A DNA stretch of 49,063 nucleotides, from assembly GCA_023246555.1 (NCBI GenBank), contig JAHFIC010000002.1:1-49063 (forward strand). The letters are read 5' to 3'. Source of the stretch: Candidatus Magasanikiibacteriota bacterium (GTDB lineage Bacteria > Patescibacteriota > Patescibacteriia > Magasanikbacterales > UBA922). This document shows, one piece after another, positions 1 through 49,063 of this stretch. How positions within the stretch are numbered: the stretch's first letter is position 1; the number at the start of each line of letters is the position of its first letter. A program made the position numbers and the translations under genes. The notes beneath the pieces were generated by a model. That model was given only the letters and a program-made list of their open reading frames with translations. It had not been told where the DNA came from and did not search any database.

Positions 1-318
1 TCGGAGTTTGTCCATTGTTAGGTCCCCCTCGTGCACCGCAAGAACATTCGGGAAGGGGTGGCAGGGGAAGACGCGACTCCGGACGGTTTTATACACCGCG
101 ATATCAAAGCCCTTCTCAAAGGCCGCTTTGACGAATGAGCTGTTCAAAAGGGGTCCGGGCGGAATGCCGAATGGCGCGTACACTTTGTGGCCGTGAAAGT
201 CGTATTGCGGTTCGCCTGCCGGCTCTAATTTTTTTCCGTCCGCAAATGCGCCAAACGGCCCCTCGCCATAGTTTTCATCGTATGATTTGGTCGGGTCGTA
301 AAATGGTTCATGCAACAT
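1..318 (-). CDS. PyrD-family (dihydroorotate dehydrogenase-like) protein; N-terminal 106 codons, continues past the window edge
   Basis: Own translation of the minus strand, with ATG at 318..316: MLHEPFYDPTKSYDENYGEGPF...HKVYAPFGIPPGPLLNSSFVKAAFEKGFDIAVYKTVRSRVFPCHPFPNVLAV. The FGIPxGPLxNS / YKTV pattern fits the N-terminus of PyrD-type flavin TIM-barrel enzymes. It lies 12 nt downstream of pyrC on the same strand. It is absent from the ORF track because its stop is outside the window. Confidence 0.5.
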   Translation of the reverse strand, partial: MLHEPFYDPTKSYDENYGEGPFGAFADGKKLEPAGEPQYDFHGHKVYAPFGIPPGPLLNSSFVKAAFEKGFDIAVYKTVRSRVFPCHPFPNVLAVHEGDLTMDKLR

Positions 319-330
319 ACATTTCAAATT

Positions 331-388
331 CTATTTTCTCCCGCCCTTGGCGGGACCCCGCCTACTGGCGGTGGTACTCTCTACTTTC
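331..388. repeat. 58-nt double-hairpin element, copy A (forms the pyrC C-terminal tail and stop codon)
   Basis: CTATTTTCTCCCGCCCTTGGCGGGACCCCGCCTACTGGCGGTGGTACTCTCTACTTTC. About 85% identical to 6740-6797. Confidence 0.85.
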
Positions 389-1512
389 TTACCACGTAAG
401 ACAGTGTATGCGGGCCATCCGACAAGTTCCCATCCTTCAAACGGCGACCAGCCGCACTTTGTTTTGAATGTACTGCCACGGACAGGACGTACGGTATTCA
501 TGTCGACGACAACCGTATCGTCATTTGAGGGTAGGTCAAAAAATTTTTCGGCATTTGTTCTCGTCACTGCCATGAATCGATCGAGTGTGAGTTTTCCATC
601 GCGCACCGCCGTGAGCAGAAGTGGCAGGAGCGTCTCAATGCCTGGGACGCCCGAAGGCGCTTTCCCGTAAGGTTGGCCTTTTTCTTCGAGCGTGTGCGGG
701 GCATGGTCGGTGCCAATGGTATCAATCGTACCATCCATGAGTCCTTCCCACAACGCGGCTTGGTCTTCGGGTGTGCGAAGCGGCGGATTCATCTGCGCTT
801 TCGTGCCAAGTGTTTCGTAGGCAGATTCATTCAAGAAGAGATGATGTGGCGTCGTTTCGAGTGCAATCGTGACGCCATCATGTTTTGCCTGGCGAATGAG
901 TGCTACCTCTTCTTTTGTCGATGCATGGAGGATATACAGTTTCGTGCCGTATTTTTTCCCCAGAGCAATGGCTTTTTTCATTGCGGTGATTGCCGCTTCA
1001 CGGCCGCGAATGCGCGAATGAACGCGAACATTGGTAAGCGACTCCGGCGATAGGGATGCCTTCAGGTTTTGCATGATTTTTTCGTCTTCCGCGTGTACGG
1101 CGACAATGGTGCCGAGGCGTGCGGCAGTGTGGCACACCTCTTCAAACGCGGTGTCATTGTCCATAAGTAGGTCCCCAGTGCTTTGTCCCAAAAATACTTT
1201 GATGCCGATATATCCGCCACGAGCGTTTTCAATTTCAGAAACAGTTTTTTCCGAAGCGCCGAGATAGAGTCCGTACCGCAGGGGGATGCCCACTTCGGCC
1301 AGCTGGGCGTCAATAAGGCGTTTTTTTTCTTCGAGTCGTTCCTTGGTCGTACACGCTGGATTATTATTCGGCATGTCGAGGACCGTCGTCACGCCTCCGG
1401 CAATCGCGGCCGCGGCGCCCGTCCGCCAGTCTTCCTTATGCTCGCCGCCGGGGACACGAAAATGAACATGCGGATCGATGAGTGCGGGGAGGGTAAGGAG
1501 AGCCGAGCTCAT
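331..1512 (-). CDS. pyrC: dihydroorotase
   Basis: Carries the LIDPHVHFR metal-binding motif and amidohydrolase-fold length. The preferred start at 1512 forms an ATGA overlap with the pyrI stop; the longest ORF would start at 1575. The last 19 codons and the TAG stop come from a repeat element (see findings). Confidence 0.9.
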   Translation of the reverse strand: MSSALLTLPALIDPHVHFRVPGGEHKEDWRTGAAAAIAGGVTTVLDMPNNNPACTTKERLEEKKRLIDAQLAEVGIPLRYGLYLGASEKTVSEIENARGGYIGIKVFLGQSTGDLLMDNDTAFEEVCHTAARLGTIVAVHAEDEKIMQNLKASLSPESLTNVRVHSRIRGREAAITAMKKAIALGKKYGTKLYILHASTKEEVALIRQAKHDGVTIALETTPHHLFLNESAYETLGTKAQMNPPLRTPEDQAALWEGLMDGTIDTIGTDHAPHTLEEKGQPYGKAPSGVPGIETLLPLLLTAVRDGKLTLDRFMAVTRTNAEKFFDLPSNDDTVVVDMNTVRPVRGSTFKTKCGWSPFEGWELVGWPAYTVLRGKKVESTTASRRGPAKGGRK

Positions 1513-1991
1513 ATACTGTTTGATCTCCGGATAAGCTCCTCTTGAGAGAATTTTTTTTCGCAATATCGACAACACAGCCAGAGATCTTTTTTTGCTTTGA
1601 TGGTCATGAAAGAGACCGTCATCGATTCATGATTCGTGATACAACTTGGATTGGGACACGGAAATAGCCGTTCAATGAGATCCGGCACTTCGACATGAAA
1701 TTTTTTGACGACTGCGTATTGCTTGATGATATTGATGGTCGCCTGTGGCGCGAGAATAGCAACTCGATTAACATCGTCTTTGGAGAGTTCAATTCCTTCA
1801 ACCTTCACCAAATCCTTGAGCGGCATTTTTTTACTTGGCAAATTGAGTCCTACCGTCACTTGTCGATGCTCTGCCGGCAATCGAAGAAGACGGATAATAT
1901 CAAGAGCATGACCGGCCGTTATGTGATCAATGACCGTTCCATTTTTTATGGCGGCGACAGAAAGAACCGCCTTATTTTTTGTTGTGGGCAT
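1509..1991 (-). CDS. pyrI: aspartate carbamoyltransferase regulatory chain
   Basis: VAAIKNGTVIDHI N-terminal motif and a C-terminal zinc domain (CPNPSCIT...CRYC). Sits directly after pyrB. Confidence 0.9.
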   Translation of the reverse strand: MPTTKNKAVLSVAAIKNGTVIDHITAGHALDIIRLLRLPAEHRQVTVGLNLPSKKMPLKDLVKVEGIELSKDDVNRVAILAPQATINIIKQYAVVKKFHVEVPDLIERLFPCPNPSCITNHESMTVSFMTIKAKKDLWLCCRYCEKKFSQEELIRRSNSI

Positions 1992-1996
1992 ATGGT

Positions 1997-2917
1997 TTAG
2001 AGTTTTCCTAACACTAAGCCAAGGAGAGCTTGGCGTATGTAGAGACCATTTTTTGCTTGTTCAAAATAGTAGGCGTATGGCGTTTGGTCGATTTGTGTAT
2101 CCATTTCGTACACCCGCGGCATGATATGGAGAATGCGCAAACTTTTTTTCGCATTCACCAGCGCAGATGTTTTAAGAAAAAAGGCATGCTTCAGTCCTTC
2201 GTATTCCAGCCGGTCGCTGAAGCGTTCTTCCTGCATACGGATCAGATAGAGAATATCCAACTTGGGGATGAGCCCCTCAAAATTTTCATGAAGAGAAAAT
2301 TTTATTTGGTGATATTTGAGCTCATCGCGAAATGCGTCTGGCAGTTGGACCGCTTCTGGCGCCACAAAATACAAACGAACGGAAAAATGTTTGAGTATTT
2401 GGACCAATGAGTGGATCCCTCGGCCGTATTTGAGATCGCCAACAATCGCAATCTGGAGACCATCCACCTTTTTTTGGCATGCTTTGATGGTATAAAGATC
2501 GATCAGCGCTTGTGTGGGGTGCTGGTTGCCGCCATCACCGGCATTGATGACGGGAATATCCACGGCTTCAGCGGCTCGTCGCGCCGCGCCTTCAAGATGG
2601 TGCCGGATAACAATGGCATCCGCATACTGGCTGACGATTTTTGTGGTGTCCGCGAGAGTTTCGCCTTTTTTTGTGGACGTGACACTCGGGTCGGCAAAGC
2701 CAATGACAGAACCACCGAGGCGGAGCATCGCCGTTTCAAAGGAAAGTCTGGTTCGAGTTGATGGTTCAAAAAAGCAGCTCCCGAGGACTCGTCCGTTCAG
2801 AATCGCCGGTTTTGGCTGCCTCTTTGATGCCTCTGCGACAGAAAGCACATGAAGAATGTCTTTCTTGGAAAGGTCATTCATTGACAGGATATCTCGATTT
2901 TTCCATTGATCGTGCAT
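1997..2917 (-). CDS. pyrB: aspartate carbamoyltransferase catalytic chain
   Basis: FFEPSTRTRLSFE signature and an HPTQ motif; 306 aa. Confidence 0.95.
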   Translation of the reverse strand: MHDQWKNRDILSMNDLSKKDILHVLSVAEASKRQPKPAILNGRVLGSCFFEPSTRTRLSFETAMLRLGGSVIGFADPSVTSTKKGETLADTTKIVSQYADAIVIRHHLEGAARRAAEAVDIPVINAGDGGNQHPTQALIDLYTIKACQKKVDGLQIAIVGDLKYGRGIHSLVQILKHFSVRLYFVAPEAVQLPDAFRDELKYHQIKFSLHENFEGLIPKLDILYLIRMQEERFSDRLEYEGLKHAFFLKTSALVNAKKSLRILHIMPRVYEMDTQIDQTPYAYYFEQAKNGLYIRQALLGLVLGKL

Positions 2918-2923
2918 AGGGGG

Positions 2924-5900
2924 TTATGATTGAAATTGCATAAACTCCTGCCATGATACCACAGAGATATTTTTTTCACGAAGCGTTGCTAGGCATTTCA
3001 AAAAAACTTCGGCAAATTGGGCATTGGTAATGAGCGGGATGTGATGGTCGATGGCACGGCGGCGGATCAAATAGCCATCGGTTTCGTGACGTCGCGTATC
3101 GTGTCTTGGAATGTTCACGATAAGGTCTATCGTTCGGTTCTCAATCGCGGTGGTAATATTCGGCTCAATTTCATCGCTGGCTTTAAACAAACATCTGGAT
3201 CCAATGCCGTGCGCTGACAAGACATCGTGGGTGCCCTCGGTGGCAGAAATATCCCAGCCGTTTTCTTCCAGTACGCGTATGAGCGGCACAAATTTTTCTT
3301 TCTCGTCACCTATTGAAACAAAAATGCGTTTTTTGGCGATGTGCTGTTCGGTCGCGAGCCAGGCAAGAAAAAACGCTTCTCCATAATTTTTTCCGATACA
3401 CGCGACTTCTCCGGTAGACGCCATCTCGACTCCAGCGATTGGATCTGAACCCTTCAGGCGTTGATAGGAAAATTGCGGCATTTTGACCCCGACATGGGAA
3501 AGCTCAAGCGTTTCATATGCAGGGGTGTCCGGCATGGATTTTTCGAGAAGCAAGCGGGTGGCAATATCGATGAAGTTGTGCCCCGTGACTTTTGAAACAA
3601 AAGGAAATGACCGTGACGCTCGAAGATTGCATTCGATCACTTTGAGGTCATGGTCTTTTGCAAGGAATTGAATATTAAACGGGCCAGTGACGTGAAGCGC
3701 TCGAACGATCCGCGCGGTAATCGCCTTGGCCCGGCGGATCGTTTCCAAATAGAGCCGTTGGGGAGGAAGAACAATCGTTGCATCCCCCGAGTGCACTCCG
3801 GCATGCTCGACGTGTTCAGAAATAGCTTGAATGACCACACTGCCATTGTTCGCTACTCCATCGATATCGAGTTCTTTTGCTTTGGTGATAAATTTTGAAA
3901 TGACGACCGGATGATCGGGCGAAAGTGTTGTTGCCGTATTGATGTAGGCGGTCAACTCCTCTTCAGAATACACCACATTCATTGCGGCGCCGGAAAGGAC
4001 GTACGATGGTCGCACGAGTACCGGATACCCGACCCGTGTGGAGAAGGCCTTAGCTCGAGGGAGAGTCGTTGCTTCCTCCCATGACGGCTGATCAATGTTC
4101 AAAGTAGTGAGAAGCGTGGAGAATACTTTTCTGTTTTCAGCTCGATCAATATTCTGTCCGGTTGTTCCGAGGATAGTATAGCCGTGTTTCGAAAGCGGCA
4201 AGGCAAGTGTATTTGCAATTTGTCCTCCCACAGAGACGATAATCCCCTTTGCCTGTTCAGCATCGGCAATATCTTGTATTCGCTCCAGCGTTAATTCTTC
4301 AAAATAGAGCCGGTCGGATTCATCATAATCAGTTGAAACCGTTTCGGGGTTGGAGTTGATGATGATCGTAGTTTCTTGAAGCGAACGTAGTGTCCTTGCG
4401 GTGTTGACAGCGCACCAATCAAACTCCACGGATGAGCCAATACAATATGGTCCGGAGCCGAGGACAATTATCGGCCGTTTTTTTGCGGGTGCAGAATCAT
4501 TGGTTTCACCATGATAGGTCGTGTATAAGTAATTTGTTTCGGCAGGAAACTCACCGGCAAGTGTATCAATATGCTTTACGACGGGCTGAATACCTAGGGT
4601 GATTCGGCGTTTTCGTATCGTGTCTTCGGTCAGATGTTTGATTCTTCCAATCGTTTTGTCAGAAAAGCCCATACACTTCGCGTTTCGGAACATGTCCGGA
4701 GTCAGCGCGTGTTTTTTCATCGCGTGTTTCGCCACGGCGATATTTTTTATGTGATACAGAAACCATCGGTCAATATGCGAAAGCCGGTGCGCGTGCTCGA
4801 CATCTCCGCCGCGCATAAAAAATTCCGCAAGAGCAAAAAGCCGGCGGTCAGTGGCTTCTCGGACCTCTTCTTCGTAGTTTGGGATCTGATGGGGATATTC
4901 TGTCACACCATCGGCGCCAATGTTGAGCATTCGTACCGCTTTTTGAAGGGCCTCGGGAAATGACCGTCCAATTCCCATCACTTCACCAACACTTTTCATT
5001 TCAGAACCGATACGTCGATCTGCGGATTTAAATTTTGTCAGATCCCAGCGCGGAATTTTCACCACAAGGTAATCAAGCGCGGGCTCAAAAAAGGCGCTGG
5101 TTTTTTTTGTGATTGCATTTTTGAGCTCATACAGACGGTAGCCAAGCGCGAGTTTCGCTGCCACAAAGGCAAGCGGATAGCCCGTGGCCTTGGACGCGAG
5201 GGCGGACGACCGAGAGAGCCGCGCGTTGATTTCAATCACGCGGTAGTCTCCATTTTTTGGGTTGAGCGCGTACTGGATATTGCACTCCCCGACAATGCCT
5301 AAGGCTCTGGCAGTGCGCAACGCAACCTCACGGAGCATGTGATATTCGGCATTCGTGAGTGTCTGCGATGGGGCGACAACAATACTCTCGCCCGTATGGA
5401 TCCCCATAGGATCCATATTTTCCATATTGCAGACGGTTATGGCATTATCATCGCAATCCCTCACAATTTCATATTCAATTTCTTTCCAACCACCAAGGTA
5501 TTCCTCGATCAATATTTGTGGAGCGCCCGCCAATGCCTCACCCGCCCGGTGTTTTAGTGCTTGCGGATCAAGGATTTTTCCTGATCCTAAGCCCCCAAGA
5601 GAGTATCCAGATCTCATCATAATGGGGTAGCCGATTTTTTGTGCGGCAAAAAGCGCCTCTTGAATCGTGGTTACAGCAATGCTTCTCGGTGTTGCGACAT
5701 CGATTTTTTTTAGGTATTGCTTGAAGAGTTCTCGGTCCTCGGTGCGTTTCATTGCGTCAATCGGAGTCCCAAGGACTGATACATGATATTTTTTTAGCAC
5801 CCCACTCTCTGCTAGCGCAAGTCCAAGGTTGAGCGCGGTTTGTCCGCCAAACCCAAGGAGAATGCCATCCGGCCTTTCTTTGTGAATAATCCGTGTAACT

Positions 5901-6124
5901 GATCCCGGATTGAGCGGTTCAAGGTAGAGTGTGTCTGCCATTGTTTTGTCTGTTTGAACGGTTGCAATATTTGGATTCACGAGCACGGTGCGGACACCCT
6001 CCTCTTTGAGCGCTTTGATGGCTTGAGAGCCAGAGTAATCGAATTCGCCAGCTTGGCCAATGCGTAATCCTCCGGATCCCAAGATCAAAACTTTTTTTGG
6101 AAGATTTTTCCTAAAGGAGGTCAT
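2924..6124 (-). CDS. carB: carbamoyl-phosphate synthase large subunit
   Basis: Duplicated ATP-grasp halves and the N-terminal KKVLILGSGGLRIGQAGEFDYSG motif. The start at 6124 (MTSFRKNLPKKVLILG) matches usual CarB N-terminal spacing; the longest ORF starts at 6145. Confidence 0.95.
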   Translation of the reverse strand: MTSFRKNLPKKVLILGSGGLRIGQAGEFDYSGSQAIKALKEEGVRTVLVNPNIATVQTDKTMADTLYLEPLNPGSVTRIIHKERPDGILLGFGGQTALNLGLALAESGVLKKYHVSVLGTPIDAMKRTEDRELFKQYLKKIDVATPRSIAVTTIQEALFAAQKIGYPIMMRSGYSLGGLGSGKILDPQALKHRAGEALAGAPQILIEEYLGGWKEIEYEIVRDCDDNAITVCNMENMDPMGIHTGESIVVAPSQTLTNAEYHMLREVALRTARALGIVGECNIQYALNPKNGDYRVIEINARLSRSSALASKATGYPLAFVAAKLALGYRLYELKNAITKKTSAFFEPALDYLVVKIPRWDLTKFKSADRRIGSEMKSVGEVMGIGRSFPEALQKAVRMLNIGADGVTEYPHQIPNYEEEVREATDRRLFALAEFFMRGGDVEHAHRLSHIDRWFLYHIKNIAVAKHAMKKHALTPDMFRNAKCMGFSDKTIGRIKHLTEDTIRKRRITLGIQPVVKHIDTLAGEFPAETNYLYTTYHGETNDSAPAKKRPIIVLGSGPYCIGSSVEFDWCAVNTARTLRSLQETTIIINSNPETVSTDYDESDRLYFEELTLERIQDIADAEQAKGIIVSVGGQIANTLALPLSKHGYTILGTTGQNIDRAENRKVFSTLLTTLNIDQPSWEEATTLPRAKAFSTRVGYPVLVRPSYVLSGAAMNVVYSEEELTAYINTATTLSPDHPVVISKFITKAKELDIDGVANNGSVVIQAISEHVEHAGVHSGDATIVLPPQRLYLETIRRAKAITARIVRALHVTGPFNIQFLAKDHDLKVIECNLRASRSFPFVSKVTGHNFIDIATRLLLEKSMPDTPAYETLELSHVGVKMPQFSYQRLKGSDPIAGVEMASTGEVACIGKNYGEAFFLAWLATEQHIAKKRIFVSIGDEKEKFVPLIRVLEENGWDISATEGTHDVLSAHGIGSRCLFKASDEIEPNITTAIENRTIDLIVNIPRHDTRRHETDGYLIRRRAIDHHIPLITNAQFAEVFLKCLATLREKNISVVSWQEFMQFQS

Positions 6125-7199
6125 AAAATTTTTGAAACAGACCATTTGTGTCTGTTGGTCCGGGGGTTGCTTCAGGATGAAATTGAACAGAAAAAAAGGG
6201 GAATGATTTGTGCGCGATGCCCTCGACTGAACCGTCGTTCAAGTTCCTAAAATTGACATACCAGCCGTTCGGCAGGCTTTGTTCATCCACTGCATAGCCG
6301 TGATTTTGGCTGGTGAGATAACACCGTTTCGTTTTTTCGTCTTGGCAGGGCTGATTATGTCCGCGGTGCCCGTAGGGAAGTTTATAGGTTTTTGCGCCGG
6401 CAGCAAGCGCCATGAGCTGGGAACCAAGGCAGATGCCGAAGATCGGTTTCTGATTTTTCATTACCTGTCGAAGAATTGCGATGGTGTCGGTGCATCGTGC
6501 CGGGTCTCCCGGGCCGTTCGAGAGAAGTACACCGTCAAATCTTTCACTGGTATAATCATAGTCATGCGGCACACGGTGAATGGTTACAGGAAATTCCTGT
6601 AGGCATCGGATCATGTTTTCCTTCATGCCACAGTCCACGGCAATGATAATTTTCTTCCCCTTCCCATACATTTTCTTTTTTCGTATGGAAACATTCGCAA
6701 CAAGATTCTCGCGATTCGGATCCAAAAAATTTCTATTTTCTATTTTCTCCCGCCTTGGGTGGGACCCCGTCCGCTGGCGGTGGTGCTTTCTACTTTTTCT
6801 GATAGCGCTCAGCATGACGCCAGATTCACGCAAATGACGGGTGAGCGCGCGCGTGTCGACACCGGTCAGGAGAGGAATACACTCGCGTTTCAGCCAAGAA
6901 AAAAGGGACTCTCGTCCCTCAATGTGGCTCCAGTTCTGACACGCTTCGGAAACGATCACCCCACGTGCATGGATTTTTTTTGATTCCCAGTGTCTTGAAT
7001 CCGGGACTCCATAATTGCCGATCAGCGGGTAGGTAAAAACAAGAATTTGACCTTCGTACGATGGATCGGTCAATGACTCTACATAGCCGGTCATGCCAGT
7101 GTTGAAAACAACCTCACCAAAAACGTCTTTTGGGGTAGTGGGGGAGGAGCCATGAAATGTCATGCCGTCTTTGAGCGTGAGTTCAGCAGGAAACATCAT
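6111..7199 (-). CDS. carA: carbamoyl-phosphate synthase small (glutaminase) subunit
   Basis: N-terminal CarA domain plus a class I glutamine amidotransferase with GICLG...H..E. The interdomain linker carries the 58-nt repeat element, translated as RKSRKHHRQRTGSHPRREKIENRN. Confidence 0.93.
   Translation of the reverse strand: MMFPAELTLKDGMTFHGSSPTTPKDVFGEVVFNTGMTGYVESLTDPSYEGQILVFTYPLIGNYGVPDSRHWESKKIHARGVIVSEACQNWSHIEGRESLFSWLKRECIPLLTGVDTRALTRHLRESGVMLSAIRKSRKHHRQRTGSHPRREKIENRNFLDPNRENLVANVSIRKKKMYGKGKKIIIAVDCGMKENMIRCLQEFPVTIHRVPHDYDYTSERFDGVLLSNGPGDPARCTDTIAILRQVMKNQKPIFGICLGSQLMALAAGAKTYKLPYGHRGHNQPCQDEKTKRCYLTSQNHGYAVDEQSLPNGWYVNFRNLNDGSVEGIAHKSFPFFSVQFHPEATPGPTDTNGLFQKFYDLL
6740..6797. 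repeat. 58-nt double-hairpin element, copy B (inside the carA linker, in a different reading frame)
   Basis: CTATTTTCTCCCGCCTTGGGTGGGACCCCGTCCGCTGGCGGTGGTGCTTTCTACTTTT, preceded by an extra CTATTTT at 6733-6739. Confidence 0.85.
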
Positions 7200-7200
7200 A

Positions 7201-7224
7201 AAAAAATATCCCGCCTAGCGGGAT
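7201..7224 (-). terminator. intrinsic terminator hairpin whose U7 tract runs into the carA ATG (possible attenuator)
   Basis: The minus-strand RNA reads AUCCCGC-UAG-GCGGGAU, then A and U7, then AUG of carA. It sits ~100 nt downstream of the gatB stop. Confidence 0.7.
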
Positions 7225-7320
7225 GAGTGTGTTTCGAAAAACGAAGATGTTTTCATATCCATTTCAGGGTATCAAGCGGGTGGGTGGGCGTCAACTGCAT
7301 TATCCACAGACAGGTCATAT

Positions 7321-8847
7321 TCAAACGATCTTTTCTCGAAGGAGTTTTTCTACCACCAGCGGATCTGCAGTGCCTTCGCTTTGTCGCATGACCATGCCGA
7401 CCAGAAATTTTAGTACCGGTTCTTTTCCCGATTTCCATTGCGCCACTTGCTCTGGAAATTTTTTGATAATATCATCAACCATAGCCCCCACCGCTCCAGC
7501 ATCACGTATCTGGCCATAGTGCTTTTCTTCCATGATATGCGTGGGATCCATATCTACCCCGGATTCAATCATTTCGAGAAGGATTTTTTGCGCGTTGGTG
7601 GAGTTGACCATATTGGTATAGATGAGCGAAATAAGCTCGGCAAAATTTTCTGGTGATACGCGAAGCGTTCGGATATCCTTTCTGCGCTCTGCGAGAAGTC
7701 CCATGAGTTTTGATGTCATCCAGCCGCCTGCGAGTCGGGCGGCTTTTGTCGTGGTTTCTTTATCCTTTGCTTTGATCCACGCGAAAAGCTCGGACATCAC
7801 GGCATCGGTAAATTCCGCCCATGGGGCATCTTCAGAGAGGAGTCGGGCATCACCGTACGAGAGGCCATACTCATTGTGAAATCGTTCGCGTTTTGCTTGC
7901 GGCAGCTCCGGTATTTTTAAGTCCCCTGCGATAGTAAGCGGATGAAAGGGCGGGATATCTGGTTCAGGAAAATAGCGATAATCAGCGGCATTTTCTTTGG
8001 TCCGTTGAAGAATCGTTTCTTCGTTTTTTTCATCCCAGCCGCGCGTTTGCTGCACCCAAGGTTCTTGTCTTTCAAGCATGCCGATTTGGCGTTTGATTTC
8101 AAAGTCAATCGCTTTTTCTACAGCCCGGAATGACCCCATGTTTTTTATTTCCACCTTTGGTTTCAGGGTATATCCAAGAAGCGGTTTCACGATACCGTCG
8201 ACAATTTCAAACCGTCCAGTGTCTTGCACCGAGACATTGGCTTCACAGCGCATATGCCCTTTTTCCATATCCGCATCAGAGATTTCAAGAGAGCGGAAAA
8301 GAGATCGAAGTTCTTGACAGTATACTTTCGCTTCGAGAGCGCTTTTGAAATCAGGATCGGTGACGATTTCAACAAGCGGCGTTCCAGCGCGATTGAAATC
8401 CACCAGACTAGCGTGAGATGCGTCGTGGATGAGCTTGGCCGTATCCTCTTCAAGATGCGCGCGAGTAATACCAATACGCGCCTCCTCGCGGAGATTGTCG
8501 CCGAGGGGAAAGGAAAGCGTCAGCCAGCCATGTTCAGCGATCGGTTCATCATATTGTGAAATCTGATATCCCTTGGGGAGATCAGGGTAAAAGTAATGCT
8601 TGCGGTCGAATTTTGAAACGTTGTTGATGGTGCAGTTGAGCGCTTTGCCAATCATAACCGTCCACGCGATCGCGGTTTTGTTTGGCGCCGGGAGCGTTCC
8701 TGGATGGGCAAGACAAATTTCACAAATATTGGTATTGGGTTCTTTGAGATCCGGATCATTTTTGCAAGAACAAAACATTTTGCTCTTGGTTTTGAGCTCT
8801 ACATGAACCTCCATGCCGATAATAGGGATGAAAGAAGGCGAGGGCAT
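7321..8847 (-). CDS. gatB: Asp-tRNA(Asn)/Glu-tRNA(Gln) amidotransferase subunit B
   Basis: IGMEVHVELKTKSKMFCSC motif and a GatB/YqeY C-terminal domain; 508 aa. Confidence 0.95.
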   Translation of the reverse strand: MPSPSFIPIIGMEVHVELKTKSKMFCSCKNDPDLKEPNTNICEICLAHPGTLPAPNKTAIAWTVMIGKALNCTINNVSKFDRKHYFYPDLPKGYQISQYDEPIAEHGWLTLSFPLGDNLREEARIGITRAHLEEDTAKLIHDASHASLVDFNRAGTPLVEIVTDPDFKSALEAKVYCQELRSLFRSLEISDADMEKGHMRCEANVSVQDTGRFEIVDGIVKPLLGYTLKPKVEIKNMGSFRAVEKAIDFEIKRQIGMLERQEPWVQQTRGWDEKNEETILQRTKENAADYRYFPEPDIPPFHPLTIAGDLKIPELPQAKRERFHNEYGLSYGDARLLSEDAPWAEFTDAVMSELFAWIKAKDKETTTKAARLAGGWMTSKLMGLLAERRKDIRTLRVSPENFAELISLIYTNMVNSTNAQKILLEMIESGVDMDPTHIMEEKHYGQIRDAGAVGAMVDDIIKKFPEQVAQWKSGKEPVLKFLVGMVMRQSEGTADPLVVEKLLREKIV

Positions 8848-8849
8848 GG

Positions 8850-9215
8850 CTAGATTGCTGGTGGAGGAGTTGAGACGTCAGATGATGTTGCGGGGAGGAG
8901 AGATTTGTTCAGCTCGGCATAGAGAATCACCTGTGCCGCGGTTGTGAGTGGCGCCACAAAAACGGACACCCCCGCAGTAAAGAGTCCTCCGACGAGGGCG
9001 ATGAATAGATAAGGGAGTGTTCCTGCTTCCATATTTTTTAGAAGAAGCTCTGCCGGGAGACCCACCACCGCTTGGGCAAGAAGGATAATAATACCGAAAG
9101 CAATAGCAGGAATAAGTAATCGGATAAGGACACCCCACCACCGTCCTTTGACGAGTTGTTTGCTGAGTGAAAGGGCCTTTGTGCCGCGCGCGTTATCTAA
9201 CACAACTGCGTTCAT
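8850..9215 (-). CDS. membrane protein, C-terminal half of a gene split by an in-frame TGA
   Basis: Multi-TM ORF in the same frame as 9270..9638. The 57 nt between the two ORFs translate without a stop as FVLLIIPGIIFSVWFAFT. Confidence 0.55.
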   Translation of the reverse strand: MNAVVLDNARGTKALSLSKQLVKGRWWGVLIRLLIPAIAFGIIILLAQAVVGLPAELLLKNMEAGTLPYLFIALVGGLFTAGVSVFVAPLTTAAQVILYAELNKSLLPATSSDVSTPPPAI

Positions 9216-9269
9216 GGTGAAGGCAAACCAGACTGAAAAAATAATACCTGGGATAATAAGTAAAACAAA

Positions 9270-9638
9270 TCAACCAATAATTGCGAGTCCGCTCAGAATA
9301 GTTGCGACAATAACTGGCCAAATGAGGGTTGACGCTTCTGTCAACATGATTTTTACATCACGTACTGGGCGTCCATCGTACCGTTCTGCGACAGCACGGA
9401 GTAGGGCAATGCCAATCCACAACGATACCAGACCGGCGGCGATAAAGATGAAAAACGCAATCATACCGACGATGCTTGAAGAGGGTTTTTCTTTGAAAAA
9501 ATCTACCATGACGCCCACAATGATAGACAGTCCGGATGGGAGAAAGAGGAGCTTTACGTAGCGGGCAAAAAAGTCCTTGTTTTGTTTGTAGAGCTCAATG
9601 CTTTTTTTTACGATATCGGTTGGACTGATGAGATTCAT
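9270..9638 (-). CDS. membrane protein, N-terminal half (ends at the in-frame TGA 9270..9272)
   Basis: TM-rich ORF whose start forms an ATGA overlap with the tmk stop. The reading frame continues into 8850..9215. Confidence 0.6.
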   Translation of the reverse strand: MNLISPTDIVKKSIELYKQNKDFFARYVKLLFLPSGLSIIVGVMVDFFKEKPSSSIVGMIAFFIFIAAGLVSLWIGIALLRAVAERYDGRPVRDVKIMLTEASTLIWPVIVATILSGLAIIG

Positions 9639-10333
9639 AGAATATGCTTAAGAAGCCGAAGAGCTTCTTCTTTCATTATAGCAAGCGGTACCCCGCCATT
9701 CAAGATGTGGATATGTGTTCCTCGACTTCGGAAGAGCTCTTGGTAGCTGTGGCTCAGGAATCGTTGCCGTGCTTTTATGAGAAAGCTTTCTTTTTCAAAG
9801 AGCGCACGATCCTGCTTTTGTCGTTCCAAAAGTCGTGAGATGGCGATGGCTGGCTCGATGTCAACAAGAATAAGGTGGTTTGGCGCATGGGTGAGAGCAA
9901 ACGCGTTGCCGGGAATATTGGCAATGACTTCTGGCGTGAGATCTGTATGGTGGAGCGGCTGATAACAGAGCGATGTTGAGACGCCACGATCCTGGATAAC
10001 AAGGAGGTTTTTTTGGAGCGCGGGTACGATCACGGCGGCGTACAGTATTTTTCTGTCCTCGGCGTAGGCCTCGGCAATTTGGCGGGGCGTGTATGGGGTG
10101 CCGGAGACGATCATTTCTTCGCGGATTTTTTTTCCAATCCCGACAAAGGTTGGTTCGGCCGATATGATGACCGTGTGGGGTTTGAATTCCTCGGGCGTGG
10201 GGTGTCGGCCATGTGTTTTCCAGAATGTTCGAAGCGAAAGAATGGGTGCATTTTTGTTTTGTAAAAAATCGATCCACGTGTCGATAACCGTGCTTTTCCC
10301 CGCACCATCAATACCGTCGACCATGATGAACAT
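9635..10333 (-). CDS. tmk: thymidylate (dTMP) kinase
   Basis: P-loop MVDGIDGAGKST at the N-terminus, appropriate length, and context next to folA/thyA. Confidence 0.85.
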   Translation of the reverse strand: MFIMVDGIDGAGKSTVIDTWIDFLQNKNAPILSLRTFWKTHGRHPTPEEFKPHTVIISAEPTFVGIGKKIREEMIVSGTPYTPRQIAEAYAEDRKILYAAVIVPALQKNLLVIQDRGVSTSLCYQPLHHTDLTPEVIANIPGNAFALTHAPNHLILVDIEPAIAISRLLERQKQDRALFEKESFLIKARQRFLSHSYQELFRSRGTHIHILNGGVPLAIMKEEALRLLKHIL

Positions 10334-10344
10334 AATTGGAGAAA

Positions 10345-10815
10345 CTATAATTTTTTGTATGTGACAAATGAAAACTCATTGTGATCTTCCCGTTCCGTTT
10401 CTTTCCAAATATTTTTGTCAATGTCCGGAAAAAACGCGTCACCGTCGACATCCATATCAACCTGGGTGATAAAGAGCGTGTCCGCTTTGTCAATCGTTTG
10501 GCGGTAGATTTCGGCTCCGCCGATGACCATGATGTCGTTGTCTTGGTACGCGGCGAGCGCATCGTCGATGGAGACGTATACCTCAACTCCTACCGGGACT
10601 TTATAGGGTATTTGTCGAGTAATGACAATGTTTTTCCTATTCGGAAGAGGACGGAATTTTGGCGGAAGCGATTCCCATGTTTTTCGGCCCATGAGGACAA
10701 TTTTTCCATTCGTAATTTTTTTAAAATGTTGCATATCCTCTGGGATCTGCCAGGGGATCGTATTGTGGTGGCCAATGCAGTTGTTTTTCGCGATAGCGGC
10801 AATGAGAGCAATCAT
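10345..10815 (-). CDS. folA: dihydrofolate reductase
   Basis: IAAIAKNNCIGHHNTIPW...LMGRKTWESLP motifs; 156 aa. Confidence 0.9.
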   Translation of the reverse strand: MIALIAAIAKNNCIGHHNTIPWQIPEDMQHFKKITNGKIVLMGRKTWESLPPKFRPLPNRKNIVITRQIPYKVPVGVEVYVSIDDALAAYQDNDIMVIGGAEIYRQTIDKADTLFITQVDMDVDGDAFFPDIDKNIWKETEREDHNEFSFVTYKKL

Positions 10816-11684
10816 ACCGCGATTTCAAATTGAATCTTTGGATGACTTTGGTAGCCGACGATTTTTGATTGCTCGGATTGCCAGTCAAAAATCGACGTAA
10901 AATTATCCGTTTGTATTTGGCAGGGGGGGTAGAGGTTTGGATCGCGGGTGGTCTGTTCTTTGGCGCCATCCATGTGGTTTACATATATATGTACATCGGC
11001 AAGAAAACCGACGAGTTTGCCCTCTCTAAGTCCGGTTTCTTTCGCAAGAAGATGCAGTAGAAGCGCGTAGCTCGCGATGTTGAACGGAAGTCCGAGCATG
11101 GTGTCCACCGAGCGCTGATTCCAGAGCAGATTCAATCTGCCGTTGATGACCGTGACTTGAAACGCGTAGTGACACGGCGGGAGAGCCATTTCCGAGAGTT
11201 TGACCGGGTTCCAGGCGGAGACAATCATGCGGCGGTCATTTGGATTTGATTTTAAGGTTTCAACGACACGTCGCAGCTGGTCAACGCCTTTCTCGGTGTA
11301 GTCGGTGTCGTAATTCAAGTAGTCGGCGCCAAAATGCCGCCATTGGAAGCCATAGATCGGTCCCAAATCGCGCTCTTCAAGCATCCGCTGTTTTGACCCT
11401 TCATCGTGGCCATATGGCGCTTTTTTTGGGGAAGCCCATTCATCCCAGATGTGGTTGTTGCGTTCTTGGAGCCAACTCTTATCCGTGATGCCTTTAATGA
11501 AAAATTCCAACTCCGACGCAATCACCTTGAATGGCATTTTTTTGGTGGTGAGAAGCGGGAAACCATGCGCCATGTCATGTTCAAACATGGCGCCGGCAAT
11601 GGCGATCGCATCAATGCCAGTGCGGTTTCCTTTTCGCTCTCCGTGCGTGAACACTTTTTGCACGATGTCTAAATAGGCTTGCAT
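10812..11684 (-). CDS. thyA: thymidylate synthase (ThyA type)
   Basis: NRTGIDAI...GFPLLTTKK and PPCH motifs. The start at 11684 (MQAYLDIV) avoids overlap with dut; the longest ORF runs to 11741. Confidence 0.93.
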   Translation of the reverse strand: MQAYLDIVQKVFTHGERKGNRTGIDAIAIAGAMFEHDMAHGFPLLTTKKMPFKVIASELEFFIKGITDKSWLQERNNHIWDEWASPKKAPYGHDEGSKQRMLEERDLGPIYGFQWRHFGADYLNYDTDYTEKGVDQLRRVVETLKSNPNDRRMIVSAWNPVKLSEMALPPCHYAFQVTVINGRLNLLWNQRSVDTMLGLPFNIASYALLLHLLAKETGLREGKLVGFLADVHIYVNHMDGAKEQTTRDPNLYPPCQIQTDNFTSIFDWQSEQSKIVGYQSHPKIQFEIAV

Positions 11685-11688
11685 AGCA

Positions 11689-12111
11689 CTAAAATTTTCC
11701 AGTACTGCCGAACTGGCCCGTGCCACGAGAACTATCAGCAAGTGCGGTCGTTTCTACCAAGGTTGCGATGGCGACCGGAAAAATCACGAGCTGGGCGATT
11801 TTTTGGCCTGGTTCTATGGTAAACGGCGCATCGGAGAGATTCACCAGGTTCACATTGTATTCGCCGCGATACCCTGCGTCAAAGATGCCGCCCATGGTGT
11901 GGAGACCGGCTTTTGAGATACTGCCTTTGTCTTTCACAATCGCCGCGTATCCAGTATCGAACTCCAGCGCAAATCCGAGCATGAATAACCTTCGCTCACC
12001 CGGTTGGAGCACAAAGTGTTCAAGCGAAAAAAGATCAAGTCCAACATCGCCCGGGTGGGCGTACGAGGGGAGCTTGGTGTCGGGGTGAAGTCGTTTAATT
12101 TTTATTTCCAT
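11689..12111 (-). CDS. dut: dUTP diphosphatase
   Basis: KLPSYAHPGDVGLDL and GSTG motifs; 140 aa. Confidence 0.92.
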   Translation of the reverse strand: MEIKIKRLHPDTKLPSYAHPGDVGLDLFSLEHFVLQPGERRLFMLGFALEFDTGYAAIVKDKGSISKAGLHTMGGIFDAGYRGEYNVNLVNLSDAPFTIEPGQKIAQLVIFPVAIATLVETTALADSSRGTGQFGSTGKF

Positions 12112-12661
12112 ATTTTTCTTTCAAAACATCCAATTGTCGGTACAACTCGTTTATTGATCCATTGTTGTCGATTTTTTCCGTTGCGTATTGCAACACCTCG
12201 GGGATGCTCATTTCAGTTGACCGTTCATGATCTTTCAGGAATTGTTCAAAAGTTTTTGTCCGATCATCTGGATTTTCTCCGCGTTCGATCATTCGCGTAT
12301 GTCGGATTTTTGCGTCGGCAATAATTTCCACAAGAACAAAATTCGGGAGGCGTTTTAGATATTCAATATCGGCCATGCGCCGAATGCCTTCGACGACCAC
12401 GATGGTGGCGTCGGCATGCTCCACGTCATGCGCCATGGTTTTGGCCATTAAGTCTTCGCCAAATGTACTACGCATGATCTCGGAGATTTTGATGAGATTG
12501 TCGCGGGTGTGCGGCAGATAGAATCGGTCAAGCGCATCTCGGAGCATGGTGGAAAAACGGAATGTTTTTGCTCCGTGCGCTTCCTCCAGATATTTTGCGG
12601 CCGTGCCTTTACCGCTCGCCATGAGTCCGCCAAAGCCAAAAATAATTTTATTGGTTGGCAT
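12095..12661 (-). CDS. P-loop nucleotide kinase, dNMP-kinase-like
   Basis: Walker A GFGGLMASGKGT near the N-terminus and a VEGIRRMADIEYL motif resembling phage-type dNMP kinases. Embedded between dCMP deaminase and dut. The start at 12661 is chosen to minimise overlap; the longest ORF runs to 12778. Confidence 0.6.
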   Translation of the reverse strand: MPTNKIIFGFGGLMASGKGTAAKYLEEAHGAKTFRFSTMLRDALDRFYLPHTRDNLIKISEIMRSTFGEDLMAKTMAHDVEHADATIVVVEGIRRMADIEYLKRLPNFVLVEIIADAKIRHTRMIERGENPDDRTKTFEQFLKDHERSTEMSIPEVLQYATEKIDNNGSINELYRQLDVLKEKYGNKN

Positions 12662-13139
12662 AATTTTCAATTGACTCATCGAAATAGTCGAGTTCGATGC
12701 CAATCTGTCGGAACATATCTTCGCTTTCACTTCCGGCATGATAGCGTTTTTCGCACACGACTCGCGTAATGCCGGCATTAATCATCATTTTTGCGCAGAC
12801 TGGACATGGCGTCATCTTGCAGTATAAGGTGCTCTCATCAATGGGCACGCCTAATTTTGCCGCCTGGACGATCGCATTTTGCTCTGCATGGGTTGTTCGG
12901 ACACAATGCTGGGTTTGGCGGCCATCCTCATGCGTTGTGGTTTTCATTTGGTGCCCGACATCATCGCAGTGTGGGAGGCCTTTTGGCGAGCCGACATATC
13001 CAGTGACAAGGATTTGCTTGTTTTTGGCAATCACGCAGCCGGAGCGGCCACGGTCGCAAGTCGCCCGCTTGGCCACGGCCCGCGCGATTTCCATGAAGTA
13101 TTCGTCCCAAGAGGGGCGTTTGAAGGCTAGAGATTCCAT
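12648..13139 (-). CDS. comEB: dCMP deaminase
   Basis: Zinc motifs HAEQNA and PCPVCAKMMINAGI; 163 aa. Confidence 0.9.
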   Translation of the reverse strand: MESLAFKRPSWDEYFMEIARAVAKRATCDRGRSGCVIAKNKQILVTGYVGSPKGLPHCDDVGHQMKTTTHEDGRQTQHCVRTTHAEQNAIVQAAKLGVPIDESTLYCKMTPCPVCAKMMINAGITRVVCEKRYHAGSESEDMFRQIGIELDYFDESIENYANQ

Positions 13140-13159
13140 AAGAATATGGGTATCCTAAC

Positions 13160-13192
13160 AAAAGCCCGCCGAGTTGAGAAGGGCGGGTTTTT
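13160..13192 (-). terminator. intrinsic terminator after rplA
   Basis: CCCGCC/GGCGGG stem flanked by A-rich and T-rich tracts. It lies 20 nt below the rplA stop and ~25 nt above the dCMP deaminase ATG. Confidence 0.6.
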
Positions 13193-13211
13193 GTGTTGTG
13201 TGCTGTTGCGT

Positions 13212-13898
13212 TTAAGAAGGGATTTCTACCTTAATGCTTGGTCCCATCGAAGTCGTGAGGTAGAGCGATTTGATGTAAGAACCTTTGGAAGACGATGGCT
13301 TGGCTTTTTTGAGGGCGTCCATAAAGGCCATAAAGTTTTCTTTGAGCTGTGCTTCGGAGAAGCTCACTTTGCCAATGGCCTGGTGAACATTGGCTGTGTC
13401 GTCGTTTTTGAATGCGGCTTTGCCTTTTTTGAGTTCGGCAATCATTTTTTTCACATCTTTGCCGACGGTGTCAGTTTTTGGATTCGGCATGAGGCCTTTG
13501 GGTCCGAGCACCTTTGCGGCCATGGCCATTTTGGGCATCATGTCCGGTGTCGCAATCGCAATCTCAAAAGCGATTTTACCGGTGTCTTTGATTTTTTTAA
13601 TGTCTTCCTCGCCATAGACAAAATCAGCGCCAGCTTCTTTGGCATCTTTTTCATCATTCGATCCGACAAATGCTGCCAGAATTTTGGTTTTTCCAGTGCC
13701 GTGGGGAAGGGCGACCGTCGCCCGGATTTGTTGTTCGCCTTTTGATGGATCAATGCCAAGATTGGCGTGGACTTCGACTGAAGCATCGAATTTCACCTTG
13801 CTCGTCTGTTTCACCAGCGCAATCCCCTCGTCGAGCGTGTAAACTTTGTTTTTATCAACCAGTGATTTTGCCGCGGTGATGCGTTTTCCTTCCGCCAT
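13212..13898 (-). CDS. rplA: 50S ribosomal protein L1
   Basis: Full-length L1-like sequence (MAEGKRITAAKSLVDKNKVYTL...). Confidence 0.95.
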   Translation of the reverse strand: MAEGKRITAAKSLVDKNKVYTLDEGIALVKQTSKVKFDASVEVHANLGIDPSKGEQQIRATVALPHGTGKTKILAAFVGSNDEKDAKEAGADFVYGEEDIKKIKDTGKIAFEIAIATPDMMPKMAMAAKVLGPKGLMPNPKTDTVGKDVKKMIAELKKGKAAFKNDDTANVHQAIGKVSFSEAQLKENFMAFMDALKKAKPSSSKGSYIKSLYLTTSMGPSIKVEIPS

Positions 13899-13999
13899 AG
13901 GTATAAGTTAGTGGTACGAACCCCTCGACTATGCGAGGGTCCCACCGATGAATAAATATGCGAATATGATGCCAGAGAGTCGGCTTATTGTCAAGCCAC

Positions 14000-14027
14000 T
14001 TGACAGAGGAAAATATTGGTATATACT
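14000..14027 (+). promoter_or_regulatory. sigma70-type promoter of the toxin-antitoxin operon, with palindromic operator candidates
   Basis: TTGACA (14000-14005), a 16-nt spacer, then TATACT (14022-14027). Palindromes GTATATAC (14019-14026) and GTATAC (14030-14035) overlap and follow the -10 box. Confidence 0.6.
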
Positions 14028-14059
14028 AAGTATACACTTTAGTCATTTATATAAAACAT

Positions 14060-14359
14060 ATGAAAACCGCAGTGATCAATGTGAAAACAGAGCCAAGAAT
14101 TAAAAAGAAAGCGCAGAAAATTGCCAATGATTTGGGATTGAGTTTGGGGGGAGTTATCAACGCGCTTCTCCATGATTTTGTGCGCAAACAACGGCTAGAG
14201 GTTGGGTATGAAGAAGAGCTAACGGATTACGCAGTTCAAGCGTTAAAAGAATCGGAGGAAGATATAAAAAATGGTTTCGCTTCTCCCGGCTTTGATAACG
14301 CGAAAGACGCTGTTGCCTGGCTGAAAAATCCACGACGAAAGTGTGCAAATCAGATTTAG
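14060..14359 (+). CDS. type II antitoxin, RelB/DinJ-like ribbon-helix-helix
   Basis: N-terminal INVKTEPRIKKKAQKIANDLGLSLGGVINALL is typical of DinJ/RelB. It overlaps the toxin gene by 17 nt. Confidence 0.75.
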   Translation: MKTAVINVKTEPRIKKKAQKIANDLGLSLGGVINALLHDFVRKQRLEVGYEEELTDYAVQALKESEEDIKNGFASPGFDNAKDAVAWLKNPRRKCANQI

Positions 14360-14606
14360 TCGGACGTTTCAGAAACAATTTGAGAAGGCATCAAAAGAAA
14401 TCCAAGAGGCGCTTGATGAACGAGTGCAAATTTTTCTACAGGATCAGTTTCATCCATTACTAAACAATCATCAGTTGCGTGGTGTATTCGTTGGCTGTCG
14501 AAGTATAAATATCACAGGTAATTGGCGAGTAGTATATCGCTATATTGAGCCGAACACGTTTGTTTTATTTGAATTTTTTGGCACCCACAGTGAACTGTAC
14601 AAATAG
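14343..14606 (+). CDS. type II toxin, RelE/ParE superfamily (YafQ-like mRNA interferase)
   Basis: 87 aa. The LNNHQLRGVFVGCRSINITGNWRVVYRY...FGTHSELY pattern matches RelE/YafQ-type toxins. Confidence 0.75.
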   Translation: MQIRFSRTFQKQFEKASKEIQEALDERVQIFLQDQFHPLLNNHQLRGVFVGCRSINITGNWRVVYRYIEPNTFVLFEFFGTHSELYK

Positions 14607-14608
14607 CT

Positions 14609-15628
14609 TCACTTTTTTTTTATTTCTGTCACATCATTTTGCACTTTGCCAGCGGCAAACGCTTTCACATTTTCAATTGTCGTATCCATGATCCGTTCGA
14701 GCGCCTCGAGCGAATTAAAGGCATTGTGCGGGGTAATGATGACATTGGGATGATCAATCAGCCGATTGTCCATGAGCACCGTTTTGATTTGTTCCGAAGT
14801 ATGGTGGGCGCGGATGAGGTGATCCGGGTGTTGCAGATCTTCTTCTTCTTCGAGCACATCAAGCCCGGCGCCTGCCAAGTGTCCGGTTTCAATCGCCCAA
14901 AGGAGCGCTTCGGTGTCAATCAATCCGCCGCGGGCGGTATTGATAAGATACGCGCCTTGTTTTATTTTTTTAATATTTTTTTTATTGATCAGGTGCGTGG
15001 TTTCTTTGAAAAGCGGCACGTGGAGCGTGATCACGTCGGACGACGCAAGGAGTTTTTCAAACGGGACATACATAAATCCAAGCGTGGTTTCAAGCGCCTT
15101 GTTTGGGAACGCATCGTAGGCAACAATCTTCATGTCAAAACCGGAAAGCATCTTGATCACATGCTTGCCGATGTTTCCGGTGCCAATAACGCCGACAGTC
15201 TTTCCTTTGAGGTCAAATCCACGGAGTCCGTCATAATTGAAGCTGCCTTCCTTCACGCGTTTGACCGACGGGAAGAGTTTCCGTGAGAGCGCCAAAAGGA
15301 GCGCCATGGCGTGTTCGGCCACGGTGTTTTCTCCATAAGTCGGGACATTACAAACCGGGACCTTTCTTTTTTTTGCTTCGTCCAGATCAATGTGGTCAAA
15401 GCCGGTTGACATAGTGACGATGAGTTTGAGCTTTGGCAGTCGATCAAAAACGGTTTTGTCAACCTTTGAACCAACAAAAACTCCCAAGACATCGGTGGTT
15501 GAATCAAGTTCATCGGGCGAAAGAAGCTCTTTCTCTTCGAGCGAAACGTGGAAGTCATTGAGATTTTCTTTCAAATAATCTTTGACCGCGGGGAAAACGC
15601 CGAAAAATTGGCAGGAGGGCTTCTCCAT
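14609..15628 (-). CDS. D-isomer-specific 2-hydroxyacid dehydrogenase (NAD-binding)
   Basis: GVIGTGNIGKHV Rossmann motif and catalytic R/E/H arrangement (ARGGLID...PHNAF). Confidence 0.88.
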   Translation of the reverse strand: MEKPSCQFFGVFPAVKDYLKENLNDFHVSLEEKELLSPDELDSTTDVLGVFVGSKVDKTVFDRLPKLKLIVTMSTGFDHIDLDEAKKRKVPVCNVPTYGENTVAEHAMALLLALSRKLFPSVKRVKEGSFNYDGLRGFDLKGKTVGVIGTGNIGKHVIKMLSGFDMKIVAYDAFPNKALETTLGFMYVPFEKLLASSDVITLHVPLFKETTHLINKKNIKKIKQGAYLINTARGGLIDTEALLWAIETGHLAGAGLDVLEEEEDLQHPDHLIRAHHTSEQIKTVLMDNRLIDHPNVIITPHNAFNSLEALERIMDTTIENVKAFAAGKVQNDVTEIKKK

Positions 15629-15655
15629 AATCTTTGGAATGATCCTGCGCTGGTG

Positions 15656-15901
15656 TTACCTACGTCCAGGGACACCGCCGCCTTCAAGTGATCTTCCTGG
15701 AACACCGCCACCCTCGACATTCCGAGGAATTCCAGGCACTCCACCTCCTGATACTTCGGGGGAGCCGGGGACGCCACCACCGGCATATTTATTGCCGGAC
15801 GGCAATGACAAAGCGGCCAGCGCCGCTGCTCCAGCGAGGAAGGCCGTGGCCACGAGGAGTTTAGTGTTGGTGACGCTTTTTGTTTTGACTTTTGTTTCCA
15901 T
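15656..15901 (-). CDS. small anchored or secreted protein with four GGGVPG (elastin-like) repeats
   Basis: N-terminal hydrophobic segment LLVATAFLAGAAALAAL followed by four GGGVPG units. It shares the strand of its neighbours. The opposite-strand GTPPP ORF overlaps the dehydrogenase start and has no signal peptide. Confidence 0.5.
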   Translation of the reverse strand: METKVKTKSVTNTKLLVATAFLAGAAALAALSLPSGNKYAGGGVPGSPEVSGGGVPGIPRNVEGGGVPGRSLEGGGVPGRR

Positions 15902-15954
15902 AGTAAAAAATATTAAATATCTTCAGGTATAAGTATACATCAAATTTAGGGAAT

Positions 15955-15983
15955 ACAAAAACAGCGCTTTCGGGCTGCTTTTG
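15955..15983 (-). terminator. intrinsic terminator after rplK
   Basis: CAGC...GCTG hairpin around GCTTTCGG, followed by U5 on the minus strand, just below the rplK stop. Confidence 0.5.
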
Positions 15984-15989
15984 TTTGTT

Positions 15990-16415
15990 TTATCCTTCCA
16001 CTACTACTCCCATCTGCCGCGCTGTTCCGGCGATGGTATTCATCGCGGCGTCAATGTCTTTGGTATTCAAGTCAGACAGTTTTTTTTCGGCGATTTCGCG
16101 GAGCTGTTTTTTGGTGATTTTTCCGACTTTATCTTTCAGCGGATTTCCGGCGCCTTTCGGGATGCCGGCCGCTTTGGCAATGAGGCCAGAGGCCGGGGCG
16201 ACTTTGGTGATAAAGGTAAATGACCGGTCTTCAAAGACACTAATCACGACCGGCACTATTTCGCCTTTTCGATCCTGGGTTGCGTCATTGAATTTCTTAC
16301 AGAAATCCTGAATGTTCAAGCCGTGCTGGCCGAGCGCTGGTCCGACCGGAGGAGCGGGGTTCGCCGCGCCGCCCGTGATTTGCAGTTTGATTTGAGTAAC
16401 AAGTTTTTTGGCCAT
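15990..16415 (-). CDS. rplK: 50S ribosomal protein L11
   Basis: [32 protein letters not shown] is a canonical L11 N-terminus. Confidence 0.95.
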
Positions 16416-16426
16416 ACAATTATTTT

Positions 16427-16461
16427 GCTTTCAGCTGTCGGCTGTCTGCTTTCAGCTACCT
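16427..16461. repeat. heptamer array, 5 x GCTNNNN (left flank of the four-helix-bundle gene)
   Basis: Reads GCTTTCA GCTGTCG GCTGTCT GCTTTCA GCTACCT on the plus strand. Confidence 0.85.
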
Positions 16462-16496
16462 ACTTGAGAAGCGTCTCTTGCGAGAACCAAGTAAGA

Positions 16497-16850
16497 TCAT
16501 TTATTTAGTACTTGGATAAATGCGTTAATTCTTTTCCCTAAGTCGTGACTTTTATGATATACATTATCAAACATGGTTTTGTCAATGTATCCTTGGTCTA
16601 GTGCAATGTAACAGCCAGAAATAACTTCATTGAGCGATGTGTAAGCGATTCGGAGAAAACGAGCAAAGTCAATATCTGAACCTCGATCTGTACCCTCGGC
16701 AATATTTAACATTACTGATATTCCCGCACGACGTATCTGGGAAGTTAATGCGAAAAGTTCATCTTTTGGGAATAATTTGGTTAGCTTGTAAATAATGCGA
16801 ACAAACTCTCGTGCCATTTGCCAAATTTCCAATTTTTCGAAACGGTACAC
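16497..16850 (-). CDS. four-helix-bundle protein (23S rRNA intervening-sequence protein / Avd-like family)
   Basis: FEKLEIWQMAREF...LTSQIRRAGISVMLNIAEGTDRGS...SLNEV pattern is typical of this family. The GTG start lies inside the last heptamer of the right array. Confidence 0.85.
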   Translation of the reverse strand: MYRFEKLEIWQMAREFVRIIYKLTKLFPKDELFALTSQIRRAGISVMLNIAEGTDRGSDIDFARFLRIAYTSLNEVISGCYIALDQGYIDKTMFDNVYHKSHDLGKRINAFIQVLNK

Positions 16851-16882
16851 AAGCCGAAAGCTGATTGCCGAAGGCCGAGAGC
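16848..16882. repeat. heptamer array, 5 units, inverted relative to 16427-16461
   Basis: The reverse complement reads GCTCTCG GCCTTCG GCAATCA GCTTTCG GCTTGTG. Confidence 0.85.
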
Positions 16883-16895
16883 GTCAAAAAAATCC

Positions 16896-17441
16896 TCAGA
16901 TTTTTTTGACCTGAAGCGCATCCAATTCCACTGGTGTCTCGCGGCCGAACATGGATACGAGCACTTTAACTTTGCCGCGGGTTTCGTCGACCGCGCTTAC
17001 TTTCCCTTCAAAGTTTTTGAACGGCCCATCGATAATGCGCACGGCCTCGTCGATAGCGATATCAATAGTATGCACTGGTTCGTCCACTCCCATGCGCTTC
17101 TGCAGATCTTCCACTTCTTTTTGGTCTACCGGGGTAGGGGTCGTACCAGAACCCACGAATCCTGTCACATTCGGCGTGTTTCGAACAACATACCATGAAT
17201 CATCGGTCACAATCATTTCTACGAGCACATAGCCGGGAAAGATCTTTTCTTCCACGGTGACGCGTTTTCCGGACTTGATTTTGATTTTCTTTTCTTTGGG
17301 CACCAGAACCTGAAAAATTTTATCGCCCATATCAAACGATTCGACACGTTGTTCGAGGTTGCGTTTGACGTTTTCTTCGTAGCCGCTATAGGTATGGAGC
17401 ACGTACCAGCGCCGGCCGAGATTCAAGGTTTGTTTGGCCAT
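16896..17441 (-). CDS. nusG: transcription termination/antitermination factor NusG
   Basis: RWYVLHTYSGYEENVKRNL N-terminus and a KOW domain; 181 aa. Confidence 0.95.
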   Translation of the reverse strand: MAKQTLNLGRRWYVLHTYSGYEENVKRNLEQRVESFDMGDKIFQVLVPKEKKIKIKSGKRVTVEEKIFPGYVLVEMIVTDDSWYVVRNTPNVTGFVGSGTTPTPVDQKEVEDLQKRMGVDEPVHTIDIAIDEAVRIIDGPFKNFEGKVSAVDETRGKVKVLVSMFGRETPVELDALQVKKI

Positions 17442-17444
17442 AGG

Positions 17445-17630
17445 TTATTTGATCAGTGTTTCTAACCCGATGCTGAGAACGTGATCAAGAATTCCGAAAA
17501 AAATTGCCACGCCGACCGAGAGGATGATAACCAGAACAGTATAGTTGATGGTCTGCTCTTTTGTCGGCCAGATGACTTTTTTCATTTCGGCAATGGCCTC
17601 TATTAGGTAGGTATGGATTTTTCCAATCAT
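17445..17630 (-). CDS. secE: preprotein translocase subunit SecE
   Basis: 61-aa single-TM protein immediately upstream of nusG, with an EMKKVIWPTKEQ motif. Confidence 0.85.
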   Translation of the reverse strand: MIGKIHTYLIEAIAEMKKVIWPTKEQTINYTVLVIILSVGVAIFFGILDHVLSIGLETLIK

Positions 17631-17645
17631 AGGATTTTTTGTATC

Positions 17646-17665
17646 TAAAAACGGCCTGTGGCCGG
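17646..17665 (-). terminator. short GC hairpin plus U5 in the secE-nusG 5' leader
   Basis: Minus RNA reads CGGCC-ACA-GGCCG-UUUUU. It lies between the candidate promoter (17675-17703) and the secE AUG. Confidence 0.45.
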
Positions 17666-17674
17666 TATGGATTT

Positions 17675-17703
17675 ACTCTACCTGGTTGTGCTGTTTCTGT
17701 CAA
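17675..17703 (-). promoter_or_regulatory. candidate secE-nusG promoter
   Basis: Minus strand reads TTGACA (17703-17698), a 17-nt spacer, then TAGAGT (17680-17675). Its -35 box is back-to-back with the plus-strand TTGACA at 17705-17710. Confidence 0.5.
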
Positions 17704-17704
17704 C

Positions 17705-17733
17705 TTGACAGGAGTGGATAAGTGTGATAGGAT
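17705..17733 (+). promoter_or_regulatory. candidate promoter of the high-GC lipoprotein gene
   Basis: TTGACA, a 17-nt spacer, then TAGGAT. The ATG at 17741 is 7 nt after the -10 box, so the mRNA may be leaderless. Confidence 0.4.
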
Positions 17734-17740
17734 GTTTCTC

Positions 17741-18115
17741 ATGCGCATCAACCAGATGCTGCTCACTGCGTTCCTGGTCGCCTGTGCGACCCTCGTGGCC
17801 TCGTGTCACGAGATCTCGTCCGAGTCCGACTCCCTGCCCGCGGGTGTGCGGGAGCCGATCGTCGTGGTGGTGCCCCTGGTGGTGCCCCTGCCGGTCGGGC
17901 AGTCCGTCGCCAGCATGGTGTATCAGGTTCCGGGTGCGCACGTGGGGGCCACCCTCGACTGCAGCGGCATCCCGCACGACCGGCGCCTCACGCGCCAGCT
18001 GCAGCCCGGCCAGCACGTGGCCTTCTGCGATCGGAATTGGCAGCCCATTCAGGTGGCAGTGCCCGTCGCGGAGGCCGTCTTCTACGACGATCCCGCCGAC
18101 GCCGGTTGCAAGTAG
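17741..18115 (+). CDS. small lipoprotein on a high-GC islet
   Basis: MRINQMLLTAFLVACATLVASC gives a signal peptide plus lipobox-like VASC. Third codon positions are almost all G/C, unlike neighbouring genes. A plus-strand terminator follows. Other frames in this region look like GC shadow ORFs. Confidence 0.5.
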   Translation: MRINQMLLTAFLVACATLVASCHEISSESDSLPAGVREPIVVVVPLVVPLPVGQSVASMVYQVPGAHVGATLDCSGIPHDRRLTRQLQPGQHVAFCDRNWQPIQVAVPVAEAVFYDDPADAGCK

Positions 18116-18200
18116 CGCCGGGGCTCCCCGACAGTCTCGGCTCCTAAACGGAGCCCCAACCCGCGTCGGTACGCGGCGACCAAGCATTGTTCTTTCTCCT

Positions 18201-18226
18201 GGGCCTACACCGATAGGCCCTTTTTT
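18201..18226 (+). terminator. intrinsic terminator after the lipoprotein gene
   Basis: GGGCCTA-CACCGA-TAGGCCC followed by T6. Confidence 0.6.
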
Positions 18227-18230
18227 AATT

Positions 18231-20372
<2,142 letters not shown>

Positions 20373-20411
20373 CTATTGTCAAAACAAGTGCTTTTTTGAG
20401 GCAAAAATTTT

Positions 20412-20420
20412 TGGTATACT
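20412..20420 (+). promoter_or_regulatory. extended -10 promoter (TGGTATACT), 9 nt upstream of the ATG at 20430
   Basis: TGGTATACT is followed by GTATACACT and then ATG. No SD sequence is present. Confidence 0.5.
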
Positions 20421-20429
20421 GTATACACT

Positions 20430-21320
20430 ATGGCACATGAGAAGAATGACAACGCACGTGGGAAACAGGCGTACGCGAAATATGTGAGTCCGACTGGGGA
20501 ACTCGAAGCCCGAGAATTACGGTTTGGCGAGTGGTATGTCCGCCATAAAATTCAATTGCAACATATTGGAAAATGGGCACTCATCACGTGGTGCGCTCTC
20601 ACGCTCGGGTTCAGTCTTTGGCAGTGGGGTGAGTATGCGTTTGTTGGGTACCGGAACGAACGGACCTTCTTGGAACAATCACGCGCGGGGTTTAAAAATT
20701 ATGACGATGTACACGCTCTGTATGGCGCGAGCGATATCACGGTTTCTCGCGTTCAAATTTTTCGTTCGGGGGCAGGGAAATATGATTTTTCTGCGTTTGT
20801 TGCGAATCCGAATGCTCAGTATGCCGTCATATTGCGATACCAATTTGCTTATGCTGGTGGTGCGACGGTGATTGCCGAGACGACGCTCCTGCCAAACGAG
20901 CGGCGGCCGGTAGTGGTGTTTGGTCATGAAGCAGCGCAATTTCCTTCAAGCGCACGATTTGTCGTTGAAGAAAAGCGTTTTCGTCGTGTGGATCCGCATG
21001 ATATTCCGAATGTCGCCGGATTTATAGAAGAACGGCTGGCGTTCAATGTTTCAAATATTACTATCTCTTCTGGCCATGTGTCCTTTGACGTCTTGAATAA
21101 TTCAGCGTACAGTTACTGGCAAGCTGTTTTTTACGTTCAGCTTGTCTCCGGTGACACCATTGTCGGCCTCTTATATCTCCCGCTCGACCAATTTCGTTCA
21201 GGGGAAAAGCGATCTCGCGATATCCGTCTTTTTTCTGATGGAGAGAACATACGCACGATCCAGCTTTCCCCGATTATTAATGTTTTCGACCAATCCGTAT
21301 TTATGTCACCGGGGGCATGA
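20430..21320 (+). CDS. hypothetical single-pass membrane protein
   Basis: 296-aa ORF with one TM (WALITWCALTLGFSLW). Its stop forms an ATGA overlap with the downstream RodA/FtsW gene. Confidence 0.7.
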   Translation: MAHEKNDNARGKQAYAKYVSPTGELEARELRFGEWYVRHKIQLQHIGKWALITWCALTLGFSLWQWGEYAFVGYRNERTFLEQSRAGFKNYDDVHALYGASDITVSRVQIFRSGAGKYDFSAFVANPNAQYAVILRYQFAYAGGATVIAETTLLPNERRPVVVFGHEAAQFPSSARFVVEEKRFRRVDPHDIPNVAGFIEERLAFNVSNITISSGHVSFDVLNNSAYSYWQAVFYVQLVSGDTIVGLLYLPLDQFRSGEKRSRDIRLFSDGENIRTIQLSPIINVFDQSVFMSPGA

Positions 21321-22441
21321 GACGCCCGCCCATGCGGATTTTTACCACGACAATTAATGTTTTCCGTTTTCATGATTGGTTTCTTTCTGCGGTTGCCTTT
21401 CTGCTTGTTGCTGTTGGATTTGCGGCAATTTATAGCGTTGATTTGTCACGTGGCTCGTCTGACAAGCTGGTGTATTTTCCTCGGCAATTTATTGCCTTCC
21501 TGCTGGGTATGGTTTTTTTATTTATCGGCGGAAGCGTGCATCGCTCATTGTACCAGGCGCTTGTCCGCCCGCTTTCTTTTGTCGCGGGCATTCTCCTTGT
21601 CGCTGTCCTTTTTTTCGGAGAGACGATTCGTGGTACGACTGGTTGGTTCGTTTTGGGTTCATTGGGATCGTTTCAACCGGCTGAGTTTGCAAAAGTTGCA
21701 CTCATTCTATCTTTCGGGGCATTGCTGCTTCGCATAGGGCGAAGATTTGATTCGTTTCAATTTCTTTTTGCGAGCGGCATCTTGAGCCTTTTCTTTGCGG
21801 GACTGATTTTACTTCAACCTGACCTTGGTTCTGCCGCGATCATGATGGGCCTCTGGATTGGCATGCTTCTCGCCGCCACAAAACAAAAGCGTTATGTGCT
21901 GTTGGCGGTAGCTGGACTTGCTGTGGCCATGCTGGTCGGGTGGTTTTTTCTGTTTCAACCGTATCAGCGGGAACGGTTTTTAACATTTCTTCAGCCGGAA
22001 CGCGATCCACTGGGCGCTGGGTACAATGTCACGCAATCCATCATTGCGGTCGGTGCAGGACGGATTTTTGGCAGGGGATTGGGATTCGGTTCTCAAAGCC
22101 AGCTGCGATTTTTGCCAGAAGCGCAGACAGATTTTATTTTTTCTGTTATTGCTGAAGAACTCGGATTTATGGGGGCCTTCTTTGTCTTGGTGCTGTACGC
22201 GCTCCTATTGTATCGGCTGTTGACGCTTGCGCGCCGGTGCCAAGATGATTTTAGCGCCTATACGGTGGTTGGCGTTGCCTGGTTGTTTTTTATCCACATT
22301 ATTCTGAATATCGGCGCCACCATAGGCCTCCTTCCCATCACTGGAGTGACACTGCCATTTTTAAGCTACGGCGGGTCCTCACTCCTTATCAATTTTTTTC
22401 TCCTTGGTATTGTGCAGAGTGTTTCCCGATCCAACTCTTGA
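21317..22441 (+). CDS. SEDS-family peptidoglycan polymerase (FtsW/RodA)
   Basis: Protein with about 10 TM segments carrying PDLGSA, TDFIFSVIAEELGF and LPFLSYGGSS motifs. Confidence 0.9.
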   Translation: MRRPPMRIFTTTINVFRFHDWFLSAVAFLLVAVGFAAIYSVDLSRGSSDKLVYFPRQFIAFLLGMVFLFIGGSVHRSLYQALVRPLSFVAGILLVAVLFFGETIRGTTGWFVLGSLGSFQPAEFAKVALILSFGALLLRIGRRFDSFQFLFASGILSLFFAGLILLQPDLGSAAIMMGLWIGMLLAATKQKRYVLLAVAGLAVAMLVGWFFLFQPYQRERFLTFLQPERDPLGAGYNVTQSIIAVGAGRIFGRGLGFGSQSQLRFLPEAQTDFIFSVIAEELGFMGAFFVLVLYALLLYRLLTLARRCQDDFSAYTVVGVAWLFFIHIILNIGATIGLLPITGVTLPFLSYGGSSLLINFFLLGIVQSVSRSNS

Positions 22442-22494
22442 CGAATGCTCTGGCGTCTGATATCATACGTGCGCTTATATACTTCAGTAGTGAT

Positions 22495-23193
22495 ATGACG
22501 TATACCATAGAGGCAATGCAAAGGGAATCCGGCACCGCGGATATGTTGCGATCAAGCGGTAGAGTTCCGGGCGTTTTGTATGGGCCGGAAATTCAACCGA
22601 TCTCCTTAAGTGTTCCTGCGCACGCGTTTGGGGTCTTATTGGAAAAGGCCAAAGGAGCAAGCCTCGTGGATATTGTTTTTGCAGATGCAAAAGCTCCGGT
22701 GACGGCCGTTATCCAAGATGTACAGTACGATCCGATTTCTGGGCGAATAACACATGTAGATTTTCGACAGATTAACTTGAAGAAAGAAATGAAAGTCCCG
22801 GTGACATTCCGGTTTGTGAACGAATCGATAGCGGTGAAAGGGCTTGGGGGCACGCTCATTAAGGCGCTCTCTGAGGTGGAAATTAAATGTTTGCCTCAAG
22901 ATTTGATCGGGTTCATCGATGTCGATCTCTCTCTTCTCAAAACATTTGACGACGTCATTCGTGTTCGTGATCTTTCAGTGGGTGTGGGGGTTGTGATTTT
23001 GGGCGATGCGGAGACAGTTGTCGCGAAGGTAACACCGCCATTGACAGAAGATCAATTAAAAGCCATGGAAGAAGGCACAGGTCCGAAGAGTCTTGAAGAT
23101 ATCGAGGTAGAAGAGAAAGGCAAGAAAGAAGAAGCGGGTGAGGAAGGCGCTGAACAGGAACCGGTTCCATCTGGAGAAGAACCAAAAAAGTAA
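22495..23193 (+). CDS. rplY: 50S ribosomal protein L25/Ctc with an acidic C-terminal tail
   Basis: LRSSGRVPGVLYG motif. The ATG at 22495 lies 11 nt after TATACT (22478-22483). The track ORF begins at a TTG at 22438. Confidence 0.85.
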   Translation: MTYTIEAMQRESGTADMLRSSGRVPGVLYGPEIQPISLSVPAHAFGVLLEKAKGASLVDIVFADAKAPVTAVIQDVQYDPISGRITHVDFRQINLKKEMKVPVTFRFVNESIAVKGLGGTLIKALSEVEIKCLPQDLIGFIDVDLSLLKTFDDVIRVRDLSVGVGVVILGDAETVVAKVTPPLTEDQLKAMEEGTGPKSLEDIEVEEKGKKEEAGEEGAEQEPVPSGEEPKK

Positions 23194-23206
23194 TCTTTCA
23201 TTCATT

Positions 23207-23230
23207 ATCCGCCTGAAAAGGCGGATTTTG
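23207..23230 (+). terminator. intrinsic terminator after rplY
   Basis: ATCCGCC-TGAAAA-GGCGGAT followed by TTTT. Confidence 0.7.
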
Positions 23231-23237
23231 GTATACT
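23229..23237 (+). promoter_or_regulatory. extended -10 promoter (TGGTATACT), 11 nt upstream of the ATG at 23249
   Basis: Same nonamer as at 20412. It overlaps the terminator U-tract. Confidence 0.5.
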
Positions 23238-23248
23238 GGGTGAGCACT

Positions 23249-24373
23249 ATGGAGCGGCAATCATACAGGAAGAAAATTCAAAAAGTTTTCTCGGATCCTG
23301 TCCGACGAATATATATACTGGCAGGAGTTGTTTTTATTGTCGGGTTTTTTTTGCTTCTTTGGTTTTCTTTCCCGCTGGTGCACACGTGGCTGTTTCGCGA
23401 TATCCCTCGTGGCGCGTTGGTAATGAAAGAGGAACAACCGCATGCTCTGGTATGCGCGTATCGTCGCGCGGTTGATGGTGTATGCGTGAAGAATGAGCAG
23501 GAAACGCAAGAACGGTTTGTCGCGGTGATGATTGAAAATTCAATTGATGCGTGGCCGGTTTCAGGATTATCAAAAGCGTCGGTTGTCTATGAAGCGCCGG
23601 CAGAGGCGAATATCCCCAGATTCCTTGCGATCTACCCGTGGAGTACCGAGGTTGAACGAGCGGGGCCGGTTCGAAGCGCTCGGCCGTATTTTATTGACTG
23701 GGCAGGGGAATACGGAAATCCGCTCTATGTGCATGTTGGCGGTTCCCCTGAGGCAATGAGCGAACTCGAAAAGCGCCGTGTGTTTCATGTGAACGAAATG
23801 AGCCAGGGGTGGTATTTTTGGCGTGCCGACGAACGCCACCCGCCCCACGATACCTACACCTCATCACGGCTTTGGCGCCGTGCGCTTGAAAAATACGGTG
23901 AACGCTATGACGCCTCGGCTGTTCTGCCTTGGGTGTTTGCTGTGGCTCCAGCGTGCGATGTTTCGTGTGGAGCGACTGGCGTGACTATTCGTTTTTCGAA
24001 TCCTGGTTATAGCGTTGATTGGGTGTATAGCTCCAGCACCAATCAGTATGAGCGATTTCAGGTGGATGAAGCCACACCGCAGGTTGATGATGGCGGATCG
24101 CCAATTGTGGCCGACACGGTTATTGTGGAGCGGGTTCACGGCACAGTTATCGATGCTATTGGCCGTCTTCGCTTGGACACGGTGGGTGAGGGTGATGCGT
24201 TTGTCTTTCAAGGCGGGCAAGGAATGAATGCACGCTGGAAGAAAGGAGATGCAGCCAGCCGAACCATGTGGTTCGACGAGCAAGGAGCACCTCTGCCCAT
24301 AAATCCCGGGAAGATTTGGATAGAAGTTATTACAGAAGACGGAAAGATTACTTTTCACTCTTCTCCATCGTAG
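23249..24373 (+). CDS. DUF3048 (YerB-like) exported protein
   Basis: VAVMIENSIDAWPVSGLSKASVVYEAPAEANIPRFLAIY is characteristic of DUF3048, and there is an N-terminal TM anchor. Confidence 0.8.
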   Translation: MERQSYRKKIQKVFSDPVRRIYILAGVVFIVGFFLLLWFSFPLVHTWLFRDIPRGALVMKEEQPHALVCAYRRAVDGVCVKNEQETQERFVAVMIENSIDAWPVSGLSKASVVYEAPAEANIPRFLAIYPWSTEVERAGPVRSARPYFIDWAGEYGNPLYVHVGGSPEAMSELEKRRVFHVNEMSQGWYFWRADERHPPHDTYTSSRLWRRALEKYGERYDASAVLPWVFAVAPACDVSCGATGVTIRFSNPGYSVDWVYSSSTNQYERFQVDEATPQVDDGGSPIVADTVIVERVHGTVIDAIGRLRLDTVGEGDAFVFQGGQGMNARWKKGDAASRTMWFDEQGAPLPINPGKIWIEVITEDGKITFHSSPS

Positions 24374-25193
24374 AAATACACACAACTCGGTTTCTCCCAC
24401 CCAGATCTTTTTTTATTTCCACGTTTGCCCCTGGGAGGAAAGTGGTTACCAGGCTTTTTATTCGGTCGCTTTGAGAAGGGTCGATCTCGAAGTAGCATGT
24501 CGCTTTTACTTCGTAGCTCATAGTGAGTTGTTGGATTTGTTTCAGCAACTGTTCATAGAGCGCAAGGCCGCTCTTGTTTGCCACGAGCGCGGAGCGTGGT
24601 TCGTGTTTGATAGAGGGCTCATCGGCATATTGTTCTTTTGTCAGGTAGGGGAGGTTGGCGGTGATAATGAGGGGGGAGCCTATGGGGTTGTTTCTAGAGT
24701 ATTGGGCAAACGGTTCGAGGAGATTGCCGCGCAGGAGTATCATACGAGCTTGCTGTTGTTTGGTATTTTTTTTCGCAACCCGGAGGGCGTTTCGCGATTT
24801 GTCGATGGCAATGGCTTGGATGTTTTTATTGTTCAGCGTTTTCATGATCGCGAGGGGGATGCAACCACTTCCGGTGCCAATATCAACCAGTATGATTTTT
24901 TTGTCTTTTCCTTCTTGCCTGATTCTTGCAACAACCTGTTCGACCAGTAATTCCGTTTCCGGTCGTGGAATAAGCACGTGTCGGTTTACAAAAAAATCGA
25001 TACCGAAAAATTCTTTTTTCCGGGTAAGGTAAGCAATGGGAACCCCGCGTTTTCTTTGGTGCAAGCTATGCCAAAAACGCAATCGCTCTCGCCAGCGCAA
25101 TGAGTCCTCAGGATGGGCAATGACAAATTCCCGCGGTTTTTTTAGGATAGATGCCAAAAGAATCTCCTGTTCGTTTCGTGGGACGGTTGTCAT
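24348..25193 (-). CDS. prmC: release-factor glutamine N5-methyltransferase
   Basis: SAM-binding motif VDIGTGSG and an N-L-P-Y variant of NPPY. Lies directly downstream of prfA. Confidence 0.88.
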   Translation of the reverse strand: MTTVPRNEQEILLASILKKPREFVIAHPEDSLRWRERLRFWHSLHQRKRGVPIAYLTRKKEFFGIDFFVNRHVLIPRPETELLVEQVVARIRQEGKDKKIILVDIGTGSGCIPLAIMKTLNNKNIQAIAIDKSRNALRVAKKNTKQQQARMILLRGNLLEPFAQYSRNNPIGSPLIITANLPYLTKEQYADEPSIKHEPRSALVANKSGLALYEQLLKQIQQLTMSYEVKATCYFEIDPSQSDRIKSLVTTFLPGANVEIKKDLGGRNRVVCISTMEKSEK

Positions 25194-25196
25194 ATG

Positions 25197-26258
25197 TCAC
25201 GCGTCAGCGTATGCTTCTGCCGCTGTTCGAAGAGCGTCGATGATTGGTTCAATGTTGCCATCCATGATCGTGGGAATTTGATTCCAGTCTTTGTGGATGC
25301 GGTGGTCGGTGACGCGATCTTGCGGAAAATTATAGGTGCGAATTTTTTCGCTTCGGTCGCCCGTGCCGATCTGGCTGCGCCGTTTTGCATCCATGTGCGC
25401 ACGGCGCTTTTCTTGTTCTGCTTCAAAAAGACGTGCACGAAGCACGGCCAGCGCCTTCGCGCGGTTTTGCGTCTGTGATCGTTCGTCTTGGCATTGCACG
25501 ACTGTCCCCGATGGCATGTGCGTAATGCGTACGGCGCTATAGGTGGTATTCACGCTCTGCCCCCCTTTGCCGCCGGACATAAACGTATCAATCCGGAGAT
25601 CCTTAGGGTCAATCGTGAGTTCAGCCTCCTCTATTTCCGGGAGGACCGCGACACTTGCAGTGGACGTATGAACGCGTCCGGCTTTTTCTGTTTCCGGCAC
25701 GCGCTGGACTCGGTGTACGCCCATTTCGTATTTCATGTCTGCGTACACCCGTCGGCCAGAGATTGAAAAAACAACTTCTTTGTAGCCGCCGATATCGGTT
25801 TGATGTTGGGAGAGGAGTGATGTTTTCCATCCTCTTTTTTCCGCGTATTTGAGGTACATGCGGAGAAGTTCTCCCGCGAACAACGCGGATTCGTCACCGC
25901 CAGCGCCAGCGCGGATTTCTACGATGATATTTTTTTCGTCGAGCGGGTCTTTCGGTCGCGTCAATTCTTCAAGGGCCTGCTCAAGCGTGCGCTGCTTTGG
26001 TTCAAGGTTGCGTATTTCTTCTTCTGCCAGCTGTTGCATATCAGTATCCGTTCCGTTGACCTGAAGAATGGATCGTGCTTCAGCAATCTGCGCTTCAATT
26101 TTTTCTAAAGCCACCAGGTGTTCGTATATCGGCTTGAGGTCGCTATAGGCGAGCGATAGCTCCTTTAGTTTTTTACTTTCTCGAAGCACGGCAGGATCTT
26201 CCAGTTGGGCTTCGAGGGCACGATAATCATTTTTTATCTGCTCAAATTTTTCTTTCAT
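25197..26258 (-). CDS. prfA: peptide chain release factor 1
   Basis: GGQ motif ([11 protein letters not shown]) and the RF1-type P-E-T tripeptide ([14 protein letters not shown]). Confidence 0.95.
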
Positions 26259-26293
26259 ACAACCGTATCCTATATCTTTTATCTCATGAAATC

Positions 26294-26319
26294 AAAAAAC
26301 AGACATGGGAGTGTGCCTG
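26294..26319 (-). terminator. intrinsic terminator after rpmE
   Basis: Minus RNA reads CAGGCA-CACUCCCA-UGUCUG followed by U6. Confidence 0.55.
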
Positions 26320-26334
26320 CTTTTTGTGACTTCT

Positions 26335-26688
26335 CTATGCCTCTGCTGGCTTTTCTGGAGTTTTTTTTGCGTCGGTTTTTGCTCGGCGAGTCGCTTGGAT
26401 TTTTGCGCGTTTTATTTTTTTCCCTTTTCTCGCGGCGGAAACAGCCGTGCGTTTTGCGGCGCGTTCTGCAAACTTTTCAGCGCGGCGCGCAGTATCGAGA
26501 AGAGTTTGCTTCCCGGTGTAAAATGGGTGCGAAGCGGATGAAATTTCAATGGGCAAGACCGCATAGGTCGTCCCGGCTACATCGCGCGTTTTTTCGGACG
26601 TCAGAGTTGAAGTGGCAAAAAATTCCTTCCCGCACGAGGTATCAATGAATATGACTGGATGTACTTCTGGATGAATATCTTTTTTCAT
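26335..26688 (-). CDS. rpmE: 50S ribosomal protein L31 with a ~40-aa Lys/Ala-rich C-terminal extension
   Basis: MKKDIHPE...SHPFYTG core motifs. Confidence 0.9.
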   Translation of the reverse strand: MKKDIHPEVHPVIFIDTSCGKEFFATSTLTSEKTRDVAGTTYAVLPIEISSASHPFYTGKQTLLDTARRAEKFAERAAKRTAVSAARKGKKIKRAKIQATRRAKTDAKKTPEKPAEA

Positions 26689-26769
26689 AGCAAAATTTTA
26701 GATGGTACCATGGAAATAACGTAGAAATAGTGTAGCAAAGTAGGGGGGTCTTGTCAAGGGAGGATCGTT

Positions 26770-27033
26770 ATGCTATACTATTACTACCTTATTTTCTTCA
26801 TCATGTTTATGAGCATTCAGGGAATTCTCTTGATAATTCATTCTTTGTTGGCTGTTCTCCTTATTGCCGTTGTCCTCCTTCAGCAAAAGGGAGGAGGTCT
26901 TGGGGCTGCATTTGGCGGATCGAGCAATATATACAGCACCAAGCGAGGCATTGACAAAGTCCTCTATCACGCCACCATCGTCATTTCTATTGTATTTTTC
27001 GGCACCGCTCTCCTCGGTGTCCTGCTCTCTTAA
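26770..27033 (+). CDS. secG: preprotein translocase subunit SecG
   Basis: LLQQKGGGLGAAFGG motif, two TM segments, and a GGGAGGA SD sequence 6 nt upstream. Confidence 0.8.
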   Translation: MLYYYYLIFFIMFMSIQGILLIIHSLLAVLLIAVVLLQQKGGGLGAAFGGSSNIYSTKRGIDKVLYHATIVISIVFFGTALLGVLLS

Positions 27034-27054
27034 ATTATTTGAGTTGTCGTTTTT

Positions 27055-29013
27055 GTGTTTTCGTCTCTTGTCGAGCGGGCGCTCTCTCGCGTAAAAAAAA
27101 TACGAAAGCCGACACCGCTCCATTCCCACCATGAGGATGTGGAGCTCGTGCGGCGAGTCCGTGGAAAAAAGCTCCCGCGGTTTTCTCAATTTTTTCATAT
27201 TCGTGCCATCCTCTCGAGAGGGGAGTTGCGTGTCCTTCAAGGCAGTGCTGTAGTATTTTTTGGTGCGGCACTCTGGCTTCTTTTTTTCATGCTGGGGCAA
27301 TACCGGATTCAGGTTCCCCATCCCGGCGGACGATACGTTGAAGCGGTTATCGGATCTCCGGAGTTGGCAAATCCGCTTTTTGCATCGGTCAATGATGTCG
27401 ATATGGATATTGTTCGTTTAGTTTACTCCGGGCTCATGCGGTATGATGAAAAGCAGCGTTTGGTTCCTGATCTCGCGGCGACCTACACCGTATCACCAGA
27501 TAAAAAAGTGTACATATTTGAACTCCGAAAAGATGTGCGTTGGCACGATGGCGAACCATTTCAGGCACGTGATGTTGTCTTTACCATTCAAGCCGCGCAA
27601 AATCCGATTGTTGCCAGTCCGCTTCTCGTGAGTTTTCAAGGGGTAGAGGCGCGCGTTATTGATGATTTTACCGTTCAGCTCACACTGAAGGAGCCATTTG
27701 CTCCGTTTTTAGGGGCACTCACGTTGGGAATTATCCCTGAGCACATCTGGGGAGACGTGCCAGCTGAGCGTATTCGTCTCCATAAAAATAATCTTCAGCC
27801 GATCGGTACCGGGCCGTTTCAATTCTCAAAACTCCTGAAAGATGATACGGGATATATTTATCAATATGAATTGGTTAGGAATCCTGCCTATTATCGCCAA
27901 AGCACCTATCTCGACAGCTTTGTGCTTCAGTTTTTCAGCGAATTTGAAGGGCCAACGGGAGCGATTCAGGCGGTTCGGGAACAACGAGCGCATGGTTTAA
28001 GCTTTGTTCCGCATGATTTGAAAGATAATGTGGAACGAAAACACATCGTCATTCACACACTGCATTTACCTCAGTACACTGCGCTTTTTTTGAATCAAGG
28101 TCACGATGAGGCGCTCCGCTTTAAAGAAGCGCGGACGGCGTTGGAAATGGCCATTGACAAAGATCGTTTGCTCAAAGAAGTTCTGAACGGGGAAGGGGAA
28201 GTTGTTTGGGGGCCGATTCTTCCTGGGTATCTTGGGTACGCGACGGACACCCCGAGGACTCAGTATGCACTCGAGGAAGCAAATGTCATGCTGGACACGA
28301 TTTCAACGCGTATCAGTGCTGACGAGTATCGGTCGATTAGAAAAAATGATTTGCTGAAAACCCTTGGGACGTCTGCATCATCGACAACAGAAATTTCCAC
28401 ATCAACTCAAGCGATTGAAGCACAAGTAGATGCGCTCTTGGCTGAGGAATTGCATGATGCACAAGTCTTTTATCGGCGTTTGAAGGATGGCAGGCTTCTC
28501 GAACTTTCTCTCGTGACGGCGGACACTCCTGAATACCGCCAGGTGGCTGAGCTTATTGCTGGATTTTGGCAGGATATTGGGATAAAAACGGTGATTGGGC
28601 TAATCCCAACAAAAGAGTTCAACCGAGATGTGCTGAAGGATCGAACATATGATGTCCTTTTGTACGGGTTTATTATCGGTGGAGATCCAGACCAGTATCC
28701 ATTTTGGCATTCGAGTCAAATTGATTTTCCGGGTTTGAATTTGGCTCGATATGCCAATCGGACGGTTGATGCGCTTTTGGTGAAAGCTCGGGAAGAAGGG
28801 GATACAGGAGAGGCAGAGGAAGCCTACAAGAAGTTCCAGGTTACCCTTCTTCAAGATCGACCGGCAATTTTTCTGTATGCGCCGACATATAGTTACGCTA
28901 CCAGCGATCGTATTTTTGGGATCTCAGGAGATCGTATTTTTCATCCAGCAGATCGTTTGAATGGTGTCGCGAGTTGGTATATGAAAACTGCTGGTCAATG
29001 GCAAAAGAAATAG
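27055..29013 (+). CDS. ABC-transporter substrate-binding protein, family 5 (peptide/nickel type), membrane anchored
   Basis: GTG start, an N-terminal TM anchor, and length and motifs (DVRWHDGEPF, TGPF) typical of OppA/DppA-like proteins. Confidence 0.85.
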   Translation: MFSSLVERALSRVKKIRKPTPLHSHHEDVELVRRVRGKKLPRFSQFFHIRAILSRGELRVLQGSAVVFFGAALWLLFFMLGQYRIQVPHPGGRYVEAVIGSPELANPLFASVNDVDMDIVRLVYSGLMRYDEKQRLVPDLAATYTVSPDKKVYIFELRKDVRWHDGEPFQARDVVFTIQAAQNPIVASPLLVSFQGVEARVIDDFTVQLTLKEPFAPFLGALTLGIIPEHIWGDVPAERIRLHKNNLQPIGTGPFQFSKLLKDDTGYIYQYELVRNPAYYRQSTYLDSFVLQFFSEFEGPTGAIQAVREQRAHGLSFVPHDLKDNVERKHIVIHTLHLPQYTALFLNQGHDEALRFKEARTALEMAIDKDRLLKEVLNGEGEVVWGPILPGYLGYATDTPRTQYALEEANVMLDTISTRISADEYRSIRKNDLLKTLGTSASSTTEISTSTQAIEAQVDALLAEELHDAQVFYRRLKDGRLLELSLVTADTPEYRQVAELIAGFWQDIGIKTVIGLIPTKEFNRDVLKDRTYDVLLYGFIIGGDPDQYPFWHSSQIDFPGLNLARYANRTVDALLVKAREEGDTGEAEEAYKKFQVTLLQDRPAIFLYAPTYSYATSDRIFGISGDRIFHPADRLNGVASWYMKTAGQWQKK

Positions 29014-29023
29014 ATACGCGCTG

Positions 29024-29044
29024 GGATGGCGGAATTGGTAGACC
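29024..29044 (+). repeat. orphan copy of the 5' part of tRNA-Leu
   Basis: TGGCGGAATTGGTAGAC (29028-29044) is identical to 29109-29125 in the tRNA. No matching anticodon arm, T arm or 3' acceptor strand follows. Confidence 0.7.
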
Positions 29045-29095
29045 TGCCTGCCGGCAGGCAGGCGCATCCCGCCAGAGGCGGGACGGGTTTACATA
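29044..29095 (+). terminator. perfect 20-nt palindrome plus a CCCGCC hairpin downstream of the substrate-binding-protein gene
   Basis: CCTGCCTGCCGGCAGGCAGG (29044-29063), then TCCCGCC-AGA-GGCGGGA (29068-29084) followed by CGGGTTT. Confidence 0.45.
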
Positions 29096-29101
29096 CATCG
29101 T

Positions 29102-29185
<84 letters not shown>

Positions 29186-29228
29186 CAATGTAAGTAAACG
29201 TATTGGATATATTTTTCTTCTTAATCAT

Positions 29229-31142
29229 ATGATGCAAGACAGTACACGGGTGGGCGGCATGCGCCGCAATAGCGGACGCGCGGGAGCGCGGCCAATATCC
29301 CGACGGAGTGCGGGCGTGTCACAGAGCGGCGTCAGTGGCGCACGCGGTGGTGGGCGTTTTCGTAGTGGTATGCGGAGCGGTGCCCGGAGCGGCCCAAGGC
29401 CGACATTTTCGCGAAGCAGTGCGTACCGAGAACATCCGGCCATGGCAGGCCCGCCAGTTGACATTGGTCCGGTGCGGGCAGATGCTCTTCGGATTATCCC
29501 CATTGGTGGCTGTGAGGAAGTCGGTCGAAACATGACCGTATTTGAATATGGGAACGATATTGTTGTTCTCGACATGGGCGTACAATTTCCAGAGGAAGAC
29601 ATGCCAGGCATCGACTATGTGATTCCCAATGCAAAATATCTCGTAGGGAAAGAATCGCGCATTCGCGGTGTGATTTTTAGTCACGGCCATCTGGATCATA
29701 TCGGCGCGGCGCCGATTCTGCTTGAGAAATTGGGTAATCCACCAATCATTGCCATGCCGCTCACGCTTGCCATGATTAAGCACCGGCAGGAGGATTTTAA
29801 AAAGGGTTCGGCAGAGAAGTTGAAGACGATTCCGGTCAAGAGCGTAAAAGACGCGATTGCTCTTGGTGTATTTAGCGTGAAGTTTTTTCAGGTGGAGCAT
29901 TCGATTATGGATTCCATGGGGACGATCTTGGAAACACCGGTCGGCACCGTACTTCATCCGGGCGACTGGACCATGGAGCGTGATGTGGAGGGTGTCACGC
30001 ATCTGCGATATGATCACCTAAAGCACGTGAAACGCCCGAGTGTCCTTATGCTCGAAAGCTTGGGATCGTTGCGTGAAGGCCGGCATGCGACGCATGAGGA
30101 GTTATACAAAAATCTGATGGATATTTTGTCAAAAGCTCCCGGGCGAGTGATTATCGCCACCTTCTCGTCACAAGTCGAGCGGGTCAAATGGGTGATTGAG
30201 GCGGCGGCAGGTCTTGGCAAATATGTCGCGCTCGATGGATATAGTATGAAAATGAATATCGAGATTGCCAAAGAATTGGGATACATTAAGATTCCACGAG
30301 GAACGCTGATTGACGGCCAAGACATTGATCGGTATCCAGAAAATCGAACGGTCGTTGTCTGCACCGGCGCCCAAGGCGAGGAAAATGCCGCGTTGAATCG
30401 CATCGCCAGCGGCGAGCATCGGTTTTTAAAGCTCCGGAAGAACGATACGGTGATTTTCTCATCGTCGGTGATTCCGGGGAATGAACGGAGCGTACAGCGC
30501 TTAAAAGACAATATCTATCGTCAAGCAGACTATGTAATCCATGGAGACCTGATGGACGTGCATGTTTCTGGCCATGCCACACGCCGCGATATCGTGGACA
30601 TGCTTATTCAAACTCAGCCGGATTATTTTATTCCGGTGTATGGGAACCACTTTTTTCTCAAAGAAGCGAAAAATTTGGCAGTGAAAAATACATTCCCAGA
30701 AGAGCGAATTGTGGTGCCGGACAACGGATCAGTCATTGAATTGTCGCCCGATGGAATGAAAACGCTTTCGAAAAAAGTTCCGAGCGATTATGTGTTCGTG
30801 GATGGTCTCGGCGTGTCCGATACCCAGCATGTCGTGCTTCGCGATCGGCAGGTCTTGGCCGAGGATGGCATGATTGTCGTCATTGCGACGGTAAATGCAA
30901 AAGCCGGAAAGCTCATTCAGAATCCTGATATTATTTCCCGCGGTTTTGTCTTTTTGAAAGACAATAAGGAGCTCATTGAGGATATTCGGCATCGGGTGAA
31001 AAAAATGGTCATTGAATCAAACCCATTGCAATGGACTGACACGAATCAGATCCGGAATGACATTCGTGATAAAATCGGTCAATTTATCTTCACCAAAACG
31101 CAGAAGCGGCCCATGGTCCTGCCGGTCGTGATCGAGGTGTGA
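29229..31142 (+). CDS. rnj: ribonuclease J with an Arg/Gly/Ser-rich N-terminal extension
   Basis: Metallo-beta-lactamase HGHLDHIG motif, a beta-CASP domain and an RNase J C-terminal domain. An alternative start exists at 29442. Confidence 0.92.
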   Translation: MMQDSTRVGGMRRNSGRAGARPISRRSAGVSQSGVSGARGGGRFRSGMRSGARSGPRPTFSRSSAYREHPAMAGPPVDIGPVRADALRIIPIGGCEEVGRNMTVFEYGNDIVVLDMGVQFPEEDMPGIDYVIPNAKYLVGKESRIRGVIFSHGHLDHIGAAPILLEKLGNPPIIAMPLTLAMIKHRQEDFKKGSAEKLKTIPVKSVKDAIALGVFSVKFFQVEHSIMDSMGTILETPVGTVLHPGDWTMERDVEGVTHLRYDHLKHVKRPSVLMLESLGSLREGRHATHEELYKNLMDILSKAPGRVIIATFSSQVERVKWVIEAAAGLGKYVALDGYSMKMNIEIAKELGYIKIPRGTLIDGQDIDRYPENRTVVVCTGAQGEENAALNRIASGEHRFLKLRKNDTVIFSSSVIPGNERSVQRLKDNIYRQADYVIHGDLMDVHVSGHATRRDIVDMLIQTQPDYFIPVYGNHFFLKEAKNLAVKNTFPEERIVVPDNGSVIELSPDGMKTLSKKVPSDYVFVDGLGVSDTQHVVLRDRQVLAEDGMIVVIATVNAKAGKLIQNPDIISRGFVFLKDNKELIEDIRHRVKKMVIESNPLQWTDTNQIRNDIRDKIGQFIFTKTQKRPMVLPVVIEV

Positions 31143-31165
31143 CGATAGCAGATAGTGTTTAGGCT

Positions 31166-31699
31166 ATGTTTCGAACACTGAAGAAGCGGGTGGTGTATGA
31201 AAATCCATGGATTCGTGTTTGGGAGGATCAAGTGGAGTTCTCAAATGGTGAGCCGGGGATTTATGGGCATCTGGAACGGCGCGATGAGGGCGCGCTTATT
31301 ATCCCCATGACTCCTGACGGGAGATTCGTGGTTTTGCATGAATGGCGGTATCCGATTCAAGGATGGACCTGGTGTTGGCCGGTTGGTGGGAGTCATACAA
31401 AAGGAGAAGATTCTTTGGTTGTGGCAAAACGTGAACTCAAAGAGGAGACCGGCTACACTGCCCGCGAGTGGATTGATTTGGGTGGTTTAAGGATTGATCC
31501 GGGGTTGAGTAACCAATACGAACGCGTGTTTTTAGCGCGAGATCTCTCGCTTGGTACACCGCGCTGCGAGATATCGGAAATTCATGAGGTTGTCATAAAA
31601 ACAAAGGAAGATATCGAGGCGATGATCGCGCGGGATGAAATCGACAATGGGTGGTTTTTGGCGGGTTTTGCAAAAGCAAAAGTTTTTCTTGATTTATGA
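31166..31699 (+). CDS. NUDIX hydrolase
   Basis: Nudix box GGSHTKGEDSLVVAKRELKEETGY. Confidence 0.85.
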   Translation: MFRTLKKRVVYENPWIRVWEDQVEFSNGEPGIYGHLERRDEGALIIPMTPDGRFVVLHEWRYPIQGWTWCWPVGGSHTKGEDSLVVAKRELKEETGYTAREWIDLGGLRIDPGLSNQYERVFLARDLSLGTPRCEISEIHEVVIKTKEDIEAMIARDEIDNGWFLAGFAKAKVFLDL

Positions 31700-31896
31700 A
31701 ACGATTATTCCGCTCCAAGACCAATCGTCGCGTGTCGGGAATTTTGGGCGGTCTTGGTGTGTATTGGGGGATCGATCCGACGGTGTTTCGCATTTTGTAT
31801 ATATTTTTGGCACTTCTTGTCGGCATTTTTCCAGCAATTCTCGGGTATATCCTCGCGGCGATTGTCATTCCAGAAGAGGGTGATCCGGATACATAG
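31696..31896 (+). CDS. PspC-domain membrane protein
   Basis: RRVSGILGGLGVYWGIDPTVFRILYIFLAL is a typical PspC domain. Its start forms an ATGA overlap with the upstream gene. Confidence 0.8.
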   Translation: MKRLFRSKTNRRVSGILGGLGVYWGIDPTVFRILYIFLALLVGIFPAILGYILAAIVIPEEGDPDT

Positions 31897-32091
31897 AAAT
31901 TTTTGGTTATTACTTTTTATCCACAGGCGCATTTGACGTATTTTTGTTTCACCGGTACGGTATATATATATGATTTTCGCATCGAGTCACAAAACAAACA
32001 CCAGCTTTATGTATTGGGCATGCCTCATTGAGGCAGAGAGTCCGGTGTTTGGTGTTGCATAGGCTTGTTGAAACTTCCTTATCAATTCCAA

Positions 32092-32123
32092 TCTCCCCCG
32101 GACTTTCCGGGGGAGATTTTTTT
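32092..32123 (+). terminator. strong intrinsic terminator 14 nt upstream of the HAD gene ATG
   Basis: TCTCCCCCGGA-CTT-TCCGGGGGAGA (11-bp stem) followed by T7. Confidence 0.8.
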
Positions 32124-32137
32124 CACGTGATTCCTTT

Positions 32138-32590
32138 ATGAAAAAAATTATTATCTTTGATTTTCTCCGTACCCTGTTTGATCCTGAAACAGATAGGCTT
32201 GTTCCGGGCGCGCTTGAGGTGCTGGTTGGCGCGGCGAAGGCGGGTTTCACCTTGTATTTAGTATCACAACGCGAAGGCGGAGAAAGAAAAAAAAGAATCG
32301 ATTCACTTCGCATTGGAGCATATTTCGACCGCATGCTTTTTTGTGATGAAAAGACCTCGGAACAATTTGAAGAATTTCTCGAGAGCATCGGGGAAGTTGA
32401 TCGAAAAAAAAGTTTCGTCATTGGCGATCGTGTGAAAGGAGAAATTGTCTGTGGAAATGCCTGCAATCTCCAAACCATTTGGATAAGAAACGGAAAGTTT
32501 GCGGGAGAGTTGGCGCAAACGCCAGAAGAACAGCCGACGTTTTGTGTCGGATCCATCACCGAAATTATTCCGATCCTTGAGCGGGTATGA
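32138..32590 (+). CDS. HAD-superfamily hydrolase-like protein with a non-canonical motif I
   Basis: IIIFDFLRTLFD (D-x-L-x-T instead of D-x-D-x-T), an LVS motif II and a GDRVKGE motif IV. Confidence 0.7.
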   Translation: MKKIIIFDFLRTLFDPETDRLVPGALEVLVGAAKAGFTLYLVSQREGGERKKRIDSLRIGAYFDRMLFCDEKTSEQFEEFLESIGEVDRKKSFVIGDRVKGEIVCGNACNLQTIWIRNGKFAGELAQTPEEQPTFCVGSITEIIPILERV

Positions 32591-32678
32591 TGATTGTGGT
32601 CTGATGCGTTTTGCCGCTCGCGGCAGTCTGCATCAGATTGCAATGGTGCAATCTGGGCGTCTCATTGGAGGAACCATC

Positions 32679-33971
32679 ATGAGACCAGGAGATAGAGGCA
32701 TGAAGTCGATCATTGAAACCATCATTACGAATTCCGGGCTTTGGGATGGCGAGCGGGCAGAAACGCATCGCTTTCTCACGACCCCGGATCTGTTTCCGCT
32801 CTCGGTAGAGCAGGTGCGTGATTTGCGACTCCTCGGAGTCGCGCTCACGGAGTGTCTCGAGGGCGCCTCGCGGATCGCGGCGATCGCCAAAAGCGGCGAA
32901 CTCGGTCGCGGACTGGCGTGGAGAGAGCTCCAGGAGTTCTCGGTCATGCAGGTAGAGAAGGCGTATCGTCCGCTCCAGGTGGCACGGCCGAAGCAGATTC
33001 CGCGGATCGTGAAGGCGGATTTCGTGGAAGGCGAGGATGGACGCTTGTGGCTGGTCGAGATCGATGCCATGAATCGTCGTGGTATGGGCTATACCACGCT
33101 TCTCTCCGACATCCGGAGGACGGTGAAGCCGGAAGCGAAAGCGTTTCCCGGCGTCTCGCCGCTCCTTGCCGCCGAAGTGAAACGGCGTAACGTGGACCGG
33201 CTCGTGTTTCTCTACGCGCACAAAGAGCGCTTCTATCTTCCGGAGTTTGAGATCCTGAAGCGAGCGCTTCGCGTCGAGGGGGTTGAACTCGTTATCGCGG
33301 ATGAGCTCGACATGAAGATCGAGAACGGACGCATCTTCGTGAACGGAGCGGAAGAGCCATCTCGGCTCTTCATCAACTTCCTCGTGATCGCGAAGAACGC
33401 TCCGCTCCTCACGGCGCTCTCGGCGATGTACTTGGCGGGTGAGGTGCAGTTTCTCATCCCGCCGAAGCCATTCCTTGGATCGAAGGCGCTGGGCGGCATC
33501 CTCCGGAATGACGACGGCAACGAAGTGCTCGAAGCCATTCTGCGCTCGCAGATCGATGGTGCGGCGCTCGATACGGTGCGTCGTCACACGCCGGAGACGT
33601 TTTTCGTCGGACGTCATCGCGAGCTTCCCGAGATCGATTCCAATCATCCATGGGTGCTCAAGGAGGCGATCGCCTCGGGGGCGAAAGGTGTCGTGTTTTC
33701 GACGGATGACGGGTTCTCGAGCGCGCTTGCGGCGGCCAAGAAAGCGGATGGGCGCTATGTGCTTCAGCGTGAAGTCGAAGGTAAAAAAAGATATTTCCGT
33801 TATTATCTTCCGGGAAGCGATGATCTGACGGCAGCTGGTCGGTGGTACACGCGGCTCGTCGTCTACTTCATCGCGGGCATTCCCGCTGATGTCGGTGTGA
33901 CCGGCTGTCAGACCAAGCTGGTTCATGGCGGAAAAGACGCGATCCTCATGGGAGCCATGATCGACGAGTAA
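32679..33971 (+). CDS. ATP-grasp-like ligase (glutathionylspermidine-synthase-like / circularly permuted motif order), high GC
   Basis: GGAGGA SD sequence 7 nt upstream of the ATG at 32679. Motif order is RIVKADFVEGEDGRLWLVEIDAMN, then LGSKALGGIL, then WVLKEAIASGAKGVVF, then YVLQREVE. The functional call is tentative. Confidence 0.55.
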   Translation: MRPGDRGMKSIIETIITNSGLWDGERAETHRFLTTPDLFPLSVEQVRDLRLLGVALTECLEGASRIAAIAKSGELGRGLAWRELQEFSVMQVEKAYRPLQVARPKQIPRIVKADFVEGEDGRLWLVEIDAMNRRGMGYTTLLSDIRRTVKPEAKAFPGVSPLLAAEVKRRNVDRLVFLYAHKERFYLPEFEILKRALRVEGVELVIADELDMKIENGRIFVNGAEEPSRLFINFLVIAKNAPLLTALSAMYLAGEVQFLIPPKPFLGSKALGGILRNDDGNEVLEAILRSQIDGAALDTVRRHTPETFFVGRHRELPEIDSNHPWVLKEAIASGAKGVVFSTDDGFSSALAAAKKADGRYVLQREVEGKKRYFRYYLPGSDDLTAAGRWYTRLVVYFIAGIPADVGVTGCQTKLVHGGKDAILMGAMIDE

Positions 33972-34128
33972 AAATCCTCGCGTGGTGCGAGGTGGGAGAG
34001 GAAGATGGGGTTTGTTTTGACGGACAATCCCATCTCCTCTCCGTCTTCCTCACAGGTGGAAGTGTACAAGAAAACAGAAGAAAATCAAGTTGCTCGGCAT
34101 GCGGGTATGTGCTAAAATTCAGGCGATT

Positions 34129-35109
34129 ATGAAGCCAATAATTTTTTCTGGAATTCAGCCCACTGGCAATCTCCATGTTGGTAGTTATTTGGGCGCAGTA
34201 AAAAATTGGATCGAACTCCAGAACAGCGGTAAGTACGACTGTTTTTTTTGCATTGCTGACTATCATTCTTTGACGGGGAACATGACAGCAGATGAACGGC
34301 GCGAACGGACTATGCGCATCGCGGCAGAGCTCTTGGCACTCGGCATTGATTCCCAAAAAAGCACGCTCTTTATTCAATCGCATGTGCCGGAACACACGGA
34401 ACTCAGCTGGATTTTTAATACCATTACGCCGGTTGCAGAACTTGAACGCATGACGCAATTTAAAGATAAATCCGCGCGGCAAGAGGCGAATATCAATACT
34501 GGTTTATTCACGTATCCAGTGCTTCAGGTCGCTGATGTTTTGTTGTACAAAGGAACGCTCGTGCCCGTCGGTCAAGATCAAGTGCAGCATGTCGAACTCA
34601 TGCGCGACATCGCGCGCTGGTTCAACCAGCGCTATGGCGAATATTTTCCGGAAGCAAAGCCGCTTTTGACCGAAATTCCGAAAGTGATGAGTCTGTTGGA
34701 TCCGGAGAAAAAGATGAGTAAGTCGCTTGGAGCAGATCACGTGATCGAATTGGCGGACAGCGAAGAAGAAATCCTTCGAAAACTCAAACGAGCCGTGACT
34801 GCAACCGAAGGCGGCGGGCAGGCTCCCGGAGCAGAAAATCTCCTGCTTCTCTTGCGGCACTTTGGTCCACCGGCGCTCTTTGAAAGCTTTTTCCGCGCCG
34901 AGAAAAATGGCAGTATCCGTTACGGCGATTTGAAAGCCGCTTTAGCCAAAACCATCGCGGGAACATTTGTTGGATTTCGGGAAAAACGTGACATGCTTTT
35001 GGCTCACCCCACGAAGATCGAGAAATTTGTCGCTCGTGGCGCGAAGCGAGCGGGGGCTGTTGCAAAAAAAACCATGAGCGATGTGCGGAAGCTGGTGGGT
35101 ATTCGTTAA
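34129..35109 (+). CDS. trpS: tryptophan--tRNA ligase
   Basis: GIQPTGNLHVGSYLGA (HIGH-type) and KMSKS motifs. Confidence 0.95.
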   Translation: MKPIIFSGIQPTGNLHVGSYLGAVKNWIELQNSGKYDCFFCIADYHSLTGNMTADERRERTMRIAAELLALGIDSQKSTLFIQSHVPEHTELSWIFNTITPVAELERMTQFKDKSARQEANINTGLFTYPVLQVADVLLYKGTLVPVGQDQVQHVELMRDIARWFNQRYGEYFPEAKPLLTEIPKVMSLLDPEKKMSKSLGADHVIELADSEEEILRKLKRAVTATEGGGQAPGAENLLLLLRHFGPPALFESFFRAEKNGSIRYGDLKAALAKTIAGTFVGFREKRDMLLAHPTKIEKFVARGAKRAGAVAKKTMSDVRKLVGIR

Positions 35110-35112
35110 GCG

Positions 35113-35307
35113 CTAGTAGCCGCTCCAGTCGGCATCCTCATTTTGATCGACGAGGTCGAGATCGTTTAAAGCTTCTTCAAGTCCGTCATTTTCCAGAGTA
35201 GGTGATTCCGAAACACTGGTTTCAAGCGGTGGTGTTTTTTCTGGAACACGCGGACAACCGGCTCCAGTAATTAGGAGAAGACAAGAAAAGAAAAAAATTG
35301 GTTTCAT
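35113..35307 (-). CDS. small acidic lipoprotein-like protein
   Basis: MKPIFFFSCLLLITGAGC signal/lipobox-like N-terminus and an acidic tail. Its start forms an ATGA overlap with the stop of the upstream gene. Confidence 0.5.
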   Translation of the reverse strand: MKPIFFFSCLLLITGAGCPRVPEKTPPLETSVSESPTLENDGLEEALNDLDLVDQNEDADWSGY

Positions 35308-36344
35308 AGAAAAGTTAAAAATTTTTGCCATTCGCTTCGGACATCTCGAATAATCTGCTCTCGCTCTTTGTGGGTTTTTGATTGGGAAAAAGCGATTTTT
35401 TTCTCTTGAATCAGCGTGACAAAATCCGCTACCTGTGAAAGGTCCGCTTCTTGTTCGGCCAAGTCTTCAGCTCGCTTTTCGAGATTATAAAAGCGGAAAA
35501 TAATAAGAGCGAACACTCGCTCGCGAAGCTCGCGTTTGCATTCTGCCTGCTCTTGCCCATTTTTACCTTCGCATTTTTTTACTTCTTCTCTCATGACAGG
35601 TCCAAGCTGTAATGCGGCTTTCGCGCAGGCATTGCGCGCCGCGTCATCTTTTTTATTCCAGCACGGCTGGTAGGATTTGTAGCGCTCAATGCAGAGCGAT
35701 CGAGCGTCTTTGTCCTCTAAAAGCCGGCAGGCTTCCGGCAGGTATTCAATCTCGAGTTCACGCGCGACGCCTGCCGGGGTAAGATTCAAACGACAGAAAA
35801 CGCGATCGCGGAGTGTTCGGAGATTGCCGCATTGGAGCGTCTCGCATCGCTTCGTGAATCGCGGGCTTGGGGTATCGGCCGCCGCGCAATCATTTTTTTT
35901 CAGGCAGGTGCGAATTTGATTGCCTTGGGGATCGCACGCTGTCCACGCCGTGCACCCCCAAGTGTCTTCGGTGCATGCGACTGGCAGAGGCGTTGGAGGA
36001 GTTGGGGCAAGCGTTGGTGCTGGCGTATGTACTGGCGCTGGTGCGGGTGGTGGCGTCGGTACTGGCGTCGGCGCGGGTTCGGGTGGTGGGGCAGGCTGTG
36101 ACGGCGGCACACAATCCTTTTTTTCTTCGGGTCGTTTGGTATCCACAGCCTCGCCCAGACAGTCAAATGTTTTAACACAAGTTCTCTTGGCAGATCCTTG
36201 GGGAGAGCACTCGCCCCAGTCACTACAGACCCAGACGTCGGAATCGCATGATGGAACAGAGCCGCCACTGCCTCCGCCGGCGGCATGGGCAGTCGTTCCT
36301 TGAAGAGAGGCGAGAAGCATGATGGAAAAAAGTATGTGGCGCAT
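35304..36344 (-). CDS. secreted Cys-rich protein with two thrombospondin-type-1-like W-x-x-C...G...R-T-C repeats and a Pro-rich linker
   Basis: Signal peptide MRHILFSIMLLASLQGTTAHA. The repeats are DWGECSPQGSAKRTC and AWTACDPQGNQIRTC. The longer track ORF (to 36734) would overlap the divergent ppc gene. Confidence 0.65.
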   Translation of the reverse strand: MRHILFSIMLLASLQGTTAHAAGGGSGGSVPSCDSDVWVCSDWGECSPQGSAKRTCVKTFDCLGEAVDTKRPEEKKDCVPPSQPAPPPEPAPTPVPTPPPAPAPVHTPAPTLAPTPPTPLPVACTEDTWGCTAWTACDPQGNQIRTCLKKNDCAAADTPSPRFTKRCETLQCGNLRTLRDRVFCRLNLTPAGVARELEIEYLPEACRLLEDKDARSLCIERYKSYQPCWNKKDDAARNACAKAALQLGPVMREEVKKCEGKNGQEQAECKRELRERVFALIIFRFYNLEKRAEDLAEQEADLSQVADFVTLIQEKKIAFSQSKTHKEREQIIRDVRSEWQKFLTFL

Positions 36345-36388
36345 AGGAGTAGGAATTCTATCTCCCCTATGATACCATGATGATCGGT

Positions 36389-37846
36389 ATGACGACCATT
36401 CCCCGCACCATGAGCACCCAGCATCCGGATAATGTGAATATGCCGTTTTTCGCTGAGCATCAGATGCTCGGTGGTGAAGATGAAATTCAAGAGGCTTTTT
36501 ACGCCTACGCGCATTTAGGGTGTGGAGAACAGATGTGGGATTTTGAAGGGAAAGAGGTAGATAATTTTGTCGTAAAAAAGCTTTTGGCAAAAAACGAGTC
36601 ATTTTTTCGAAAGAAAAAACTTGGGCAAGATGTGCGATTGACTTTTCGCGTGCCGAATCCAGACATTGAGCGCGGAGAAGCAAAGATTCTTTTGGAAACG
36701 CTTGAAAGTATTCCTCGTTCGTTTGATGCGGCAAAATTATTTTATGGCGAGGGGATCGCTCCGGTGTTTGAAGTCATTCTTCCTATGACCACGTCTGCGG
36801 TGGCCATGAATCGCATCTATCGCTACTATACCGATGTTGTCGTTGGGAAATCCGGTAAGACGCTTGGGGACGGCATGACGATCGGGGAATGGATCGGAGA
36901 ATTTTTGCCAGACCGAGTTCATGTCATTCCGCTTTTTGAAGACAGAGAGCACATGCTTGGGTCTGCAGATATTGTCCGCGAGTATCTTCAGGACAAACGC
37001 GTGCCATATCAACGGGTGTTTCTTGCGCGGTCAGATCCGGCCGTCAACTACGGACAGATCGCCACAGTGCTCATGAATAAAATTGCATTGCAACGCCTCT
37101 GGCGTTTGTCAGAGGAAATCGGCGTTCCTATCTATCCGATTCTCGGCGTTGGTTCTGCCCCGTTTCGTGGGAATCTGCGGCCAGAGACAGCACAGGGGAT
37201 TTTGAATGGATATCCGAGCGTTGAGACATTTACCATTCAGTCATCCTTCAAATTCGATCATACTCCCGACGTGGTGCAAAAAGCCATTGCCCTATTAAAT
37301 GACACGCCGCGGCAAGCGCCGCTGCTCATCGACGAGGAGCGCGCTTTGCGCATTATTGACATATATCGGGCAGCGTATGGCGTACAGCTCCGGCGTATTG
37401 TCGAACCGGTAAATCGCGTTGCTCGGTTTATTCCAAAACGTCGGAAGCGAAAATTGCATACTGGTTTGTTTGGTTATTCACGTGAGGTGGATGAGATGAA
37501 ATTGCCTCGGGCCATTACCTTCACCGCCTCCATGTATTCTTTGGGTGTTCCACCGGAGCTTTTGGGGTTTCATGCGCTCACGCAAGAAGATAAGGCCTTT
37601 ATTGAGACGGTCTACCCACATATGAAAGAAGATTTGCGTGACGCGGCACGGTTTGCTGATCGGGAAAGTCCATTTTTTCCAGAAGAATTACAGCAGTGTG
37701 TTGACGAGTTGGCGTCAGGTGGTGTGGTGTCCCAAGCGCATCGGGAGGAAACAAAATGGATTGCAAAAAATATTCAGGAAAATACAGTCGTTGATCTTGG
37801 GGATGCGGTTCTTGCCGCTGCCCAGATACGGGGTTTCCTTGGTTAG
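36389..37846 (+). CDS. ppcA: phosphoenolpyruvate carboxylase, archaeal type
   Basis: The N-terminal IPRTMSTQHPDNV signature and ~485-aa length are typical of archaeal-type PEPC, as opposed to the ~900-aa bacterial Ppc. Confidence 0.85.
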   Translation: MTTIPRTMSTQHPDNVNMPFFAEHQMLGGEDEIQEAFYAYAHLGCGEQMWDFEGKEVDNFVVKKLLAKNESFFRKKKLGQDVRLTFRVPNPDIERGEAKILLETLESIPRSFDAAKLFYGEGIAPVFEVILPMTTSAVAMNRIYRYYTDVVVGKSGKTLGDGMTIGEWIGEFLPDRVHVIPLFEDREHMLGSADIVREYLQDKRVPYQRVFLARSDPAVNYGQIATVLMNKIALQRLWRLSEEIGVPIYPILGVGSAPFRGNLRPETAQGILNGYPSVETFTIQSSFKFDHTPDVVQKAIALLNDTPRQAPLLIDEERALRIIDIYRAAYGVQLRRIVEPVNRVARFIPKRRKRKLHTGLFGYSREVDEMKLPRAITFTASMYSLGVPPELLGFHALTQEDKAFIETVYPHMKEDLRDAARFADRESPFFPEELQQCVDELASGGVVSQAHREETKWIAKNIQENTVVDLGDAVLAAAQIRGFLG

Positions 37847-37853
37847 AGTACTG

Positions 37854-37862
37854 TGGTATACT
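37854..37862 (+). promoter_or_regulatory. extended -10 promoter (TGGTATACT) upstream of the Cys-rich membrane protein gene
   Basis: Same nonamer as at 20412 and 23229. Confidence 0.45.
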
Positions 37863-37923
37863 CGAATTGACAAAAAATAAAGGTCGAACACGAATCGATT
37901 CTCAATAATAATTTTATAGATCT

Positions 37924-38187
37924 ATGGATCAAATGACACACAAAGAAGGTGATGCGTGTTGCGGGTCAGGCATGTGCGGTTCGAGCGGGTGCGGTACCGG
38001 CGGCAAAAATTGCTGCAAGTGCATGCATCACAAAGTGCCATCATTACTCGTGGTATTGTTCGGTCTTCTGTTTCTGTTAAAAGCGTGGGACATGGTAAGT
38101 ATGGGTTTTGTCGACGTCGCATGGCCAGTACTCGTAATACTCTTGGGACTGATGAAGCTCACAAGCGGGAAATGCAAATGTTGCTAA
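37924..38187 (+). CDS. small membrane protein with Cys-rich termini
   Basis: N-terminus CCGSGMCGSSGCGTGGKNCCKCMHH, two TM helices and a C-terminal KCKCC. A strong terminator follows. Confidence 0.6.
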   Translation: MDQMTHKEGDACCGSGMCGSSGCGTGGKNCCKCMHHKVPSLLVVLFGLLFLLKAWDMVSMGFVDVAWPVLVILLGLMKLTSGKCKCC

Positions 38188-38206
38188 GTTTACCATTCAA
38201 ACAAAA

Positions 38207-38233
38207 AGGATCCACAGATGTGGATCCTTTTTG
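38207..38233 (+). terminator. intrinsic terminator
   Basis: AGGATCCACA/TGTGGATCCT stem followed by TTTTT. Confidence 0.8.
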
Positions 38234-38283
38234 ATTTTACCAGTTGTAGCATGGTATAACCTCTTGTATAAAGGGAGGTTATC

Positions 38284-38964
38284 ATGCGTTTGGTTCGAGA
38301 GGTGGGAATAAGGCCAGAGATCGTCACAGTTCGCGGTGTTCATCGGGAACGGGACGGGTACCTCAAGCTATACGTTTATACAAACGGAAAAGGTGAACCG
38401 CGGGCGTTTGCTCGATGTGGGAGTGGTGCGTCAGTGACAGTCCTCCCGTTTGACGCGATTCGTCGAGAGGTGATCCTGATTGAACAGCCGCGTAGTCTTC
38501 TACCGTTTTCGGAGGGAATCACCGAAGCAAGGAATATTCTCTGCTGTGCGGATCATGGCGGGACACCAAACCCAATCCATTTCGCCTCGAGCGGTGTTCT
38601 TAGTCTCGAAGGACCCGGTGGTATGGTGGAAGAAGGAGAAACAGCACTTGAGGCCGCGTGTCGAGAGCTCAAAGAAGAGACATTGATCACTGTGAGTAAG
38701 GAAACCTTGATCCACCGGGGAACTCAATACCCATCGAATGGGATCCTGACCCAGCGGGTTGATTGTTACTTTGCACCTGTTGATACCGCTGCTTTCGGTG
38801 CATCTCCAGAGCGCTTTGAGAGTGGAACGGGGGAAAGTATCCGCGTTTACTGTTTGCCATTCGACGAAGCATTCGCACTTGCGGAACGTGGAGAAATTCA
38901 TGCCCCATGCACCTTGGACCTGCTGCAAGCGCTCCATATCCGGTGTCTGAAAGGCCTTATCTGA
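38284..38964 (+). CDS. NUDIX hydrolase family protein
   Basis: Nudix box GGMVEEGETALEAACRELKEETLI, an AGGGAGG SD sequence, and TGGTATAAC at 38252-38260. Confidence 0.75.
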   Translation: MRLVREVGIRPEIVTVRGVHRERDGYLKLYVYTNGKGEPRAFARCGSGASVTVLPFDAIRREVILIEQPRSLLPFSEGITEARNILCCADHGGTPNPIHFASSGVLSLEGPGGMVEEGETALEAACRELKEETLITVSKETLIHRGTQYPSNGILTQRVDCYFAPVDTAAFGASPERFESGTGESIRVYCLPFDEAFALAERGEIHAPCTLDLLQALHIRCLKGLI

Positions 38965-39023
38965 AGCCTCTGGAAGAAATATCGCATTTGTGCTAGGGTG
39001 GCTGAATAGGAGGAGGTAGGCAA

Positions 39024-39311
39024 ATGAGGATAGTTCGAGGGCCGATTGGGTGGATCTTGGTGATCGTCGGCTGGAGCATCGCTGGCATAGCGTTTTTAGT
39101 GGCGTTTGCCAGCCTAGTCGCTTTTTTGGTACTTCTGTGTTTCTTTTTGGACCAGTGCTGGCAGCCGACGTACGTCGGTTGCATCCACGAGGCGGGTCGG
39201 CTTGATTCATCTTTTTTTATCGCCGAGGGGTTCGGGCTAGCTGTTTGTCTACTTGTCGGCTATGTTGGGATGCTTATTCGGGCGGGCGGAAGGAGATTGC
39301 GGGCAGTCTAG
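39024..39311 (+). CDS. small hydrophobic membrane protein
   Basis: GGAGGAGG SD sequence, three predicted TM segments, and a terminator downstream. Confidence 0.55.
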   Translation: MRIVRGPIGWILVIVGWSIAGIAFLVAFASLVAFLVLLCFFLDQCWQPTYVGCIHEAGRLDSSFFIAEGFGLAVCLLVGYVGMLIRAGGRRLRAV

Positions 39312-39333
39312 AAAACCGTTCCGGAGTAGTTAG

Positions 39334-39370
39334 CTCTGCGTGGATCGAGAAGTGAAACGCAGAGTTTTTT
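39334..39370 (+). terminator. intrinsic terminator
   Basis: CTCTGCG...CGCAGAG stem followed by T6. Confidence 0.7.
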
Positions 39371-39371
39371 A

Positions 39372-39400
39372 TTGACAGAAAGAGATTTTTTAGATATAGT
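39372..39400 (+). promoter_or_regulatory. typA promoter
   Basis: TTGACA, a 17-nt spacer, then TATAGT. The ATG at 39411 is 10 nt after the -10 box. Confidence 0.6.
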
Positions 39401-39410
39401 GTGCGTCTAT

Positions 39411-41198
39411 ATGGAAATTCGCAATATCGCAATTATCGCACACGTTGATCACGGCAAGACCACGCTCACCGATGCTTTGATGCGCCAAACCGGCATGGTC
39501 ACCGACGAAACGGTTAGCATGGACAGTAACGCTCTTGAAAAAGAGCGCGGCATTACGATTTATGCCAAAAATACCTCCACATTTTATAAAGACACAAAAA
39601 TTAATATCGTGGATACTCCCGGTCACGCGGATTTTGGCTCTGAGGTCGAGCGCGTGCTTCGTTCGATTGATTCCGTCCTCCTGATTGTCGATGCTCAAGA
39701 AGGTCCCATGCCGCAGACAAAATTTGTGCTCAAGAAATCACTTGAGTTGGGGTTAAAGCCGATTGTGGTTTTAAATAAGATTGATAAACCAGCAGCAGAT
39801 CCGGTGCGTGCGCATGATCAAGTCCTTGAGTTGTTTATGGATTTGGGTGCCAACGATGAACAGCTGAATTTTACGACGGTCTATGCGATTGGACGCCAAG
39901 GGATTGCCAAGAAAAATCTTGCCGATGAGTCGACAAATTTAAACCCGCTTTTGGATATTATTTTAGAAAAAGTGCCGCCAGCACCTTCTGACACGACAAA
40001 GCCGCTCCGCATGCAGCCGTTCAATCTTGGCTACGACAATTTTGTCGGTCGCCTTGCGATCGGTCGCGTATACGAAGGAGTCATTCATACCGGCGACAAA
40101 GTCGTGGTGAAGAATCCAGACGGTAAGACGCGCACAGCAACGATTACAAAACTTTTTACCTTTCGTGGTACGCATCGACAGGAAGCAACAGAGGCGTTTG
40201 CTGGTGACATTGTCATGGTCGCCGGCATTGCCAATATTGATATTGGTGAAACAATTTGCATGAGCGTTGATCAGGAATCGCTTCCAGCCATTCGTGTTGA
40301 TGAACCAACAATTTCTCTGAATTTTCTTGTGAATAGCTCTCCATTTGCCGGAAAAGACGGGAAGTTTGTGACTAATCGCCAGATCAAAGAGCGGCTCGAG
40401 AAAGAGCTGGAAGTGAATGTGGGACTGAAAATTGATTTTTCTTCAAGCGATTATTACACGGTCTATGGCCGCGGTGAACTCCACATTGCGATTTTGCTTG
40501 AAAATATGCGCCGTGAAGGATACGAACTGCAAGTATCGCAGCCTCATGTCATTATTAAAGAAGTGAATGGACAGAAATTGGAGCCTTTTGAAGAAGCGAC
40601 CGTGGATACCCCGGAGACATTTACCGGTACGGTGATTGAAAAAATGTCCAAGCGCAAAGGTAGCATGGTTGAGATGAAACCCAATCACGGGATGACGCGT
40701 ATTGTTTTTGAAATCCCCACACGCGGGCTTTTAGGATATCGAAGTGAATTTGTTATGGACACGCGCGGCGAGGGGATTCTCTGCAGTCGATTTTTGGAAT
40801 TCCGTCCGTTTGTTGGCGAGATCGAAAAACGCGATGTTGGCTCTATGGTTTCCATGGAAACAGGCAAGGCACTTGGCTATTCACTCGCAAATTTACAAGA
40901 GCGGGGAGTATTGTATATCGGACCGAACACCGACGTGTACGAGGGTATGGTGATTGGGAATGTATCGAAAGGCAATGACATGGTGGTGAACCCGATTAAA
41001 GGCAAACAATTGACGAATATGCGCGCGTCCGGCACCGACGAGGCGCTCCAGCTTACGCCACATATGGAAGTGACGCTCGAGCGCGGACTTGAAATTATGG
41101 CAGAAGATGAATACCTCGAAATTACGCCCAAACATATCCGACTTCGGAAGCAGATCCTTACCGAGAGCGAACGGACCAGAGTCTCGCGGAGGAATTAA
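39411..41198 (+). CDS. typA: translational GTPase TypA/BipA
   Basis: NIAIIAHVDHGKTTL, DTPGHADF and NKID motifs; ~595 aa. Confidence 0.95.
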   Translation: MEIRNIAIIAHVDHGKTTLTDALMRQTGMVTDETVSMDSNALEKERGITIYAKNTSTFYKDTKINIVDTPGHADFGSEVERVLRSIDSVLLIVDAQEGPMPQTKFVLKKSLELGLKPIVVLNKIDKPAADPVRAHDQVLELFMDLGANDEQLNFTTVYAIGRQGIAKKNLADESTNLNPLLDIILEKVPPAPSDTTKPLRMQPFNLGYDNFVGRLAIGRVYEGVIHTGDKVVVKNPDGKTRTATITKLFTFRGTHRQEATEAFAGDIVMVAGIANIDIGETICMSVDQESLPAIRVDEPTISLNFLVNSSPFAGKDGKFVTNRQIKERLEKELEVNVGLKIDFSSSDYYTVYGRGELHIAILLENMRREGYELQVSQPHVIIKEVNGQKLEPFEEATVDTPETFTGTVIEKMSKRKGSMVEMKPNHGMTRIVFEIPTRGLLGYRSEFVMDTRGEGILCSRFLEFRPFVGEIEKRDVGSMVSMETGKALGYSLANLQERGVLYIGPNTDVYEGMVIGNVSKGNDMVVNPIKGKQLTNMRASGTDEALQLTPHMEVTLERGLEIMAEDEYLEITPKHIRLRKQILTESERTRVSRRN

Positions 41199-41255
41199 AA
41201 AAGACCTTGAGGTGAAGAATAACCCCGAGGCCTTCTTTTCTGCTTGTGCGGAGGA

Positions 41256-42038
41256 TTACGGTTTTCCCTTGCACTCTGGCGCTGCGGTAGCAGTGAGCGT
41301 CCACGTCGCAATCCAGTAGTAGTCATCACCATAGATGAGTTGCCAGTAGTTTCGTTCAAATGGGTCGCGATCGTTGGAGTCGATCACGTAGTAGCGTGTT
41401 GGCGTGTCATCGAGCGGCGTAAAACCGTAGACCACCCGGACGTGCGATTGATACTCCCCGTTACTGTCCCTTTTCGTGCTTTGCACTACGATCATCACCG
41501 GCCGGTTGTTTGACAGCTCCCACTGAAGATCGGTTTCACTGAACCATTGGGTCGCGTTGTAGGAGACCTCGTGCTCGTAGCCGGTCAGCTTGAACGCCTT
41601 TCGAATCTGCTCGTCCGTCCCGCCGTGGTCGCAGGTCGTGTCGCAGGCTTCGGGGACACAGCAATCCGGATAGGAAATCGCGGGGTGCGTCGTCGAGGTG
41701 CTCACGATTGCAACCGTCGTCGTCTGCGTGACGAGGTCGCACGGCCGAATCGCGTCTCGCGTGTAGTAGCTGCCGATCATGGCGACATCAGTCGCCCAGC
41801 ACCACTTGCATCGTTGGACGAAGCCCGGCACTTTGAGCTGGACGCCCTGAGATTTGATTGGCCCGAAATCGCAGATGGTGGCGAAAGGCTTTTTTGCCGG
41901 CATCGTCGAAACCCGTGCACAGCAAATACTTGTTCCGACAAGGATGCCTGTGAGAACCGACACCCAAAGAAAGATAATCAGAAAACTTCTATCGATTTTG
42001 AAAGAGCCCACGCCTTCCTCCTTTCCATGGTTGCGCAT
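41256..42038 (-). CDS. membrane-anchored papain-like cysteine peptidase (C70/C39-like), high GC
   Basis: Q-x5-C-W-A motif (FVQRCKWCWATDVAMIGSYY), a later SHVRVVYGF His and a VIDSND Asp/Asn. N-terminal TM anchor and many Cys residues. Start at 42038 (MRNHGK). Confidence 0.6.
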   Translation of the reverse strand: MRNHGKEEGVGSFKIDRSFLIIFLWVSVLTGILVGTSICCARVSTMPAKKPFATICDFGPIKSQGVQLKVPGFVQRCKWCWATDVAMIGSYYTRDAIRPCDLVTQTTTVAIVSTSTTHPAISYPDCCVPEACDTTCDHGGTDEQIRKAFKLTGYEHEVSYNATQWFSETDLQWELSNNRPVMIVVQSTKRDSNGEYQSHVRVVYGFTPLDDTPTRYYVIDSNDRDPFERNYWQLIYGDDYYWIATWTLTATAAPECKGKP

Positions 42039-42073
42039 GTTGTTTCTTTCTAGTAAACTATATTTATATCCAT

Positions 42074-42550
42074 ATGCCAAGTAAAACCTCCCCCAAAGAT
42101 TTTTTCATGCATCTTTTGGCTATGGTAGCGCTCTATGGAAGCGCGATCAGTTTTTCAGCGATTGTTTTTCAATATATTAATTTACGCATCCCGGACGCGC
42201 TTGAAATGGCGCAGTATTTCTCTCCCGAGAACGCAAAAGAGATTATTCGCCGTTCACTTTCGTTTCTCATCATCCTTTTCCCCGTGTATATTGCGACCGC
42301 GTGGCAGCTTCAAAAAATTTATCGAGAATATCCCGAGAAGCGCGAACTGTGGGTTCGCCGTTGGTTGACCTACCTCACCTTGTTTATTGCCGCTCTGATT
42401 ATCATTTTTGATTTGGTGTCGCTCGTGAATCATTTTCTTGATGGTGAACTCACCCTCCGTTTCTTTCTAAAAGTGTTCACGATTTTATTCGTAGCCGGAT
42501 CGATCTTCGGCTACTATCTGTGGGATCTCAAGAAATATCGAGTTGAATAA
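42074..42550 (+). CDS. DUF5671 membrane protein
   Basis: PKDFFMHLLAMVALY...RRWLTYLTLFIAA...LDGELTLRFFLKV pattern. Confidence 0.75.
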   Translation: MPSKTSPKDFFMHLLAMVALYGSAISFSAIVFQYINLRIPDALEMAQYFSPENAKEIIRRSLSFLIILFPVYIATAWQLQKIYREYPEKRELWVRRWLTYLTLFIAALIIIFDLVSLVNHFLDGELTLRFFLKVFTILFVAGSIFGYYLWDLKKYRVE

Positions 42551-42558
42551 AAGGTCGT

Positions 42559-43032
42559 ATGAAGATTTTTGTCGGGAGTATCATAGTTATTGTTTTTGCT
42601 GCCATCCTTGTAGGCGTTTATGTTGTCGGCTCTCCAAACCAGGCTCGGCTGAAACGTTTTGATGAGATTCGTCTGGGGAACTTGCAGATGATCCAGGGAG
42701 AACTCACCAATTATTGGCAGGCGAAAAAAGATCTACCAACCGCTGTTGAAGAGCTGAATGACACTCTTCGTGGATTTGCTCTTCCGAAAGATCCGAGAAG
42801 CGCCACGGAATATGAGTATGTGCGAAAAAGCGCGGAAGAGTTTGTACTGTGCGCTGTATTTGACACGGCCAGCGAGTCGGACACTCTTGGAGCAAAGTAT
42901 CCAGTACCGTATCCTGCGGCGTATCCGTATGGTCCGTTTCGTGATGGCGGCAACTGGGAACATGGCATCGGACGCACGTGCTTTGAACGCACCATTGATC
43001 CTGATTTCTTCCAACCACCCAAGCTGGATTAG
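42559..43032 (+). CDS. membrane-anchored hypothetical protein (pseudopilin-like architecture)
   Basis: N-terminal TM followed by RLKRFDEIRLGNLQMIQGELTNYW...LPKDP...YEY, resembling pilin-like proteins but lacking a prepilin cleavage motif. Confidence 0.6.
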   Translation: MKIFVGSIIVIVFAAILVGVYVVGSPNQARLKRFDEIRLGNLQMIQGELTNYWQAKKDLPTAVEELNDTLRGFALPKDPRSATEYEYVRKSAEEFVLCAVFDTASESDTLGAKYPVPYPAAYPYGPFRDGGNWEHGIGRTCFERTIDPDFFQPPKLD

Positions 43033-43055
43033 TCTTACATCGAACAAAGACCACC

Positions 43056-43084
43056 TTGACATAAGGGGGTTTTTGTCGTATACT
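43056..43084 (+). promoter_or_regulatory. near-consensus promoter of the LysM-vWA gene
   Basis: TTGACA, a 17-nt spacer, then TATACT. Confidence 0.65.
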
Positions 43085-43144
43085 GTGCCTTGTTCTTTTT
43101 GAGTGCTTGATGAGCACTCTGCCCTCAAGGAGGGGGCGAAAATC

Positions 43145-43972
43145 ATGCGAAAAGGATTGAATAGCAGACTAAAGATGGCAGGCTTATTTCTAGCTCTGAT
43201 TACCGGCCTGCCCGTTGCGCTCTTGCAGATCAACTGCGACGAAGTGCCGGTGCCATCGGCACAAGCGCCGATGCGCACGCACGTCGTCCAGACCGGTGAG
43301 TTTCTCCGATCGATCGCTGGGCAGTACGATGTCTCGTGGGAGGCGATCCTCCTCACGAACGAGACGTACCTCCAGGCGCAGTACGAGGAGACGTGTGGCA
43401 GCAAACCCGAGAGCTACACCAACAACGCTAGGCGGCGGGGGACCTTCTGCAACAATCGGTACCACAGACCGTACGGGAACACGCTCAAGCCAGGATGGAA
43501 GCTCAACATCCCCGCGTCCACCGCACCCGCTGCGATCAACGCAGTCGTCGAGGCGGCGCACGGCGACAGGATCGCTCTGGTGATCGACGACACCGGTTCC
43601 ATGAACGAAGACCGTCAGCGGGTCAGCGCCTTTTATCTCGCCGCGATCCAACAATACTCGAAGCGGCTCACCGGCGTCTGGCTCTACGCGGACGGTGTCG
43701 TCAGAAAGTATGAAGGCGGCAATGTGCGCTTCTCCACCAGCGGGAATGTGGAGAACACCTTCGGCGCCCTTCGAGAGGCCGCGGCGACGAGTCCTGATAC
43801 GATTATTCTCGTCACGGACGAGCCAGGCGACGATTGGGATTGGTCGGAAGTGAATCGACTGCCGCCGGTTCTCGCGCACTGTCTCAAAGACGGTGGAACC
43901 TTCCTTTGTGAGGAGAATCTCCGTCGCGTCGCGCAGGAGACGAACGGCCGGTATACGGCCGGCATCAAGTAG
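43145..43972 (+). CDS. exported LysM-like plus von Willebrand factor A domain protein, high GC
   Basis: GGAGGGGG SD sequence and a signal/anchor segment. LysM-like HVVQTGEFLRSIAGQYDVSWEAIL...LKPGWKLNIP carries an insert. The MIDAS-like motif is VIDDTGSM. Confidence 0.75.
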   Translation: MRKGLNSRLKMAGLFLALITGLPVALLQINCDEVPVPSAQAPMRTHVVQTGEFLRSIAGQYDVSWEAILLTNETYLQAQYEETCGSKPESYTNNARRRGTFCNNRYHRPYGNTLKPGWKLNIPASTAPAAINAVVEAAHGDRIALVIDDTGSMNEDRQRVSAFYLAAIQQYSKRLTGVWLYADGVVRKYEGGNVRFSTSGNVENTFGALREAAATSPDTIILVTDEPGDDWDWSEVNRLPPVLAHCLKDGGTFLCEENLRRVAQETNGRYTAGIK

Positions 43973-44000
43973 AACATCTTAGCGATCGTCGGCCGCTGTC

Positions 44001-44050
44001 GGGTCAGGCTCTCGGAACCATCATCTCCGATCGAGCCTGGCCCGTTTTTT
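44001..44050 (+). terminator. long-stem intrinsic terminator
   Basis: GGGTCAGGCTC...GAGCCTGGCCC (11 bp including one G-U pair) with an inner TCGGA/TCCGA stem, followed by GTTTTTT. Confidence 0.8.
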
Positions 44051-44086
44051 ATTTTCGTTTTGTTTGCTACACTACTCGAAGGATAT

Positions 44087-44881
44087 ATGATAAAAAAACA
44101 AACATCCTGGGGGAATGTCGCTCTGTGGTATCACGAGCTTTTGAAAAACGGTAAAGGCACCTATCAGCACGACGTGATTCTTCCTCAGATCGTGCGATTA
44201 CTTGAGCCCAAAAAAGGACAAACGGTTCTTGATCTTGCTTGCGGACCAGGGTTTTTCGCGCGTGAATTCGCAAAAATGGGTCCGAAGGTGATTGGTATTG
44301 ATATTGCGGAAGAGTTGATTCTATTTGCAAAAAAGGCCACCGCCCTGGGCGGGGCCACGCCTACCGGCGGGAAGGTGCAAAATTTGGAGTTTTTCGTTAC
44401 GCCTGCGGATCACATTCCCATGATAAAAAATAAAAGTGTCGACGCGGTGACGATCATTCTCGCGCTTCAGAATATTGAAAACATGGCTGGTGTTTTTGCC
44501 GAATGCAGCCGAGTGCTGAAGGCTGACGGCCGATTGCTTCTCGTATTGAACCACCCCGCCTTTCGCGTGCCGAAAGCGAGCGACTGGGGGTGGGATGAGG
44601 AAAACAAGATTCAGTACCGTCGTGTTGATGCCTATATGAGCGAGGCGCGGGTAAAAATTGACATGCATCCTGGCGACGACCCATCCGTCCACACTTGGTC
44701 ATTTCATCGGCCGCTTCAGATCTACATGAAAGCACTCCATAAAGCAGGATTTTCCGTGACACGCTTGGAAGAATGGATTTCTAACCGGCAAGGCCCTAAA
44801 GGGAAGCGCTTTGCGGCAAGCGAGAAGGCACGCAAAGAGATACCATTGTTTTTATTTCTTGAAGCATTCATGGCATCATGA
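44087..44881 (+). CDS. class I SAM-dependent methyltransferase
   Basis: VLDLACGPGFF motif I. Confidence 0.85.
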   Translation: MIKKQTSWGNVALWYHELLKNGKGTYQHDVILPQIVRLLEPKKGQTVLDLACGPGFFAREFAKMGPKVIGIDIAEELILFAKKATALGGATPTGGKVQNLEFFVTPADHIPMIKNKSVDAVTIILALQNIENMAGVFAECSRVLKADGRLLLVLNHPAFRVPKASDWGWDEENKIQYRRVDAYMSEARVKIDMHPGDDPSVHTWSFHRPLQIYMKALHKAGFSVTRLEEWISNRQGPKGKRFAASEKARKEIPLFLFLEAFMAS

Positions 44882-44908
44882 TACAGTTAAAAAGGGAGGA
44901 GATGAGCT

Positions 44909-45232
44909 ATGGAACGCCAGGGAATTCCAGAAGTTCCAGTATCTTTTCGAAACCATTGCAATACTTGCGGGCTGACGACGGAATTTGTTCCCACGGAGAT
45001 CGACCATGTGACCGCCAAAGGCCTTCGATTTTTTTGTCAGTTCTGCAAGAAGCGGTTTGCGACCATTCTGTTTAAGAAGCCGCTCCACTGTTTTCATTGC
45101 AAGAAAGCGACGTGGCGCTGGCTTTTGGGGTATGCCGAGGGTGATTATCTGTATGTCTGTGAGGATTGCACCCGGTGGTTTCCCCGTGGTGAGCCGTTTA
45201 TCGAAGTCGATGCGGAAAAAGAGACAAAATAA
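44909..45232 (+). CDS. small protein with four CxxC pairs (double zinc-ribbon-like)
   Basis: GGGAGGAG SD sequence 7 nt upstream. Contains the pairs CNTC, CQFC, CFHC and CEDC. Confidence 0.55.
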   Translation: MERQGIPEVPVSFRNHCNTCGLTTEFVPTEIDHVTAKGLRFFCQFCKKRFATILFKKPLHCFHCKKATWRWLLGYAEGDYLYVCEDCTRWFPRGEPFIEVDAEKETK

Positions 45233-45280
45233 CCTGAGTCCGTTCCTTGGTGGGGCGGACTTCACTTCTTTTTATAGAGT

Positions 45281-45868
45281 ATGCCAAAAAAGCGCAGGGA
45301 GAATCGTATTTCCACAGTGATTGCAAAGCGTCAGCGTGGGATCATTGTCGTTCTTGAAGATCTCCACGATCCGCACAATGTGGCGGCGATTCTTCGCACC
45401 TGTGATGTGTTTGGTATTCAAGATGTTGTGTGCATTTACGAGACAGAGAAGTACGTGAATCCCAAACGCGTGGGGCGCTCGAGCTCAAGTTCTGCCAACA
45501 AGTGGCTTGATTTTACGGTGTATCGCTCCAGCACCGAAGCTGTCCAGGCATTAAAAGGTAATAAGTACCAATTGTTTGTGACAGTACTTGACGATACGGC
45601 GCAACCTCTCTACGATACCGACATGACGGCGGAGCCGGTTGCATTGGTTTTTGGGAATGAGCATACTGGCATATCGAAGACGATGCTGACGGTCGCGGAC
45701 AAGAAAATATTTATTCCCATGCGCGGGATGGTTCAGAGCTTGAATGTGTCGGTCGCTGCGGCGATTTGCTTGTCGGAATTGATACGACAGCGCATGGCAT
45801 CGCGAAAAGATTTTTCATTGCCGGCACGTGAACAAGCTGACTTGGTAAAAAGTTTTTTAGAGCGTTAA
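45281..45868 (+). CDS. trmH: SpoU/TrmH-family RNA 2'-O-methyltransferase
   Basis: VLEDLHDPHNVAAILRTCDVFG and FGNEHTGIS motifs. Confidence 0.85.
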   Translation: MPKKRRENRISTVIAKRQRGIIVVLEDLHDPHNVAAILRTCDVFGIQDVVCIYETEKYVNPKRVGRSSSSSANKWLDFTVYRSSTEAVQALKGNKYQLFVTVLDDTAQPLYDTDMTAEPVALVFGNEHTGISKTMLTVADKKIFIPMRGMVQSLNVSVAAAICLSELIRQRMASRKDFSLPAREQADLVKSFLER

Positions 45869-45881
45869 GTAGGTTTGTTTT

Positions 45882-46130
45882 ATGAATTTTCGCGATAAGG
45901 TTTTTGCCATTGTCCGCGGCATAGCAAAAGGGCAAACACTGACGTACAAAGAGGTTGCGGAGCGATCCGGTCGACCAAATGCCTACCGAGCAGTCGGAAA
46001 TATCCTCAATAAAAATTACAATCCGTCGATTCCTTGCCACCGCGTTATCCGTTCTGACGGGGAAACCGGTGGGTATAATCGCGGAGAGCGAGTGAAACAG
46101 GAGCGGCTGAAAGCTGAAGGCGCCTTATGA
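45882..46130 (+). CDS. MGMT-family DNA-binding domain protein with PCHR active site (short alkyltransferase)
   Basis: TYKEVAERSGRPNAYRAVGNIL...IPCHRVI motifs; only 82 aa. Confidence 0.8.
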   Translation: MNFRDKVFAIVRGIAKGQTLTYKEVAERSGRPNAYRAVGNILNKNYNPSIPCHRVIRSDGETGGYNRGERVKQERLKAEGAL

Positions 46131-47293
46131 AGCAGCTGATATTGAAATCGGGGAAAGAGAAGCCGATCCGTCATCGGCATCATTGGATTTTTTCCGGCGC
46201 GATCCAGTCATTGCCGCCAGGTGATGACGGAGAAATCGTGCAAGTGGTGAGCGCCACCGGGGATCTTTTGGGACACGCCTATGTGAACCGCCGCACGTCG
46301 ATTGTCGGACGGATGATAAATTTCGGAAGCGGCGATCCGGAAGCGGCGATTCGAAAATCCATTGACCGGGCAATTCATTGCCGCGAATCATTGTTTGATA
46401 CGACCGTCACGAACGCGTATCGGCTGATTCACGGGGAAGGGGACGGGATCCCGGGTCTTACCGTTGACCGATACGACGATGTGCTGGTGATTCAGGTGCT
46501 TACGCTCGGGATCGAGCGTTTGAAGCCTATGATTATTGAACATCTGAAAGAACGTCTCAAGCCGCGTTGTATTTACGAAAAGTCAAAACTACCCGGGAGA
46601 AAAGAAGAGGGGTTGCCAGAGAAAGAAAGTCTTTTGTGGGGTAGCGATACAGACGAGATCGAGATTCTTGAACTTGGACACCGGTTTCTCGTTTCAGTCC
46701 ACCGGGGTCAGAAGACAGGATTTTTTCTTGATCAGCGCGAGATGCGACGACTGGTTGGAATACACGCGAAGGGGAAACGCGTTCTCAACTGTTTCGGATA
46801 TACGGGCGGTTATTCTGTCTACGCATTGCACGGTGGAGCGACTGCGGTTGATACGGTCGATATTTCGAATGACGCAATTGCGCTTGCGGTACGAAATAGC
46901 ATCGTAAATGGTTTTTCGGATGATCGTCATCGCGGGATTACCGCGGACGCATTTGAGTATCTACGCACCGATCCATTGCACTACGAGCTCATTATCCTTG
47001 ATCCTCCAGCGTTTGCCAAGAAAAAAACGGATGTGGTCAGTGCCTGCCGCGGATACAAAGATATCAATCGACTGGCCATGGAAAAAATGCCGCCTGGGAG
47101 TTTGCTCGTCACCTCATCATGTTCTTATCACGTCGATGAGAAACTTTTTCAGACGGTCGTGTTTCAAGCAGCGCTTGAAGCGAAGCGGGATGTCCGCATT
47201 ATCAGCCGCCACGCGCAAGCGGCAGATCACCCAGTGAACATCTATCACCCGGAGGGGGAATACTTGAAGAGTTTGGTGCTCTTTGTCGAATGA
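46127..47293 (+). CDS. rlmI: 23S rRNA m5C methyltransferase, RlmI-like (PUA plus SAM methyltransferase)
   Basis: KSGKEKPIRHRHHWIFSGAI N-terminus and a DPPAF motif. Confidence 0.85.
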   Translation: MKQLILKSGKEKPIRHRHHWIFSGAIQSLPPGDDGEIVQVVSATGDLLGHAYVNRRTSIVGRMINFGSGDPEAAIRKSIDRAIHCRESLFDTTVTNAYRLIHGEGDGIPGLTVDRYDDVLVIQVLTLGIERLKPMIIEHLKERLKPRCIYEKSKLPGRKEEGLPEKESLLWGSDTDEIEILELGHRFLVSVHRGQKTGFFLDQREMRRLVGIHAKGKRVLNCFGYTGGYSVYALHGGATAVDTVDISNDAIALAVRNSIVNGFSDDRHRGITADAFEYLRTDPLHYELIILDPPAFAKKKTDVVSACRGYKDINRLAMEKMPPGSLLVTSSCSYHVDEKLFQTVVFQAALEAKRDVRIISRHAQAADHPVNIYHPEGEYLKSLVLFVE

Positions 47294-49023
47294 ACCGGAT
47301 CGCCATGTGCTATACTATGCATATGGTTGAAAATATTTTTTTACAAATTAGCATTCTTCTTGGCATTACCGTTGGTATTGCGGCGATTGTTCGTTTTTTG
47401 CGCCAACCACTCCTTATCGCCTACATTCTTGCCGGCCTTATTGCCGGGCCATTATTGTTAAACTTTATTGATCAAGACGCGCGTGTCTATGAGGTTTTTT
47501 CTGAATTTGGCATCGTTCTGCTTTTGTTTATTGTTGGGTTAAGCCTGAATTTCACTCACATCAAAAAAATTGGAAAGATTGCGGTCGTTGTGGGCGTGTC
47601 CCAGGTTGTGCTCACGACAACTGTTGGATTTTTGATTCTCCGATTTTTTCAATTTTCTCCGTTGATTTCTTTCTCGCTGGCGGTTGCTTCTGCATTTTCA
47701 AGCACCATTATCATCACAAAACTGCTCTCAGATAAGAAGGATTTGGAAACGGTGTACGGACGCTATGCGGTTGGTCTCATGCTTGTCCAGGATGTGATCG
47801 CTATCACGCTTTTGTTCGCCATGAACGCATTTATCCAAAATTCCGGATTGCCATTTCTTCAGCTTGTGAGCGGGTTTATTTTTCGCGGAGGCGTTGTGAT
47901 CGCCTGCATTTATTTTCTCACCAAGTTTATTCTGCCGCGCCTCGTGGAGCGCGCGGCCACATCATCGGAATTTCTTTTTCTTTTCACCATCGCGTGGTGT
48001 TTCGGTGTCGCGAGTATTGCCCGCGCTACTGGATTGTCGCTGGAGATGGGAGCAATCATCGCTGGGATTTCATTAGGGTCATCACTTTATCAACCGGAAA
48101 TATCAAGCAAAATTCGTCCACTGCGTGATTTTTTTTTGATTCTTTTTTTTATTCTTCTCGGAAGCAAAATGACTGTTGCGAATTTTGGATCGGCGATCGC
48201 TCCGAGTATTGCGCTGACGGGTTTTATTTTGCTGGGCAATCCGGGAATCGTGTATATGCTTTTCCGCGTGATGAAGTTCACCCGTCGGAACAGTTTTTTG
48301 GTCGGCGTCTCGGTAGGACAAGTAAGTGAGTTTGGCTTTGTGCTTCTGTTTGCTCTTGCGCAAGCGAATCTAGTGCCCGATGTCGTTGTGTCAATGTTCA
48401 CCATGACAGCGCTGGGAACGATTTTTTTCTCTTCTTATGCGATTACCTACAACGAGACGCTGTATCGGTTTTTTATCCCGCTGTTCAATTTTTTTGGGAA
48501 AGATGCCTACCAGCAGCCTGAGGAATTCCGGCCAGTGTACGAGGCTTGGGTCATTGGCTACCACCGAATGGGCTGGAAGATTTGCGAAACGCTTAAAGAG
48601 TTGAAGATATCTTTTGCCGTTATTGATTTCAACCCCGAGGTGGTAAAACAATTGCGCCAAGAAGGTACCCCAGCGTATTTTGGGGATGCCGCGGATGTGG
48701 AGTTTCTGTCGACATTTCCGTTTGCGAAAGCGAAGTTGATTATTTCTACGATTCCGGAAGTCGACGATCAATTGACATTTGTGCAGTATGTTCGATCAAT
48801 GTCCAGGAAGCCGTACCTGATCGCCAATGTGACATCGGTAGAGCACCTTAATGATTTCTATCGGAAGGGCGTGGATTATATTCTTATGCCGCATATGCTG
48901 GGAGGGTATCGCATGTCAGAAATTCTTCGATTGAGAAGGCTCTCACGAAAGACATTTGAAAAGCTTCGTCGAGAACAAAAACGTGAGGTGATTTTGCGTT
49001 TCCAAGCAGGGGCGCATGATTAA
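47290..49023 (+). CDS. CPA2 cation:proton antiporter with a C-terminal RCK/TrkA-N domain (Kef-type)
   Basis: About 12 TM segments followed by a Rossmann-like VIGYHRMGWKI domain. The ATGA overlap supports a start at 47290. An internal TATACT at 47311 precedes ATGs at 47317 and 47323. Confidence 0.88.
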   Translation: MNRIAMCYTMHMVENIFLQISILLGITVGIAAIVRFLRQPLLIAYILAGLIAGPLLLNFIDQDARVYEVFSEFGIVLLLFIVGLSLNFTHIKKIGKIAVVVGVSQVVLTTTVGFLILRFFQFSPLISFSLAVASAFSSTIIITKLLSDKKDLETVYGRYAVGLMLVQDVIAITLLFAMNAFIQNSGLPFLQLVSGFIFRGGVVIACIYFLTKFILPRLVERAATSSEFLFLFTIAWCFGVASIARATGLSLEMGAIIAGISLGSSLYQPEISSKIRPLRDFFLILFFILLGSKMTVANFGSAIAPSIALTGFILLGNPGIVYMLFRVMKFTRRNSFLVGVSVGQVSEFGFVLLFALAQANLVPDVVVSMFTMTALGTIFFSSYAITYNETLYRFFIPLFNFFGKDAYQQPEEFRPVYEAWVIGYHRMGWKICETLKELKISFAVIDFNPEVVKQLRQEGTPAYFGDAADVEFLSTFPFAKAKLIISTIPEVDDQLTFVQYVRSMSRKPYLIANVTSVEHLNDFYRKGVDYILMPHMLGGYRMSEILRLRRLSRKTFEKLRREQKREVILRFQAGAHD

Positions 49024-49037
49024 CCAAAAATTGTTTT

Positions 49038-49063
49038 TTACATCATGCCGCCCATACCACCCA
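49038..49063 (-). CDS. groL: chaperonin GroEL, extreme C-terminus only
   Basis: The minus strand ends ...GGMGGMM-TAA, the hallmark GroEL Gly-Met tail. Only 8 codons are visible. Confidence 0.4.

What the first reader, a model, noticed from the sequence alone, without database searches (positions are those of the whole stretch)
331..388. 58-nt double-hairpin element supplies the C-terminal tail and stop codon of pyrC
Segments 331-388 and 6740-6797 are about 85% identical. On the coding (minus) strand the element can form ACCACCGCC-AGUA-GGCGGGGU and CCCGCC-AAG-GGCGGG. It can also form an alternative middle pairing, GGCGGGG with CCCGCC.

In pyrC it is translated as KVESTTASRRGPAKGGRK and then TAG. 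This extends past where dihydroorotases normally end (after ...AYTVLRGKK). The behaviour resembles REP/MITE-like elements that colonise coding sequence, as the palindromic elements of Rickettsia do.
Basis: partly seen in the sequence, partly recalled or inferred. Interest (0 to 1): 0.62.

Follow-up and report, generated by a model that had tools for sequence, protein, structure and literature searches.

The report
Tiny twin-hairpin repeat inserted into genes
The 58-base segment is one copy of a very small GC-rich twin-hairpin DNA repeat scattered through the genomes of groundwater Patescibacteria; it lands inside genes without breaking them, and here it has given the enzyme PyrC a new 17-residue tail and a new stop codon.

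Summary
Window 329-387 and 6738-6796 are 86% identical. A third, diverged copy lies at 44337-44372.

All three copies share a 35-36 nt core: T-CCCGCC-NNN-GGCGGG-A-CCCCGCC-NNNN-GGCGGTGG. The same core turned up in about 17 further places: two genome-collection MAG contigs and 13 metagenome contigs. It also occurs on other contigs of the source sample.

Orthologous "empty" sites exist for pyrC/pyrD, for the methyltransferase, and for a NusA gene elsewhere. For carA the evidence is only a variable-length linker among orthologues. The copies therefore look like insertions.

Thirteen of 20 copies lie inside ORFs, and every internal one keeps the reading frame. Both orientations occur and all six frames are used. 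The core has no stop codon in 116 of 120 frames. It therefore acts as DNA, not as a peptide or a strand-specific RNA.

About half the copies sit in short arrays of locus-specific 7-nt repeats. Three internal insertions measure exactly 57 nt (36 + 3x7).

The element matches no Rfam family, lacks the REP GTAG/CGTC tag, and is far smaller than Rickettsia palindromic elements. The closest analogues are those elements and the cyanobacterial small dispersed repeats. No mobilising enzyme was identified.

The parts
320..384 (+). Copy 1, whole insertion relative to the orthologous empty site (65 nt): flank repeats CATTTCAAATTCTATTTTCT, then the core, then TACTCTCTAC.
   Evidence: Alignment with L023 and L025. 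L023 runs ...AAA|TATGCTGCATAA with nothing in between.
339..374 (+). Copy 1 core. T, then hairpin 1 (340-345 / 349-354, loop CTT), A355, then hairpin 2 (356-362 / 367-374, loop TACT, one bulged T).
   Evidence: Covariance model R1 scores it 60.3 bits.
331..384 (-). Element-encoded C-terminal tail of PyrC (VESTTASRRGPAKGGRK) plus its TAG stop (331-333). The stop lies in a flank heptamer, not in the core.
   Evidence: Translation; orthologue C-termini.
308..319 (-). Displaced ancestral end of pyrC (TAT GTT GCA TGA), now out of frame. It overlaps the pyrD start codon (ATG at 318-316).
   Evidence: Comparison with L023, where pyrC ends ..TAT GCT GCA TAA overlapping ATGCTGCAT of pyrD.
6730..6800 (+). 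Copy 2 with its heptamer array: TTTCTAT x2.7 (6730-6748), core (6748-6783), then TGC TTTCTAC TTTTTCT (6784-6800). It is read in frame as CarA residues about 134-156.
   Evidence: R1 scores it 57.2 bits.
6748..6783 (+). Copy 2 core. Two stem positions have changed so that they pair only as G-U on the plus strand, and the hairpins are weakened.
44337..44372 (-). Copy 3, a diverged core. It is read in frame as ATALGGATPTGG inside a SAM-dependent methyltransferase (44060-44881, plus strand). TGCAAAA occurs on both sides.
   Evidence: R1 24.2 bits, E = 0.006; sequence. Orthologues at 75-79% identity lack these 12-13 residues. Empty-site DNA is L029.

Best explanation
The segment is one copy of a miniature, non-coding, GC-rich twin-hairpin repeat. 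Its core is 35-36 nt, two tandem copies of nearly the same hairpin. The repeat is dispersed through genomes of Magasanikbacteria/Uhrbacteria-like Patescibacteria. It behaves as an insertion in DNA, not as a gene or a regulatory RNA.

What is shown:
1. The same core occurs at many unrelated loci.
2. Close orthologues have empty sites at two of the three window positions (pyrC/pyrD and the methyltransferase) and at one further locus (NusA). At carA the element sits in a linker of variable length.
3. At the pyrC/pyrD junction, 65 nt were inserted just before the old overlapping stop/start. PyrC now reads 17 codons into the element and stops at a TAG in the element's flank. The old stop sits 12 nt further on, out of frame.
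4. In carA and in a methyltransferase the element is simply translated as an extra loop.
5. The core has almost no stop codons in any of the six frames, and 36 nt is 12 codons. It can therefore be tolerated in surface loops, linkers and C-termini in either orientation.
6. Many copies sit within about five units of a locus-specific 7-nt repeat. Removing T plus core restores an in-phase array.

What is inferred:
- The core is the recognition structure of a trans-acting enzyme that was not found here. It probably acts on folded single-stranded DNA.
- The 7-nt repeats are duplicated target sequence.
- Selection keeps only in-frame outcomes (36 nt, or 36 + 3x7 = 57 nt) inside genes.
- The PyrC tail has no function of its own.

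Likelihoods: about 0.8 that this is a dispersed insertion with a by-product tail, and about 0.35 for the particular mobilisation route.
For: Family and copy number.
- There are 3 copies in the window.
- Further copies occur in 2 MAG contigs of the genome collection and in 13 metagenome contigs.
- Extra variant copies were found with the covariance model.
- The source sample holds 8 DNA contigs carrying the core. Two of them, at the same 5-6x depth as the window, share 62-64 nt with copy 1. Three RNA contigs also carry it.

Empty sites.
- pyrC/pyrD: L023.
- Methyltransferase: P0242-P0248 and L029.
- carA: the element lies in a hypervariable interdomain linker, which is only 4 residues long in P0126.
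- NusA: L004 is filled and L030 is empty. The two are 90% identical as protein, and the downstream DNA is identical.

Inside real genes.
- Host genes are NusA, RF2, Nth, an alpha/beta hydrolase, MetAP, a GT4 glycosyltransferase, DUF1684 and Wzy.
- 13 of 20 copies lie in ORFs: 6 in sense and 7 in antisense orientation.
- All six reading frames are used.
- 116 of 120 frames are free of stops, whereas only 3.6% of random 36-mers are open in all six frames.

CarA structure. The AlphaFold model is confident in both domains, but pLDDT is below 50 for residues 139-155, which is the insert.

Flank repeats.
- 9 of 20 copies have at least 5 of 7 matches between the 7 nt on either side of T plus core. 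This holds in that register only, against 6.3% in cross-locus controls (P about 1e-6).
- Period-7 autocorrelation is 0.66-0.90 in 8 copies.
- Duplicated flank codons (ISD..ISD, TFCI..AFCI, LRVT..LRVT) give insertions of 19 residues, or 57 nt, in L012 and twice in L020.

Flanks are locus-specific. The two copies in one gene (L020) have different heptamers.

No known RNA family matches.
Against: - No transposase, recombinase or nuclease was found among 41 window ORFs scanned against Pfam (one, thirty), apart from the pyr genes named by synteny.
- No presence/absence polymorphism appears in the source sample's contigs. The direction of change (insertion rather than deletion) therefore rests on parsimony against orthologues.
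- Base-pair covariation is not significant.
- The flank evidence is not uniform. Copies 1 and 2 and two further contigs share their flanks, as if the flanks travelled with the core. A tRNA-like T-arm in L010 carries a clean 37-nt insertion with no duplication. Copy 3 and L009 have no heptamers.
- The collection scans required 20-24 fixed bases, so the apparent conservation of the core is partly due to ascertainment.
Confidence: 0.8

Rival explanations
1. Solo scar of a larger mobile cassette. On this reading the twin hairpin is the terminal repeat of an element carrying a small GIY-YIG nuclease gene and a replacement tRNA. Recombination between the two direct terminal copies deletes the cassette and leaves one 36-nt in-frame scar, much like a solo LTR.
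For: In L016, two direct copies of this very core bracket a GIY-YIG ORF plus an intact tRNA-Ser. The whole lies between the two halves of a tRNA-Ser-like gene cut in its anticodon loop. L009 has the same architecture with a different twin hairpin and tRNA-Leu(UAA). Copies in L005 and L010 abut tRNA T-loop fragments. The window has a tRNA-Leu 5' fragment plus hairpins at 29024-29090.
Against: Only two such cassettes were seen. Small GIY-YIG genes next to tRNAs may simply be common in these genomes. No cassette was seen inside a protein-coding gene. The model does not explain the 7-nt arrays. Further copies of the cassette could not be retrieved.
Confidence: 0.15
2. Functional RNA structure. The hairpins would act in the transcript as an mRNA stabiliser, a processing site, a terminator of antisense transcription, or a pyr-specific attenuator of the PyrR type.
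For: Two copies lie in one pyr operon. In copy 2 the two stem changes preserve pairing as G-U only on the plus strand. T-rich sequence follows hairpin 2 on the plus strand, and one site passes the terminator-like scan. L001 and L003 sit between co-oriented genes.
Against: The same core occurs in unrelated genes and operons in both orientations (6 sense, 7 antisense) and in all frames. Wobble changes favour the other strand in L016a and L019. Copy 2 no longer folds better than shuffled sequence. No Rfam family matches, PyrR included. Close orthologues do without the element.
Confidence: 0.05
3. Local event only: a duplication or gene conversion between carA and the end of pyrC within this operon.
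For: The two copies are 6.4 kb apart, in the same orientation, in one operon.
Against: About 20 further copies lie in other genes, contigs and samples, and a third is 44 kb away.
Confidence: 0.01
4. Selected peptide module: a Gly/Pro/Arg-rich linker or tail recruited for protein function.
For: Insertions fall in linkers, loops and C-termini. An orthologous methyltransferase insertion is retained in a 74%-identical relative, P0249.
Against: Six different peptides are produced depending on frame and orientation. The CarA insert is predicted to be disordered. Close relatives lack the segments.
Confidence: 0.03

Closest known systems
Rickettsia palindromic elements (RPEs)
   Same: They are dispersed palindromic repeats inserted in frame into unrelated housekeeping genes, where they add residues without destroying the protein. 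About half of RPE copies lie within ORFs (review PMC10969869).
   Different: RPEs are about 100-150 bp, belong to Rickettsia, and encode a conserved peptide in one frame. This element has a 36-nt core, occurs in Patescibacteria, and is read in all six frames. It is associated with 7-nt flank repeats. Sequence similarity to RPEs was not tested.
Cyanobacterial small dispersed repeats (SDRs) within tandem heptamer (STRR) arrays (Elhai et al. 2008, Genome Res 18:1484)
   Same: From my memory of that paper, which is not held in the library: these are very small (21-27 nt), apparently mobile repeats. Some form hairpins. They are embedded in tandem heptamer repeats whose sequence varies by site, and no transposase is known. 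Citing papers confirm only that the paper exists and that it suggests mobility.
   Different: The phylum differs. The core here is longer (36 nt) and is a twin hairpin. Many copies here lie inside protein-coding genes. No sequence comparison was possible. The resemblance is a lead, not a test.
REP / REPIN elements mobilised by RAYT transposases
   Same: They are 20-40 bp GC-rich palindromes, often paired, occasionally intragenic, and thought to be non-autonomous mobile DNA (PMC3733652; PMC3116915).
   Different: No GTAG or CGTC tag lies next to the stems in any of 20 copies. The two hairpins are in tandem, not inverted as in REPINs. Most copies are genic. No RAYT gene was seen.
MITEs and intragenic enterobacterial repeat units (ERIC, RU-1/2/3)
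   Same: They are short non-autonomous repeats that can give in-frame fusions with host ORFs (PMC10969869; PMC2759123, listed).
   Different: Those elements are 100-170 bp or longer, with terminal inverted repeats derived from an insertion sequence and a fixed target duplication. Here the unit is 36 nt, the inverted ends are just the outer hairpin arms, and duplication is variable.

Membership tests
Rickettsia palindromic elements | In-frame insertion into unrelated protein-coding genes | tested here: met
   13 of 20 copies lie in ORFs, and all internal copies keep the frame.
Rickettsia palindromic elements | Length about 100-150 bp, with one conserved encoded peptide | tested here: not met
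   The core is 35-36 nt, and the insertions measured are 36, 57 and 65 nt. Six different peptides arise from six frames.
Rickettsia palindromic elements | Sequence homology to an RPE family | not tested
REP / REPIN | Unpaired GTAG or CGTC tetranucleotide at one end of the palindrome | tested here: not met
   None of 20 copies has GTAG/CTAC or CGTC/GACG abutting the stems (flanks listed). The GTAG in copies 1 and 2 lies 8 nt away, in a flank heptamer.
REP / REPIN | Two REPs in inverted orientation forming one long hairpin (REPIN) | tested here: not met
   The two hairpins are tandem copies in the same orientation.
REP / REPIN | A RAYT (Y1 transposase) gene in the genome | not testable with these tools
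   Only 49 kb is available. No such domain was found in 31 window ORFs scanned.
MITE | Fixed-length target-site duplication | tested here: inconclusive
   A 7-nt direct repeat abuts T plus core in 9 of 20 copies (P about 1e-6), often in multiple units. It is absent in L009, L010, L016 and copy 3.
MITE | Terminal inverted repeats shared with a parent insertion sequence | not testable with these tools
   The outer arms CCCGCC...GGCGG(T)GG are inverted repeats, but no parent element was found.
Cyanobacterial SDR/STRR | Very small repeat embedded in tandem heptamer arrays that differ between sites | tested here: met
   Period-7 arrays of about five units surround 8 copies, and their sequences are locus-specific. 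An array without a core lies in gyrB. The family definition itself is from memory.
Cyanobacterial SDR/STRR | Sequence or lineage relationship to SDR families | not tested
Intrinsic terminator | GC-rich hairpin directly followed by a U run, located at the end of a transcription unit | tested here: not met
   The coding-strand form is followed by A-rich sequence, and most copies are inside genes. Only one plus-strand site passes a loose scan.
Any Rfam family (including the PyrR binding site) | Score at or above the gathering threshold | tested here: not met
   Only a tRNA is found in the window. The best permissive hit over the element scores 13 bits against a threshold of 49.5.

The most novel reading that the evidence does not exclude
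The 36-nt twin hairpin may be a mobile unit in its own right, among the smallest known in bacteria. On this reading it would spread among Patescibacteria by a still-undescribed mechanism that recognises hairpins. That mechanism would insert the unit without a fixed footprint and generate 7-nt repeat arrays. It might be the same mechanism as for the cyanobacterial small dispersed repeats, or it might be driven by the small GIY-YIG/tRNA cassettes that carry the core at both ends. The unit would then be a routine source of new loops and tails in essential proteins of these reduced genomes.
Probability: 0.3. Interest if true: 0.8.

Novelty: new variant of a known kind. Interest (0 to 1): 0.6.

Why it matters
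Patescibacteria have small, densely coding genomes, and their mobile DNA is little described.

A 36-nt element that can sit in frame inside NusA, RF2, CarA, MetAP, Nth and PyrC shows one way their proteins acquire lineage-specific loops and tails. Annotators should expect odd Gly/Pro/Arg-rich insertions and shifted stop codons.

The pyrC case shows a direct consequence: an ancestral overlapping stop/start between pyrC and pyrD was pulled apart.

The regular link between the hairpin and 7-nt repeat arrays, and the 36 or 57 nt insertion sizes, set concrete constraints on any proposed mechanism. If the link to the cyanobacterial small dispersed repeats holds, it offers a second, independent system for working out how such very small repeats move.

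Tried and rejected
- Rfam, at gathering thresholds over the whole window and at permissive E-values over the element: nothing relevant. Rfam over L005, L009, L010 and L016 found only tRNAs and no group I intron.
- Viral contigs, scanned with two core patterns: no match.
- Covariation on the 15-copy alignment: 94% of cells paired, but only one double change, no better than shuffles. The alignment is ungapped and the scan fixed most of hairpin 2, so this is inconclusive.
- Strand preference from wobble pairs: two changes favour the plus strand (both in copy 2) and two favour the minus strand (L016a, L019). No preference emerges.
- REP tag and terminator models: not met.
- PyrR-type regulation: rejected, because the element is not specific to pyr genes.
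- A simple 7-bp target duplication: rejected as the whole story. Arrays hold about five units, copies 1 and 2 share flanks, and L010 shows a clean insertion.
- A 14-nt duplication in L020b would leave the gene out of frame.
- Search for a mobilising gene: Pfam scans of 31 window ORFs found only housekeeping genes.
- DNA for the 72%-identical CarA (P0122), the methyltransferase P0249 and the DUF1684 variant could not be retrieved.
- The Elhai 2008 paper could not be read.
- A fuzzy regular-expression scan timed out. The covariance model replaced it.

Full report
**Setting.** The first 7.2 kb of the window carries, on the minus strand, carA (6111-7199), carB (2924-6145), pyrB (1997-2917), pyrI (1509-1991), pyrC (331-1575) and the start of pyrD (ATG at 318-316). 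This comes from the ORF list and translations and from synteny with related loci whose genes carry the matching Pfam domains.

The nearest named relatives of PyrC, CarA and a methyltransferase are from Candidatus Uhrbacteria, Magasanikbacteria, Doudnabacteria and unclassified Patescibacteria. The one public run that holds this sequence is a groundwater metagenome. The rest of the window is housekeeping: gatB, tmk, thyA, L1, nusG, gyrB, ftsW, L25, prfA, RNase J, an aminoacyl-tRNA synthetase, bipA and others. No transposase or recombinase domain was detected.

**The observation.** Positions 329-387 and 6738-6796 are a 59-nt direct repeat at 86% identity. A degenerate 39-mer built from them matches nowhere else in the window, and none was expected in shuffles. 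Copy 1 folds much better than shuffled sequence on either strand. Copy 2 has lost most of that advantage.

**A family, not a pair.** One scan of 185,579 species-representative genomes, with a pattern spanning both hairpins, returned three hits.
- Two are clear copies: L001, between groES and groEL, and L003, upstream of glmS.
- The third is a chance match in a Streptomyces.
- Both copies are in MAGs labelled Gammaproteobacteria. However, L003's neighbouring gene clusters at 90% identity or more with a Magasanikbacteria protein, so that label is doubtful.

A metagenome scan that fixed only hairpin 2 and the junction returned 19 contigs. Fourteen of them also carry hairpin 1, which the pattern did not require. 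Two of these, L009 and L011, are the same sequence, leaving 13 distinct contigs.

A covariance model built from 15 copies then found more.
- A third window copy at 44337-44372 (24 bits, E = 0.006).
- A second copy in the same gene in L020.
- A three-hairpin variant in L007.

In the source sample, eight DNA contigs carry the core. Two of them, at the same 5-6x depth as the window, match 62-64 nt of copy 1 at 94% identity. Three metatranscriptome contigs also carry the core.

The consensus is T-CCCGCC-NNN-GGCGGG-A-CCCCGCC-NNNN-GGCGGTGG, which amounts to two tandem copies of nearly one hairpin. That explains the alternative middle pairing.

**Insertions relative to orthologues.**

1. *pyrC/pyrD.* In L023 (PyrC 82% identical), pyrC ends ...AAA TAT GCT GCA TAA and overlaps the pyrD start ATGCTGCAT. 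The window has 65 extra bases (320-384) between AAA and TATGTTGCATGA. PyrC therefore reads into the element for 17 codons and stops at TAG 331-333. The old last codons and stop survive at 308-319, out of frame. The nine orthologues I read end 2-12 residues after the position of GKK, 2-6 in eight of them.

2. *carA.* The element lies in the linker between the N-terminal domain and the glutaminase domain. Among orthologues this linker varies from 4 to about 24 residues, and it is about 16 residues shorter in human CPS1. An AlphaFold model is confident for both domains, but pLDDT falls below 50 for residues 139-155.

3. *Methyltransferase 44060-44881.* Six orthologues at 75-79% identity lack the 12-13 residues ATALGGATPTGG(K). 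One orthologue, P0249, retains a diverged version at the same site. The empty-site DNA is L029.

4. *NusA, outside the window.* L004 has a tail...KMKPPPAGGVPPEGGKMTGSD, encoded by the element. L030, 90% identical in protein and identical in the downstream DNA, ends ...EEKIEG directly.

**Behaviour in genes.** Of 20 distinct copies, 13 lie in ORFs whose identity was checked with Pfam.
- NusA, RF2 and a GT4 glycosyltransferase carry it in C-terminal tails, as PyrC does.
- Nth, an alpha/beta hydrolase, MetAP, DUF1684 and a Wzy-type protein (twice) carry it internally, as CarA and the methyltransferase do.
- L018, an ORF with no Pfam match, also carries it internally.

Every internal copy keeps the reading frame. 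Six copies are in sense and seven in antisense orientation, and each of the six possible peptides is used at least once. The core lacks stop codons in 116 of 120 copy-frames, whereas only 3.6% of random 36-mers are open in all six frames.

These genomes are densely coding, so 13 of 20 is tolerance of genes rather than a preference for them. The pattern rules out a selected peptide. Together with the balanced wobble evidence and the decay of copy 2, it also argues against a strand-specific RNA function.

**The flanks.** The sequences on either side of a copy differ between loci, but within a locus the left flank resembles the right.

In one register only (a single T assigned to the core), the 7 nt on the left match the 7 nt on the right at 5 or more positions in 9 of 20 copies. 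Cross-locus controls reach this in 6.3% of pairs (P about 1e-6).

In the clearest cases, removing T plus core leaves an uninterrupted array of about five units.
- AGATTTC in L012.
- CTGCATT and GTTACGA for the two copies in L020.
- CCTACTA in L015.
- xTAGAAA on the coding strand for window copies 1 and 2.

Period-7 autocorrelation in these copies is 0.66-0.90. L004 and L008 show period 8 instead. The L004/L030 pair shows that the filled site has the core plus about 60 nt of repeated local flank.

In L012 and twice in L020, duplicated flank codons (ISD..ISD, TFCI..AFCI, LRVT..LRVT) give insertions of exactly 19 residues, which is 57 nt, or 36 + 3x7. Copy 3 and L009 add 12-13 residues with no heptamers. 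This is what frame selection would leave if events add 36 nt plus a variable number of 7-nt units. Intermediates were not observed.

Some facts do not fit a simple target duplication.
- Copies 1 and 2 and two more contigs share their flanks.
- A tRNA-like T-arm in L010 carries a clean 37-nt insertion between GGTT and CAAGTCC, next to an intact copy of the same arm.
- gyrB in the window holds nine in-frame heptamer units with no core. They lie at the site where E. coli GyrB has its large insertion.

**A lead on mobilisation.** In L016, two direct copies of this core bracket a small GIY-YIG ORF plus an intact tRNA-Ser. The whole lies between the halves of a tRNA-Ser-like sequence interrupted in its anticodon loop. 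L009 repeats the architecture with tRNA-Leu(UAA) and a different twin hairpin. L005 and L010 join the core to tRNA T-loop fragments. The window has a tRNA-Leu 5' fragment followed by two hairpins just upstream of tRNA-Leu(CAG).

This suggests, without showing, that the twin hairpin may be the terminal repeat of a tRNA-targeting cassette. Solitary copies could then be what remains after such a cassette is deleted. I rate this at about 0.15. More cassette copies could not be retrieved.

**Comparison with known families.**
- No Rfam family matches.
- REPs are defined by a GTAG or CGTC tag and are mostly extragenic (PMC3733652). The tag is absent here, and the two hairpins are tandem rather than inverted.
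- Rickettsia palindromic elements share the hallmark of in-frame insertion into housekeeping genes (PMC10969869). They are three to four times longer and encode one conserved peptide.
- The closest formal parallel I know is the cyanobacterial small dispersed repeats set within tandem heptamer arrays (Elhai et al. 2008). I could not open that paper. Citing papers confirm only that it exists and that it suggests mobility. The comparison therefore rests on memory and is a lead.
- I found no description of such elements in Patescibacteria.

**Verdict.** The PyrC tail and stop codon are a by-product of a 65-nt insertion whose core is a 36-nt twin hairpin belonging to a dispersed family. The carA copy is a second, older member, and a third sits in a methyltransferase. 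How the element moves is not established.

Noticed in passing
window 18456-18517: Nine tandem 7-nt units (GCTTTCG x3.4, then GCTGATT/GCTGAGA units; 63 nt) lie in frame inside gyrB. They encode about [22 protein letters not shown] just before [10 protein letters not shown], at the site of the large E. coli GyrB insertion. This is a heptamer array without the hairpin core. A related short array lies at 16852-16878, between nusG and the next gene.
   Followed up: partly
window 29024-29090: A 5' fragment of a tRNA-Leu (GGGATGGCGGAATTGGTAGAC) is followed by two GC-rich hairpins (CCTGCC..GGCAGG and CCCGCC-AGA-GGCGGG). It sits directly upstream of the intact tRNA-Leu(CAG) at 29102-29186. It looks like a scar of the tRNA-interrupting arrangement seen in L016 and L009.
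   Followed up: partly
L016 8810-9400; L009 5180-5790: Both loci hold a split tRNA gene (Ser in L016, Leu-UAA in L009). Its two halves enclose a twin hairpin, a small GIY-YIG ORF, an intact tRNA of the same isotype, and a direct copy of the twin hairpin. In L016 the hairpin is the element studied here. In L009 it is a different sequence.
   Followed up: partly
L010 1380-1560; L005 3570-3800: Several partial copies of one tRNA's 3' part break at the same T-loop position (GGTT|CAAGTC). One carries the 37-nt element with no duplication, and another carries a different single hairpin followed by a T run.
   Followed up: partly
L019 (DUF1684 gene), proteins P0387 versus P0388/P0391/P0392: Orthologues 82-91% identical have a different peptide of the same length (PRRPDGVGAPTEASV) exactly where L019 has the element-encoded PPPVGGVPSKAGSSK. 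Two of them also have an extra GGSASGGK insertion near the N-terminus. This may be one hairpin element replaced by another. The DNA could not be retrieved.
   Followed up: partly
L007 3627-3687; L018 2010-2030: These are variant copies. L007 has a third hairpin between the two usual ones and a duplicated 3' arm (CCACGGCGGTGGC twice). L018 has CTGGCGGTGG duplicated.
   Followed up: no
L026 10001-11092 and proteins P0122, P0131: Other CarA orthologues have Gly/Arg/Ala-rich segments in the same interdomain linker (PGGARRASQTGGQART, RGGHAQRRAG), encoded by GC-rich DNA. These may be other hairpin insertions at the same permissive site.
   Followed up: partly
L001, L003 (records CAYHTX010000052.1, CAZVNO010000018.1): Both MAGs are titled 'uncultured Gammaproteobacteria'. 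However, L003's neighbouring gene clusters at 90% identity or more with a Candidatus Magasanikbacteria protein, so the label looks wrong.
   Followed up: partly
window 7207-7225: A single hairpin, ATCCCGC-TAG-GCGGGAT, followed by T7 on the minus strand, lies between gatB and carA. It is an ordinary terminator-like site with a stem resembling the element's.
   Followed up: no
window 36377-37846 and 36004-36105: An archaeal-type phosphoenolpyruvate carboxylase (PF14010) is encoded here. Its 5' part overlaps a long antisense ORF and a GGT/GGC-rich 12- to 30-nt tandem repeat.
   Followed up: no

What the first reader, a model, noticed from the sequence alone, without database searches (positions are those of the whole stretch)
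6733..6797. Same element inside the carA interdomain linker, read in a different frame
Copy B is preceded by a duplicated CTATTTT. It is translated as RKSRKHHRQRTGSHPRREKIENRN, shifted by one frame relative to the pyrC copy. As a result the element's internal TAG is bypassed.

It sits between the CarA N-terminal domain and the glutaminase domain, a position likely to tolerate insertions. Two copies in two genes of one operon, in two frames, argue for nucleotide-level (RNA or DNA) selection or mobility. They argue against a conserved peptide function.
Basis: seen in the sequence. Interest (0 to 1): 0.6.

Follow-up and report, generated by a model that had tools for sequence, protein, structure and literature searches.

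The report
Tiny twin-hairpin repeat inside carA
The odd stretch in the CarA linker is one copy of a 36-base GC-rich double-hairpin DNA repeat that has spread through this small Patescibacteria genome. It sits in frame inside many housekeeping genes, so here it is most likely a tolerated selfish insertion translated as a floppy loop, not a signal specific to the pyrimidine operon.

Summary
Window 6738-6796 in carA matches 329-387, the 3' end of pyrC, at 86% over 59 nt. The two copies are read one frame apart, and the pyrC frame ends at the element's TAG.

Both copies belong to a dispersed family. Its core is 36 nt and forms two hairpins: TCCCGCC-loop-GGCGGGA and CCCCGCC-loop-GGCGGTGG. This 770-kb genome holds 18 copies. 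Congeners hold about 12, 3 and 1, and 37 other genomes of the family and order hold almost none. Exact core matches are scattered across many Patescibacteria lineages.

At least 11 copies in this genome lie in frame inside genes (UvrB, UvrC-like, IscS-like, GlyRS and others). No insertion site examined is shared between species. Clean insertions are exactly 36 nt and have no target-site duplication.

In CarA the element-derived 72 nt replaces a linker of about 9 residues between the two Pfam domains. AlphaFold models the segment as a low-confidence coil.

The CTATTTT repeat is not a target-site duplication. It is a 7-nt slippage repeat inside one arm of the element. Heptamer repeats are strikingly common in this genome.

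I found no transposase, no Rfam family and no terminator-like behaviour. The best reading is a selfish element like the Rickettsia palindromic elements, with an unknown mobilising enzyme.

The parts
6111..7199 (-). carA (carbamoyl-phosphate synthase small subunit), 362 aa, host gene of the insertion
   Evidence: ORF and translation. Pfam CPSase_sm_chain 7-133 and GATase 187-360. 60-72% identical to about 120 Patescibacteria CarA proteins.
6729..6800 (-). Element-derived 72 nt (arm + core + arm) encoding CarA residues 134-157, RKSRKHHRQRTGSHPRREKIENRN. It replaces a linker that is about 9 residues long in most relatives.
   Evidence: Codon-level comparison with four relatives. Modal linker is 15 residues shorter among 120 sequences. 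Modelled as coil with pLDDT 65-70.
6748..6783 (.). 36-nt twin-hairpin core. Hairpin 1 is 6748-6764 (TCCCGCC TTG GGTGGGA). Hairpin 2 is 6765-6783 (CCCCGTCC GCT GGCGGTGG). Written on the + strand, which is antisense to carA.
   Evidence: Fuzzy consensus match. Covariance model R1 gives 54.3 bits, E 2e-10. Folds at -20.5 kcal/mol on + (z -2.6) and -14.7 on -. Two C>T changes leave G.T pairs on the + strand.
6730..6748 (+). Arm of the element with a 7-nt tandem duplication, (TTTCTAT) x2.7. This is the 'duplicated CTATTTT' and encodes ..EKIENRN. 6748 is also the first base of the core, because TRF's 2.7th unit runs one base into it.
   Evidence: TRF. Other copies carry a single ATTCTAYTTTC arm at this position.
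6784..6800 (+). Other arm (TGCTTTCTACTTTTTCT), related to the TACTCTCTAYTTTCT arm of sister copies. It encodes RKSRK.
   Evidence: Alignment of copies with flanks.
329..387 (-). Sister copy at the 3' end of pyrC. The core is 339-374, and the element's TAG (331-333) serves as the pyrC stop. It adds about 17-18 residues compared with congeners.
   Evidence: Congener PyrC proteins end at ..LRG(Q). R1 61.8 bits.
44337..44372 (+). Third copy in the window: a bare 36-nt core inserted in frame (ATALGGATPTGG) in a class I methyltransferase gene (44060-44881).
   Evidence: A gap of exactly 12 codons in three congeners. Pfam Methyltransf_11. R1 28 bits.

Best explanation
The carA segment is one copy of a very small, non-autonomous, GC-rich palindromic repeat. 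Its core is 36 nt and forms two adjacent hairpins. In this subfamily the core is flanked by arms made of TCTAYTT-type heptamers.

The element has multiplied at the DNA level within this Patescibacteria genus, and versions of it occur in many other Patescibacteria lineages.

Three properties let insertions into coding DNA survive. The core is 36 nt, which is 12 codons. Its stems are pure G/C, so stop codons can only arise in the loops or arms. And clean insertions do not duplicate the target. An insertion therefore keeps the gene open whenever it lands in a permissive surface loop.

In carA the copy sits between the N-terminal domain and the glutaminase domain. Only one of the three frames through arm, core and arm is open, and that is the frame in use. 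It is translated as a basic, disordered 24-residue loop.

Shown here: family membership, copy numbers, in-frame insertion, empty orthologous sites, and the loop location.

Inferred: that the segment is translated and not removed; that it is neutral or nearly so for CarA; and that a sequence-specific trans-acting enzyme, not identified here, moves it.
For: Family membership:
- 18 copies in the 770-kb genome by covariance model, with about 12, 3 and 1 in three congeners and only 1-2 weak sites in each of 4 of 37 other family/order genomes.
- Exact 21-base core matches in 108 stretches, nearly all Patescibacteria of many classes.
- Stems are near-invariant and loops are free. The closing pair of hairpin 1 covaries (CG 13, AU 3, UA 3), and 95.8% of cells are paired.

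Insertion into genes:
- In-frame insertions of exactly 12 codons in IscS-like, methyltransferase and UvrB genes, 10 codons in GlyRS, and C-terminal extensions in pyrC and another ORF. All are absent from three congeners.
- Reciprocally, congeners carry copies in LeuRS-like (+36 nt), PheT-like, DnaG-like, GrpE and Tgt genes where this genome is empty or the host segment was not found.
- No examined site is shared between species.
- Copies are read in three frames and both orientations.

The CarA site:
- The linker is 15 residues longer than the mode of 120 sequences, and none of them shares the sequence.
- It lies between the two Pfam domains.
- AlphaFold gives mean pLDDT 91.7, but 65-70 and coil over the insert.
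- The other two frames of the carA segment hit TAG (read directly).
Against: - No mobilising enzyme was found. Y1 transposase (PF01797) and the TnpB domain (PF07282) are absent from this genome and its three congeners. Where a Y1 transposase exists in two other element-bearing genomes, no core flanks it.
- The core sequence is conserved across distant Patescibacteria classes. A purely decaying parasite would not keep it, so some constraint must act: either a trans-acting factor or a host function.
- In this genome 11 of 12 genic sites have the same orientation relative to the gene. That could reflect selection or a strand-specific mechanism that the simple model does not explain.
- The link with 7-nt tandem repeats is also unexplained.
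Confidence: 0.8

Rival explanations
1. The twin hairpin is a functional cis-element recruited by the host, comparable to REP sequences. It would act as an mRNA-stabilising or processing hairpin, a pause site, or a binding site for a conserved DNA or RNA-binding protein. The copies in carA and pyrC would then tune expression of the pyrimidine operon.
For: - The core sequence is conserved across many Patescibacteria classes.
- The stems are maintained.
- Hairpin 1 resembles the stems of this genome's own intrinsic terminators, for example 7208-7224 between gatB and carA.
- Two copies lie in one operon.
Against: - Copies sit in unrelated genes with no common pathway.
- No site is conserved between congeners.
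- Across Patescibacteria the orientation is neutral: 16 versus 16 in genes, and intergenic ++22, --22, +-10, -+9.
- There is no U-tract, and no terminator call on the carA sense strand.
- The carA copy is the most decayed of its subfamily and folds worse on the mRNA strand (-14.7 kcal/mol, z -1.4).
- About 2.5 pairs this close are expected by chance (my arithmetic).
Confidence: 0.1
2. The element is removed after transcription or translation, as an intron-like or intein-like segment, so CarA lacks the extra residues.
For: Patescibacteria are known for insertions in rRNA genes (general knowledge). The element is a compact structured unit.
Against: - Every genic copy keeps the host frame open, including copies whose arms contain TAG in the other frames. 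That is expected only if the copies are translated.
- 36 nt is too short for a self-splicing intron or an intein.
- There is no Rfam match.
- The two orientations occur equally often in genes across Patescibacteria, which an RNA-level signal would not allow.
Confidence: 0.04
3. The similarity arose locally, through independent slippage or palindrome formation in AT-rich linkers or through gene conversion between carA and pyrC, without any mobile family. Alternatively, it is an assembly artefact.
For: Heptamer tandem repeats are abundant in this genome and flank the core. Congeners have core-less tandem repeats at the same CarA site.
Against: - 18 copies share the same 36-nt core in unique flanks on 11 contigs.
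- The same core is present in independent assemblies from many studies.
- Clean 36-nt insertions lack any local repeat.
Confidence: 0.02

Closest known systems
Rickettsia palindromic elements (RPEs)
   Same: Palindromic, hairpin-forming repeats that spread through a reduced genome. They insert in frame into protein-coding genes, are tolerated in surface loops, have no transposase of their own, and have lineage-specific copy numbers. RPEs in coding genes are mentioned in PMC10969869 and PMC1779305; the rest is my own knowledge of Ogata et al. 2000.
   Different: RPEs are about 100-150 bp and restricted to Rickettsia. This core is 36 nt (about 60-70 nt with arms) and forms two separate short hairpins instead of one long stem. 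It occurs in Patescibacteria and is associated with 7-nt tandem repeats. I could not run a sequence comparison with RPE consensus sequences.
Mitochondrial GC clusters, double-hairpin elements and repetitive hairpin-forming elements (yeast, Allomyces, sponges)
   Same: Short GC-rich hairpin or double-hairpin units, tens of bases long, in AT-richer genomes. They occur as single elements and as tandem arrays, occasionally lie inside rRNA and protein genes at length-variable sites, and have no known mobilising enzyme (PMC2800124 and its references to Weiller et al. 1989; Allomyces from my own knowledge).
   Different: Those elements live in organelle genomes, have a different sequence, and in yeast have short TAG-type flanking repeats. 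Here the host is a free bacterial lineage, and about 60% of the copies in this genome are inside genes.
REP / REPIN elements mobilised by RAYT (Y1 transposase)
   Same: 20-40-nt GC-rich imperfect palindromes, often paired, inserted without target-site duplication. They depend on recognition of a DNA hairpin.
   Different: REPs are extragenic and carry a conserved GTAG-type tetranucleotide, and a RAYT gene is present in the genome. Here most copies are genic, no such tetranucleotide is present, and PF01797 is absent from this genome and its congeners. Cores do not flank the Y1 genes of other carriers.
MITEs inserted in frame in bacterial genes (e.g. Coxiella QMITEs, PMC5896051; review PMC10969869)
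   Same: Non-autonomous repeats that can add peptide segments to host proteins.
   Different: MITEs have terminal inverted repeats derived from an IS, a target-site duplication of fixed length, and sizes of 50-500 bp. Here there is no duplication at clean sites, no parent IS, and only 36 nt.

Membership tests
RPE-like in-frame palindromic elements (functional class) | Multi-copy palindromic repeat with a stable predicted stem-loop | tested here: met
   18 copies. 95.8% of stem cells are paired. Fold z-scores range from -2.6 to -5.9 on the + strand.
RPE-like in-frame palindromic elements (functional class) | Inserted inside protein-coding genes with the reading frame preserved, and absent from orthologues | tested here: met
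   carA, IscS-like, UvrB, GlyRS, methyltransferase, UvrC-like and other genes. Gaps of exactly 12 codons in congeners.
RPE-like in-frame palindromic elements (functional class) | Insertion lies in a surface or permissive region of the protein | tested here: met
   For CarA only: between the Pfam domains, in a hypervariable linker, and modelled as a low-pLDDT coil.
Rickettsia RPE families proper | 100-150-bp consensus of RPE-1 to RPE-8, found in Rickettsia | tested here: not met
   The core is 36 nt and the full unit about 60-72 nt. The host is Patescibacteria. No sequence comparison with RPE consensus sequences was possible.
REP/REPIN-RAYT | A RAYT or Y1 transposase gene (PF01797) in the genome, typically flanked by the repeats | tested here: not met
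   No PF01797 in G000-G003. It is present in two other carriers, but no core lies within 1.5 kb of it.
REP/REPIN-RAYT | Extragenic location | tested here: not met
   At least 11 of 18 copies are inside or at the ends of long ORFs.
MITE | Fixed-length target-site duplication flanking the element | tested here: not met
   Clean insertions are 36 nt with no duplicated flank (IscS-like, methyltransferase and UvrB; LeuRS-like). Where flanking direct repeats occur they measure 7 or 14 nt and belong to heptamer tracts.
MITE | Terminal inverted repeats matching a full-length IS in the genome | tested here: inconclusive
   The core is quasi-palindromic as a whole (one search matches both strands). No parent IS was seen, but only two transposase families were searched.
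Intrinsic (Rho-independent) terminator | GC hairpin followed by a U-run on the transcribed strand, placed at gene ends | tested here: not met
   No call on the carA sense strand, and only a weak call on the antisense strand. Placement across Patescibacteria is neutral in orientation.
Any curated RNA family (Rfam 15) | Match at or near the gathering score | tested here: not met
   Only a tRNA in the window at gathering threshold. Nothing meaningful at E<=5 over 6650-6880.

The most novel reading that the evidence does not exclude
The 36-nt twin hairpin is the substrate of an undescribed insertion mechanism that leaves no target-site duplication and is conserved across Patescibacteria. It would be driven by a host or otherwise unrecognised enzyme and not by a known transposase. 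The same process would generate the heptanucleotide tandem repeats that pepper coding genes here. Together the two would be a lineage-wide engine of loop insertion and protein length variation in these minimal genomes.
Probability: 0.25. Interest if true: 0.8.

Novelty: new variant of a known kind. Interest (0 to 1): 0.55.

Why it matters
Patescibacteria have tiny, gene-dense genomes with few recognised mobile elements. This repeat shows that even there a selfish sequence can proliferate, because it is built so that insertion into a gene is usually survivable: 12 codons, stop-free stems, no duplication.

It gives a concrete source for the many small lineage-specific insertions seen in Patescibacteria proteins, and a marker for very recent genome change between species of one genus.

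The core is conserved across classes, yet no known transposase accompanies it. The element therefore points to a trans-acting factor still to be found.

For annotation, it warns that basic or Gly/Pro-rich 12-residue loops such as ATALGGVPSAGG and NHRPRAGSRTLRD in these proteomes are element-derived and not functional motifs.

Tried and rejected
1. Target-site duplication. The CTATTTT units lie on one side of the core, and clean insertions show no duplication. Rejected.
2. Operon-specific signal. The family is genome-wide, so two copies 6.4 kb apart are expected by chance. Rejected.
3. Known RNA family. Rfam at gathering and at permissive thresholds gave nothing.
4. Terminator. No U-tract on the sense strand and orientation-neutral placement.
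5. REP/RAYT or IS200/IS605-derived element. PF01797 and PF07282 are absent from this genome and its congeners. Y1 genes in two other carriers are not flanked by cores.
6. Strand of selection from G.U versus A.C mismatches. I counted 5 versus 3 by hand on the sequences, which is no signal.
7. tRNA or tmRNA origin. ARAGORN finds no gene over the cores. Some cores lie in duplicated tRNA fragments next to intact tRNA-Ser, tRNA-Leu or tRNA-Ala genes. This is noted but not explained.
9. DNA of the closest foreign CarA with a different 51-residue linker (P0006) was not retrievable.
10. A near-identical strain lacking the insert. No CarA above 72% identity exists in the protein collection.

Full report
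**1. The observation**

carA is the 362-codon ORF at 6111-7199 on the - strand. It carries Pfam CPSase_sm_chain at residues 7-133 and GATase at 187-360. Residues 134-157 read RKSRKHHRQRTGSHPRREKIENRN and are encoded by 6729-6800.

A repeat search of the whole window pairs 6738-6796 with 329-387 at 86% identity over 59 ungapped bases. A 31-base probe from the core had no match in 100 shuffles.

The second copy forms the 3' end of pyrC (331-1575, - strand). It encodes ..KVESTTASRRGPAKGGRK, and its TAG at 331-333 is the stop codon. carA reads the same bases one frame over, so that TAG is passed as AAA-ATA-GAA. The other two frames of the carA segment both run into TAG (read).

The heptamer duplication is real: (TTTCTAT) x2.7 at 6730-6748. 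The ORF beside carA (7321-8847) is GatB-like, not pyrC. The operon is carA-carB-pyrB-pyrI-pyrC.

**2. What the element is**

The common part is a 36-nt core with two adjacent hairpins. On the + strand it reads TCCCGCC-NNN-GGCGGGA followed by CCCCGCC-NNNN-GGCGGTGG.

I built a covariance model from 22 copies. It finds 18 copies in this 770-kb, 56-contig genome. Three congeners have about 12, 3 and 1 copies. In 37 other genomes of the same family and order there are only 1-2 weak sites in each of 4 genomes. A stricter pattern search gave the same picture.

Stems are nearly invariant and loops vary freely. The closing pair of hairpin 1 covaries (CG 13, AU 3, UA 3, UG 1), and 95.8% of stem cells pair, against 32-60% when the partner columns are slid.

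An exact 21-base version of the core occurs in 108 stretches of the species-representative genome collection. Nearly all are Patescibacteria of many classes: Saccharibacteria, Berkelbacteria, Andersenbacteria, Magasanikbacteria, Paceibacterota, Microgenomates and others. Some genomes show bursts, for example at least 12 loci in one Berkelbacteria assembly.

**3. Evidence that it is inserted DNA and that it moves**

At least 11 of the 18 copies in this genome lie inside or at the end of long ORFs, always with the frame open.

Codon-level alignment with orthologues from the three congeners gives these results:
- IscS-like protein: a gap of exactly 12 codons (ATALGGVPSAGG).
- Methyltransferase at window 44060-44881: exactly 12 codons (ATALGGATPTGG).
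- UvrB: exactly 12 codons (NHRRGRGPSGER).
- GlyRS: 10 codons.
- pyrC and one further ORF: C-terminal extensions.
- A UvrC-like gene and one other gene: larger arrays with two cores each.

The reverse also holds. Congener copies sit in LeuRS-like (+36 nt), PheT-like (+39 nt), DnaG-like and GrpE genes where this genome has the empty site. A further congener copy sits in Tgt, but that host segment gave no match in this genome.

No examined site is shared between species. The copies therefore arose after the species diverged.

The peptides fall into three frame classes (ATALGG.., NHR.RAGSR.., PPP.GGVP..), and both orientations occur. This rules out a conserved peptide function.

**4. The CarA site**

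Among 120 CarA sequences, the stretch that is 54 residues long here ranges from 37 to 64 residues, with a mode of 39. None of the others resembles the local sequence. Several carry other, unrelated insertions at the same place, including a different twin-hairpin family in one Logan contig.

Close relatives show the site clearly: GVMLGAI - 8 to 14 variable residues - F.DPN.ENLV. All 72 nt between these anchors in this genome are element-like (17-nt arm + 36-nt core + 19-nt arm).

An AlphaFold model built on 94 sequences is confident overall (mean pLDDT 91.7, pTM 0.91). It gives pLDDT 65-70 and no secondary structure over roughly residues 136-166. The insert is best read as a basic, disordered surface loop.

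By model score the carA copy is the most diverged of its long-arm subfamily (54 bits against 58-62). Two C-to-T changes leave G.T pairs on the + strand and C.A mismatches on the mRNA strand.

**5. The proposed target-site duplication**

Both CTATTTT units lie on the same side of the core. They sit within an arm (ATTCTAYTTTC) that sister copies at pyrC, C37, C51, C14 and C11 also carry in single form. The duplication is therefore a 7-nt tandem duplication inside the element.

Clean insertions have no flanking duplication at all. Other subfamilies do have direct repeats of 7 or 14 nt on both sides of the core, for example CTATCGACTATCGA | core | CTATCGACTATCGG. They also form tandem arrays with periods of 43 (36+7) and 50 (36+14) nt.

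At the same protein sites, congeners often carry core-less tandem repeats with a different unit sequence. At the carA site these are AATCTCGAATTTGG x2 in one species and a 14-mer x2 in another.

Heptamer repeats are a genome-wide peculiarity. There are 14 loci with three or more perfect copies of a 7-nt unit, against 0 in a shuffled genome. Periods 6, 8 and 9 have 2, 2 and 0 such loci. All of the heptamer loci lie in open frames, nearly all of them longer than 200 codons.

I cannot tell which of three readings is right:
- the heptamer tracts are footprints of element turnover;
- they are preferred targets for insertion;
- they are an independent slippage process that shares the same permissive loops.

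**6. Mechanism and rivals**

The best-supported reading is a selfish, non-autonomous palindromic element. Its design makes genic insertions survivable, as set out in section 3, so that selection keeps only copies in permissive loops and open frames.

A functional cis-element is less likely, for these reasons:
- Sites are not conserved between species.
- Host genes are unrelated.
- Across Patescibacteria the orientation towards genes is neutral. In genes it is 16 versus 16. In intergenic positions the flanking-gene arrangements are ++22, --22, +-10 and -+9.
- The carA sense strand gives no terminator call.
- Rfam has no match.

Removal at the RNA or protein level is unlikely, because frames are kept open even where the arms contain stop codons in the other frames.

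The mover is unknown. Y1 transposase and TnpB domains are absent from this genome and its congeners. Two other carriers do have Y1 genes, but no core lies near them.

The cross-class conservation of the core still implies a sequence-specific partner. Within this genome 11 of 12 genic sites place CCACCGCC... on the sense strand. That could reflect a strand-specific mechanism, but the bias is not general.

**7. Comparison with known systems, and verdict**

The element behaves like the Rickettsia palindromic elements, and like mitochondrial GC clusters, double-hairpin elements and hairpin-forming repeats (PMC2800124, PMC10969869). It is much smaller than an RPE, has a different architecture, lives in a different phylum, and fails the defining tests for REP/RAYT elements and for MITEs.

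Literature searches found no description of such an element in Patescibacteria. I re-derived that reading independently here.

The carA finding is real. It is one ordinary member of an unusual and apparently undescribed repeat family.

Noticed in passing
window 44337-44372: A third copy of the core, bare 36 nt, inserted in frame (ATALGGATPTGG) in a class I methyltransferase gene (44060-44881). Three congeners have a gap of exactly 12 codons there.
   Followed up: yes
window 29023-29101: Just upstream of tRNA-Leu(CAG) (29102-29186) lies a duplicated 5' fragment of that tRNA (GGGATGGCGGAATTGGTAGAC). It is followed by a variant twin hairpin: CCTGCCTGCCGGCAGGCAGG, then TCCCGCCAGAGGCGGGA. Other Patescibacteria genomes show the same layout, with a partial tRNA-Ser, tRNA-Leu or tRNA-Ala duplicate interrupted in its anticodon loop or T-loop by the core, next to the intact tRNA (L093, L110, L151, L106, L121, L074, L136).
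   Followed up: partly
whole genome; in the window e.g. 18456-18517: Heptanucleotide tandem repeats are strongly over-represented. There are 14 loci with three or more perfect 7-nt units, against 0 in a shuffled genome and 0-2 loci for periods 5, 6, 8 and 9. All of them lie in open frames, nearly all longer than 200 codons, where they are read in all three frames in turn. In the window, (GCTTTCG)x3.4 followed by (GCTGAKA)x5.9 lies in a 713-codon ORF. The cause is unknown. The arms of the twin-hairpin element are built from such heptamers.
   Followed up: partly
L012 (G002 carA), L013 (G003 carA), L027 (G002 IscS-like), L034 (G002 UvrC-like): At sites where this genome has the core, congeners carry core-less tandem repeats of unrelated unit sequence. 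Examples are a 14-mer x2 in carA and (GAATTTG)x4 in the IscS-like gene, the latter without any change in protein length. These are either footprints of element turnover or independent repeat hot spots.
   Followed up: partly
L154 (Logan contig, CarA linker); L027 and L021 (G002 IscS-like and UvrB): Other, unrelated GC-rich hairpin families are also inserted in frame in Patescibacteria proteins. One example is CCCTCTCCTTTGCGAAGGAGAGGG...CCCCTCTACTGCAGTGGAGGGG in another CarA linker. The phenomenon is therefore broader than this one family.
   Followed up: no
L052, L060, L064, L070, L071, L074, L103, L107, L115, L128, L132, L136, L143: A long-loop variant of the element. Hairpin 1 encloses about 20-22 AT-rich bases (TTTCCCGCCAC...AAGGCGGGACCCCGCC...) and is often set within a further outer inverted repeat.
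   Followed up: no
window 7207-7225: A terminator-like hairpin, ATCCCGC-TAG-GCGGGAT followed by a T-run on the - strand, lies between gatB and carA. Native terminator stems of this genome (also C2:7601 and C45:4452) use the same CCCGCC/GGCGGG stem as hairpin 1 of the element. This may point to where the hairpin module came from.
   Followed up: no
L172 (G063:C25, about 39.9-40.1 kb): In an Andersenbacteria genome, a Y1 transposase gene is followed by a palindrome ending in CTAC...GTAG and then by CCTGCCTACCGGCAGGCAGG. The latter is the same hairpin family that sits beside the variant element at window 29042-29061. It may be a separate REP/RAYT-type system.
   Followed up: no
window 6111-6145: The carA stop and the carB start overlap by 35 nt. 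The carB ORF (2924-6145) begins inside the 3' end of carA, which fits a tightly coupled operon.
   Followed up: no

Follow-up and report, generated by a model that had tools for sequence, protein, structure and literature searches.

The leader open reading frame (ORF) of the enterobacterial pyrBI operon, pyrL, has a Shine-Dalgarno (SD) sequence and defined U-rich pause sites. The logic of pyrBI attenuation and the 135-bp pyrL are described in PMC4824070, which also reports that in E. coli termination dropped from ~90% to <10% when a stop codon standing 28 bp before a terminator was brought up to 5 bp, and that the effect of the stop on the terminator was gone beyond ~27 nt. According to PMC2784333, the distance between the stop codon of rph and the attenuator matters for pyrE, and PMC4997734 (citing Kwon et al. 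1994) states for the carAB operon of Pseudomonas aeruginosa that a leader peptide is made and ascribes pyrimidine control to attenuation. The class of ribosome-gated pyrimidine attenuators is defined by function and not by homology. Next to nothing has been learned about how genes are regulated in the Candidate Phyla Radiation (Patescibacteria), uncultured and ultra-small bacteria of which the majority cannot make nucleotides; carA is present in only 30 of the 240 genomes of the order Magasanikbacterales.

The window analysed here, the whole 49,063-nucleotide stretch of contig JAHFIC010000002.1 from a Candidatus Magasanikiibacteriota bacterium, carries a de novo pyrimidine operon on its minus strand, the strand of all features described below. 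gatB (7321..8847, stop codon TGA at 7323-7321; NCBIfam NF004012, 562 bits) stands upstream of carA (6111..7199; TIGR01368, 449 bits), the first gene of the operon, and carB, pyrB, pyrI and pyrC make up the remaining operon to the contig edge (331..6145). These six gene names, originally assigned from the sequence alone, agree with NCBIfam; the name pyrD given to the frame at 1-327 is not confirmed, since that frame has no Pfam match. pyrE and pyrF were not found in the assembly when it was searched for pyrimidine genes with a like leader, and the contig ends after pyrC; in the relative G239 the operon goes on with pyrD, pyrK, pyrE and pyrF and comprises the whole UMP pathway. gatB lies upstream of carA also in L002, L021, L030, L031, L051, L052, L055 and L058.

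The best explanation of the gatB-carA spacer is that it forms a self-contained regulatory leader of the operon, and we propose, with a probability of about 0.6, that this leader exerts ribosome-gated attenuation by a logic like that of pyrBI and pyrE. Similarly to pyrBI with its pyrL, the spacer comprises a predicted promoter, then a short leader ORF and, immediately ahead of the operon's first structural gene, a terminator; the ribosome is proposed to act as the antiterminator, and neither a regulatory protein nor an antiterminator hairpin was found here; as in pyrL, the ORFs of L012, L013 and the pyrB copy of G071 run through the terminator. Unlike in pyrBI, the ORFs are mostly 12-21 codons long, lack an SD and start at the predicted 5' end of the RNA, the stop codon in the window lies in the loop, and U-rich sites are not universal. 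The position of the stop resembles that of rph-pyrE of E. coli and Salmonella more closely than that of pyrBI. There, too, an intrinsic terminator stands right before a pyrimidine gene, and the upstream ORF stops a few nucleotides before the hairpin, which a ribosome following closely keeps from folding. rph is, however, a full-size gene with an SD, whereas the mini-ORF of 12-21 codons is (near-)leaderless and has its own promoter; the regulated gene is carA instead of pyrE, and there is no sequence homology. The P. aeruginosa carAB leader differs in being gammaproteobacterial, SD-dependent and under the extra control of ArgR, and bears no sequence relation to this one. With the Bacillus-type PyrR attenuators the locus shares a terminator in the leader of a pyr operon (in that class also before carA/pyrB homologues), but those attenuators need PyrR, a conserved binding loop and an antiterminator/anti-antiterminator pair, none of which was found here.

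The terminator hairpin (7224-7208, -10.8 kcal/mol) is formed by the 5' arm ATCCCGC (7224-7218), the loop TAG (7217-7215), which is the stop codon of the leader ORF, and the 3' arm GCGGGAT (7214-7208). An A (7207) and a U7 tract (7206-7200) follow, the latter directly adjoining the carA ATG (7199-7197), in agreement with the original prediction. No second copy of the hairpin sequence exists in the genome, and among the 34 intergenic terminators that strict criteria returned genome-wide, only the carA-side one abuts a co-directional start codon. A loose terminator scan gave a count weakly above that of shuffles (22 sites versus 15 ± 3 in 12 kb) and the local fold is unexceptional (z = 0.01); the hairpin is regarded as being beyond chance because it is conserved in relatives.

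A putative promoter inside the gatB-carA spacer is conserved in relatives. Its -35 hexamer TTGACG (7294-7289) is separated by a 17-nt spacer from the extended -10 element TGaTACCCT (7274-7266), the hexamer of which, TACCCT (7271-7266), was missed by a consensus scan because it matches the consensus at only 3/6 positions. TTGNNN is found exactly 17 nt before the -10 in 15/16 related leaders, the extended -10 TGnTAnnnT in all 16 aligned relatives (mostly as TATACT or TAAACT), and the same -35/17 nt/extended -10 arrangement in the six hold-out loci described below. Transcription is predicted to start in the zone 7259-7256, between G7259, the seventh nucleotide after the -10 (a purine in 14/16 loci), and A7256, the A of the leader AUG. 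As the promoter lies between gatB and the hairpin, the latter would be a leader terminator and not merely the terminator of gatB. This conserved promoter between gatB and the hairpin is what is new here. Attenuation as an idea is not new in kind.

The leader mini-ORF, MKTSSFFETHSSR followed by TAG (7256..7215), has 13 codons and ends in the hairpin loop. The original prediction recognized a small ORF with its stop in the loop, and this part stands; the 15-codon version proposed (7262..7215, reading MDMKTSSFFETHSSR) probably does not, since its ATG is only 3 nt past the -10 hexamer. That first ATG (7262) is probably not transcribed, and the second one (7256) is the likely start. The U-rich stretch UCGUUUUUCG to which attention had been drawn upstream of the hairpin is indeed found at 7244-7235, inside the leader ORF, and is a candidate UTP-sensitive pause region. 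SD-like motifs precede 6.3% of candidate starts in the window's genome versus 6.4% of internal controls, that is, there is no Shine-Dalgarno signal; leaderless-type genes appear to be common, because genome-wide a long ORF has a -10 box 6-12 nt ahead of its ATG in 59 cases, versus 11 in a control. In an SD-less, leaderless-rich genome of this kind the translation of the mini-ORF is plausible, and the leader AUG may therefore be readable as a leaderless start.

We propose the following mechanism. The RNA would begin with the AUG of the 13-codon mini-ORF or carry no more than 1-3 nt in front of it, and this AUG would be usable as a (near-)leaderless start. Some 35 nt further on the polymerase would make the intrinsic terminator, a 7-bp GC-rich hairpin with U7 ending at the carA AUG, and by default the hairpin would fold and a transcript of ~55-60 nt would be let go. 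A ribosome that had caught up would sit on the UAG in the loop and mask the 5' arm, so that no hairpin would form and transcription would read through into carA-carB-pyrB-pyrI-pyrC; on terminating, the ribosome may pass on to the carA AUG 15 nt downstream. The outcome of the race between ribosome and polymerase would probably depend on the supply of pyrimidine nucleotides: when UTP, and perhaps also CTP, is scarce, the polymerase would be slowed on the U/C-rich, G-poor leader and the ribosome could catch up, as in pyrBI and rph-pyrE of E. coli. Translation of the mini-ORF, dependence of read-through on the ribosome and the nucleotide signal are what we infer from the arrangement, and the putative sensing of UTP is the weakest link of the attenuation reading. 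With a 13-codon ORF the U-tract is reached only ~40 nt after the AUG emerges, hence coupling would need long pauses. A U-run of at least 3 is present in 12/16 leaders and absent from the other 4/16, and the T content 10-20 nt before the stem is 37% against 23-28%, a modest peak across the leaders.

The comparison covered 22 related loci of two families, 16 aligned leaders from the first set and six hold-out loci that were fetched once the hypothesis had been fixed. In the 22 loci the predicted elements keep the same order (DnaA-type box, -35, extended -10, ATG, ORF, hairpin, T-run and carA) and a fixed geometry, and the arrangement is tied to pyrimidine genes. The leader ATG is 9-23 nt (mostly 9-14 nt) after the -10 and opens an ORF of 12-31 codons (mostly 12-21), which either stops between 11 nt before the stem and the inside of the loop (-11 to +10) or passes through the terminator. 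The mini-ORF with its stop-at-hairpin geometry, the conservation of which the original prediction had named as a check, is thus kept in 22/22 loci. In 16/16 first-set loci the 30 nt that follow the -10 contain an ATG from which an open frame reaches the terminator; in 15/16 this ATG is the first AUG past the predicted start. The first nucleotide of the stop is at -8 to +9 from the stem start in 14/16, and the remaining two ORFs (L012 and L013) continue across the terminator as far as the carA start, with which they share an ATGA or GTGA. Shuffled leaders yielded a comparable ORF in 11-22% of trials, for the first set in 13% with a stop cut-off at -9, which was chosen after the data had been seen, and in 22% with a cut-off at -27, which is literature-derived and not data-driven. 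The joint probability for the first set is 3e-16 to 4e-12 if the loci are taken as independent, a figure that overstates independence given their kinship. The hold-out loci conform in 6/6 cases, each with one ATG 9-11 nt after the -10, an ORF of 14-21 codons and a stop from -11 to in-loop (joint probability 5e-6 to 5e-5, independence being overstated for these related loci as well).

A hairpin with T7-9 lies within 210 nt upstream of carA in 18 of 20 carA loci (CarA identity at least 58%). The 18 hairpins comprise 13 different, covarying stem sequences, all fully paired, of -10 to -18 kcal/mol; stem pairs were counted from individual folds, the MAFFT alignment of the hairpins being out of structural register and not used. 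The T-run is 7-9 nt long in the 18 first-set loci and 4-7 nt in the hold-out loci. It ends 0-12 nt before carA in 11/18 first-set loci; in 7/24 leader-terminator loci (5/18 first-set, 2/6 hold-out) inserted hairpin repeats of 56-170 nt lie between terminator and carA, and these could hide a bypass promoter. The leader sequences are unrelated between loci and the leader peptides are not conserved, therefore coding is deduced only from the open frames. Most genera retain CCAYCC/GGRTGG as the stem core, with CarA only ~60-70% identical; such sequence conservation exceeds what a plain terminator requires and may hint at a protein that binds the stem. The stems of the window's genus (ATCCCGC) and of L031 (ATACCCCGAC) are quite different, with the same layout. 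Each of 10 relatives has a single CCACCC-N-GGGTGG with a T-run in its genome; in G071, the exception, an identical second copy stands before pyrB with its own box, promoter and mini-ORF running through the terminator. The module also follows upstream genes other than gatB, which at least in L024 and L057 have their own terminator. It is not universal, as it is missing from the distant loci L054 (Doudnabacteria-labelled), genus g25, L028 and L032.

Other classes of sensor were searched for. No PyrR homologue was found in the window's genome (NF003545; control genomes match), and Rfam gave nothing but one tRNA elsewhere for the whole window at the gathering threshold and only sub-threshold noise for 7150-7350 at E up to 10, with no PyrR-binding stem-loop or related family. 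PyrR-dependent attenuation was rejected on the grounds that the PyrR gene and a conserved PyrR-binding stem-loop in the leader are both missing. No RNA antiterminator fold was detected in the leaders, which are 11% G and in which leader plus 5' arm reach only -0.2 to -8 kcal/mol; in the minimum-energy fold of 7190-7330 (z = 0) the partner of the hairpin is CUGUCUGUGGAU, a segment that precedes the predicted start, and folds of the leader alone contain no competitor of the hairpin, so an RNA antiterminator was also discarded. An amino-acid leader-peptide attenuator (trp, his, leu type) was rejected as well, the 22 peptides sharing no codon runs and no antiterminator being found; the Rfam Trp_leader match scored 17 bits against a 41-bit threshold. 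Reiterative transcription of the B. subtilis pyrG type does not fit the predicted starts (GAUAU, AAUAU, GACAU, etc.), in which there is no conserved G-run, and a dispersed or mobile terminator does not fit a hairpin that is unique in the genome, the extra CCACCC...GGGTGG copies of relatives lacking T-runs and lying in coding DNA. The pyrBI analogy on which the original prediction was built is supported: the sequences contain a predicted promoter upstream, a terminator before the first gene, a mini-ORF positioned to occlude the hairpin in 22/22 loci and a further copy of the module before pyrB, with no PyrR found in the genome and no antiterminator in the leaders.

The original prediction had offered, as a simpler alternative, that the hairpin simply ends gatB transcription and lets part of it pass, in which case the ORF and the promoter-like hexamers would be there by chance. 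gatB-carA synteny is common, the terminator scan found no other terminator between gatB and carA in the window, and the z value of the local fold is compatible with this explanation. We nevertheless consider it hardly credible, since 95 nt separate the hairpin from the stop codon of gatB (several other terminators of the genome are within ~30 nt of the preceding stop), the conserved -35/17 nt/extended -10 intervenes, the ORF is present throughout the 22 loci, and the module precedes pyrB in G071 and elsewhere follows unrelated genes, at least two of which (those of L024 and L057) have a terminator of their own. It is also very improbable that the ~55-60-nt transcript is itself the product, as a small RNA or a micropeptide mRNA, and its site before carA secondary. 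Leaderless small ORFs are reportedly translated in other bacteria, and short transcripts of the carA 5' region are mentioned for Pseudomonas syringae in PMC4997734; the layout alone is conserved, however, and not the peptide or the leader RNA sequence, and the element is invariably associated with carA or pyrB.

In another reading, the terminator is constitutively leaky and the mini-ORF is a uORF that delivers ribosomes. Read-through would then be fixed and low, carA would be insulated from gatB, nucleotides would not be sensed, and the mini-ORF would serve the SD-less carA by termination-reinitiation and by melting the hairpin near its AUG. The short distance from T-run to carA in 11/18 first-set loci, the ATGA/GTGA overlaps of two ORFs with the carA start (a classic coupling arrangement), the missing SD signals and the leaders without U-runs all agree with such a role. 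Reinitiation is, however, unlikely across the gap of 56-170 nt in 7/24 loci, which still keep promoter, ORF and terminator; many genes of the genome start without a uORF, and an unmodulated terminator after a strong conserved promoter would be wasteful, hence we regard this explanation as unlikely. Less probable still is an unknown RNA- or DNA-binding protein, PyrR-like in function but unrelated, that reads the hairpin or palindrome and controls termination, the open frame being a by-product of the A/C-rich, G-poor leader. Such a protein would explain why the stem core CCAYCC...GGRTGG is kept across genera and families in leaders that are otherwise unalignable, and why the hairpin is locus-specific with an identical duplicate before pyrB in G071. 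Against it, the ATCCCGC and ATACCCCGAC stems differ within the same layout, the loops vary freely, no PyrR homologue was found, and an open frame with a single well-placed ATG is far commoner than in composition-matched shuffles.

For the few members that make nucleotides, the leader described here represents a specific, conserved cis-regulatory element that can be carried over into experiments, made up of a well-defined promoter, a leaderless-type mini-ORF and a terminator. The preferred reading, ribosome-gated attenuation, suggests that a lineage lacking Shine-Dalgarno initiation independently evolved the principle of a ribosome chasing the polymerase that is known from enterobacterial pyrBI and pyrE. 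The practical yield is a set of promoter and terminator parts for Patescibacteria genomes, together with two annotation rules, namely to treat a short ORF in front of carA as a leader ORF and not to take the terminator for an operon boundary.

In E. coli, DnaA regulates transcription by way of DnaA boxes that lie close to the promoters of dnaA, nrdAB and guaBA. The perfect DnaA-box 9-mer TGTGGATAA (7308-7300; TTATCCACA on the plus strand) lies 5 nt upstream of the -35. It had been remarked upon in the original prediction, and the remark gains strength from the relatives: in 12/16 related leaders a DnaA-type 9-mer with at most one mismatch, in either orientation, is separated from the -35 downstream by 5-11 nt, the chance of such a box at such a position being ~0.7% per locus. 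dnaA is present in the genome, and the same 9-mer, TTATCCACA, clusters beside dnaA/rpmH on contig C39. As in DnaA-regulated promoters, a predicted consensus box stands at a conserved site right upstream of the core promoter, in this case that of a nucleotide-synthesis operon, and we know of no description of a DnaA box on the promoter of a pyrimidine (carA) operon. Judged from the 9-mer and its position, DnaA may bind here, which suggests that it may influence pyrimidine supply. As a doubtful extension, we tentatively consider a module with two inputs that would be general to Magasanikbacteria-type Patescibacteria, perhaps to the whole phylum. The box fixed beside the -35 would be the first input and make the operon responsive to how the replication initiator stands; the second would be a (near-)leaderless mini-ORF of 12-21 codons, the ribosome of which, ending on the foot or loop of the terminator, would both gate read-through according to pyrimidine supply and feed the SD-less carA. 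The module would be portable, with a duplicate before pyrB in G071 and a box-promoter-terminator version upstream of greA in the window's genome. To our knowledge, no such two-input pyrimidine module has been described in print; if it were real, the coupling of transcription to translation would serve regulation in organisms without SD-led initiation. A DnaA-box plus TTGAC regulon was considered and dropped, the five sites in the genome (carA, greA, a glutamine-synthetase-like gene, one other and one intragenic) being too few to define it.

The gatB-carA spacer of the window (7320-7200, on the minus strand like the features that follow) adjoins the gatB stop TGA (7323-7321) and contains a DnaA-type box, TGTGGATAA (7308-7300), a -35 hexamer TTGACG (7294-7289), a 17-nt promoter spacer (7288-7272) and an extended -10 element, TGaTACCCT (7274-7266). 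Two ATGs in the same frame (7262 and 7256) open a short ORF that passes a U-rich stretch, UCGUUUUUCG (7244-7235), and enters the hairpin ATCCCGC-TAG-GCGGGAT (7224-7208), the loop TAG being its in-frame stop. A single A (7207) and a U-tract (U7, 7206-7200) separate the hairpin from the ATG of carA (7199). On re-reading, every sequence statement of the original prediction on the hairpin, the U7, the carA ATG and the short ORF was correct, and the identities of gatB, carA, carB, pyrB, pyrI and pyrC were confirmed by NCBIfam; the assignment of a partial ORF (1-327, minus strand) as pyrD was not upheld, as Pfam gives no match for this ORF, inside which the contig ends.

Taken alone, the window hairpin exceeds chance only weakly. 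A loose terminator scan yields 22 sites versus 15 ± 3 in shuffled sequences, and the fold energy of the spacer is average (z = 0.01). A stricter scan of the window's own genome (G000) found 34 intergenic terminators, among which the carA one is the sole case abutting a co-directional start codon; its hairpin sequence has no second copy in the 770-kb genome.

The DNA upstream of 20 carA loci (CarA identity at least 58%) was compared. A hairpin (-10 to -18 kcal/mol) followed by T7-9 is present within 210 nt of carA in 18 of these loci, and within 12 nt in eleven. Thirteen different stem sequences, every one fully paired, are found among the 18 hairpins; most of the hairpins share the core CCAYCC...GGRTGG, the exceptions being the window's genus (ATCCCGC) and locus L031 (ATACCCCGAC). 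The order of the elements recurs in the 16 loci with enough upstream DNA: TTGNNN stands exactly 17 nt before TGnTAnnnT in 15, a purine occupies the seventh position past the -10 in 14, the ATG follows the -10 at a distance of 9-23 nt (mostly 9-14), and the leader ORF has 12-31 codons. The leaders are not alignable between genera, and they are rich in A and C and poor in G (A 41, C 20, G 11, T 28%). GC-rich hairpin repeats of 56-170 nt are inserted between the terminator and carA in seven related loci (L003, at 99-190, L020, L023, L027, L034, L056 and L057); the last inserted hairpin, ATCCGCC-N3-4-GGCGGAT, lies a few nucleotides before carA and resembles the window stem ATCCCGC/GCGGGAT.

The original prediction had asked whether the leader ORF and its stop in the hairpin loop are conserved before carA in relatives; an ORF reaching the terminator is kept in all 16 loci of this first set and in all six of a hold-out. 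In each of the 16, the frame opened by an ATG within 30 nt downstream of the -10 extends to the terminator; this ATG is the first AUG past the predicted start in 15, and any further AUGs are in the same frame. Counted from the start of the stem, the stop codon begins at -8 to +9 nt in 14 loci; in the remaining two (L012, L013) the frame continues through the hairpin and the T-run and overlaps the start of carA as ATGA or GTGA. Composition-matched shuffles of each leader yielded such an ORF in 13% of cases when the stop was allowed no farther than 9 nt before the stem, a cut-off set after seeing the data, and in 22% with a cut-off of 27 nt taken from published measurements; the joint probabilities, 3e-16 and 4e-12, respectively, assume independent loci, which these are only in part. 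The hold-out consists of six loci fetched from other assemblies via CarA homologues after the hypothesis had been fixed. All six have the promoter, the hairpin and the T-run; each leader has a single ATG, 9-11 nt past the -10, that opens an ORF of 14-21 codons, and the stops fall between -11 nt and the inside of the loop (chance 0.14-0.20 per locus). Of these, L051 and L058 have the stop in the loop as in the window, with different sequences.

The 16S rRNA 3' end retains CCUCC (contig C25 of G000). SD-like motifs show no enrichment genome-wide (6.3% of candidate starts versus 6.4% of internal in-frame ATG/GTG/TTG) and are absent at the well-defined starts of carB, pyrB, pyrI, gatB and tmk. In 59 cases a -35/-10-like pair precedes the ATG of an ORF of at least 60 codons by 6-12 nt, with distances peaking at 7-9 nt; the reversed pattern used as a control gives 11 cases. 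Leaderless or near-leaderless genes such as rpmH therefore appear to be common in G000. The second ATG of the window ORF, 9 nt after the -10, fits this class and the first, at 3 nt, does not, and we therefore take 7256-7215, MKTSSFFETHSSR, as the putative leader ORF; the stop in the loop stands as originally described, the start at 7262 probably does not.

The 9-mer TGTGGATAA/TTATCCACA occurs 22 times in G000 versus about 6 expected (examples: C39 5500-5545 and 12950-12990; window 22290 and 31917), with a cluster next to dnaA and rpmH (contig C39). Its presence at 7300-7308, noted originally, is part of a wider pattern: in 12 of the 16 related leaders a 9-mer with no more than one mismatch precedes the -35 at a distance of 5-11 nt (forward at 5-7 nt, reversed at 7-11 nt), where chance would give about 0.7% per locus by our own estimate. 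The box is therefore a conserved element of the promoter, to which DnaA may plausibly bind. Elsewhere the box often lies just upstream of a -35-like TTGAC, as at rpmH, a glutamine-synthetase-like gene and greA. In the PBP-greA spacer (G000 contig C26, minus strand), TGTGGATAA is followed after 6 nt by TTGACG, then by the hairpin ATTCCGC-TTT-GCGGA with T7, 8 nt and the greA ATG; box, promoter and terminator are arranged as at carA, but the mini-ORF is missing. The arrangement is reminiscent of the E. coli greA leader, which also has a terminator (GraL; a reference listed in PMC2965389).

The simpler view, that the hairpin merely terminates gatB transcription, does not fit the promoter standing between gatB and the hairpin, nor the occurrence of the module behind other genes; in at least two loci (L024, L057) the upstream gene has its own terminator. 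The carA hairpin lies 95 nt past the gatB stop; several other terminators of G000 lie within about 30 nt of the preceding stop. In ten relatives, CCACCC-N3-6-GGGTGG with a T-run occurs once per genome, and the remaining matches lie in coding DNA and have no T-run. The exception, genome G071, has a second, identical hairpin with T7 between carB and pyrB (L046 7574-7760, minus strand, contig C2), equipped with its own box (TGTGGATAC), its own promoter (TTGACC/17 nt/TGaTAAACT) and a 31-codon ORF extending across both the terminator and the pyrB ATG. The module is present only before carA and pyrB and is therefore tied to pyrimidine synthesis. That it is real as an anatomical unit is well supported and, in our judgement, very probable.

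As to what modulates the terminator, no PyrR homologue was found in G000 (controls were positive), the leader matches no Rfam family, and folding found no stable structure in the leaders able to compete with the terminator. With PyrR, an Rfam-type RNA and an antiterminator fold excluded, the ribosome is the simplest remaining modulator. In E. coli, a terminator a few bp past a stop codon is almost fully repressed by the terminating ribosome: with the stop 5 bp instead of 28 bp before tR2, termination drops from about 90% to less than 10%, and beyond about 27 nt there is no effect. Terminators early in a coding region (first 100 bp) are effective except where a pause allows the ribosome to close the gap, as it does in pyrBI (PMC4824070). 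The rph-pyrE attenuator likewise depends on the stop-to-hairpin distance (PMC2784333). Because the carA elements have the geometry of these cases, we propose ribosome-gated attenuation (probability about 0.6), in which translation of the leader, termination efficiency and regulation are all inferred. The attenuator would be off by default and on once the polymerase had been slowed. The pathway and the analogy suggest UTP, or UTP and CTP, as the slowing signal. The pyrBI-like attenuator put forward originally is supported by the conservation of promoter, ORF and terminator; its U-runs are not universal: the window leader has a U5 run, there is a modest maximum of U content 10-20 nt ahead of the stems, and runs of at least three U occur in only 12 of 16 leaders, being absent in four. 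A second, non-exclusive role may be to deliver ribosomes to carA, whose SD-less start is found 0-12 nt past the T-run in many loci.

By analogy, the functional class is that of pyrBI and rph-pyrE and probably that of Pseudomonas carAB; P. aeruginosa carAB is reported to have a leader peptide and to respond to pyrimidines through attenuation (PMC4997734). The carA module is not homologous to these systems and differs from them in several ways: its ORF is very short, SD-less and (near-)leaderless and stops either in the loop or at the stem's foot, the U-tract directly adjoins the start codon, and a DnaA box is attached. A limited literature search found no description of attenuation in Patescibacteria.

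Genomes of the order are small (0.6-1.4 Mb for all 240), and de novo pyrimidine synthesis is patchy among them: carA is present in only 30 of the 240 genomes and in 18 of 114 genera. G001, a genome of the window's own genus, is without it. The nearest CarA homologues are labelled by their sources as Patescibacteria group, Candidatus Magasanikbacteria and Candidatus Doudnabacteria; the Chlamydiae or Gammaproteobacteria labels on a few related metagenome-assembled genomes are taken to be mislabels. The operon of a relative, genome G239, carA-carB-pyrB-pyrI-pyrC-(unknown, 155 aa)-pyrD-pyrK-pyrE-pyrF, encodes the whole UMP pathway; its 155-aa ORF between pyrC and pyrD (L045 7498-7965, plus strand) has no NCBIfam or Pfam match. 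In G000 (770 kb, 56 contigs, 94.7% complete) the contig ends after pyrC, and pyrE and pyrF were not found in the assembly. An identical 38-nt segment, ATCACCGGCCACTGGGCCGTTTTTTTGATGCTCATTTC (hairpin and T7), occurs in at least seven of its contigs (C4, C27, C34, C42, C49, C53 and C54); no predicted gene follows the copies, so they apparently lie at contig ends, and the segment probably marks the border of a repeated element at which the assembly breaks.

Follow-up and report, generated by a model that had tools for sequence, protein, structure and literature searches.

A four-helix-bundle gene between complementary tandem-heptamer arms in the nusG-rplK spacer of a Magasanikbacterales genome: a candidate mRNA counterpart of rRNA intervening sequences

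A gene of the four-helix-bundle (4HB) family, which is known from the intervening sequences (IVSs) of 23S rRNA, was found in sense between nusG and rplK in a genome of Candidatus Magasanikiibacteriota, enclosed by two arms of tandem heptamers that are complementary to each other. The analysis covered the 49,063-nt stretch in which the gene lies (contig JAHFIC010000002.1 of assembly GCA_023246555.1; hereafter, the window), as well as orthologous loci, distant family members and the corresponding spacers of relatives. The same anatomy and complementarity recur with different repeat units, the gene lies in sense with its neighbours, and its presence is polymorphic among close relatives; further, the arms are conserved above the neutral rate and the protein is under purifying selection. 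On this basis, we think it somewhat more probable than its opposite that the locus is a cassette of the IVS type, with arms that pair into a long-range RNA helix and so loop out the insert, and that this helix is a probable target of RNase III.

The gene and its arms in the nusG-rplK spacer

The order of genes on the window's minus strand is secE (17445-17630), nusG (16896-17441; Pfam NusG and KOW domains) as the upstream host gene, the 4HB gene (16497-16850) and rplK, encoding L11 (15990-16415; Pfam Ribosomal_L11_N and Ribosomal_L11), as the downstream host gene. The cassette starts 13 nt past the nusG stop. The initial annotation had placed it in the secE-nusG-rplK-rplA cluster, described as normally compact. 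Here the cluster is not compact: rplA (13212-13907, minus strand) lies 2 kb past rplK, and the interval is occupied by an 81-aa ORF and by genes for a 2-hydroxyacid dehydrogenase and a YafQ/ParE-type toxin.

On the minus-strand transcript, the 5' arm (16848-16882) reads GCTCTCG GCCTTCG GCAATCA GCTTTCG GCTTGTG and the 3' arm (16427-16461) reads AGGTAGC TGAAAGC AGACAGC CGACAGC TGAAAGC, with the rplK ATG following 11 nt further on. Read directly on the plus strand, the 3' arm is GCTTTCA GCTGTCG GCTGTCT GCTTTCA GCTACCT. Each arm is thus 35 nt long and composed of five heptamers in inverted orientation, exactly as had been read initially. When the arms were aligned in register, 26 of the 35 positions paired with G-U pairs included (about 25 had been claimed), and registers shifted by 7 nt in either direction still paired at 20-21 of 28 positions. 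An inverted-repeat search returned arms of 31 nt with 74% complementarity. The stem is imperfect, its longest unbroken run of pairs being 10 bp.

The arm-arm duplex was predicted at -37.1 kcal/mol compared to -18.0 +/- 3.7 kcal/mol for 2000 shuffles, none of which reached the native value (best shuffle, -31.8 kcal/mol), and so the comparison with shuffled controls that the initial annotation had proposed came out in favour of the stem. Among 9806 same-strand windows of 35 nt, covering the whole 49 kb, the 3' arm was the top partner of the 5' arm. In line with this, the long-range stem was found in both the minimum free energy (MFE) and the centroid folds of the 481-nt transcript. The z-score of the whole-molecule fold was just -1.29, a value that is uninformative because the interior of the loop is coding sequence; the arm-arm duplex tests were used in its place.

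A pattern of four GCN5 units followed by GC, (GCN5)x4+GC, matched eight times in the window, where 0.11 matches were expected and where 0 of 100 shuffles reached eight. The matches comprise the two arms, five overlapping hits in one array within gyrB and a single hit at 44508. The gyrB array (18456-18518; 63 nt, nine units) lies on the same strand as the 3' arm, in frame within a variable linker of gyrB, and its units are those of the 3' arm. The arms and the gyrB array, as seen in these 49 kb, show what characterizes STRR-type repeats, namely tandem 7-nt units of shared consensus at several sites. The hit at 44508 lies within a long ORF read as a methyltransferase, has no array character and was set aside as a chance match. 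Rfam searches gave no match at the gathering threshold or at E<=1, and no rRNA was found in the window; scans for promoters and terminators performed no better than on shuffles.

A palindrome (16883-16894 / 16899-16910, minus strand; GUCAAAAAAAUC-UGAG-GAUUUUUUUGAC) with 12-bp arms of 100% complementarity spans the nusG stop codon and abuts the 5' arm. Its 5' half encodes the final NusG residues, and its hairpin was predicted at -11.0 kcal/mol. The palindrome had been described as all-A/U; its existence and length stand, and its end pairs are G-C and C-G. Among the orthologues, it was kept in L001 only. Its U-run could alternatively pair with the A-rich rplK leader, which could lengthen the long-range stem.

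Along with the ORF, the arms enclose a hairpin (16462-16496, minus strand) that carries an invariant GCUUCUC motif (GAGAAGC on the plus strand, 16466-16472) and that folds in both the MFE and centroid structures. Nearly every empty nusG-rplK spacer among the NusG relatives has a GCTTCTC hairpin, as do all six 4HB-bearing loci that were collected first. Since most spacers of NusG relatives have it, we assign this hairpin to the native spacer rather than to the insert. The hairpin matched nothing in Rfam, and RNAalifold returned no consensus structure for it from a MAFFT alignment, though nested helices were seen by eye. If the insert were cut out, this native rplK-leader hairpin would leave together with the ORF, which would be awkward if it is needed in cis.

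The 117-codon ORF was assigned to the 4HB family, as the initial annotation had recognized, by matches of its 117-aa product to PF05635 (E 5.6e-35; 120.2 bits vs. a cut-off of 33.8) and to TIGR02436, "four helix bundle protein" (E 3.2e-33; 114.2 bits vs. a cut-off of 24), the family of 23S rRNA IVS proteins and Avd. Its GTG start falls within the last heptamer of the 5' arm, GCTTGTG, also as claimed. This start, at 16850, is supported by the conservation of the N-terminal RFExLxVWQ in homologues and by an ATG at the same place in L001. The public gene call P0001 (106 aa) begins too late, at an internal ATG, which explains why an exact database look-up of the 117-aa protein returned nothing. 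In an alignment of 21 homologues, Q38, R41, S45, N49 and E52 were invariant and the core motif Q/R..S...N..E was present; the length of 117 aa fits the family range of about 115-125 aa. The closest sequence match in the PDB was 2GSC (Xcc0516; 1.3e-18), with a further match to 2RLD (5.6e-06), and close homologues matched PF05635 and PF22296 (bAvd). To judge from dN/dS values of 0.05 (window vs. L001) and 0.017 (L003 vs. L004), the protein is under strong purifying selection. The GC content of the gene is 0.367 vs. 0.493 for the window, and in every orthologue the ORF lies 7-18 points below its neighbours.

Orthologous loci and distant members of the family

The closest protein homologues (83-55% identity) likewise lie between nusG and rplK. 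They come from L001, L002/L003 (a Magasanikbacteria MAG), L004, L005/L006 and L009, and a metagenome scan based on NusG contributed nine further loci. Tandem arrays were present on both sides of the gene in all of them. Fifteen nusG-[4HB]-rplK loci were compared, with the 5' arm beginning 0-12 nt past the nusG stop and the 3' arm ending 1-30 nt before the rplK ATG. The arm duplex was better than all 300 shuffles in 11 of the 15 cassettes, while the arms were weak in the other four (L009, L096, L121 and L128). The repeat unit differs from locus to locus: GCTTTCG-type units are found in the window, L001 and L097, GACTTCG in L005 and L111, and GACTACG in L003, L004 and L103, CAATAATCAAGATA being a further type. 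The downstream array always complements the upstream array, and both arms change together. Thus, ORF and arrays were retained even though the unit sequence had changed, and orthologues with the ORF but without arrays, a case raised in the initial annotation, were not encountered among these loci.

Between the window and L001, the 5' arm is identical at 30 of 35 positions and the 3' arm at 26 of 35, compared to 35-47% identity at four-fold degenerate sites. Since synonymous sites are near saturation at this distance, the identity retained by the arms indicates that they are under constraint. All changes between the two pairs of arms were one-sided, with no compensatory double changes.

Distant family members were collected by a GTDB genome scan with a smaller family alignment, as the first, broader one was too diverse. 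The scan yielded 80 loci, with identities of 37-52%, which belong to Flavobacteriia, Acidobacteriota, Planctomycetota, Verrucomicrobiota, several Patescibacteria and other groups. The flanks of these genes carry strong period-7 repeats, at times of period 8 or 9. The density of strict arrays of period 7-9 was 3.64 per kb in the 150-nt flanks, compared to 0.83 per kb for the remaining intergenic DNA of these loci (p 5e-13) and 0.10 per kb for coding DNA, which corresponds to a 4.4-fold higher density beside the gene than elsewhere between genes. In 48 of 70 distant loci, the two flanks showed higher Watson-Crick complementarity than any of 210 shuffles, and 51 of the 70 lay above the 95th percentile for mismatched pairs of loci. 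A local alignment by Watson-Crick pairing discriminated better here than RNAduplex on 120-nt flanks, where medians of -51 for true and -36 for mismatched pairs gave a moderate separation. The co-occurrence of arrays with the gene family, which the initial annotation had left to be looked for elsewhere, is therefore borne out by these densities and by the complementarity of the flanks.

The units are specific to lineages (GTGAATA, GTTCAAATA, GTAGGCA, GGTTGTC, AGGGACAA and others). Depending on the locus, an array holds between about 3 and over 10 units, whose length is 7 to 9 nt or more. Unit number and phase vary between loci, so the columns of an arm alignment are not homologous.

With regard to orientation, the 4HB gene points the same way as both neighbours in 47 loci, and in 2 it runs antisense to the pair. 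With median gaps of 75 and 56 nt between the gene and its neighbours, the spacers are filled by the arms. The 5' arm contains more G than C in 40 of 45 loci (p 1e-7); together with the 47:2 orientation, this bias indicates that a constraint acts on the transcript or on a single strand of the DNA. Other housekeeping operons also serve as hosts, as in the apparent rplB-rpsS spacer of L071, read by eye from the flanks. Judged from the sequences surveyed, the gene-plus-arms layout is the rule for the 4HB gene family across many phyla.

Gain, loss and arrays without the gene

The history of the insert was followed in 72 NusG relatives with rplK in view. The nearest of them (90, 86, 86 and 85% NusG identity) lack the 4HB gene, their spacers measuring 65-150 nt, and thus provide the empty site that the initial annotation had suggested seeking in relatives. 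The gene was present in 10 of the 72, nine of them with a member of the window's subfamily and one (L148) with a divergent one; in 13 of the 72, the spacer was shorter than 45 nt. On a NusG tree, which is poorly resolved with its 181 residues, gene presence is patchy and needs at least 11 changes, and the distances of NusG and of the 4HB protein are weakly correlated (rho 0.24). It is plausible that whole spacer alleles spread by homologous recombination through nusG and rplK. In addition, L148 and L129 carry in this spacer, just downstream of nusG, a PF05635 member of about 25% identity with arrays of its own, and in L007 a homologue of 63% identity, with arms of the GACTAC type, lies at a different locus.

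Arrays were also found without the gene. By visual count, about 18-20 nusG-rplK spacers of relatives contain ORF-less inverted tandem arrays, among them those of L093, L135, L144, L137, L151, L158, L130 and L168. At L046 (940-1080), an ORF-less inverted-array hairpin built from the unit of the 4HB arms of that locus lies in another spacer. Overall, extra arrays matched the arm unit of their own locus in 17 of 35 cases, compared to 11 of 290 in cross-locus controls. The initial annotation had envisaged a self-contained module, a view that does not strictly hold in the light of these ORF-less arrays in the same spacer, of arrays of the same unit elsewhere and of the native rplK-leader hairpin inside the arms.

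These gene-less arrays bear on the question of whether the repeats act at the level of DNA. REPIN/RAYT systems consist of REP elements and an associated tyrosine transposase, and the 4HB loci resemble them in layout in that a single-copy gene is flanked by inverted, short, genome-specific repeats that are also dispersed without the gene, gene and repeat co-varying between lineages. The 4HB gene could accordingly be the accessory gene of a DNA-level repeat element, placed between its cognate arrays, with the RNA helix as a by-product. Such a system would account for the unit shared between arms and extra arrays, for the ORF-less hairpin of L046 and the ORF-less spacers, for the gyrB array with its 3'-arm units, for the background of 0.83 arrays per kb in other intergenic DNA of 4HB loci, and for the patchy distribution, including the appearance of gene and arm type at a different locus in L007. 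The mismatches within the arms are also consistent with it: across the 70 loci, 46 were G-U-compatible on the sense strand vs. 67 compatible on the antisense strand only, and the energies of sense and antisense arm duplexes did not differ. This lack of a G-U excess and the equal energies suggest that pairing may be held at the DNA level, for instance by slippage or gene conversion, and not through selection acting on the RNA.

The properties of the protein, however, speak against a DNA-level system. It is a small helical bundle without a transposase fold or motifs, PF05635 is the sole family of the flanked gene, with no RAYT (IS200/IS605-like tyrosine transposase) assignment, and the solved relatives 2GSC and 2RLD are uncharacterised four-helix-bundle proteins. 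The 4HB family is not known to carry a nuclease or recombinase motif. Further, the repeats of the cassette are tandem arrays, unlike the single palindromic units of REPIN/RAYT, no sign of transposition of the cassette emerged, and neither target-site duplications nor identical dispersed copies were detected in the sequences examined, whereas the sense orientation and the G-over-C bias of the 5' arm point to a constraint on the transcript. We therefore regard this explanation, which would still allow a loop-out helix, as unlikely.

A looped-out cassette and its relation to known systems

In the reading that we favour, an IVS-type cassette looped out of an mRNA, the PF05635 gene would be carried in sense inside the nusG-rplK transcript and its two complementary tandem-heptamer arms would pair in the cell on the polycistronic RNA. 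The resulting long-range helix of about 25-33 bp would extend from just past the nusG stop to just ahead of the rplK start, looping out the ORF and the native rplK-leader hairpin and bringing the nusG and rplK cistrons next to each other again, so that an insertion of 450 nt could be tolerated. As judged from the homologous 23S rRNA IVS, the helix would be a probable substrate of RNase III, and a cut midway along the stem would free the 4HB mRNA and part the messages of nusG and rplK from each other. As repeats, the arms could pair in several registers, and may grow, shrink or switch unit by slippage with their complementarity kept, while the cassette and its ORF-less versions would be gained and lost among close relatives. 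Counting against this reading are the equal energies of sense and antisense duplexes, the lack of a G-U excess, the one-sided changes between the window and L001, the interruptions of the window stem, the native hairpin inside the arms, the four cassettes with weak arms and the arrays away from any 4HB gene; in addition, no RNase III gene was found within the 49-kb window.

The likeness to 23S rRNA IVSs, first drawn in the initial annotation, proved apt. The IVS of the 23S rRNA of Coxiella burnetii contains a homologous ORF within a 28-bp terminal inverted-repeat stem that is cut mid-stem by RNase III in vitro (PMC4990558), which makes cleavage likely for the cassette described here. Tandem GACAGAT heptamers, variable in number, lie just upstream of that ORF, which has been reported as probably untranslated and decaying (PMC4990558). 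Similarly to rRNA IVSs with an S23p/PF05635 ORF (Leptospira, Coxiella), the cassette combines a homologous four-helix-bundle ORF with complementary termini that form a long stem around it and with tandem heptamers of variable copy number directly upstream of the start codon. It is likewise inserted in sense into a highly expressed host transcript, has a sporadic distribution and is AT-rich (GC 36.7% vs. 49.3%, compared to 36% vs. 42.5% in Coxiella). In contrast to the rRNA IVSs, its host is the nusG-rplK mRNA spacer and not helix 25 or 45 of 23S rRNA, both of its arms consist wholly of tandem repeats, and a native leader hairpin of the host is enclosed too. The two also differ in that the cassette ORF is under strong purifying selection while that of Coxiella is reported as probably decaying, and in that RNase III cleavage, seen in vitro for the Coxiella IVS, is a prediction for the cassette.

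The heptamers might, on the other hand, be binding sites. The Avd proteins of diversity-generating retroelements (DGRs) belong to the same superfamily as the 4HB protein, Avd being an RNA-binding barrel of five subunits whose target is structured RNA beside its gene. Were the 4HB protein a comparable pentameric barrel, the arrays could be its sites on RNA or DNA and could serve the autoregulation of its translation or a chaperone function on the flanking transcript, which would be compatible with a loop-out helix. Avd has been described as pentameric and positively charged, with binding to RNA elements beside its gene in DGRs (10.1101/2023.10.23.563531), and Xcc0516 (2GSC), the closest PDB relative, is a homopentamer (PMC4990558); in the window there are five units per arm, and the start codon lies inside the last unit of the 5' arm. 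The strong purifying selection on the protein and the lineage-specific units that travel with the gene are also in line with such a role. Against it speak unit numbers between about 3 and over 10, unit lengths of 7 to 9 or more across loci, and the fact that ORF-less arrays are common, and we hold this account to be quite unlikely. No sign of a DGR itself was seen: the window ORFs of more than 250 aa, throughout the 49 kb, contain no YxDD reverse-transcriptase motif, the neighbours are nusG, rplK, secE and gyrB, and no reverse-transcriptase Pfam domain was present among the called genes of L001-L009. PF05635 genes have also been reported within cas operons, with repeats not mentioned (PMC3936711).

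With the STRR-type arrays of other bacteria, the cassette shares tandem units of 7 nt whose consensus is specific to the genome and which lie mostly between genes, frequently inside operons. STRR arrays are reportedly found even inside the RNase P RNA gene of cyanobacteria (Vioque 1997). Heptamer arrays occur genome-wide in Xanthomonas, where about 70 convergent (inverted) pairs of GGGAATC arrays were described (PMC4692102), and in Beggiatoa, with the unit TAACTGA (PMC4679880). In the papers covered, these genome-wide arrays are not described as boxing one gene family, whereas those of the cassette, which lies in a member of the Patescibacteria, are short (five units) and strictly paired. That slippage-made simple repeats of this kind flank a small, unrelated gene by coincidence would agree with the arrays in gyrB and in intergenic DNA of related genomes and with such precedents in cyanobacteria, Xanthomonas (PMC4692102) and Beggiatoa (PMC4679880), but is very improbable given arm complementarity beyond every shuffle, both in the window and in 48 of the 70 distant loci, the 4.4-fold enrichment of arrays over other intergenic DNA, arms conserved well above synonymous sites and a layout retained in 15 orthologous loci despite the change of unit.

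A search of the literature, with few subscription journals covered, revealed no general description of a gene-plus-inverted-array unit, nor one in mRNA spacers, and the work on heptamer arrays of Xanthomonas, Nostoc and Beggiatoa made no link to the 4HB family. The initial annotation knew of no description of the unit as a system. This applies to its generality and to its presence in mRNA spacers, both of which appear to be undescribed, while the combination of heptamers, stem and ORF had already been noted for the Coxiella IVS.

Beyond the looped-out cassette itself, a wider proposal can be put forward, which we consider possible though doubtful. Stand-alone PF05635 genes with inverted arms could represent a widespread and hitherto unrecognised class of operon-embedded cassettes, of which the rRNA IVSs would be the special case that was seen first. 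The protein would then be a specificity factor that binds genome-specific arrays of 7-9-nt units and helps to maintain or spread them, in a manner reminiscent of REPIN/RAYT, with the same arrays also scattered without the ORF in spacers and in variable protein linkers.

Members of PF05635/TIGR02436 are among the commonest small bacterial proteins of unknown function, and what ORF-bearing rRNA IVSs mean is a question that dates back to the early 1990s. Complementary arms, a sense position in housekeeping operons and gain and loss among close relatives give this family a concrete unit, and would extend the concept of the IVS from rRNA to mRNA. They also tie genome-wide, STRR-like heptamer arrays to one specific protein family. 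For annotation, the finding is a warning that such spacers may be structured inserts and should not be dismissed as simple-repeat noise.

Composition of the cassette ORF, polarity of its arms and an alternative pairing

The four-helix-bundle (4HB) ORF between nusG and rplK (16497-16850, minus strand) and every orthologue examined are markedly AT-rich, with a GC fraction of 0.31-0.38 vs. 0.38-0.56 in the neighbouring genes, and this bias persists despite saturation of synonymous sites between the window and its relative L001. With regard to the flanking repeat arms, the upstream arm contained more G than C in 40 of 45 loci from the distant, family-wide set (L010-L089), regardless of the sequence of the repeat unit, while the 5' arms of the window and of L001, counted by hand, were apparent exceptions to this polarity. 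Among database homologues of the 4HB protein, P0018 and P0031 carry long C-terminal tails with a seven-residue periodicity, which look like the downstream heptamer array translated by read-through, that is, gene-call artefacts arising from the arrays.

At the palindrome spanning the nusG stop, the U-run of the 3' half (16883-16894) has two possible partners, namely the A-run within the nusG coding sequence or the A-rich rplK leader (16416-16426). Pairing with the leader lengthens the long-range stem formed by the two arms and is part of the predicted duplex in L001. The alternative pairings could act as a switch depending on the presence of a ribosome at the nusG stop.

Repeats and genes surrounding the cassette

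A further tandem heptamer array, consisting of nine units (63 nt) in frame, was located on the minus strand at 18456-18518 within gyrB (18231-20333). Its sense-strand units, NNNCAGC and CGAAAGC, are identical to units of the cassette 3' arm. The array forms part of a variable GyrB linker flanked by the residues EADIQEAN and KLNIQRYKG; at the corresponding place, the linker of the nusG-4HB-rplK orthologue L005 has a different, likewise repetitive sequence.

Between secE and gyrB lies a GC-rich island (17700-18150; GC 0.66-0.70 vs. 0.49 for the window) in which several frames contain long ORFs. A Pfam search with the plus-strand ORF at 17639-18115 returned nothing, and this ORF looks like a lipoprotein. 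At this position, relatives harbour an unannotated gene of 249-268 aa on the opposite strand.

On the other side of the cassette, within 13212-15901, a gap of 2 kb lies between rplK and rplA. It comprises an 81-aa ORF with GGGVPG repeats and no Pfam match (15656-15901) as well as a gene for a 2-hydroxyacid dehydrogenase (14609-15628), while the opposite strand carries a YafQ/ParE-type toxin gene (14343-14606) together with a putative antitoxin gene (14060-14359). A dehydrogenase gene also follows rplK in the orthologous loci L002, L005 and L009, and rplA lies approximately 2 kb further downstream in L002 and L005.

Hairpin, arrays and PF05635 genes in the nusG-rplK spacers of relatives

At 16462-16496 (minus strand), nested helices form a small hairpin whose 3' side carries an invariant GCUUCUC. 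The hairpin was also found in spacers of the NusG relatives (L090-L169), being conserved between nusG and rplK in most of them (about 50 loci). Judged by eye, both helices covary; RNAalifold on a MAFFT alignment gave no consensus fold and an Rfam search no match. The hairpin is a candidate rplK-leader motif of the window's Patescibacteria clade.

Inverted tandem arrays without an ORF fill the nusG-rplK spacers of L093, L135, L144, L137, L151, L158, L130, L139, L140, L132, L164 and L168. Their units measure 7-9 nt, each lineage having its own, and they are placed on both sides of the GCTTCTC hairpin in some spacers, or form an upstream hairpin of their own in others. These arrays may be cassette remnants or ORF-less relatives of the cassette.

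Directly downstream of nusG, the spacers of L148 (2582-2935), L129 (2572-2964) and also L125 contain a divergent PF05635 gene, whose product shares only about 25% identity with the window's 4HB protein and which is accompanied by arrays of its own; the L148 arms pair over 24 bp without a mismatch. It looks as if the same site was colonised independently.

Follow-up and report, generated by a model that had tools for sequence, protein, structure and literature searches.

The locus analysed here probably consists of a conserved core, formed by a DUF5671 gene and the gene of a membrane-anchored ectodomain, with one unrelated accessory gene for a surface protein on either side; both of these carry a lasting GC-rich codon bias wherever they occur, and no new multi-gene system was found. 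It lies in a window of 49,063 nt, meaning the whole stretch of DNA under study, taken from contig JAHFIC010000002.1 of Candidatus Magasanikiibacteriota bacterium, a Patescibacteria (CPR) genome of 770 kb recovered as a MAG of 56 contigs with a GC content of 0.4875. The features of the locus are as follows:

41256..42038, minus strand: peptidase gene, GC 0.557, GC3 0.697
42039..42073, no strand: 35-nt intergenic gap from which the peptidase and DUF5671 genes diverge, sequence feature
42074..42550, plus strand: DUF5671 gene, GC 0.434, GC3 0.503
42559..43032, plus strand: ectodomain gene, GC 0.492, GC3 0.468
43056..43084, plus strand: predicted own promoter of the LysM-vWA gene, TTGACA-17-TATACT, 11/12 match to consensus
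43085..43144, plus strand: LysM-vWA leader, hairpin and AAGGAGGGGG Shine-Dalgarno, sequence feature
43145..43972, plus strand: LysM-vWA gene, GC 0.600, GC3 0.750
44000..44056, plus strand: predicted intrinsic terminator of the LysM-vWA gene, GC-rich hairpin of the 17-bp class, then TTTTTTATTTT

Composition and assembly of the locus

ORFs and coordinates bore out three descriptive statements of a first-pass annotation. Four consecutive genes (ORFs 41256-43972) encode products that all read as anchored or exported, with an N-terminal hydrophobic segment in three of the four proteins and four TM helices in the DUF5671 protein; the peptidase start (42038) and the DUF5671 start (42074) diverge across 35 nt; and the two outer genes are high-GC and the two inner ones backbone-like, the outer GC3 values being 0.70 and 0.75 versus a genome mean of 0.51. 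Among 724 genome ORFs, a heuristic set of the longest non-overlapping ORFs, GC3 averaged 0.511 (sd 0.072), and only seven reached at least the LysM-vWA value and only 14 at least that of the peptidase. Since so few ORFs equal the outer genes, the mosaic lies far beyond chance. The 99th GC percentile of 800-nt windows of the genome was 0.595.

Sharp compositional steps in a MAG so divided could point to an assembly or binning chimera, in which the steps would be joins between fragments of different organisms. This explanation has a practically negligible probability, given that an independently assembled Logan contig, L055 (3,645 bp), matches window positions 42232-45876 at 100% identity and covers both LysM-vWA junctions, that the peptidase occupies the equivalent position in four other independent assemblies, and that the GC steps match CDS ends, with flanking regulatory DNA common to the related locus L011.

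The DUF5671-ectodomain pair and its flanking slots

The order bipA - DUF5671 - ectodomain - methyltransferase was the same in five genus-level loci. Slot A, between bipA and DUF5671, holds one peptidase gene in the window, L011, L034 and G002, three in tandem in G001, and none in G003 or in G035, a member of another genus. Slot B, between the ectodomain and methyltransferase genes, holds LysM-vWA in the window only; other genes are found there in G001 and G002, and it is empty in G003 and L034.

The DUF5671 protein (158 aa, four TM) scored 84.7 bits against its Pfam family (PF18920, cut-off 28.4), in agreement with the initial assignment. Its gene adjoins bipA in all members of the genus and in one other genus, and is a core gene; a search of one literature library returned no paper mentioning the family. 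The ectodomain protein (157 aa) is TM-anchored and was modelled as a long helix at the N-terminus plus a small beta-sheet (AF2 pLDDT 77); its invariant residues include C98, C141 and RTIDP. It matched no Pfam family and, by sequence, no solved structure. The ectodomain was present in 24 of 61 relatives, every time after DUF5671, and the two form one fused ORF in G030 (344 aa), G014 (317 aa) and L047 (313 aa).

The ectodomain had at first been called pseudopilin-like, and of this a weak resemblance in fold stands. As in type IV pilins and T2SS pseudopilins, an N-terminal TM helix extends as a long helix against which a small beta-sheet packs, and the six best-ranked meaningful Foldseek matches were pilins, type IV on top, although none was significant (E 0.3-1.4, probability 0.14-0.63, TM 0.24-0.51). 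However, the prepilin peptidase motif (G followed by F-x-x-x-E, Glu at +5) is not in its N-terminus (MKIFVGSIIVIVFAAILVGVYVVGSP), its helix corresponds to an internal TM segment in the fused homologues, behind DUF5671, and pilus assembly genes are absent next to the window gene. Because the two make up a single ORF in other genera, the ectodomain protein is no pilin but a C-terminal half split off from a DUF5671 protein, and a domain of unknown function is thus tied to an extracellular one. Compared with the fused PF18920 proteins, DUF5671 in the window is separated from the ectodomain that is its usual, or alternative, C-terminal portion.

In this context, we propose that bipA, DUF5671, ectodomain and methyltransferase would constitute the backbone, with DUF5671 and the ectodomain as halves of one membrane protein, and that on either side of this pair there would be a variable slot for an unrelated accessory surface-protein gene. 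The occupant of slot A would be a fast-diverging, genus-restricted, disulfide-rich clan-CA peptidase, exported or lipid-anchored, which presumably cuts extracellular proteins or peptides. Slot B would carry a monocistronic cassette, complete with promoter and terminator, for a membrane-tethered adaptor whose LysM half, judging from its domain family, may bind a GlcNAc-containing glycan of the cell's own wall or of a host's, and whose vWA half, on the same grounds, may engage a protein ligand at an acidic residue via the MIDAS metal ion.

The first-pass annotation had gone further, suggesting that one envelope module, made up of the protease, a LysM-vWA adhesin, DUF5671 and the pilin-like protein, might work on a host or neighbour surface. 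In its favour, each of the four products reads as exported or anchored, the genes are adjacent, two of them share the 35-nt divergent region, and in L047 the fused DUF5671 gene lies 1.2 kb from LysM-vWA, on the opposite strand and with ruvC between. Nevertheless, such a module is highly improbable: the four-gene combination occurs in the window genome only, LysM-vWA was found in none of 60 relatives, peptidase-bearing G001 and G002 included, and the peptidase appeared neither in the examined flanks of the other LysM-vWA loci (0/25) nor anywhere in LysM-vWA-bearing genomes (0/18). Conversely, five other peptidase loci are without LysM-vWA. The neighbours of LysM-vWA at its 25 other loci are not conserved and differ by lineage, the gene has a promoter and a terminator of its own, and the other three genes are kept without an intact LysM-vWA in L011 and L034. 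The same annotation had named the absence of co-occurrence elsewhere as what would refute the module; the co-occurrence check found no second instance in other genomes, and the idea therefore fails by its own author's measure. The genes were assigned neither to defence nor to phage families: PADLOC models gave no match among them, and the only PHROGs match was to an endolysin family, in its LysM portion. NCBIfam gave no meaningful match.

A smaller, genus-specific unit, in which the peptidase processes or is positioned by DUF5671 and the ectodomain while LysM-vWA is a bystander, we judge unlikely. Of six genus-level genomes, five have the peptidase in the slot beside DUF5671, divergent from it across 30-63 nt in the closest three (window, L011 and L034), and in G030 a C39_2 peptidase is encoded two genes downstream of the fused DUF5671; because the adjacency recurs and the gap is divergent, a functional tie is conceivable. 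On the other hand, the DUF5671 pair occurs without the peptidase in G003 and about 20 other genera, peptidase copies range from 0 to 3, and in G002 another gene intervenes before DUF5671. Stand-alone exported C39_2 proteins are near-universal in the order (56 of 61 relatives), mostly encoded elsewhere in the genome, away from DUF5671, and across the genus peptidase identity falls to 27-31%, versus 63-75% for DUF5671.

Two observations belong beside these. A general linkage of C39_2 with DUF5671, prompted by G030, was considered and rejected, C39_2 genes lying elsewhere in nearly all relatives. Around the divergent gap, weak promoter-like hexamers (9/12) were detected at 42085-42057 (minus) and 41950-41978 (plus), each inside the CDS of the other gene.

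The cysteine peptidase and the LysM-vWA protein

Within the preferred reading, of a conserved pair with accessory neighbours, the slot A protein is, as far as its sequence tells, an accessory papain-like (clan CA) cysteine peptidase of a divergent and rare branch, predicted to be exported. It is 260 aa long, with an N-terminal hydrophobic anchor ending in ...GTSICC, and scored 41.2 bits against Peptidase_C70 (cut-off 19, E 1.9e-10) and 27.3 bits against Peptidase_C39_2 (cut-off 24); in the Pfam C70/C39_2 scan of paralogues and orthologues, four of five were above the cut-off. Cys80 (in WCWAT), His199 and Asp220 are invariant and in the expected order across the seven sequences of alignment A3 (27-62% identity), so that the early description as a C70/C39-like protease is sustained. 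In sequence searches no solved structure was a significant relative, the best being the putative C39-like peptidase 3erv (E 1.4).

Classical C39 domains are attached to an ABC transporter, and AvrRpt2 is a type III effector. The window peptidase shares its Pfam scores and the Cys-His-Asp order with Peptidase_C70 (PF12385, AvrRpt2-type) and Peptidase_C39_2 (PF13529, C39-like), but its subfamily has six further invariant cysteines besides the triad (alignment A3), and it has no attached ABC transporter, unlike classical C39 domains, and is not a type III effector, unlike AvrRpt2. The subfamily is rare, with 36 clusters at E<=1e-3 and only six at E<=1e-10 among 1.84 billion representatives. A literature search found no paper on C39_2 with Patescibacteria, nor on LysM plus von Willebrand with CPR. 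The lipobox-like sequences of both accessory proteins are non-canonical, SICC in the peptidase and QINC in the LysM-vWA protein.

The slot B product (275 aa, signal or anchor segment ending in ...LLQINC) is a LysM plus minimal vWA/MIDAS protein with a putative metal site, predicted from sequence and model to be exported. The LysM call proved sound, at 25.3 bits (cut-off 20.9), and 30 of the 34 family members match Pfam LysM at E<=1. The window match spans only profile positions 1-27 of 43, because the domain (approximately residues 44-122) is split by a helical insert of about 45 aa, bearing two invariant Cys, which separates the final beta-strand. In the AF2 prediction, strand 44-47 and helices 54-60 and 65-71 are followed, after the 45-aa insert, by strand 119-122. 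The family profile matched in the PDB only the LysM domains of LytE, MltD and Ecp6; single-sequence PDB matches to TAL effectors and an M18 aminopeptidase were dismissed as noise. With other LysM proteins it shares the above-cut-off profile and, as far as the model goes, the beta-alpha-alpha-beta elements, but LysM occurs in it only once, and the domain behind it is vWA-like, not a hydrolase.

The VIDDTGSM motif, initially taken as MIDAS-like, is present and part of a family-invariant pattern, D148-x-T150-x-S152 ... T205 ... D225, within a vWA-like domain of about 135 aa (alignment A1, 34 homologues): D148, S152, T205 and D225 are invariant, and T150 is conserved in at least 90%, with Ser in one member. 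The vWA call was upheld in part. The protein lies below every Pfam vWA cut-off (VWA_2 12.9 bits versus 27, E 0.18), and sub-threshold matches to VWA_2, VWA_3, VWA_4 and DUF2201 were found in up to 14 of the 34 members (best E 4.2e-4). The conserved MIDAS residues speak for the call, as do the AF2 model (pLDDT 85.7) and the Foldseek matches of this model to MDN1 MIDAS, NorD, Rpn10 vWA and the alphaL and beta3 integrin I domains (probability 1.00, target TM 0.5-0.56, E about 2e-3). As in MIDAS-bearing vWA and integrin I domains, the model has a Rossmann-like beta-alpha fold and the D-x-T-x-S ... T ... D residues; the domain differs in having only about 135 residues, where about 180 are usual, and Thr for the first Ser of DxSxS.

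Furthermore, the cassette has orthologous parts in L011. The counterpart of its promoter there reads TTGACC-17-CATACT, window positions 43070-43139 align with L011 4885-4820 (76% identity, E 5e-7), and positions 43986-44051 with L011 4656-4593 (78% identity, E 3e-9). The terminator folds at -34.5 kcal/mol (z -4.2), a value that none of 200 shuffles equalled. Promoter, leader, signal peptide and terminator are thus retained in L011, where the gene body is deleted, and the cassette therefore predates the split between the window and L011 lineages. The family is rare, with 34 clusters among 5.8 billion proteins; 185,579 species genomes yielded 20 loci, and every host genome measured 0.5-1.3 Mb. 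DUF5671 and LysM-vWA genes lie close to each other in 2 of about 26 loci, slightly above the chance expectation.

GC excess of the outer genes

The GC excess of the outer genes is a third-codon-position bias bounded by the CDS. Recent lateral gain of both genes from a higher-GC donor, with the mosaic as its un-ameliorated scar, would account for two GC3 outliers, and LysM-vWA is patchy over CPR lineages, in unrelated contexts, with named homologues in higher-GC Kaiserbacteria and Uhrbacteria loci, where the GC of the gene is close to that of its flanks. We nonetheless consider this account quite unlikely, and in its simple form lateral transfer, for which the first-pass annotation had asked compositional tests and phylogeny, was not supported. 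The cassette promoter, signal peptide and terminator are orthologous in L011. The peptidase has kept pace with its neighbours in divergence: comparison of the window with L011 or L034 shows saturation at fourfold-degenerate sites in all syntenic genes, the peptidase included, and its GC3 exceeds that of the neighbours by 0.07-0.20 in each of these three lineages. LysM-vWA tops the GC3 ranking of ORFs in 18 of 20 other loci, vertically inherited syntenic copies included, where about 2.8 would be expected by chance from ORF counts; its host loci span 0.41-0.59 GC, and its GC3 excess is likewise kept in two syntenic Uhrbacteria genomes. Moreover, no LysM-vWA relatives were found on viral contigs, and around the gene there were no convincing direct or inverted repeats and no mobility genes.

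Raised GC would thus appear to travel with the gene families and to persist through long vertical residence. A bias that follows families in this way would be actively maintained or repeatedly renewed, and is therefore not the scar of one recent transfer. Translational selection was dismissed as its cause because highly expressed genes have average GC3 (only 0.49-0.53 for EF-Tu, EF-G, GroEL and RpoC). The notion that exported proteins are GC3-rich in general was also rejected, a core C39_2 peptidase having a GC3 of 0.47 and 160 ORFs with a hydrophobic N-terminus being average; only a crude eight-gene lipobox set was GC3-enriched (p 0.007).

We tentatively suggest, with rather less than even confidence, that CPR bacteria have a class of fast-evolving accessory surface genes, among them LysM-vWA and the C70/C39-like peptidase, with a gene-specific and actively maintained GC3 excess that is kept through full synonymous turnover. 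GC-biased gene conversion at loci prone to recombination could cause it, as could selection on the mRNA.

In brief, LysM-vWA represents a rare, CPR-restricted family, annotated so far only as "LysM" or "hypothetical", whose members could plausibly tether wall and protein in organisms with a host-attached way of life. In a small genome, an abrupt change of GC at a gene need not signal recent lateral transfer or misassembly; if the suggested class is real, local GC3 would point to a recombination or selection regime otherwise hidden, and not to recent transfer.

Layout, composition and assembly of the locus

The four genes under study lie between bipA/typA and a class I methyltransferase gene, in a source genome of 770,425 bp (56 contigs, GC 0.4875), of which the window is contig C28. 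The four reading frames sit at exactly the coordinates of the first-pass annotation, and both the divergent gap of 35 nt that it described between the peptidase and DUF5671 genes and its mosaic composition, with outer genes above inner genes in GC3 (the G+C share at third codon positions), are real in the sequence.

Features of the locus, in window coordinates
39372-41198: bipA/typA, one border of the four-gene stretch
41256-42038, minus strand: peptidase gene, GC 0.557, GC3 0.697
42074-42550: DUF5671 gene, GC 0.434, GC3 0.503
42559-43032: ectodomain gene, GC 0.492, GC3 0.468
43056-43084: own promoter of the LysM-vWA gene, near-consensus TTGACA-17-TATACT
43145-43972: LysM-vWA gene, GC 0.600, GC3 0.750
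44000-44056: strong terminator of the LysM-vWA gene (-34.5 kcal/mol, z -4.2)
44087: ATG of the class I methyltransferase gene, the other border

Against the genome background of 724 heuristically called ORFs (mean GC3 0.511, sd 0.072), the GC3 of the LysM-vWA gene is attained by seven ORFs and that of the peptidase gene by 14. An ORF at 32499-33971 of the window is also high (GC3 0.68, region GC up to 0.61). Antisense ORFs of 229 aa within the LysM-vWA gene (43190-43879, minus strand) and of 352 aa in its homologue at another locus, L047, are to be expected where GC3 is very high and were not counted as genes.

A chimeric assembly as the source of this arrangement is very unlikely, since one Logan contig (L055, from a sequencing run) matches window 42232-45876 at 100% identity and crosses both LysM-vWA junctions, the peptidase position recurs in four other assemblies, and the regulatory flanks of the LysM-vWA gene are common to the window and the related locus L011.

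Gene order in relatives and co-occurrence of the four genes

Relatives share the order bipA - slot A - DUF5671 - ectodomain - slot B - methyltransferase - ... - spoU - MGMT - rlmI-like, and the outer genes of the window occupy the two slots.

Occupancy of slots A and B in the window, in relative genomes (G) and at loci elsewhere (L)
Slot A, one peptidase: window, L011, L034, G002
Slot A, three tandem paralogues: G001
Slot A, empty: G003 and G035 (another genus)
Slot B, LysM-vWA: window only
Slot B, PolB-exonuclease-like gene and DUF5698 gene: G001
Slot B, small membrane protein: G002
Slot B, no gene: G003, L034

The methyltransferase-spoU slot is variable too, with a 107-aa ORF carrying four CxxC motifs in the window (44909-45232), a Gmad2/Cys-rich protein in L011 (3142-3789) and a GSDH-like protein in L034 (1148-2605).

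The LysM-vWA gene was not found in any of the 60 relatives searched, peptidase carriers G001 and G002 included; conversely, the peptidase was not found in the examined flanks of 25 other LysM-vWA loci, nor its subfamily in any of 18 LysM-vWA host genomes searched. The reading of the four genes as one envelope module, which the first-pass annotation had staked on their co-occurrence elsewhere, is thus refuted on its own terms and is not supported. A looser tie of the peptidase with the DUF5671 pair, confined to this genus, is improbable as well. C39_2 peptidases in general occur in 56 of 61 relatives, nearly always at other genome positions. In genome G030, a C39_2 peptidase (39.5 bits; L028 5857-6723) lies two genes downstream of a fused DUF5671 gene; of the relatives checked, no other one outside the window's genus has the two so close.

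Outside the relatives, LysM-vWA genes occur in Kaiserbacteria, Doudnabacteria, Uhrbacteria and other small-genome MAGs, with neighbours that vary by lineage: DUF948 and MreB at one locus, CAP and PAP2 at a second, CutA1 and RecG at a third, and, at two more, peptidases S51/S66 and ribosomal protein L21. At L047, a fused DUF5671 gene lies 1.2 kb from the LysM-vWA gene on the other strand, with ruvC in between. Nine MAGs titled "uncultured Gammaproteobacteria" (L040, L041, L045-L049, L051, L053; genomes of 0.7-1.3 Mb) carry CPR-type LysM-vWA genes, and the labels of these TPA assemblies appear wrong.

Domain assignments of the four proteins

Most of the domain calls of the first-pass annotation were borne out. 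The peptidase scores 41.2 bits against Pfam Peptidase_C70 (cut-off 19) and also passes the Peptidase_C39_2 cut-off (27.3 vs 24 bits). Across seven family members of 27-62% identity, C80 (WCW), H199 and D220 are invariant, together with six further cysteines, which would fit a clan-CA peptidase that is extracellular and disulfide-bonded. Canonical lipoboxes occur in several paralogues; the sequence of the window copy (GTSIC|C) is non-canonical. The three tandem paralogues in G001 (contig C26, L024 5535-7867; 233, 279 and 272 aa), where the window slot holds one, all carry the Cys and His motifs and a CxC tail at the C-terminus. The subfamily is rare, with three clusters in a collection of 5.8 billion proteins and 36 representatives at E<=1e-3 among 1.84 billion, six of these at E<=1e-10.

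Pfam likewise bears out the earlier DUF5671 assignment (84.7 bits); the label "pilin-like" for the protein at 42559-43032, however, did not survive. This protein has no Pfam family, and its model (pLDDT 77) shows a TM helix that continues as a long helix and then a sheet of three strands; type IV pilins head the Foldseek matches, but non-significantly (E 0.3-1.4), and no prepilin cleavage motif was found in the sequence. Moreover, DUF5671 and ectodomain form one ORF in at least three other genomes, G030 (344 aa), G014 (317 aa) and L047 (313 aa), whereas in the window's genus the DUF5671 and 157-aa ectodomain genes are separate, 8 nt apart. The fused or paired forms lie at window 42074-43032, L028 4235-5269, L029 5019-5972 and L047 296-1237. 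We therefore read the protein not as a pseudopilin but as the ectodomain at the C-terminal end of a DUF5671 membrane protein, here split in two genes; this ectodomain was found in 24 of 61 relatives.

In the LysM-vWA protein, Pfam LysM matches at 25.3 bits, but only over positions 1-27 of the 43-position profile. An alignment of its 34 homologues (34-60% identity) gives the layout as a signal or lipobox segment, the LysM helices, an insert of ~45 residues with two invariant Cys, and the LysM closing strand. The C-terminal ~135 residues hold D148-D-T150-G-S152-M ... E-N-T205 ... T-D225-E-P-G-D-D-W, invariant or near-invariant, and D148/T150/S152 ... T205 ... D225 is, as read from the alignment, a MIDAS pattern. 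No Pfam vWA model passes its cut-off (12.9 bits for the window protein), with sub-threshold VWA_2 matches in 14 of 34 members (best E 4e-4). A confident AlphaFold2 model from the same alignment (pLDDT 85.7, pTM 0.79) has as best Foldseek matches in the PDB the MDN1 MIDAS, NorD, the Rpn10 vWA and the integrin alphaL/beta3 I domains (probability 1.00, target TM 0.5-0.56, E ~2e-3). Given sub-cut-off Pfam scores alongside this predicted fold and the motif, we accept the domain as vWA-like, with its MIDAS motif intact, on the grounds of fold and motif and not of HMM membership.

The GC3 excess and predicted roles

The obvious reading of the high GC is recent lateral transfer, against which five results stand. 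First, among 20 other LysM-vWA loci with at least three other ORFs, the homologue is the top-GC3 ORF in 18, where ~2.8 are expected by chance (for example 0.96 vs a locus mean of 0.54, or 0.62 vs 0.30). Gene GC exceeds flank GC in 22 of 22 loci (mean +0.11), and the excess spans the entire CDS, variable N-terminus included, and ends at the CDS ends.

Second, L011 lacks the LysM-vWA gene yet keeps parts of its cassette: promoter, leader and the strong Shine-Dalgarno that precedes the gene (window 43070-43139 vs L011 4885-4820, 76% identical, E 5e-7) and the terminator (43986-44051 vs 4656-4593, 78% identical, E 3e-9). The cassette therefore was in slot B before the window/L011 split, and the gene body was later lost in L011. 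Between the kept signals (L011 4593-4885, minus strand of the locus) lies a 49-codon ORF comprising only a signal peptide with lipobox Cys (MTQMKVPSRLKYGRWKVVIYLVLSLSGAGSTLWPAC...), which is what a deletion left behind or else a mini-lipoprotein. The leaders share an identical CCCTC-AAG-GAGGG element; their hairpin stems differ (GAGTGCT...AGCACTC vs GGCGC...GCGCC; window 43100-43140, L011 4820-4860) and both still pair, a change that, by eye and in a single sequence pair, looks like covariation. Neither repeats nor mobility genes lie beside the cassette, and no relatives were found among viral contigs.

Third, fourfold-degenerate sites are essentially saturated in all syntenic genes when the window is compared with L011 or L034 (identity 0.28-0.42, except 0.47 for the peptidase vs L034; base composition alone predicts 0.25-0.32), and the peptidase GC3 excess persists (0.70, 0.75 and 0.67 vs ~0.50, 0.60 and 0.60 for neighbours in window, L011 and L034). 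Between window and L011 the peptidase resembles its neighbours, with fourfold identity 0.33 and amino-acid identity 63%. Fourth, in two Uhrbacteria genomes with eight syntenic genes around it, the LysM-vWA gene has kept pace with its neighbours in divergence (73% amino-acid and 0.47 fourfold identity) and still ranks highest (GC3 0.77 and 0.81 vs a median of ~0.64). Fifth, GC3 is average in highly expressed genes (EF-Tu 0.50, EF-G 0.49, GroEL 0.50, RpoC 0.53) and in the genome's core C39_2 peptidase (0.47), so ordinary translational selection and a general trait of exported proteins are both rejected as causes of the bias.

In a crude screen, GC3 of at least 0.65 was found in three of eight lipobox ORFs vs 3% of the remainder. 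The strongest high-GC3 island of this genome (0.82-0.85) lies outside the window (contig C20, 11103-15458). Its products are two lipoproteins, one of 464 aa rich in Cys and Asp and one of 187 aa rich in Pro, and a protein with GDIATMKGDLGTVK tandem repeats. Signal peptides or lipoboxes also open further top-GC3 ORFs (contigs C2 6133-7503 and C4 4773-5408).

We therefore take the GC3 excess to belong to the LysM-vWA and peptidase families themselves, in which it is either maintained or renewed time and again. Candidate causes would be GC-biased gene conversion acting on surface genes prone to recombination, recurrent replacement of alleles by those of relatives with higher GC (loci of the window's genus span 0.41-0.55 GC) and selection on mRNA.

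The peptidase would be an exported or lipid-anchored clan-CA enzyme that targets extracellular proteins or peptides, and its fast divergence and changing copy number suggest an interaction under diversifying pressure. The LysM-vWA protein may act as a membrane-tethered adaptor, whose LysM half would bind a GlcNAc-containing glycan and whose vWA half would bind, through the MIDAS metal, an acidic residue on a partner protein. DUF5671 and its ectodomain are probably a core envelope protein, unrelated to the outer genes. The remaining novelty is moderate and comprises the family-wide GC3 excess, the LysM/mini-vWA architecture, unannotated and restricted to CPR, and the split or fused DUF5671 ectodomain, a Rosetta-stone link by which DUF5671 gains an extracellular partner domain.
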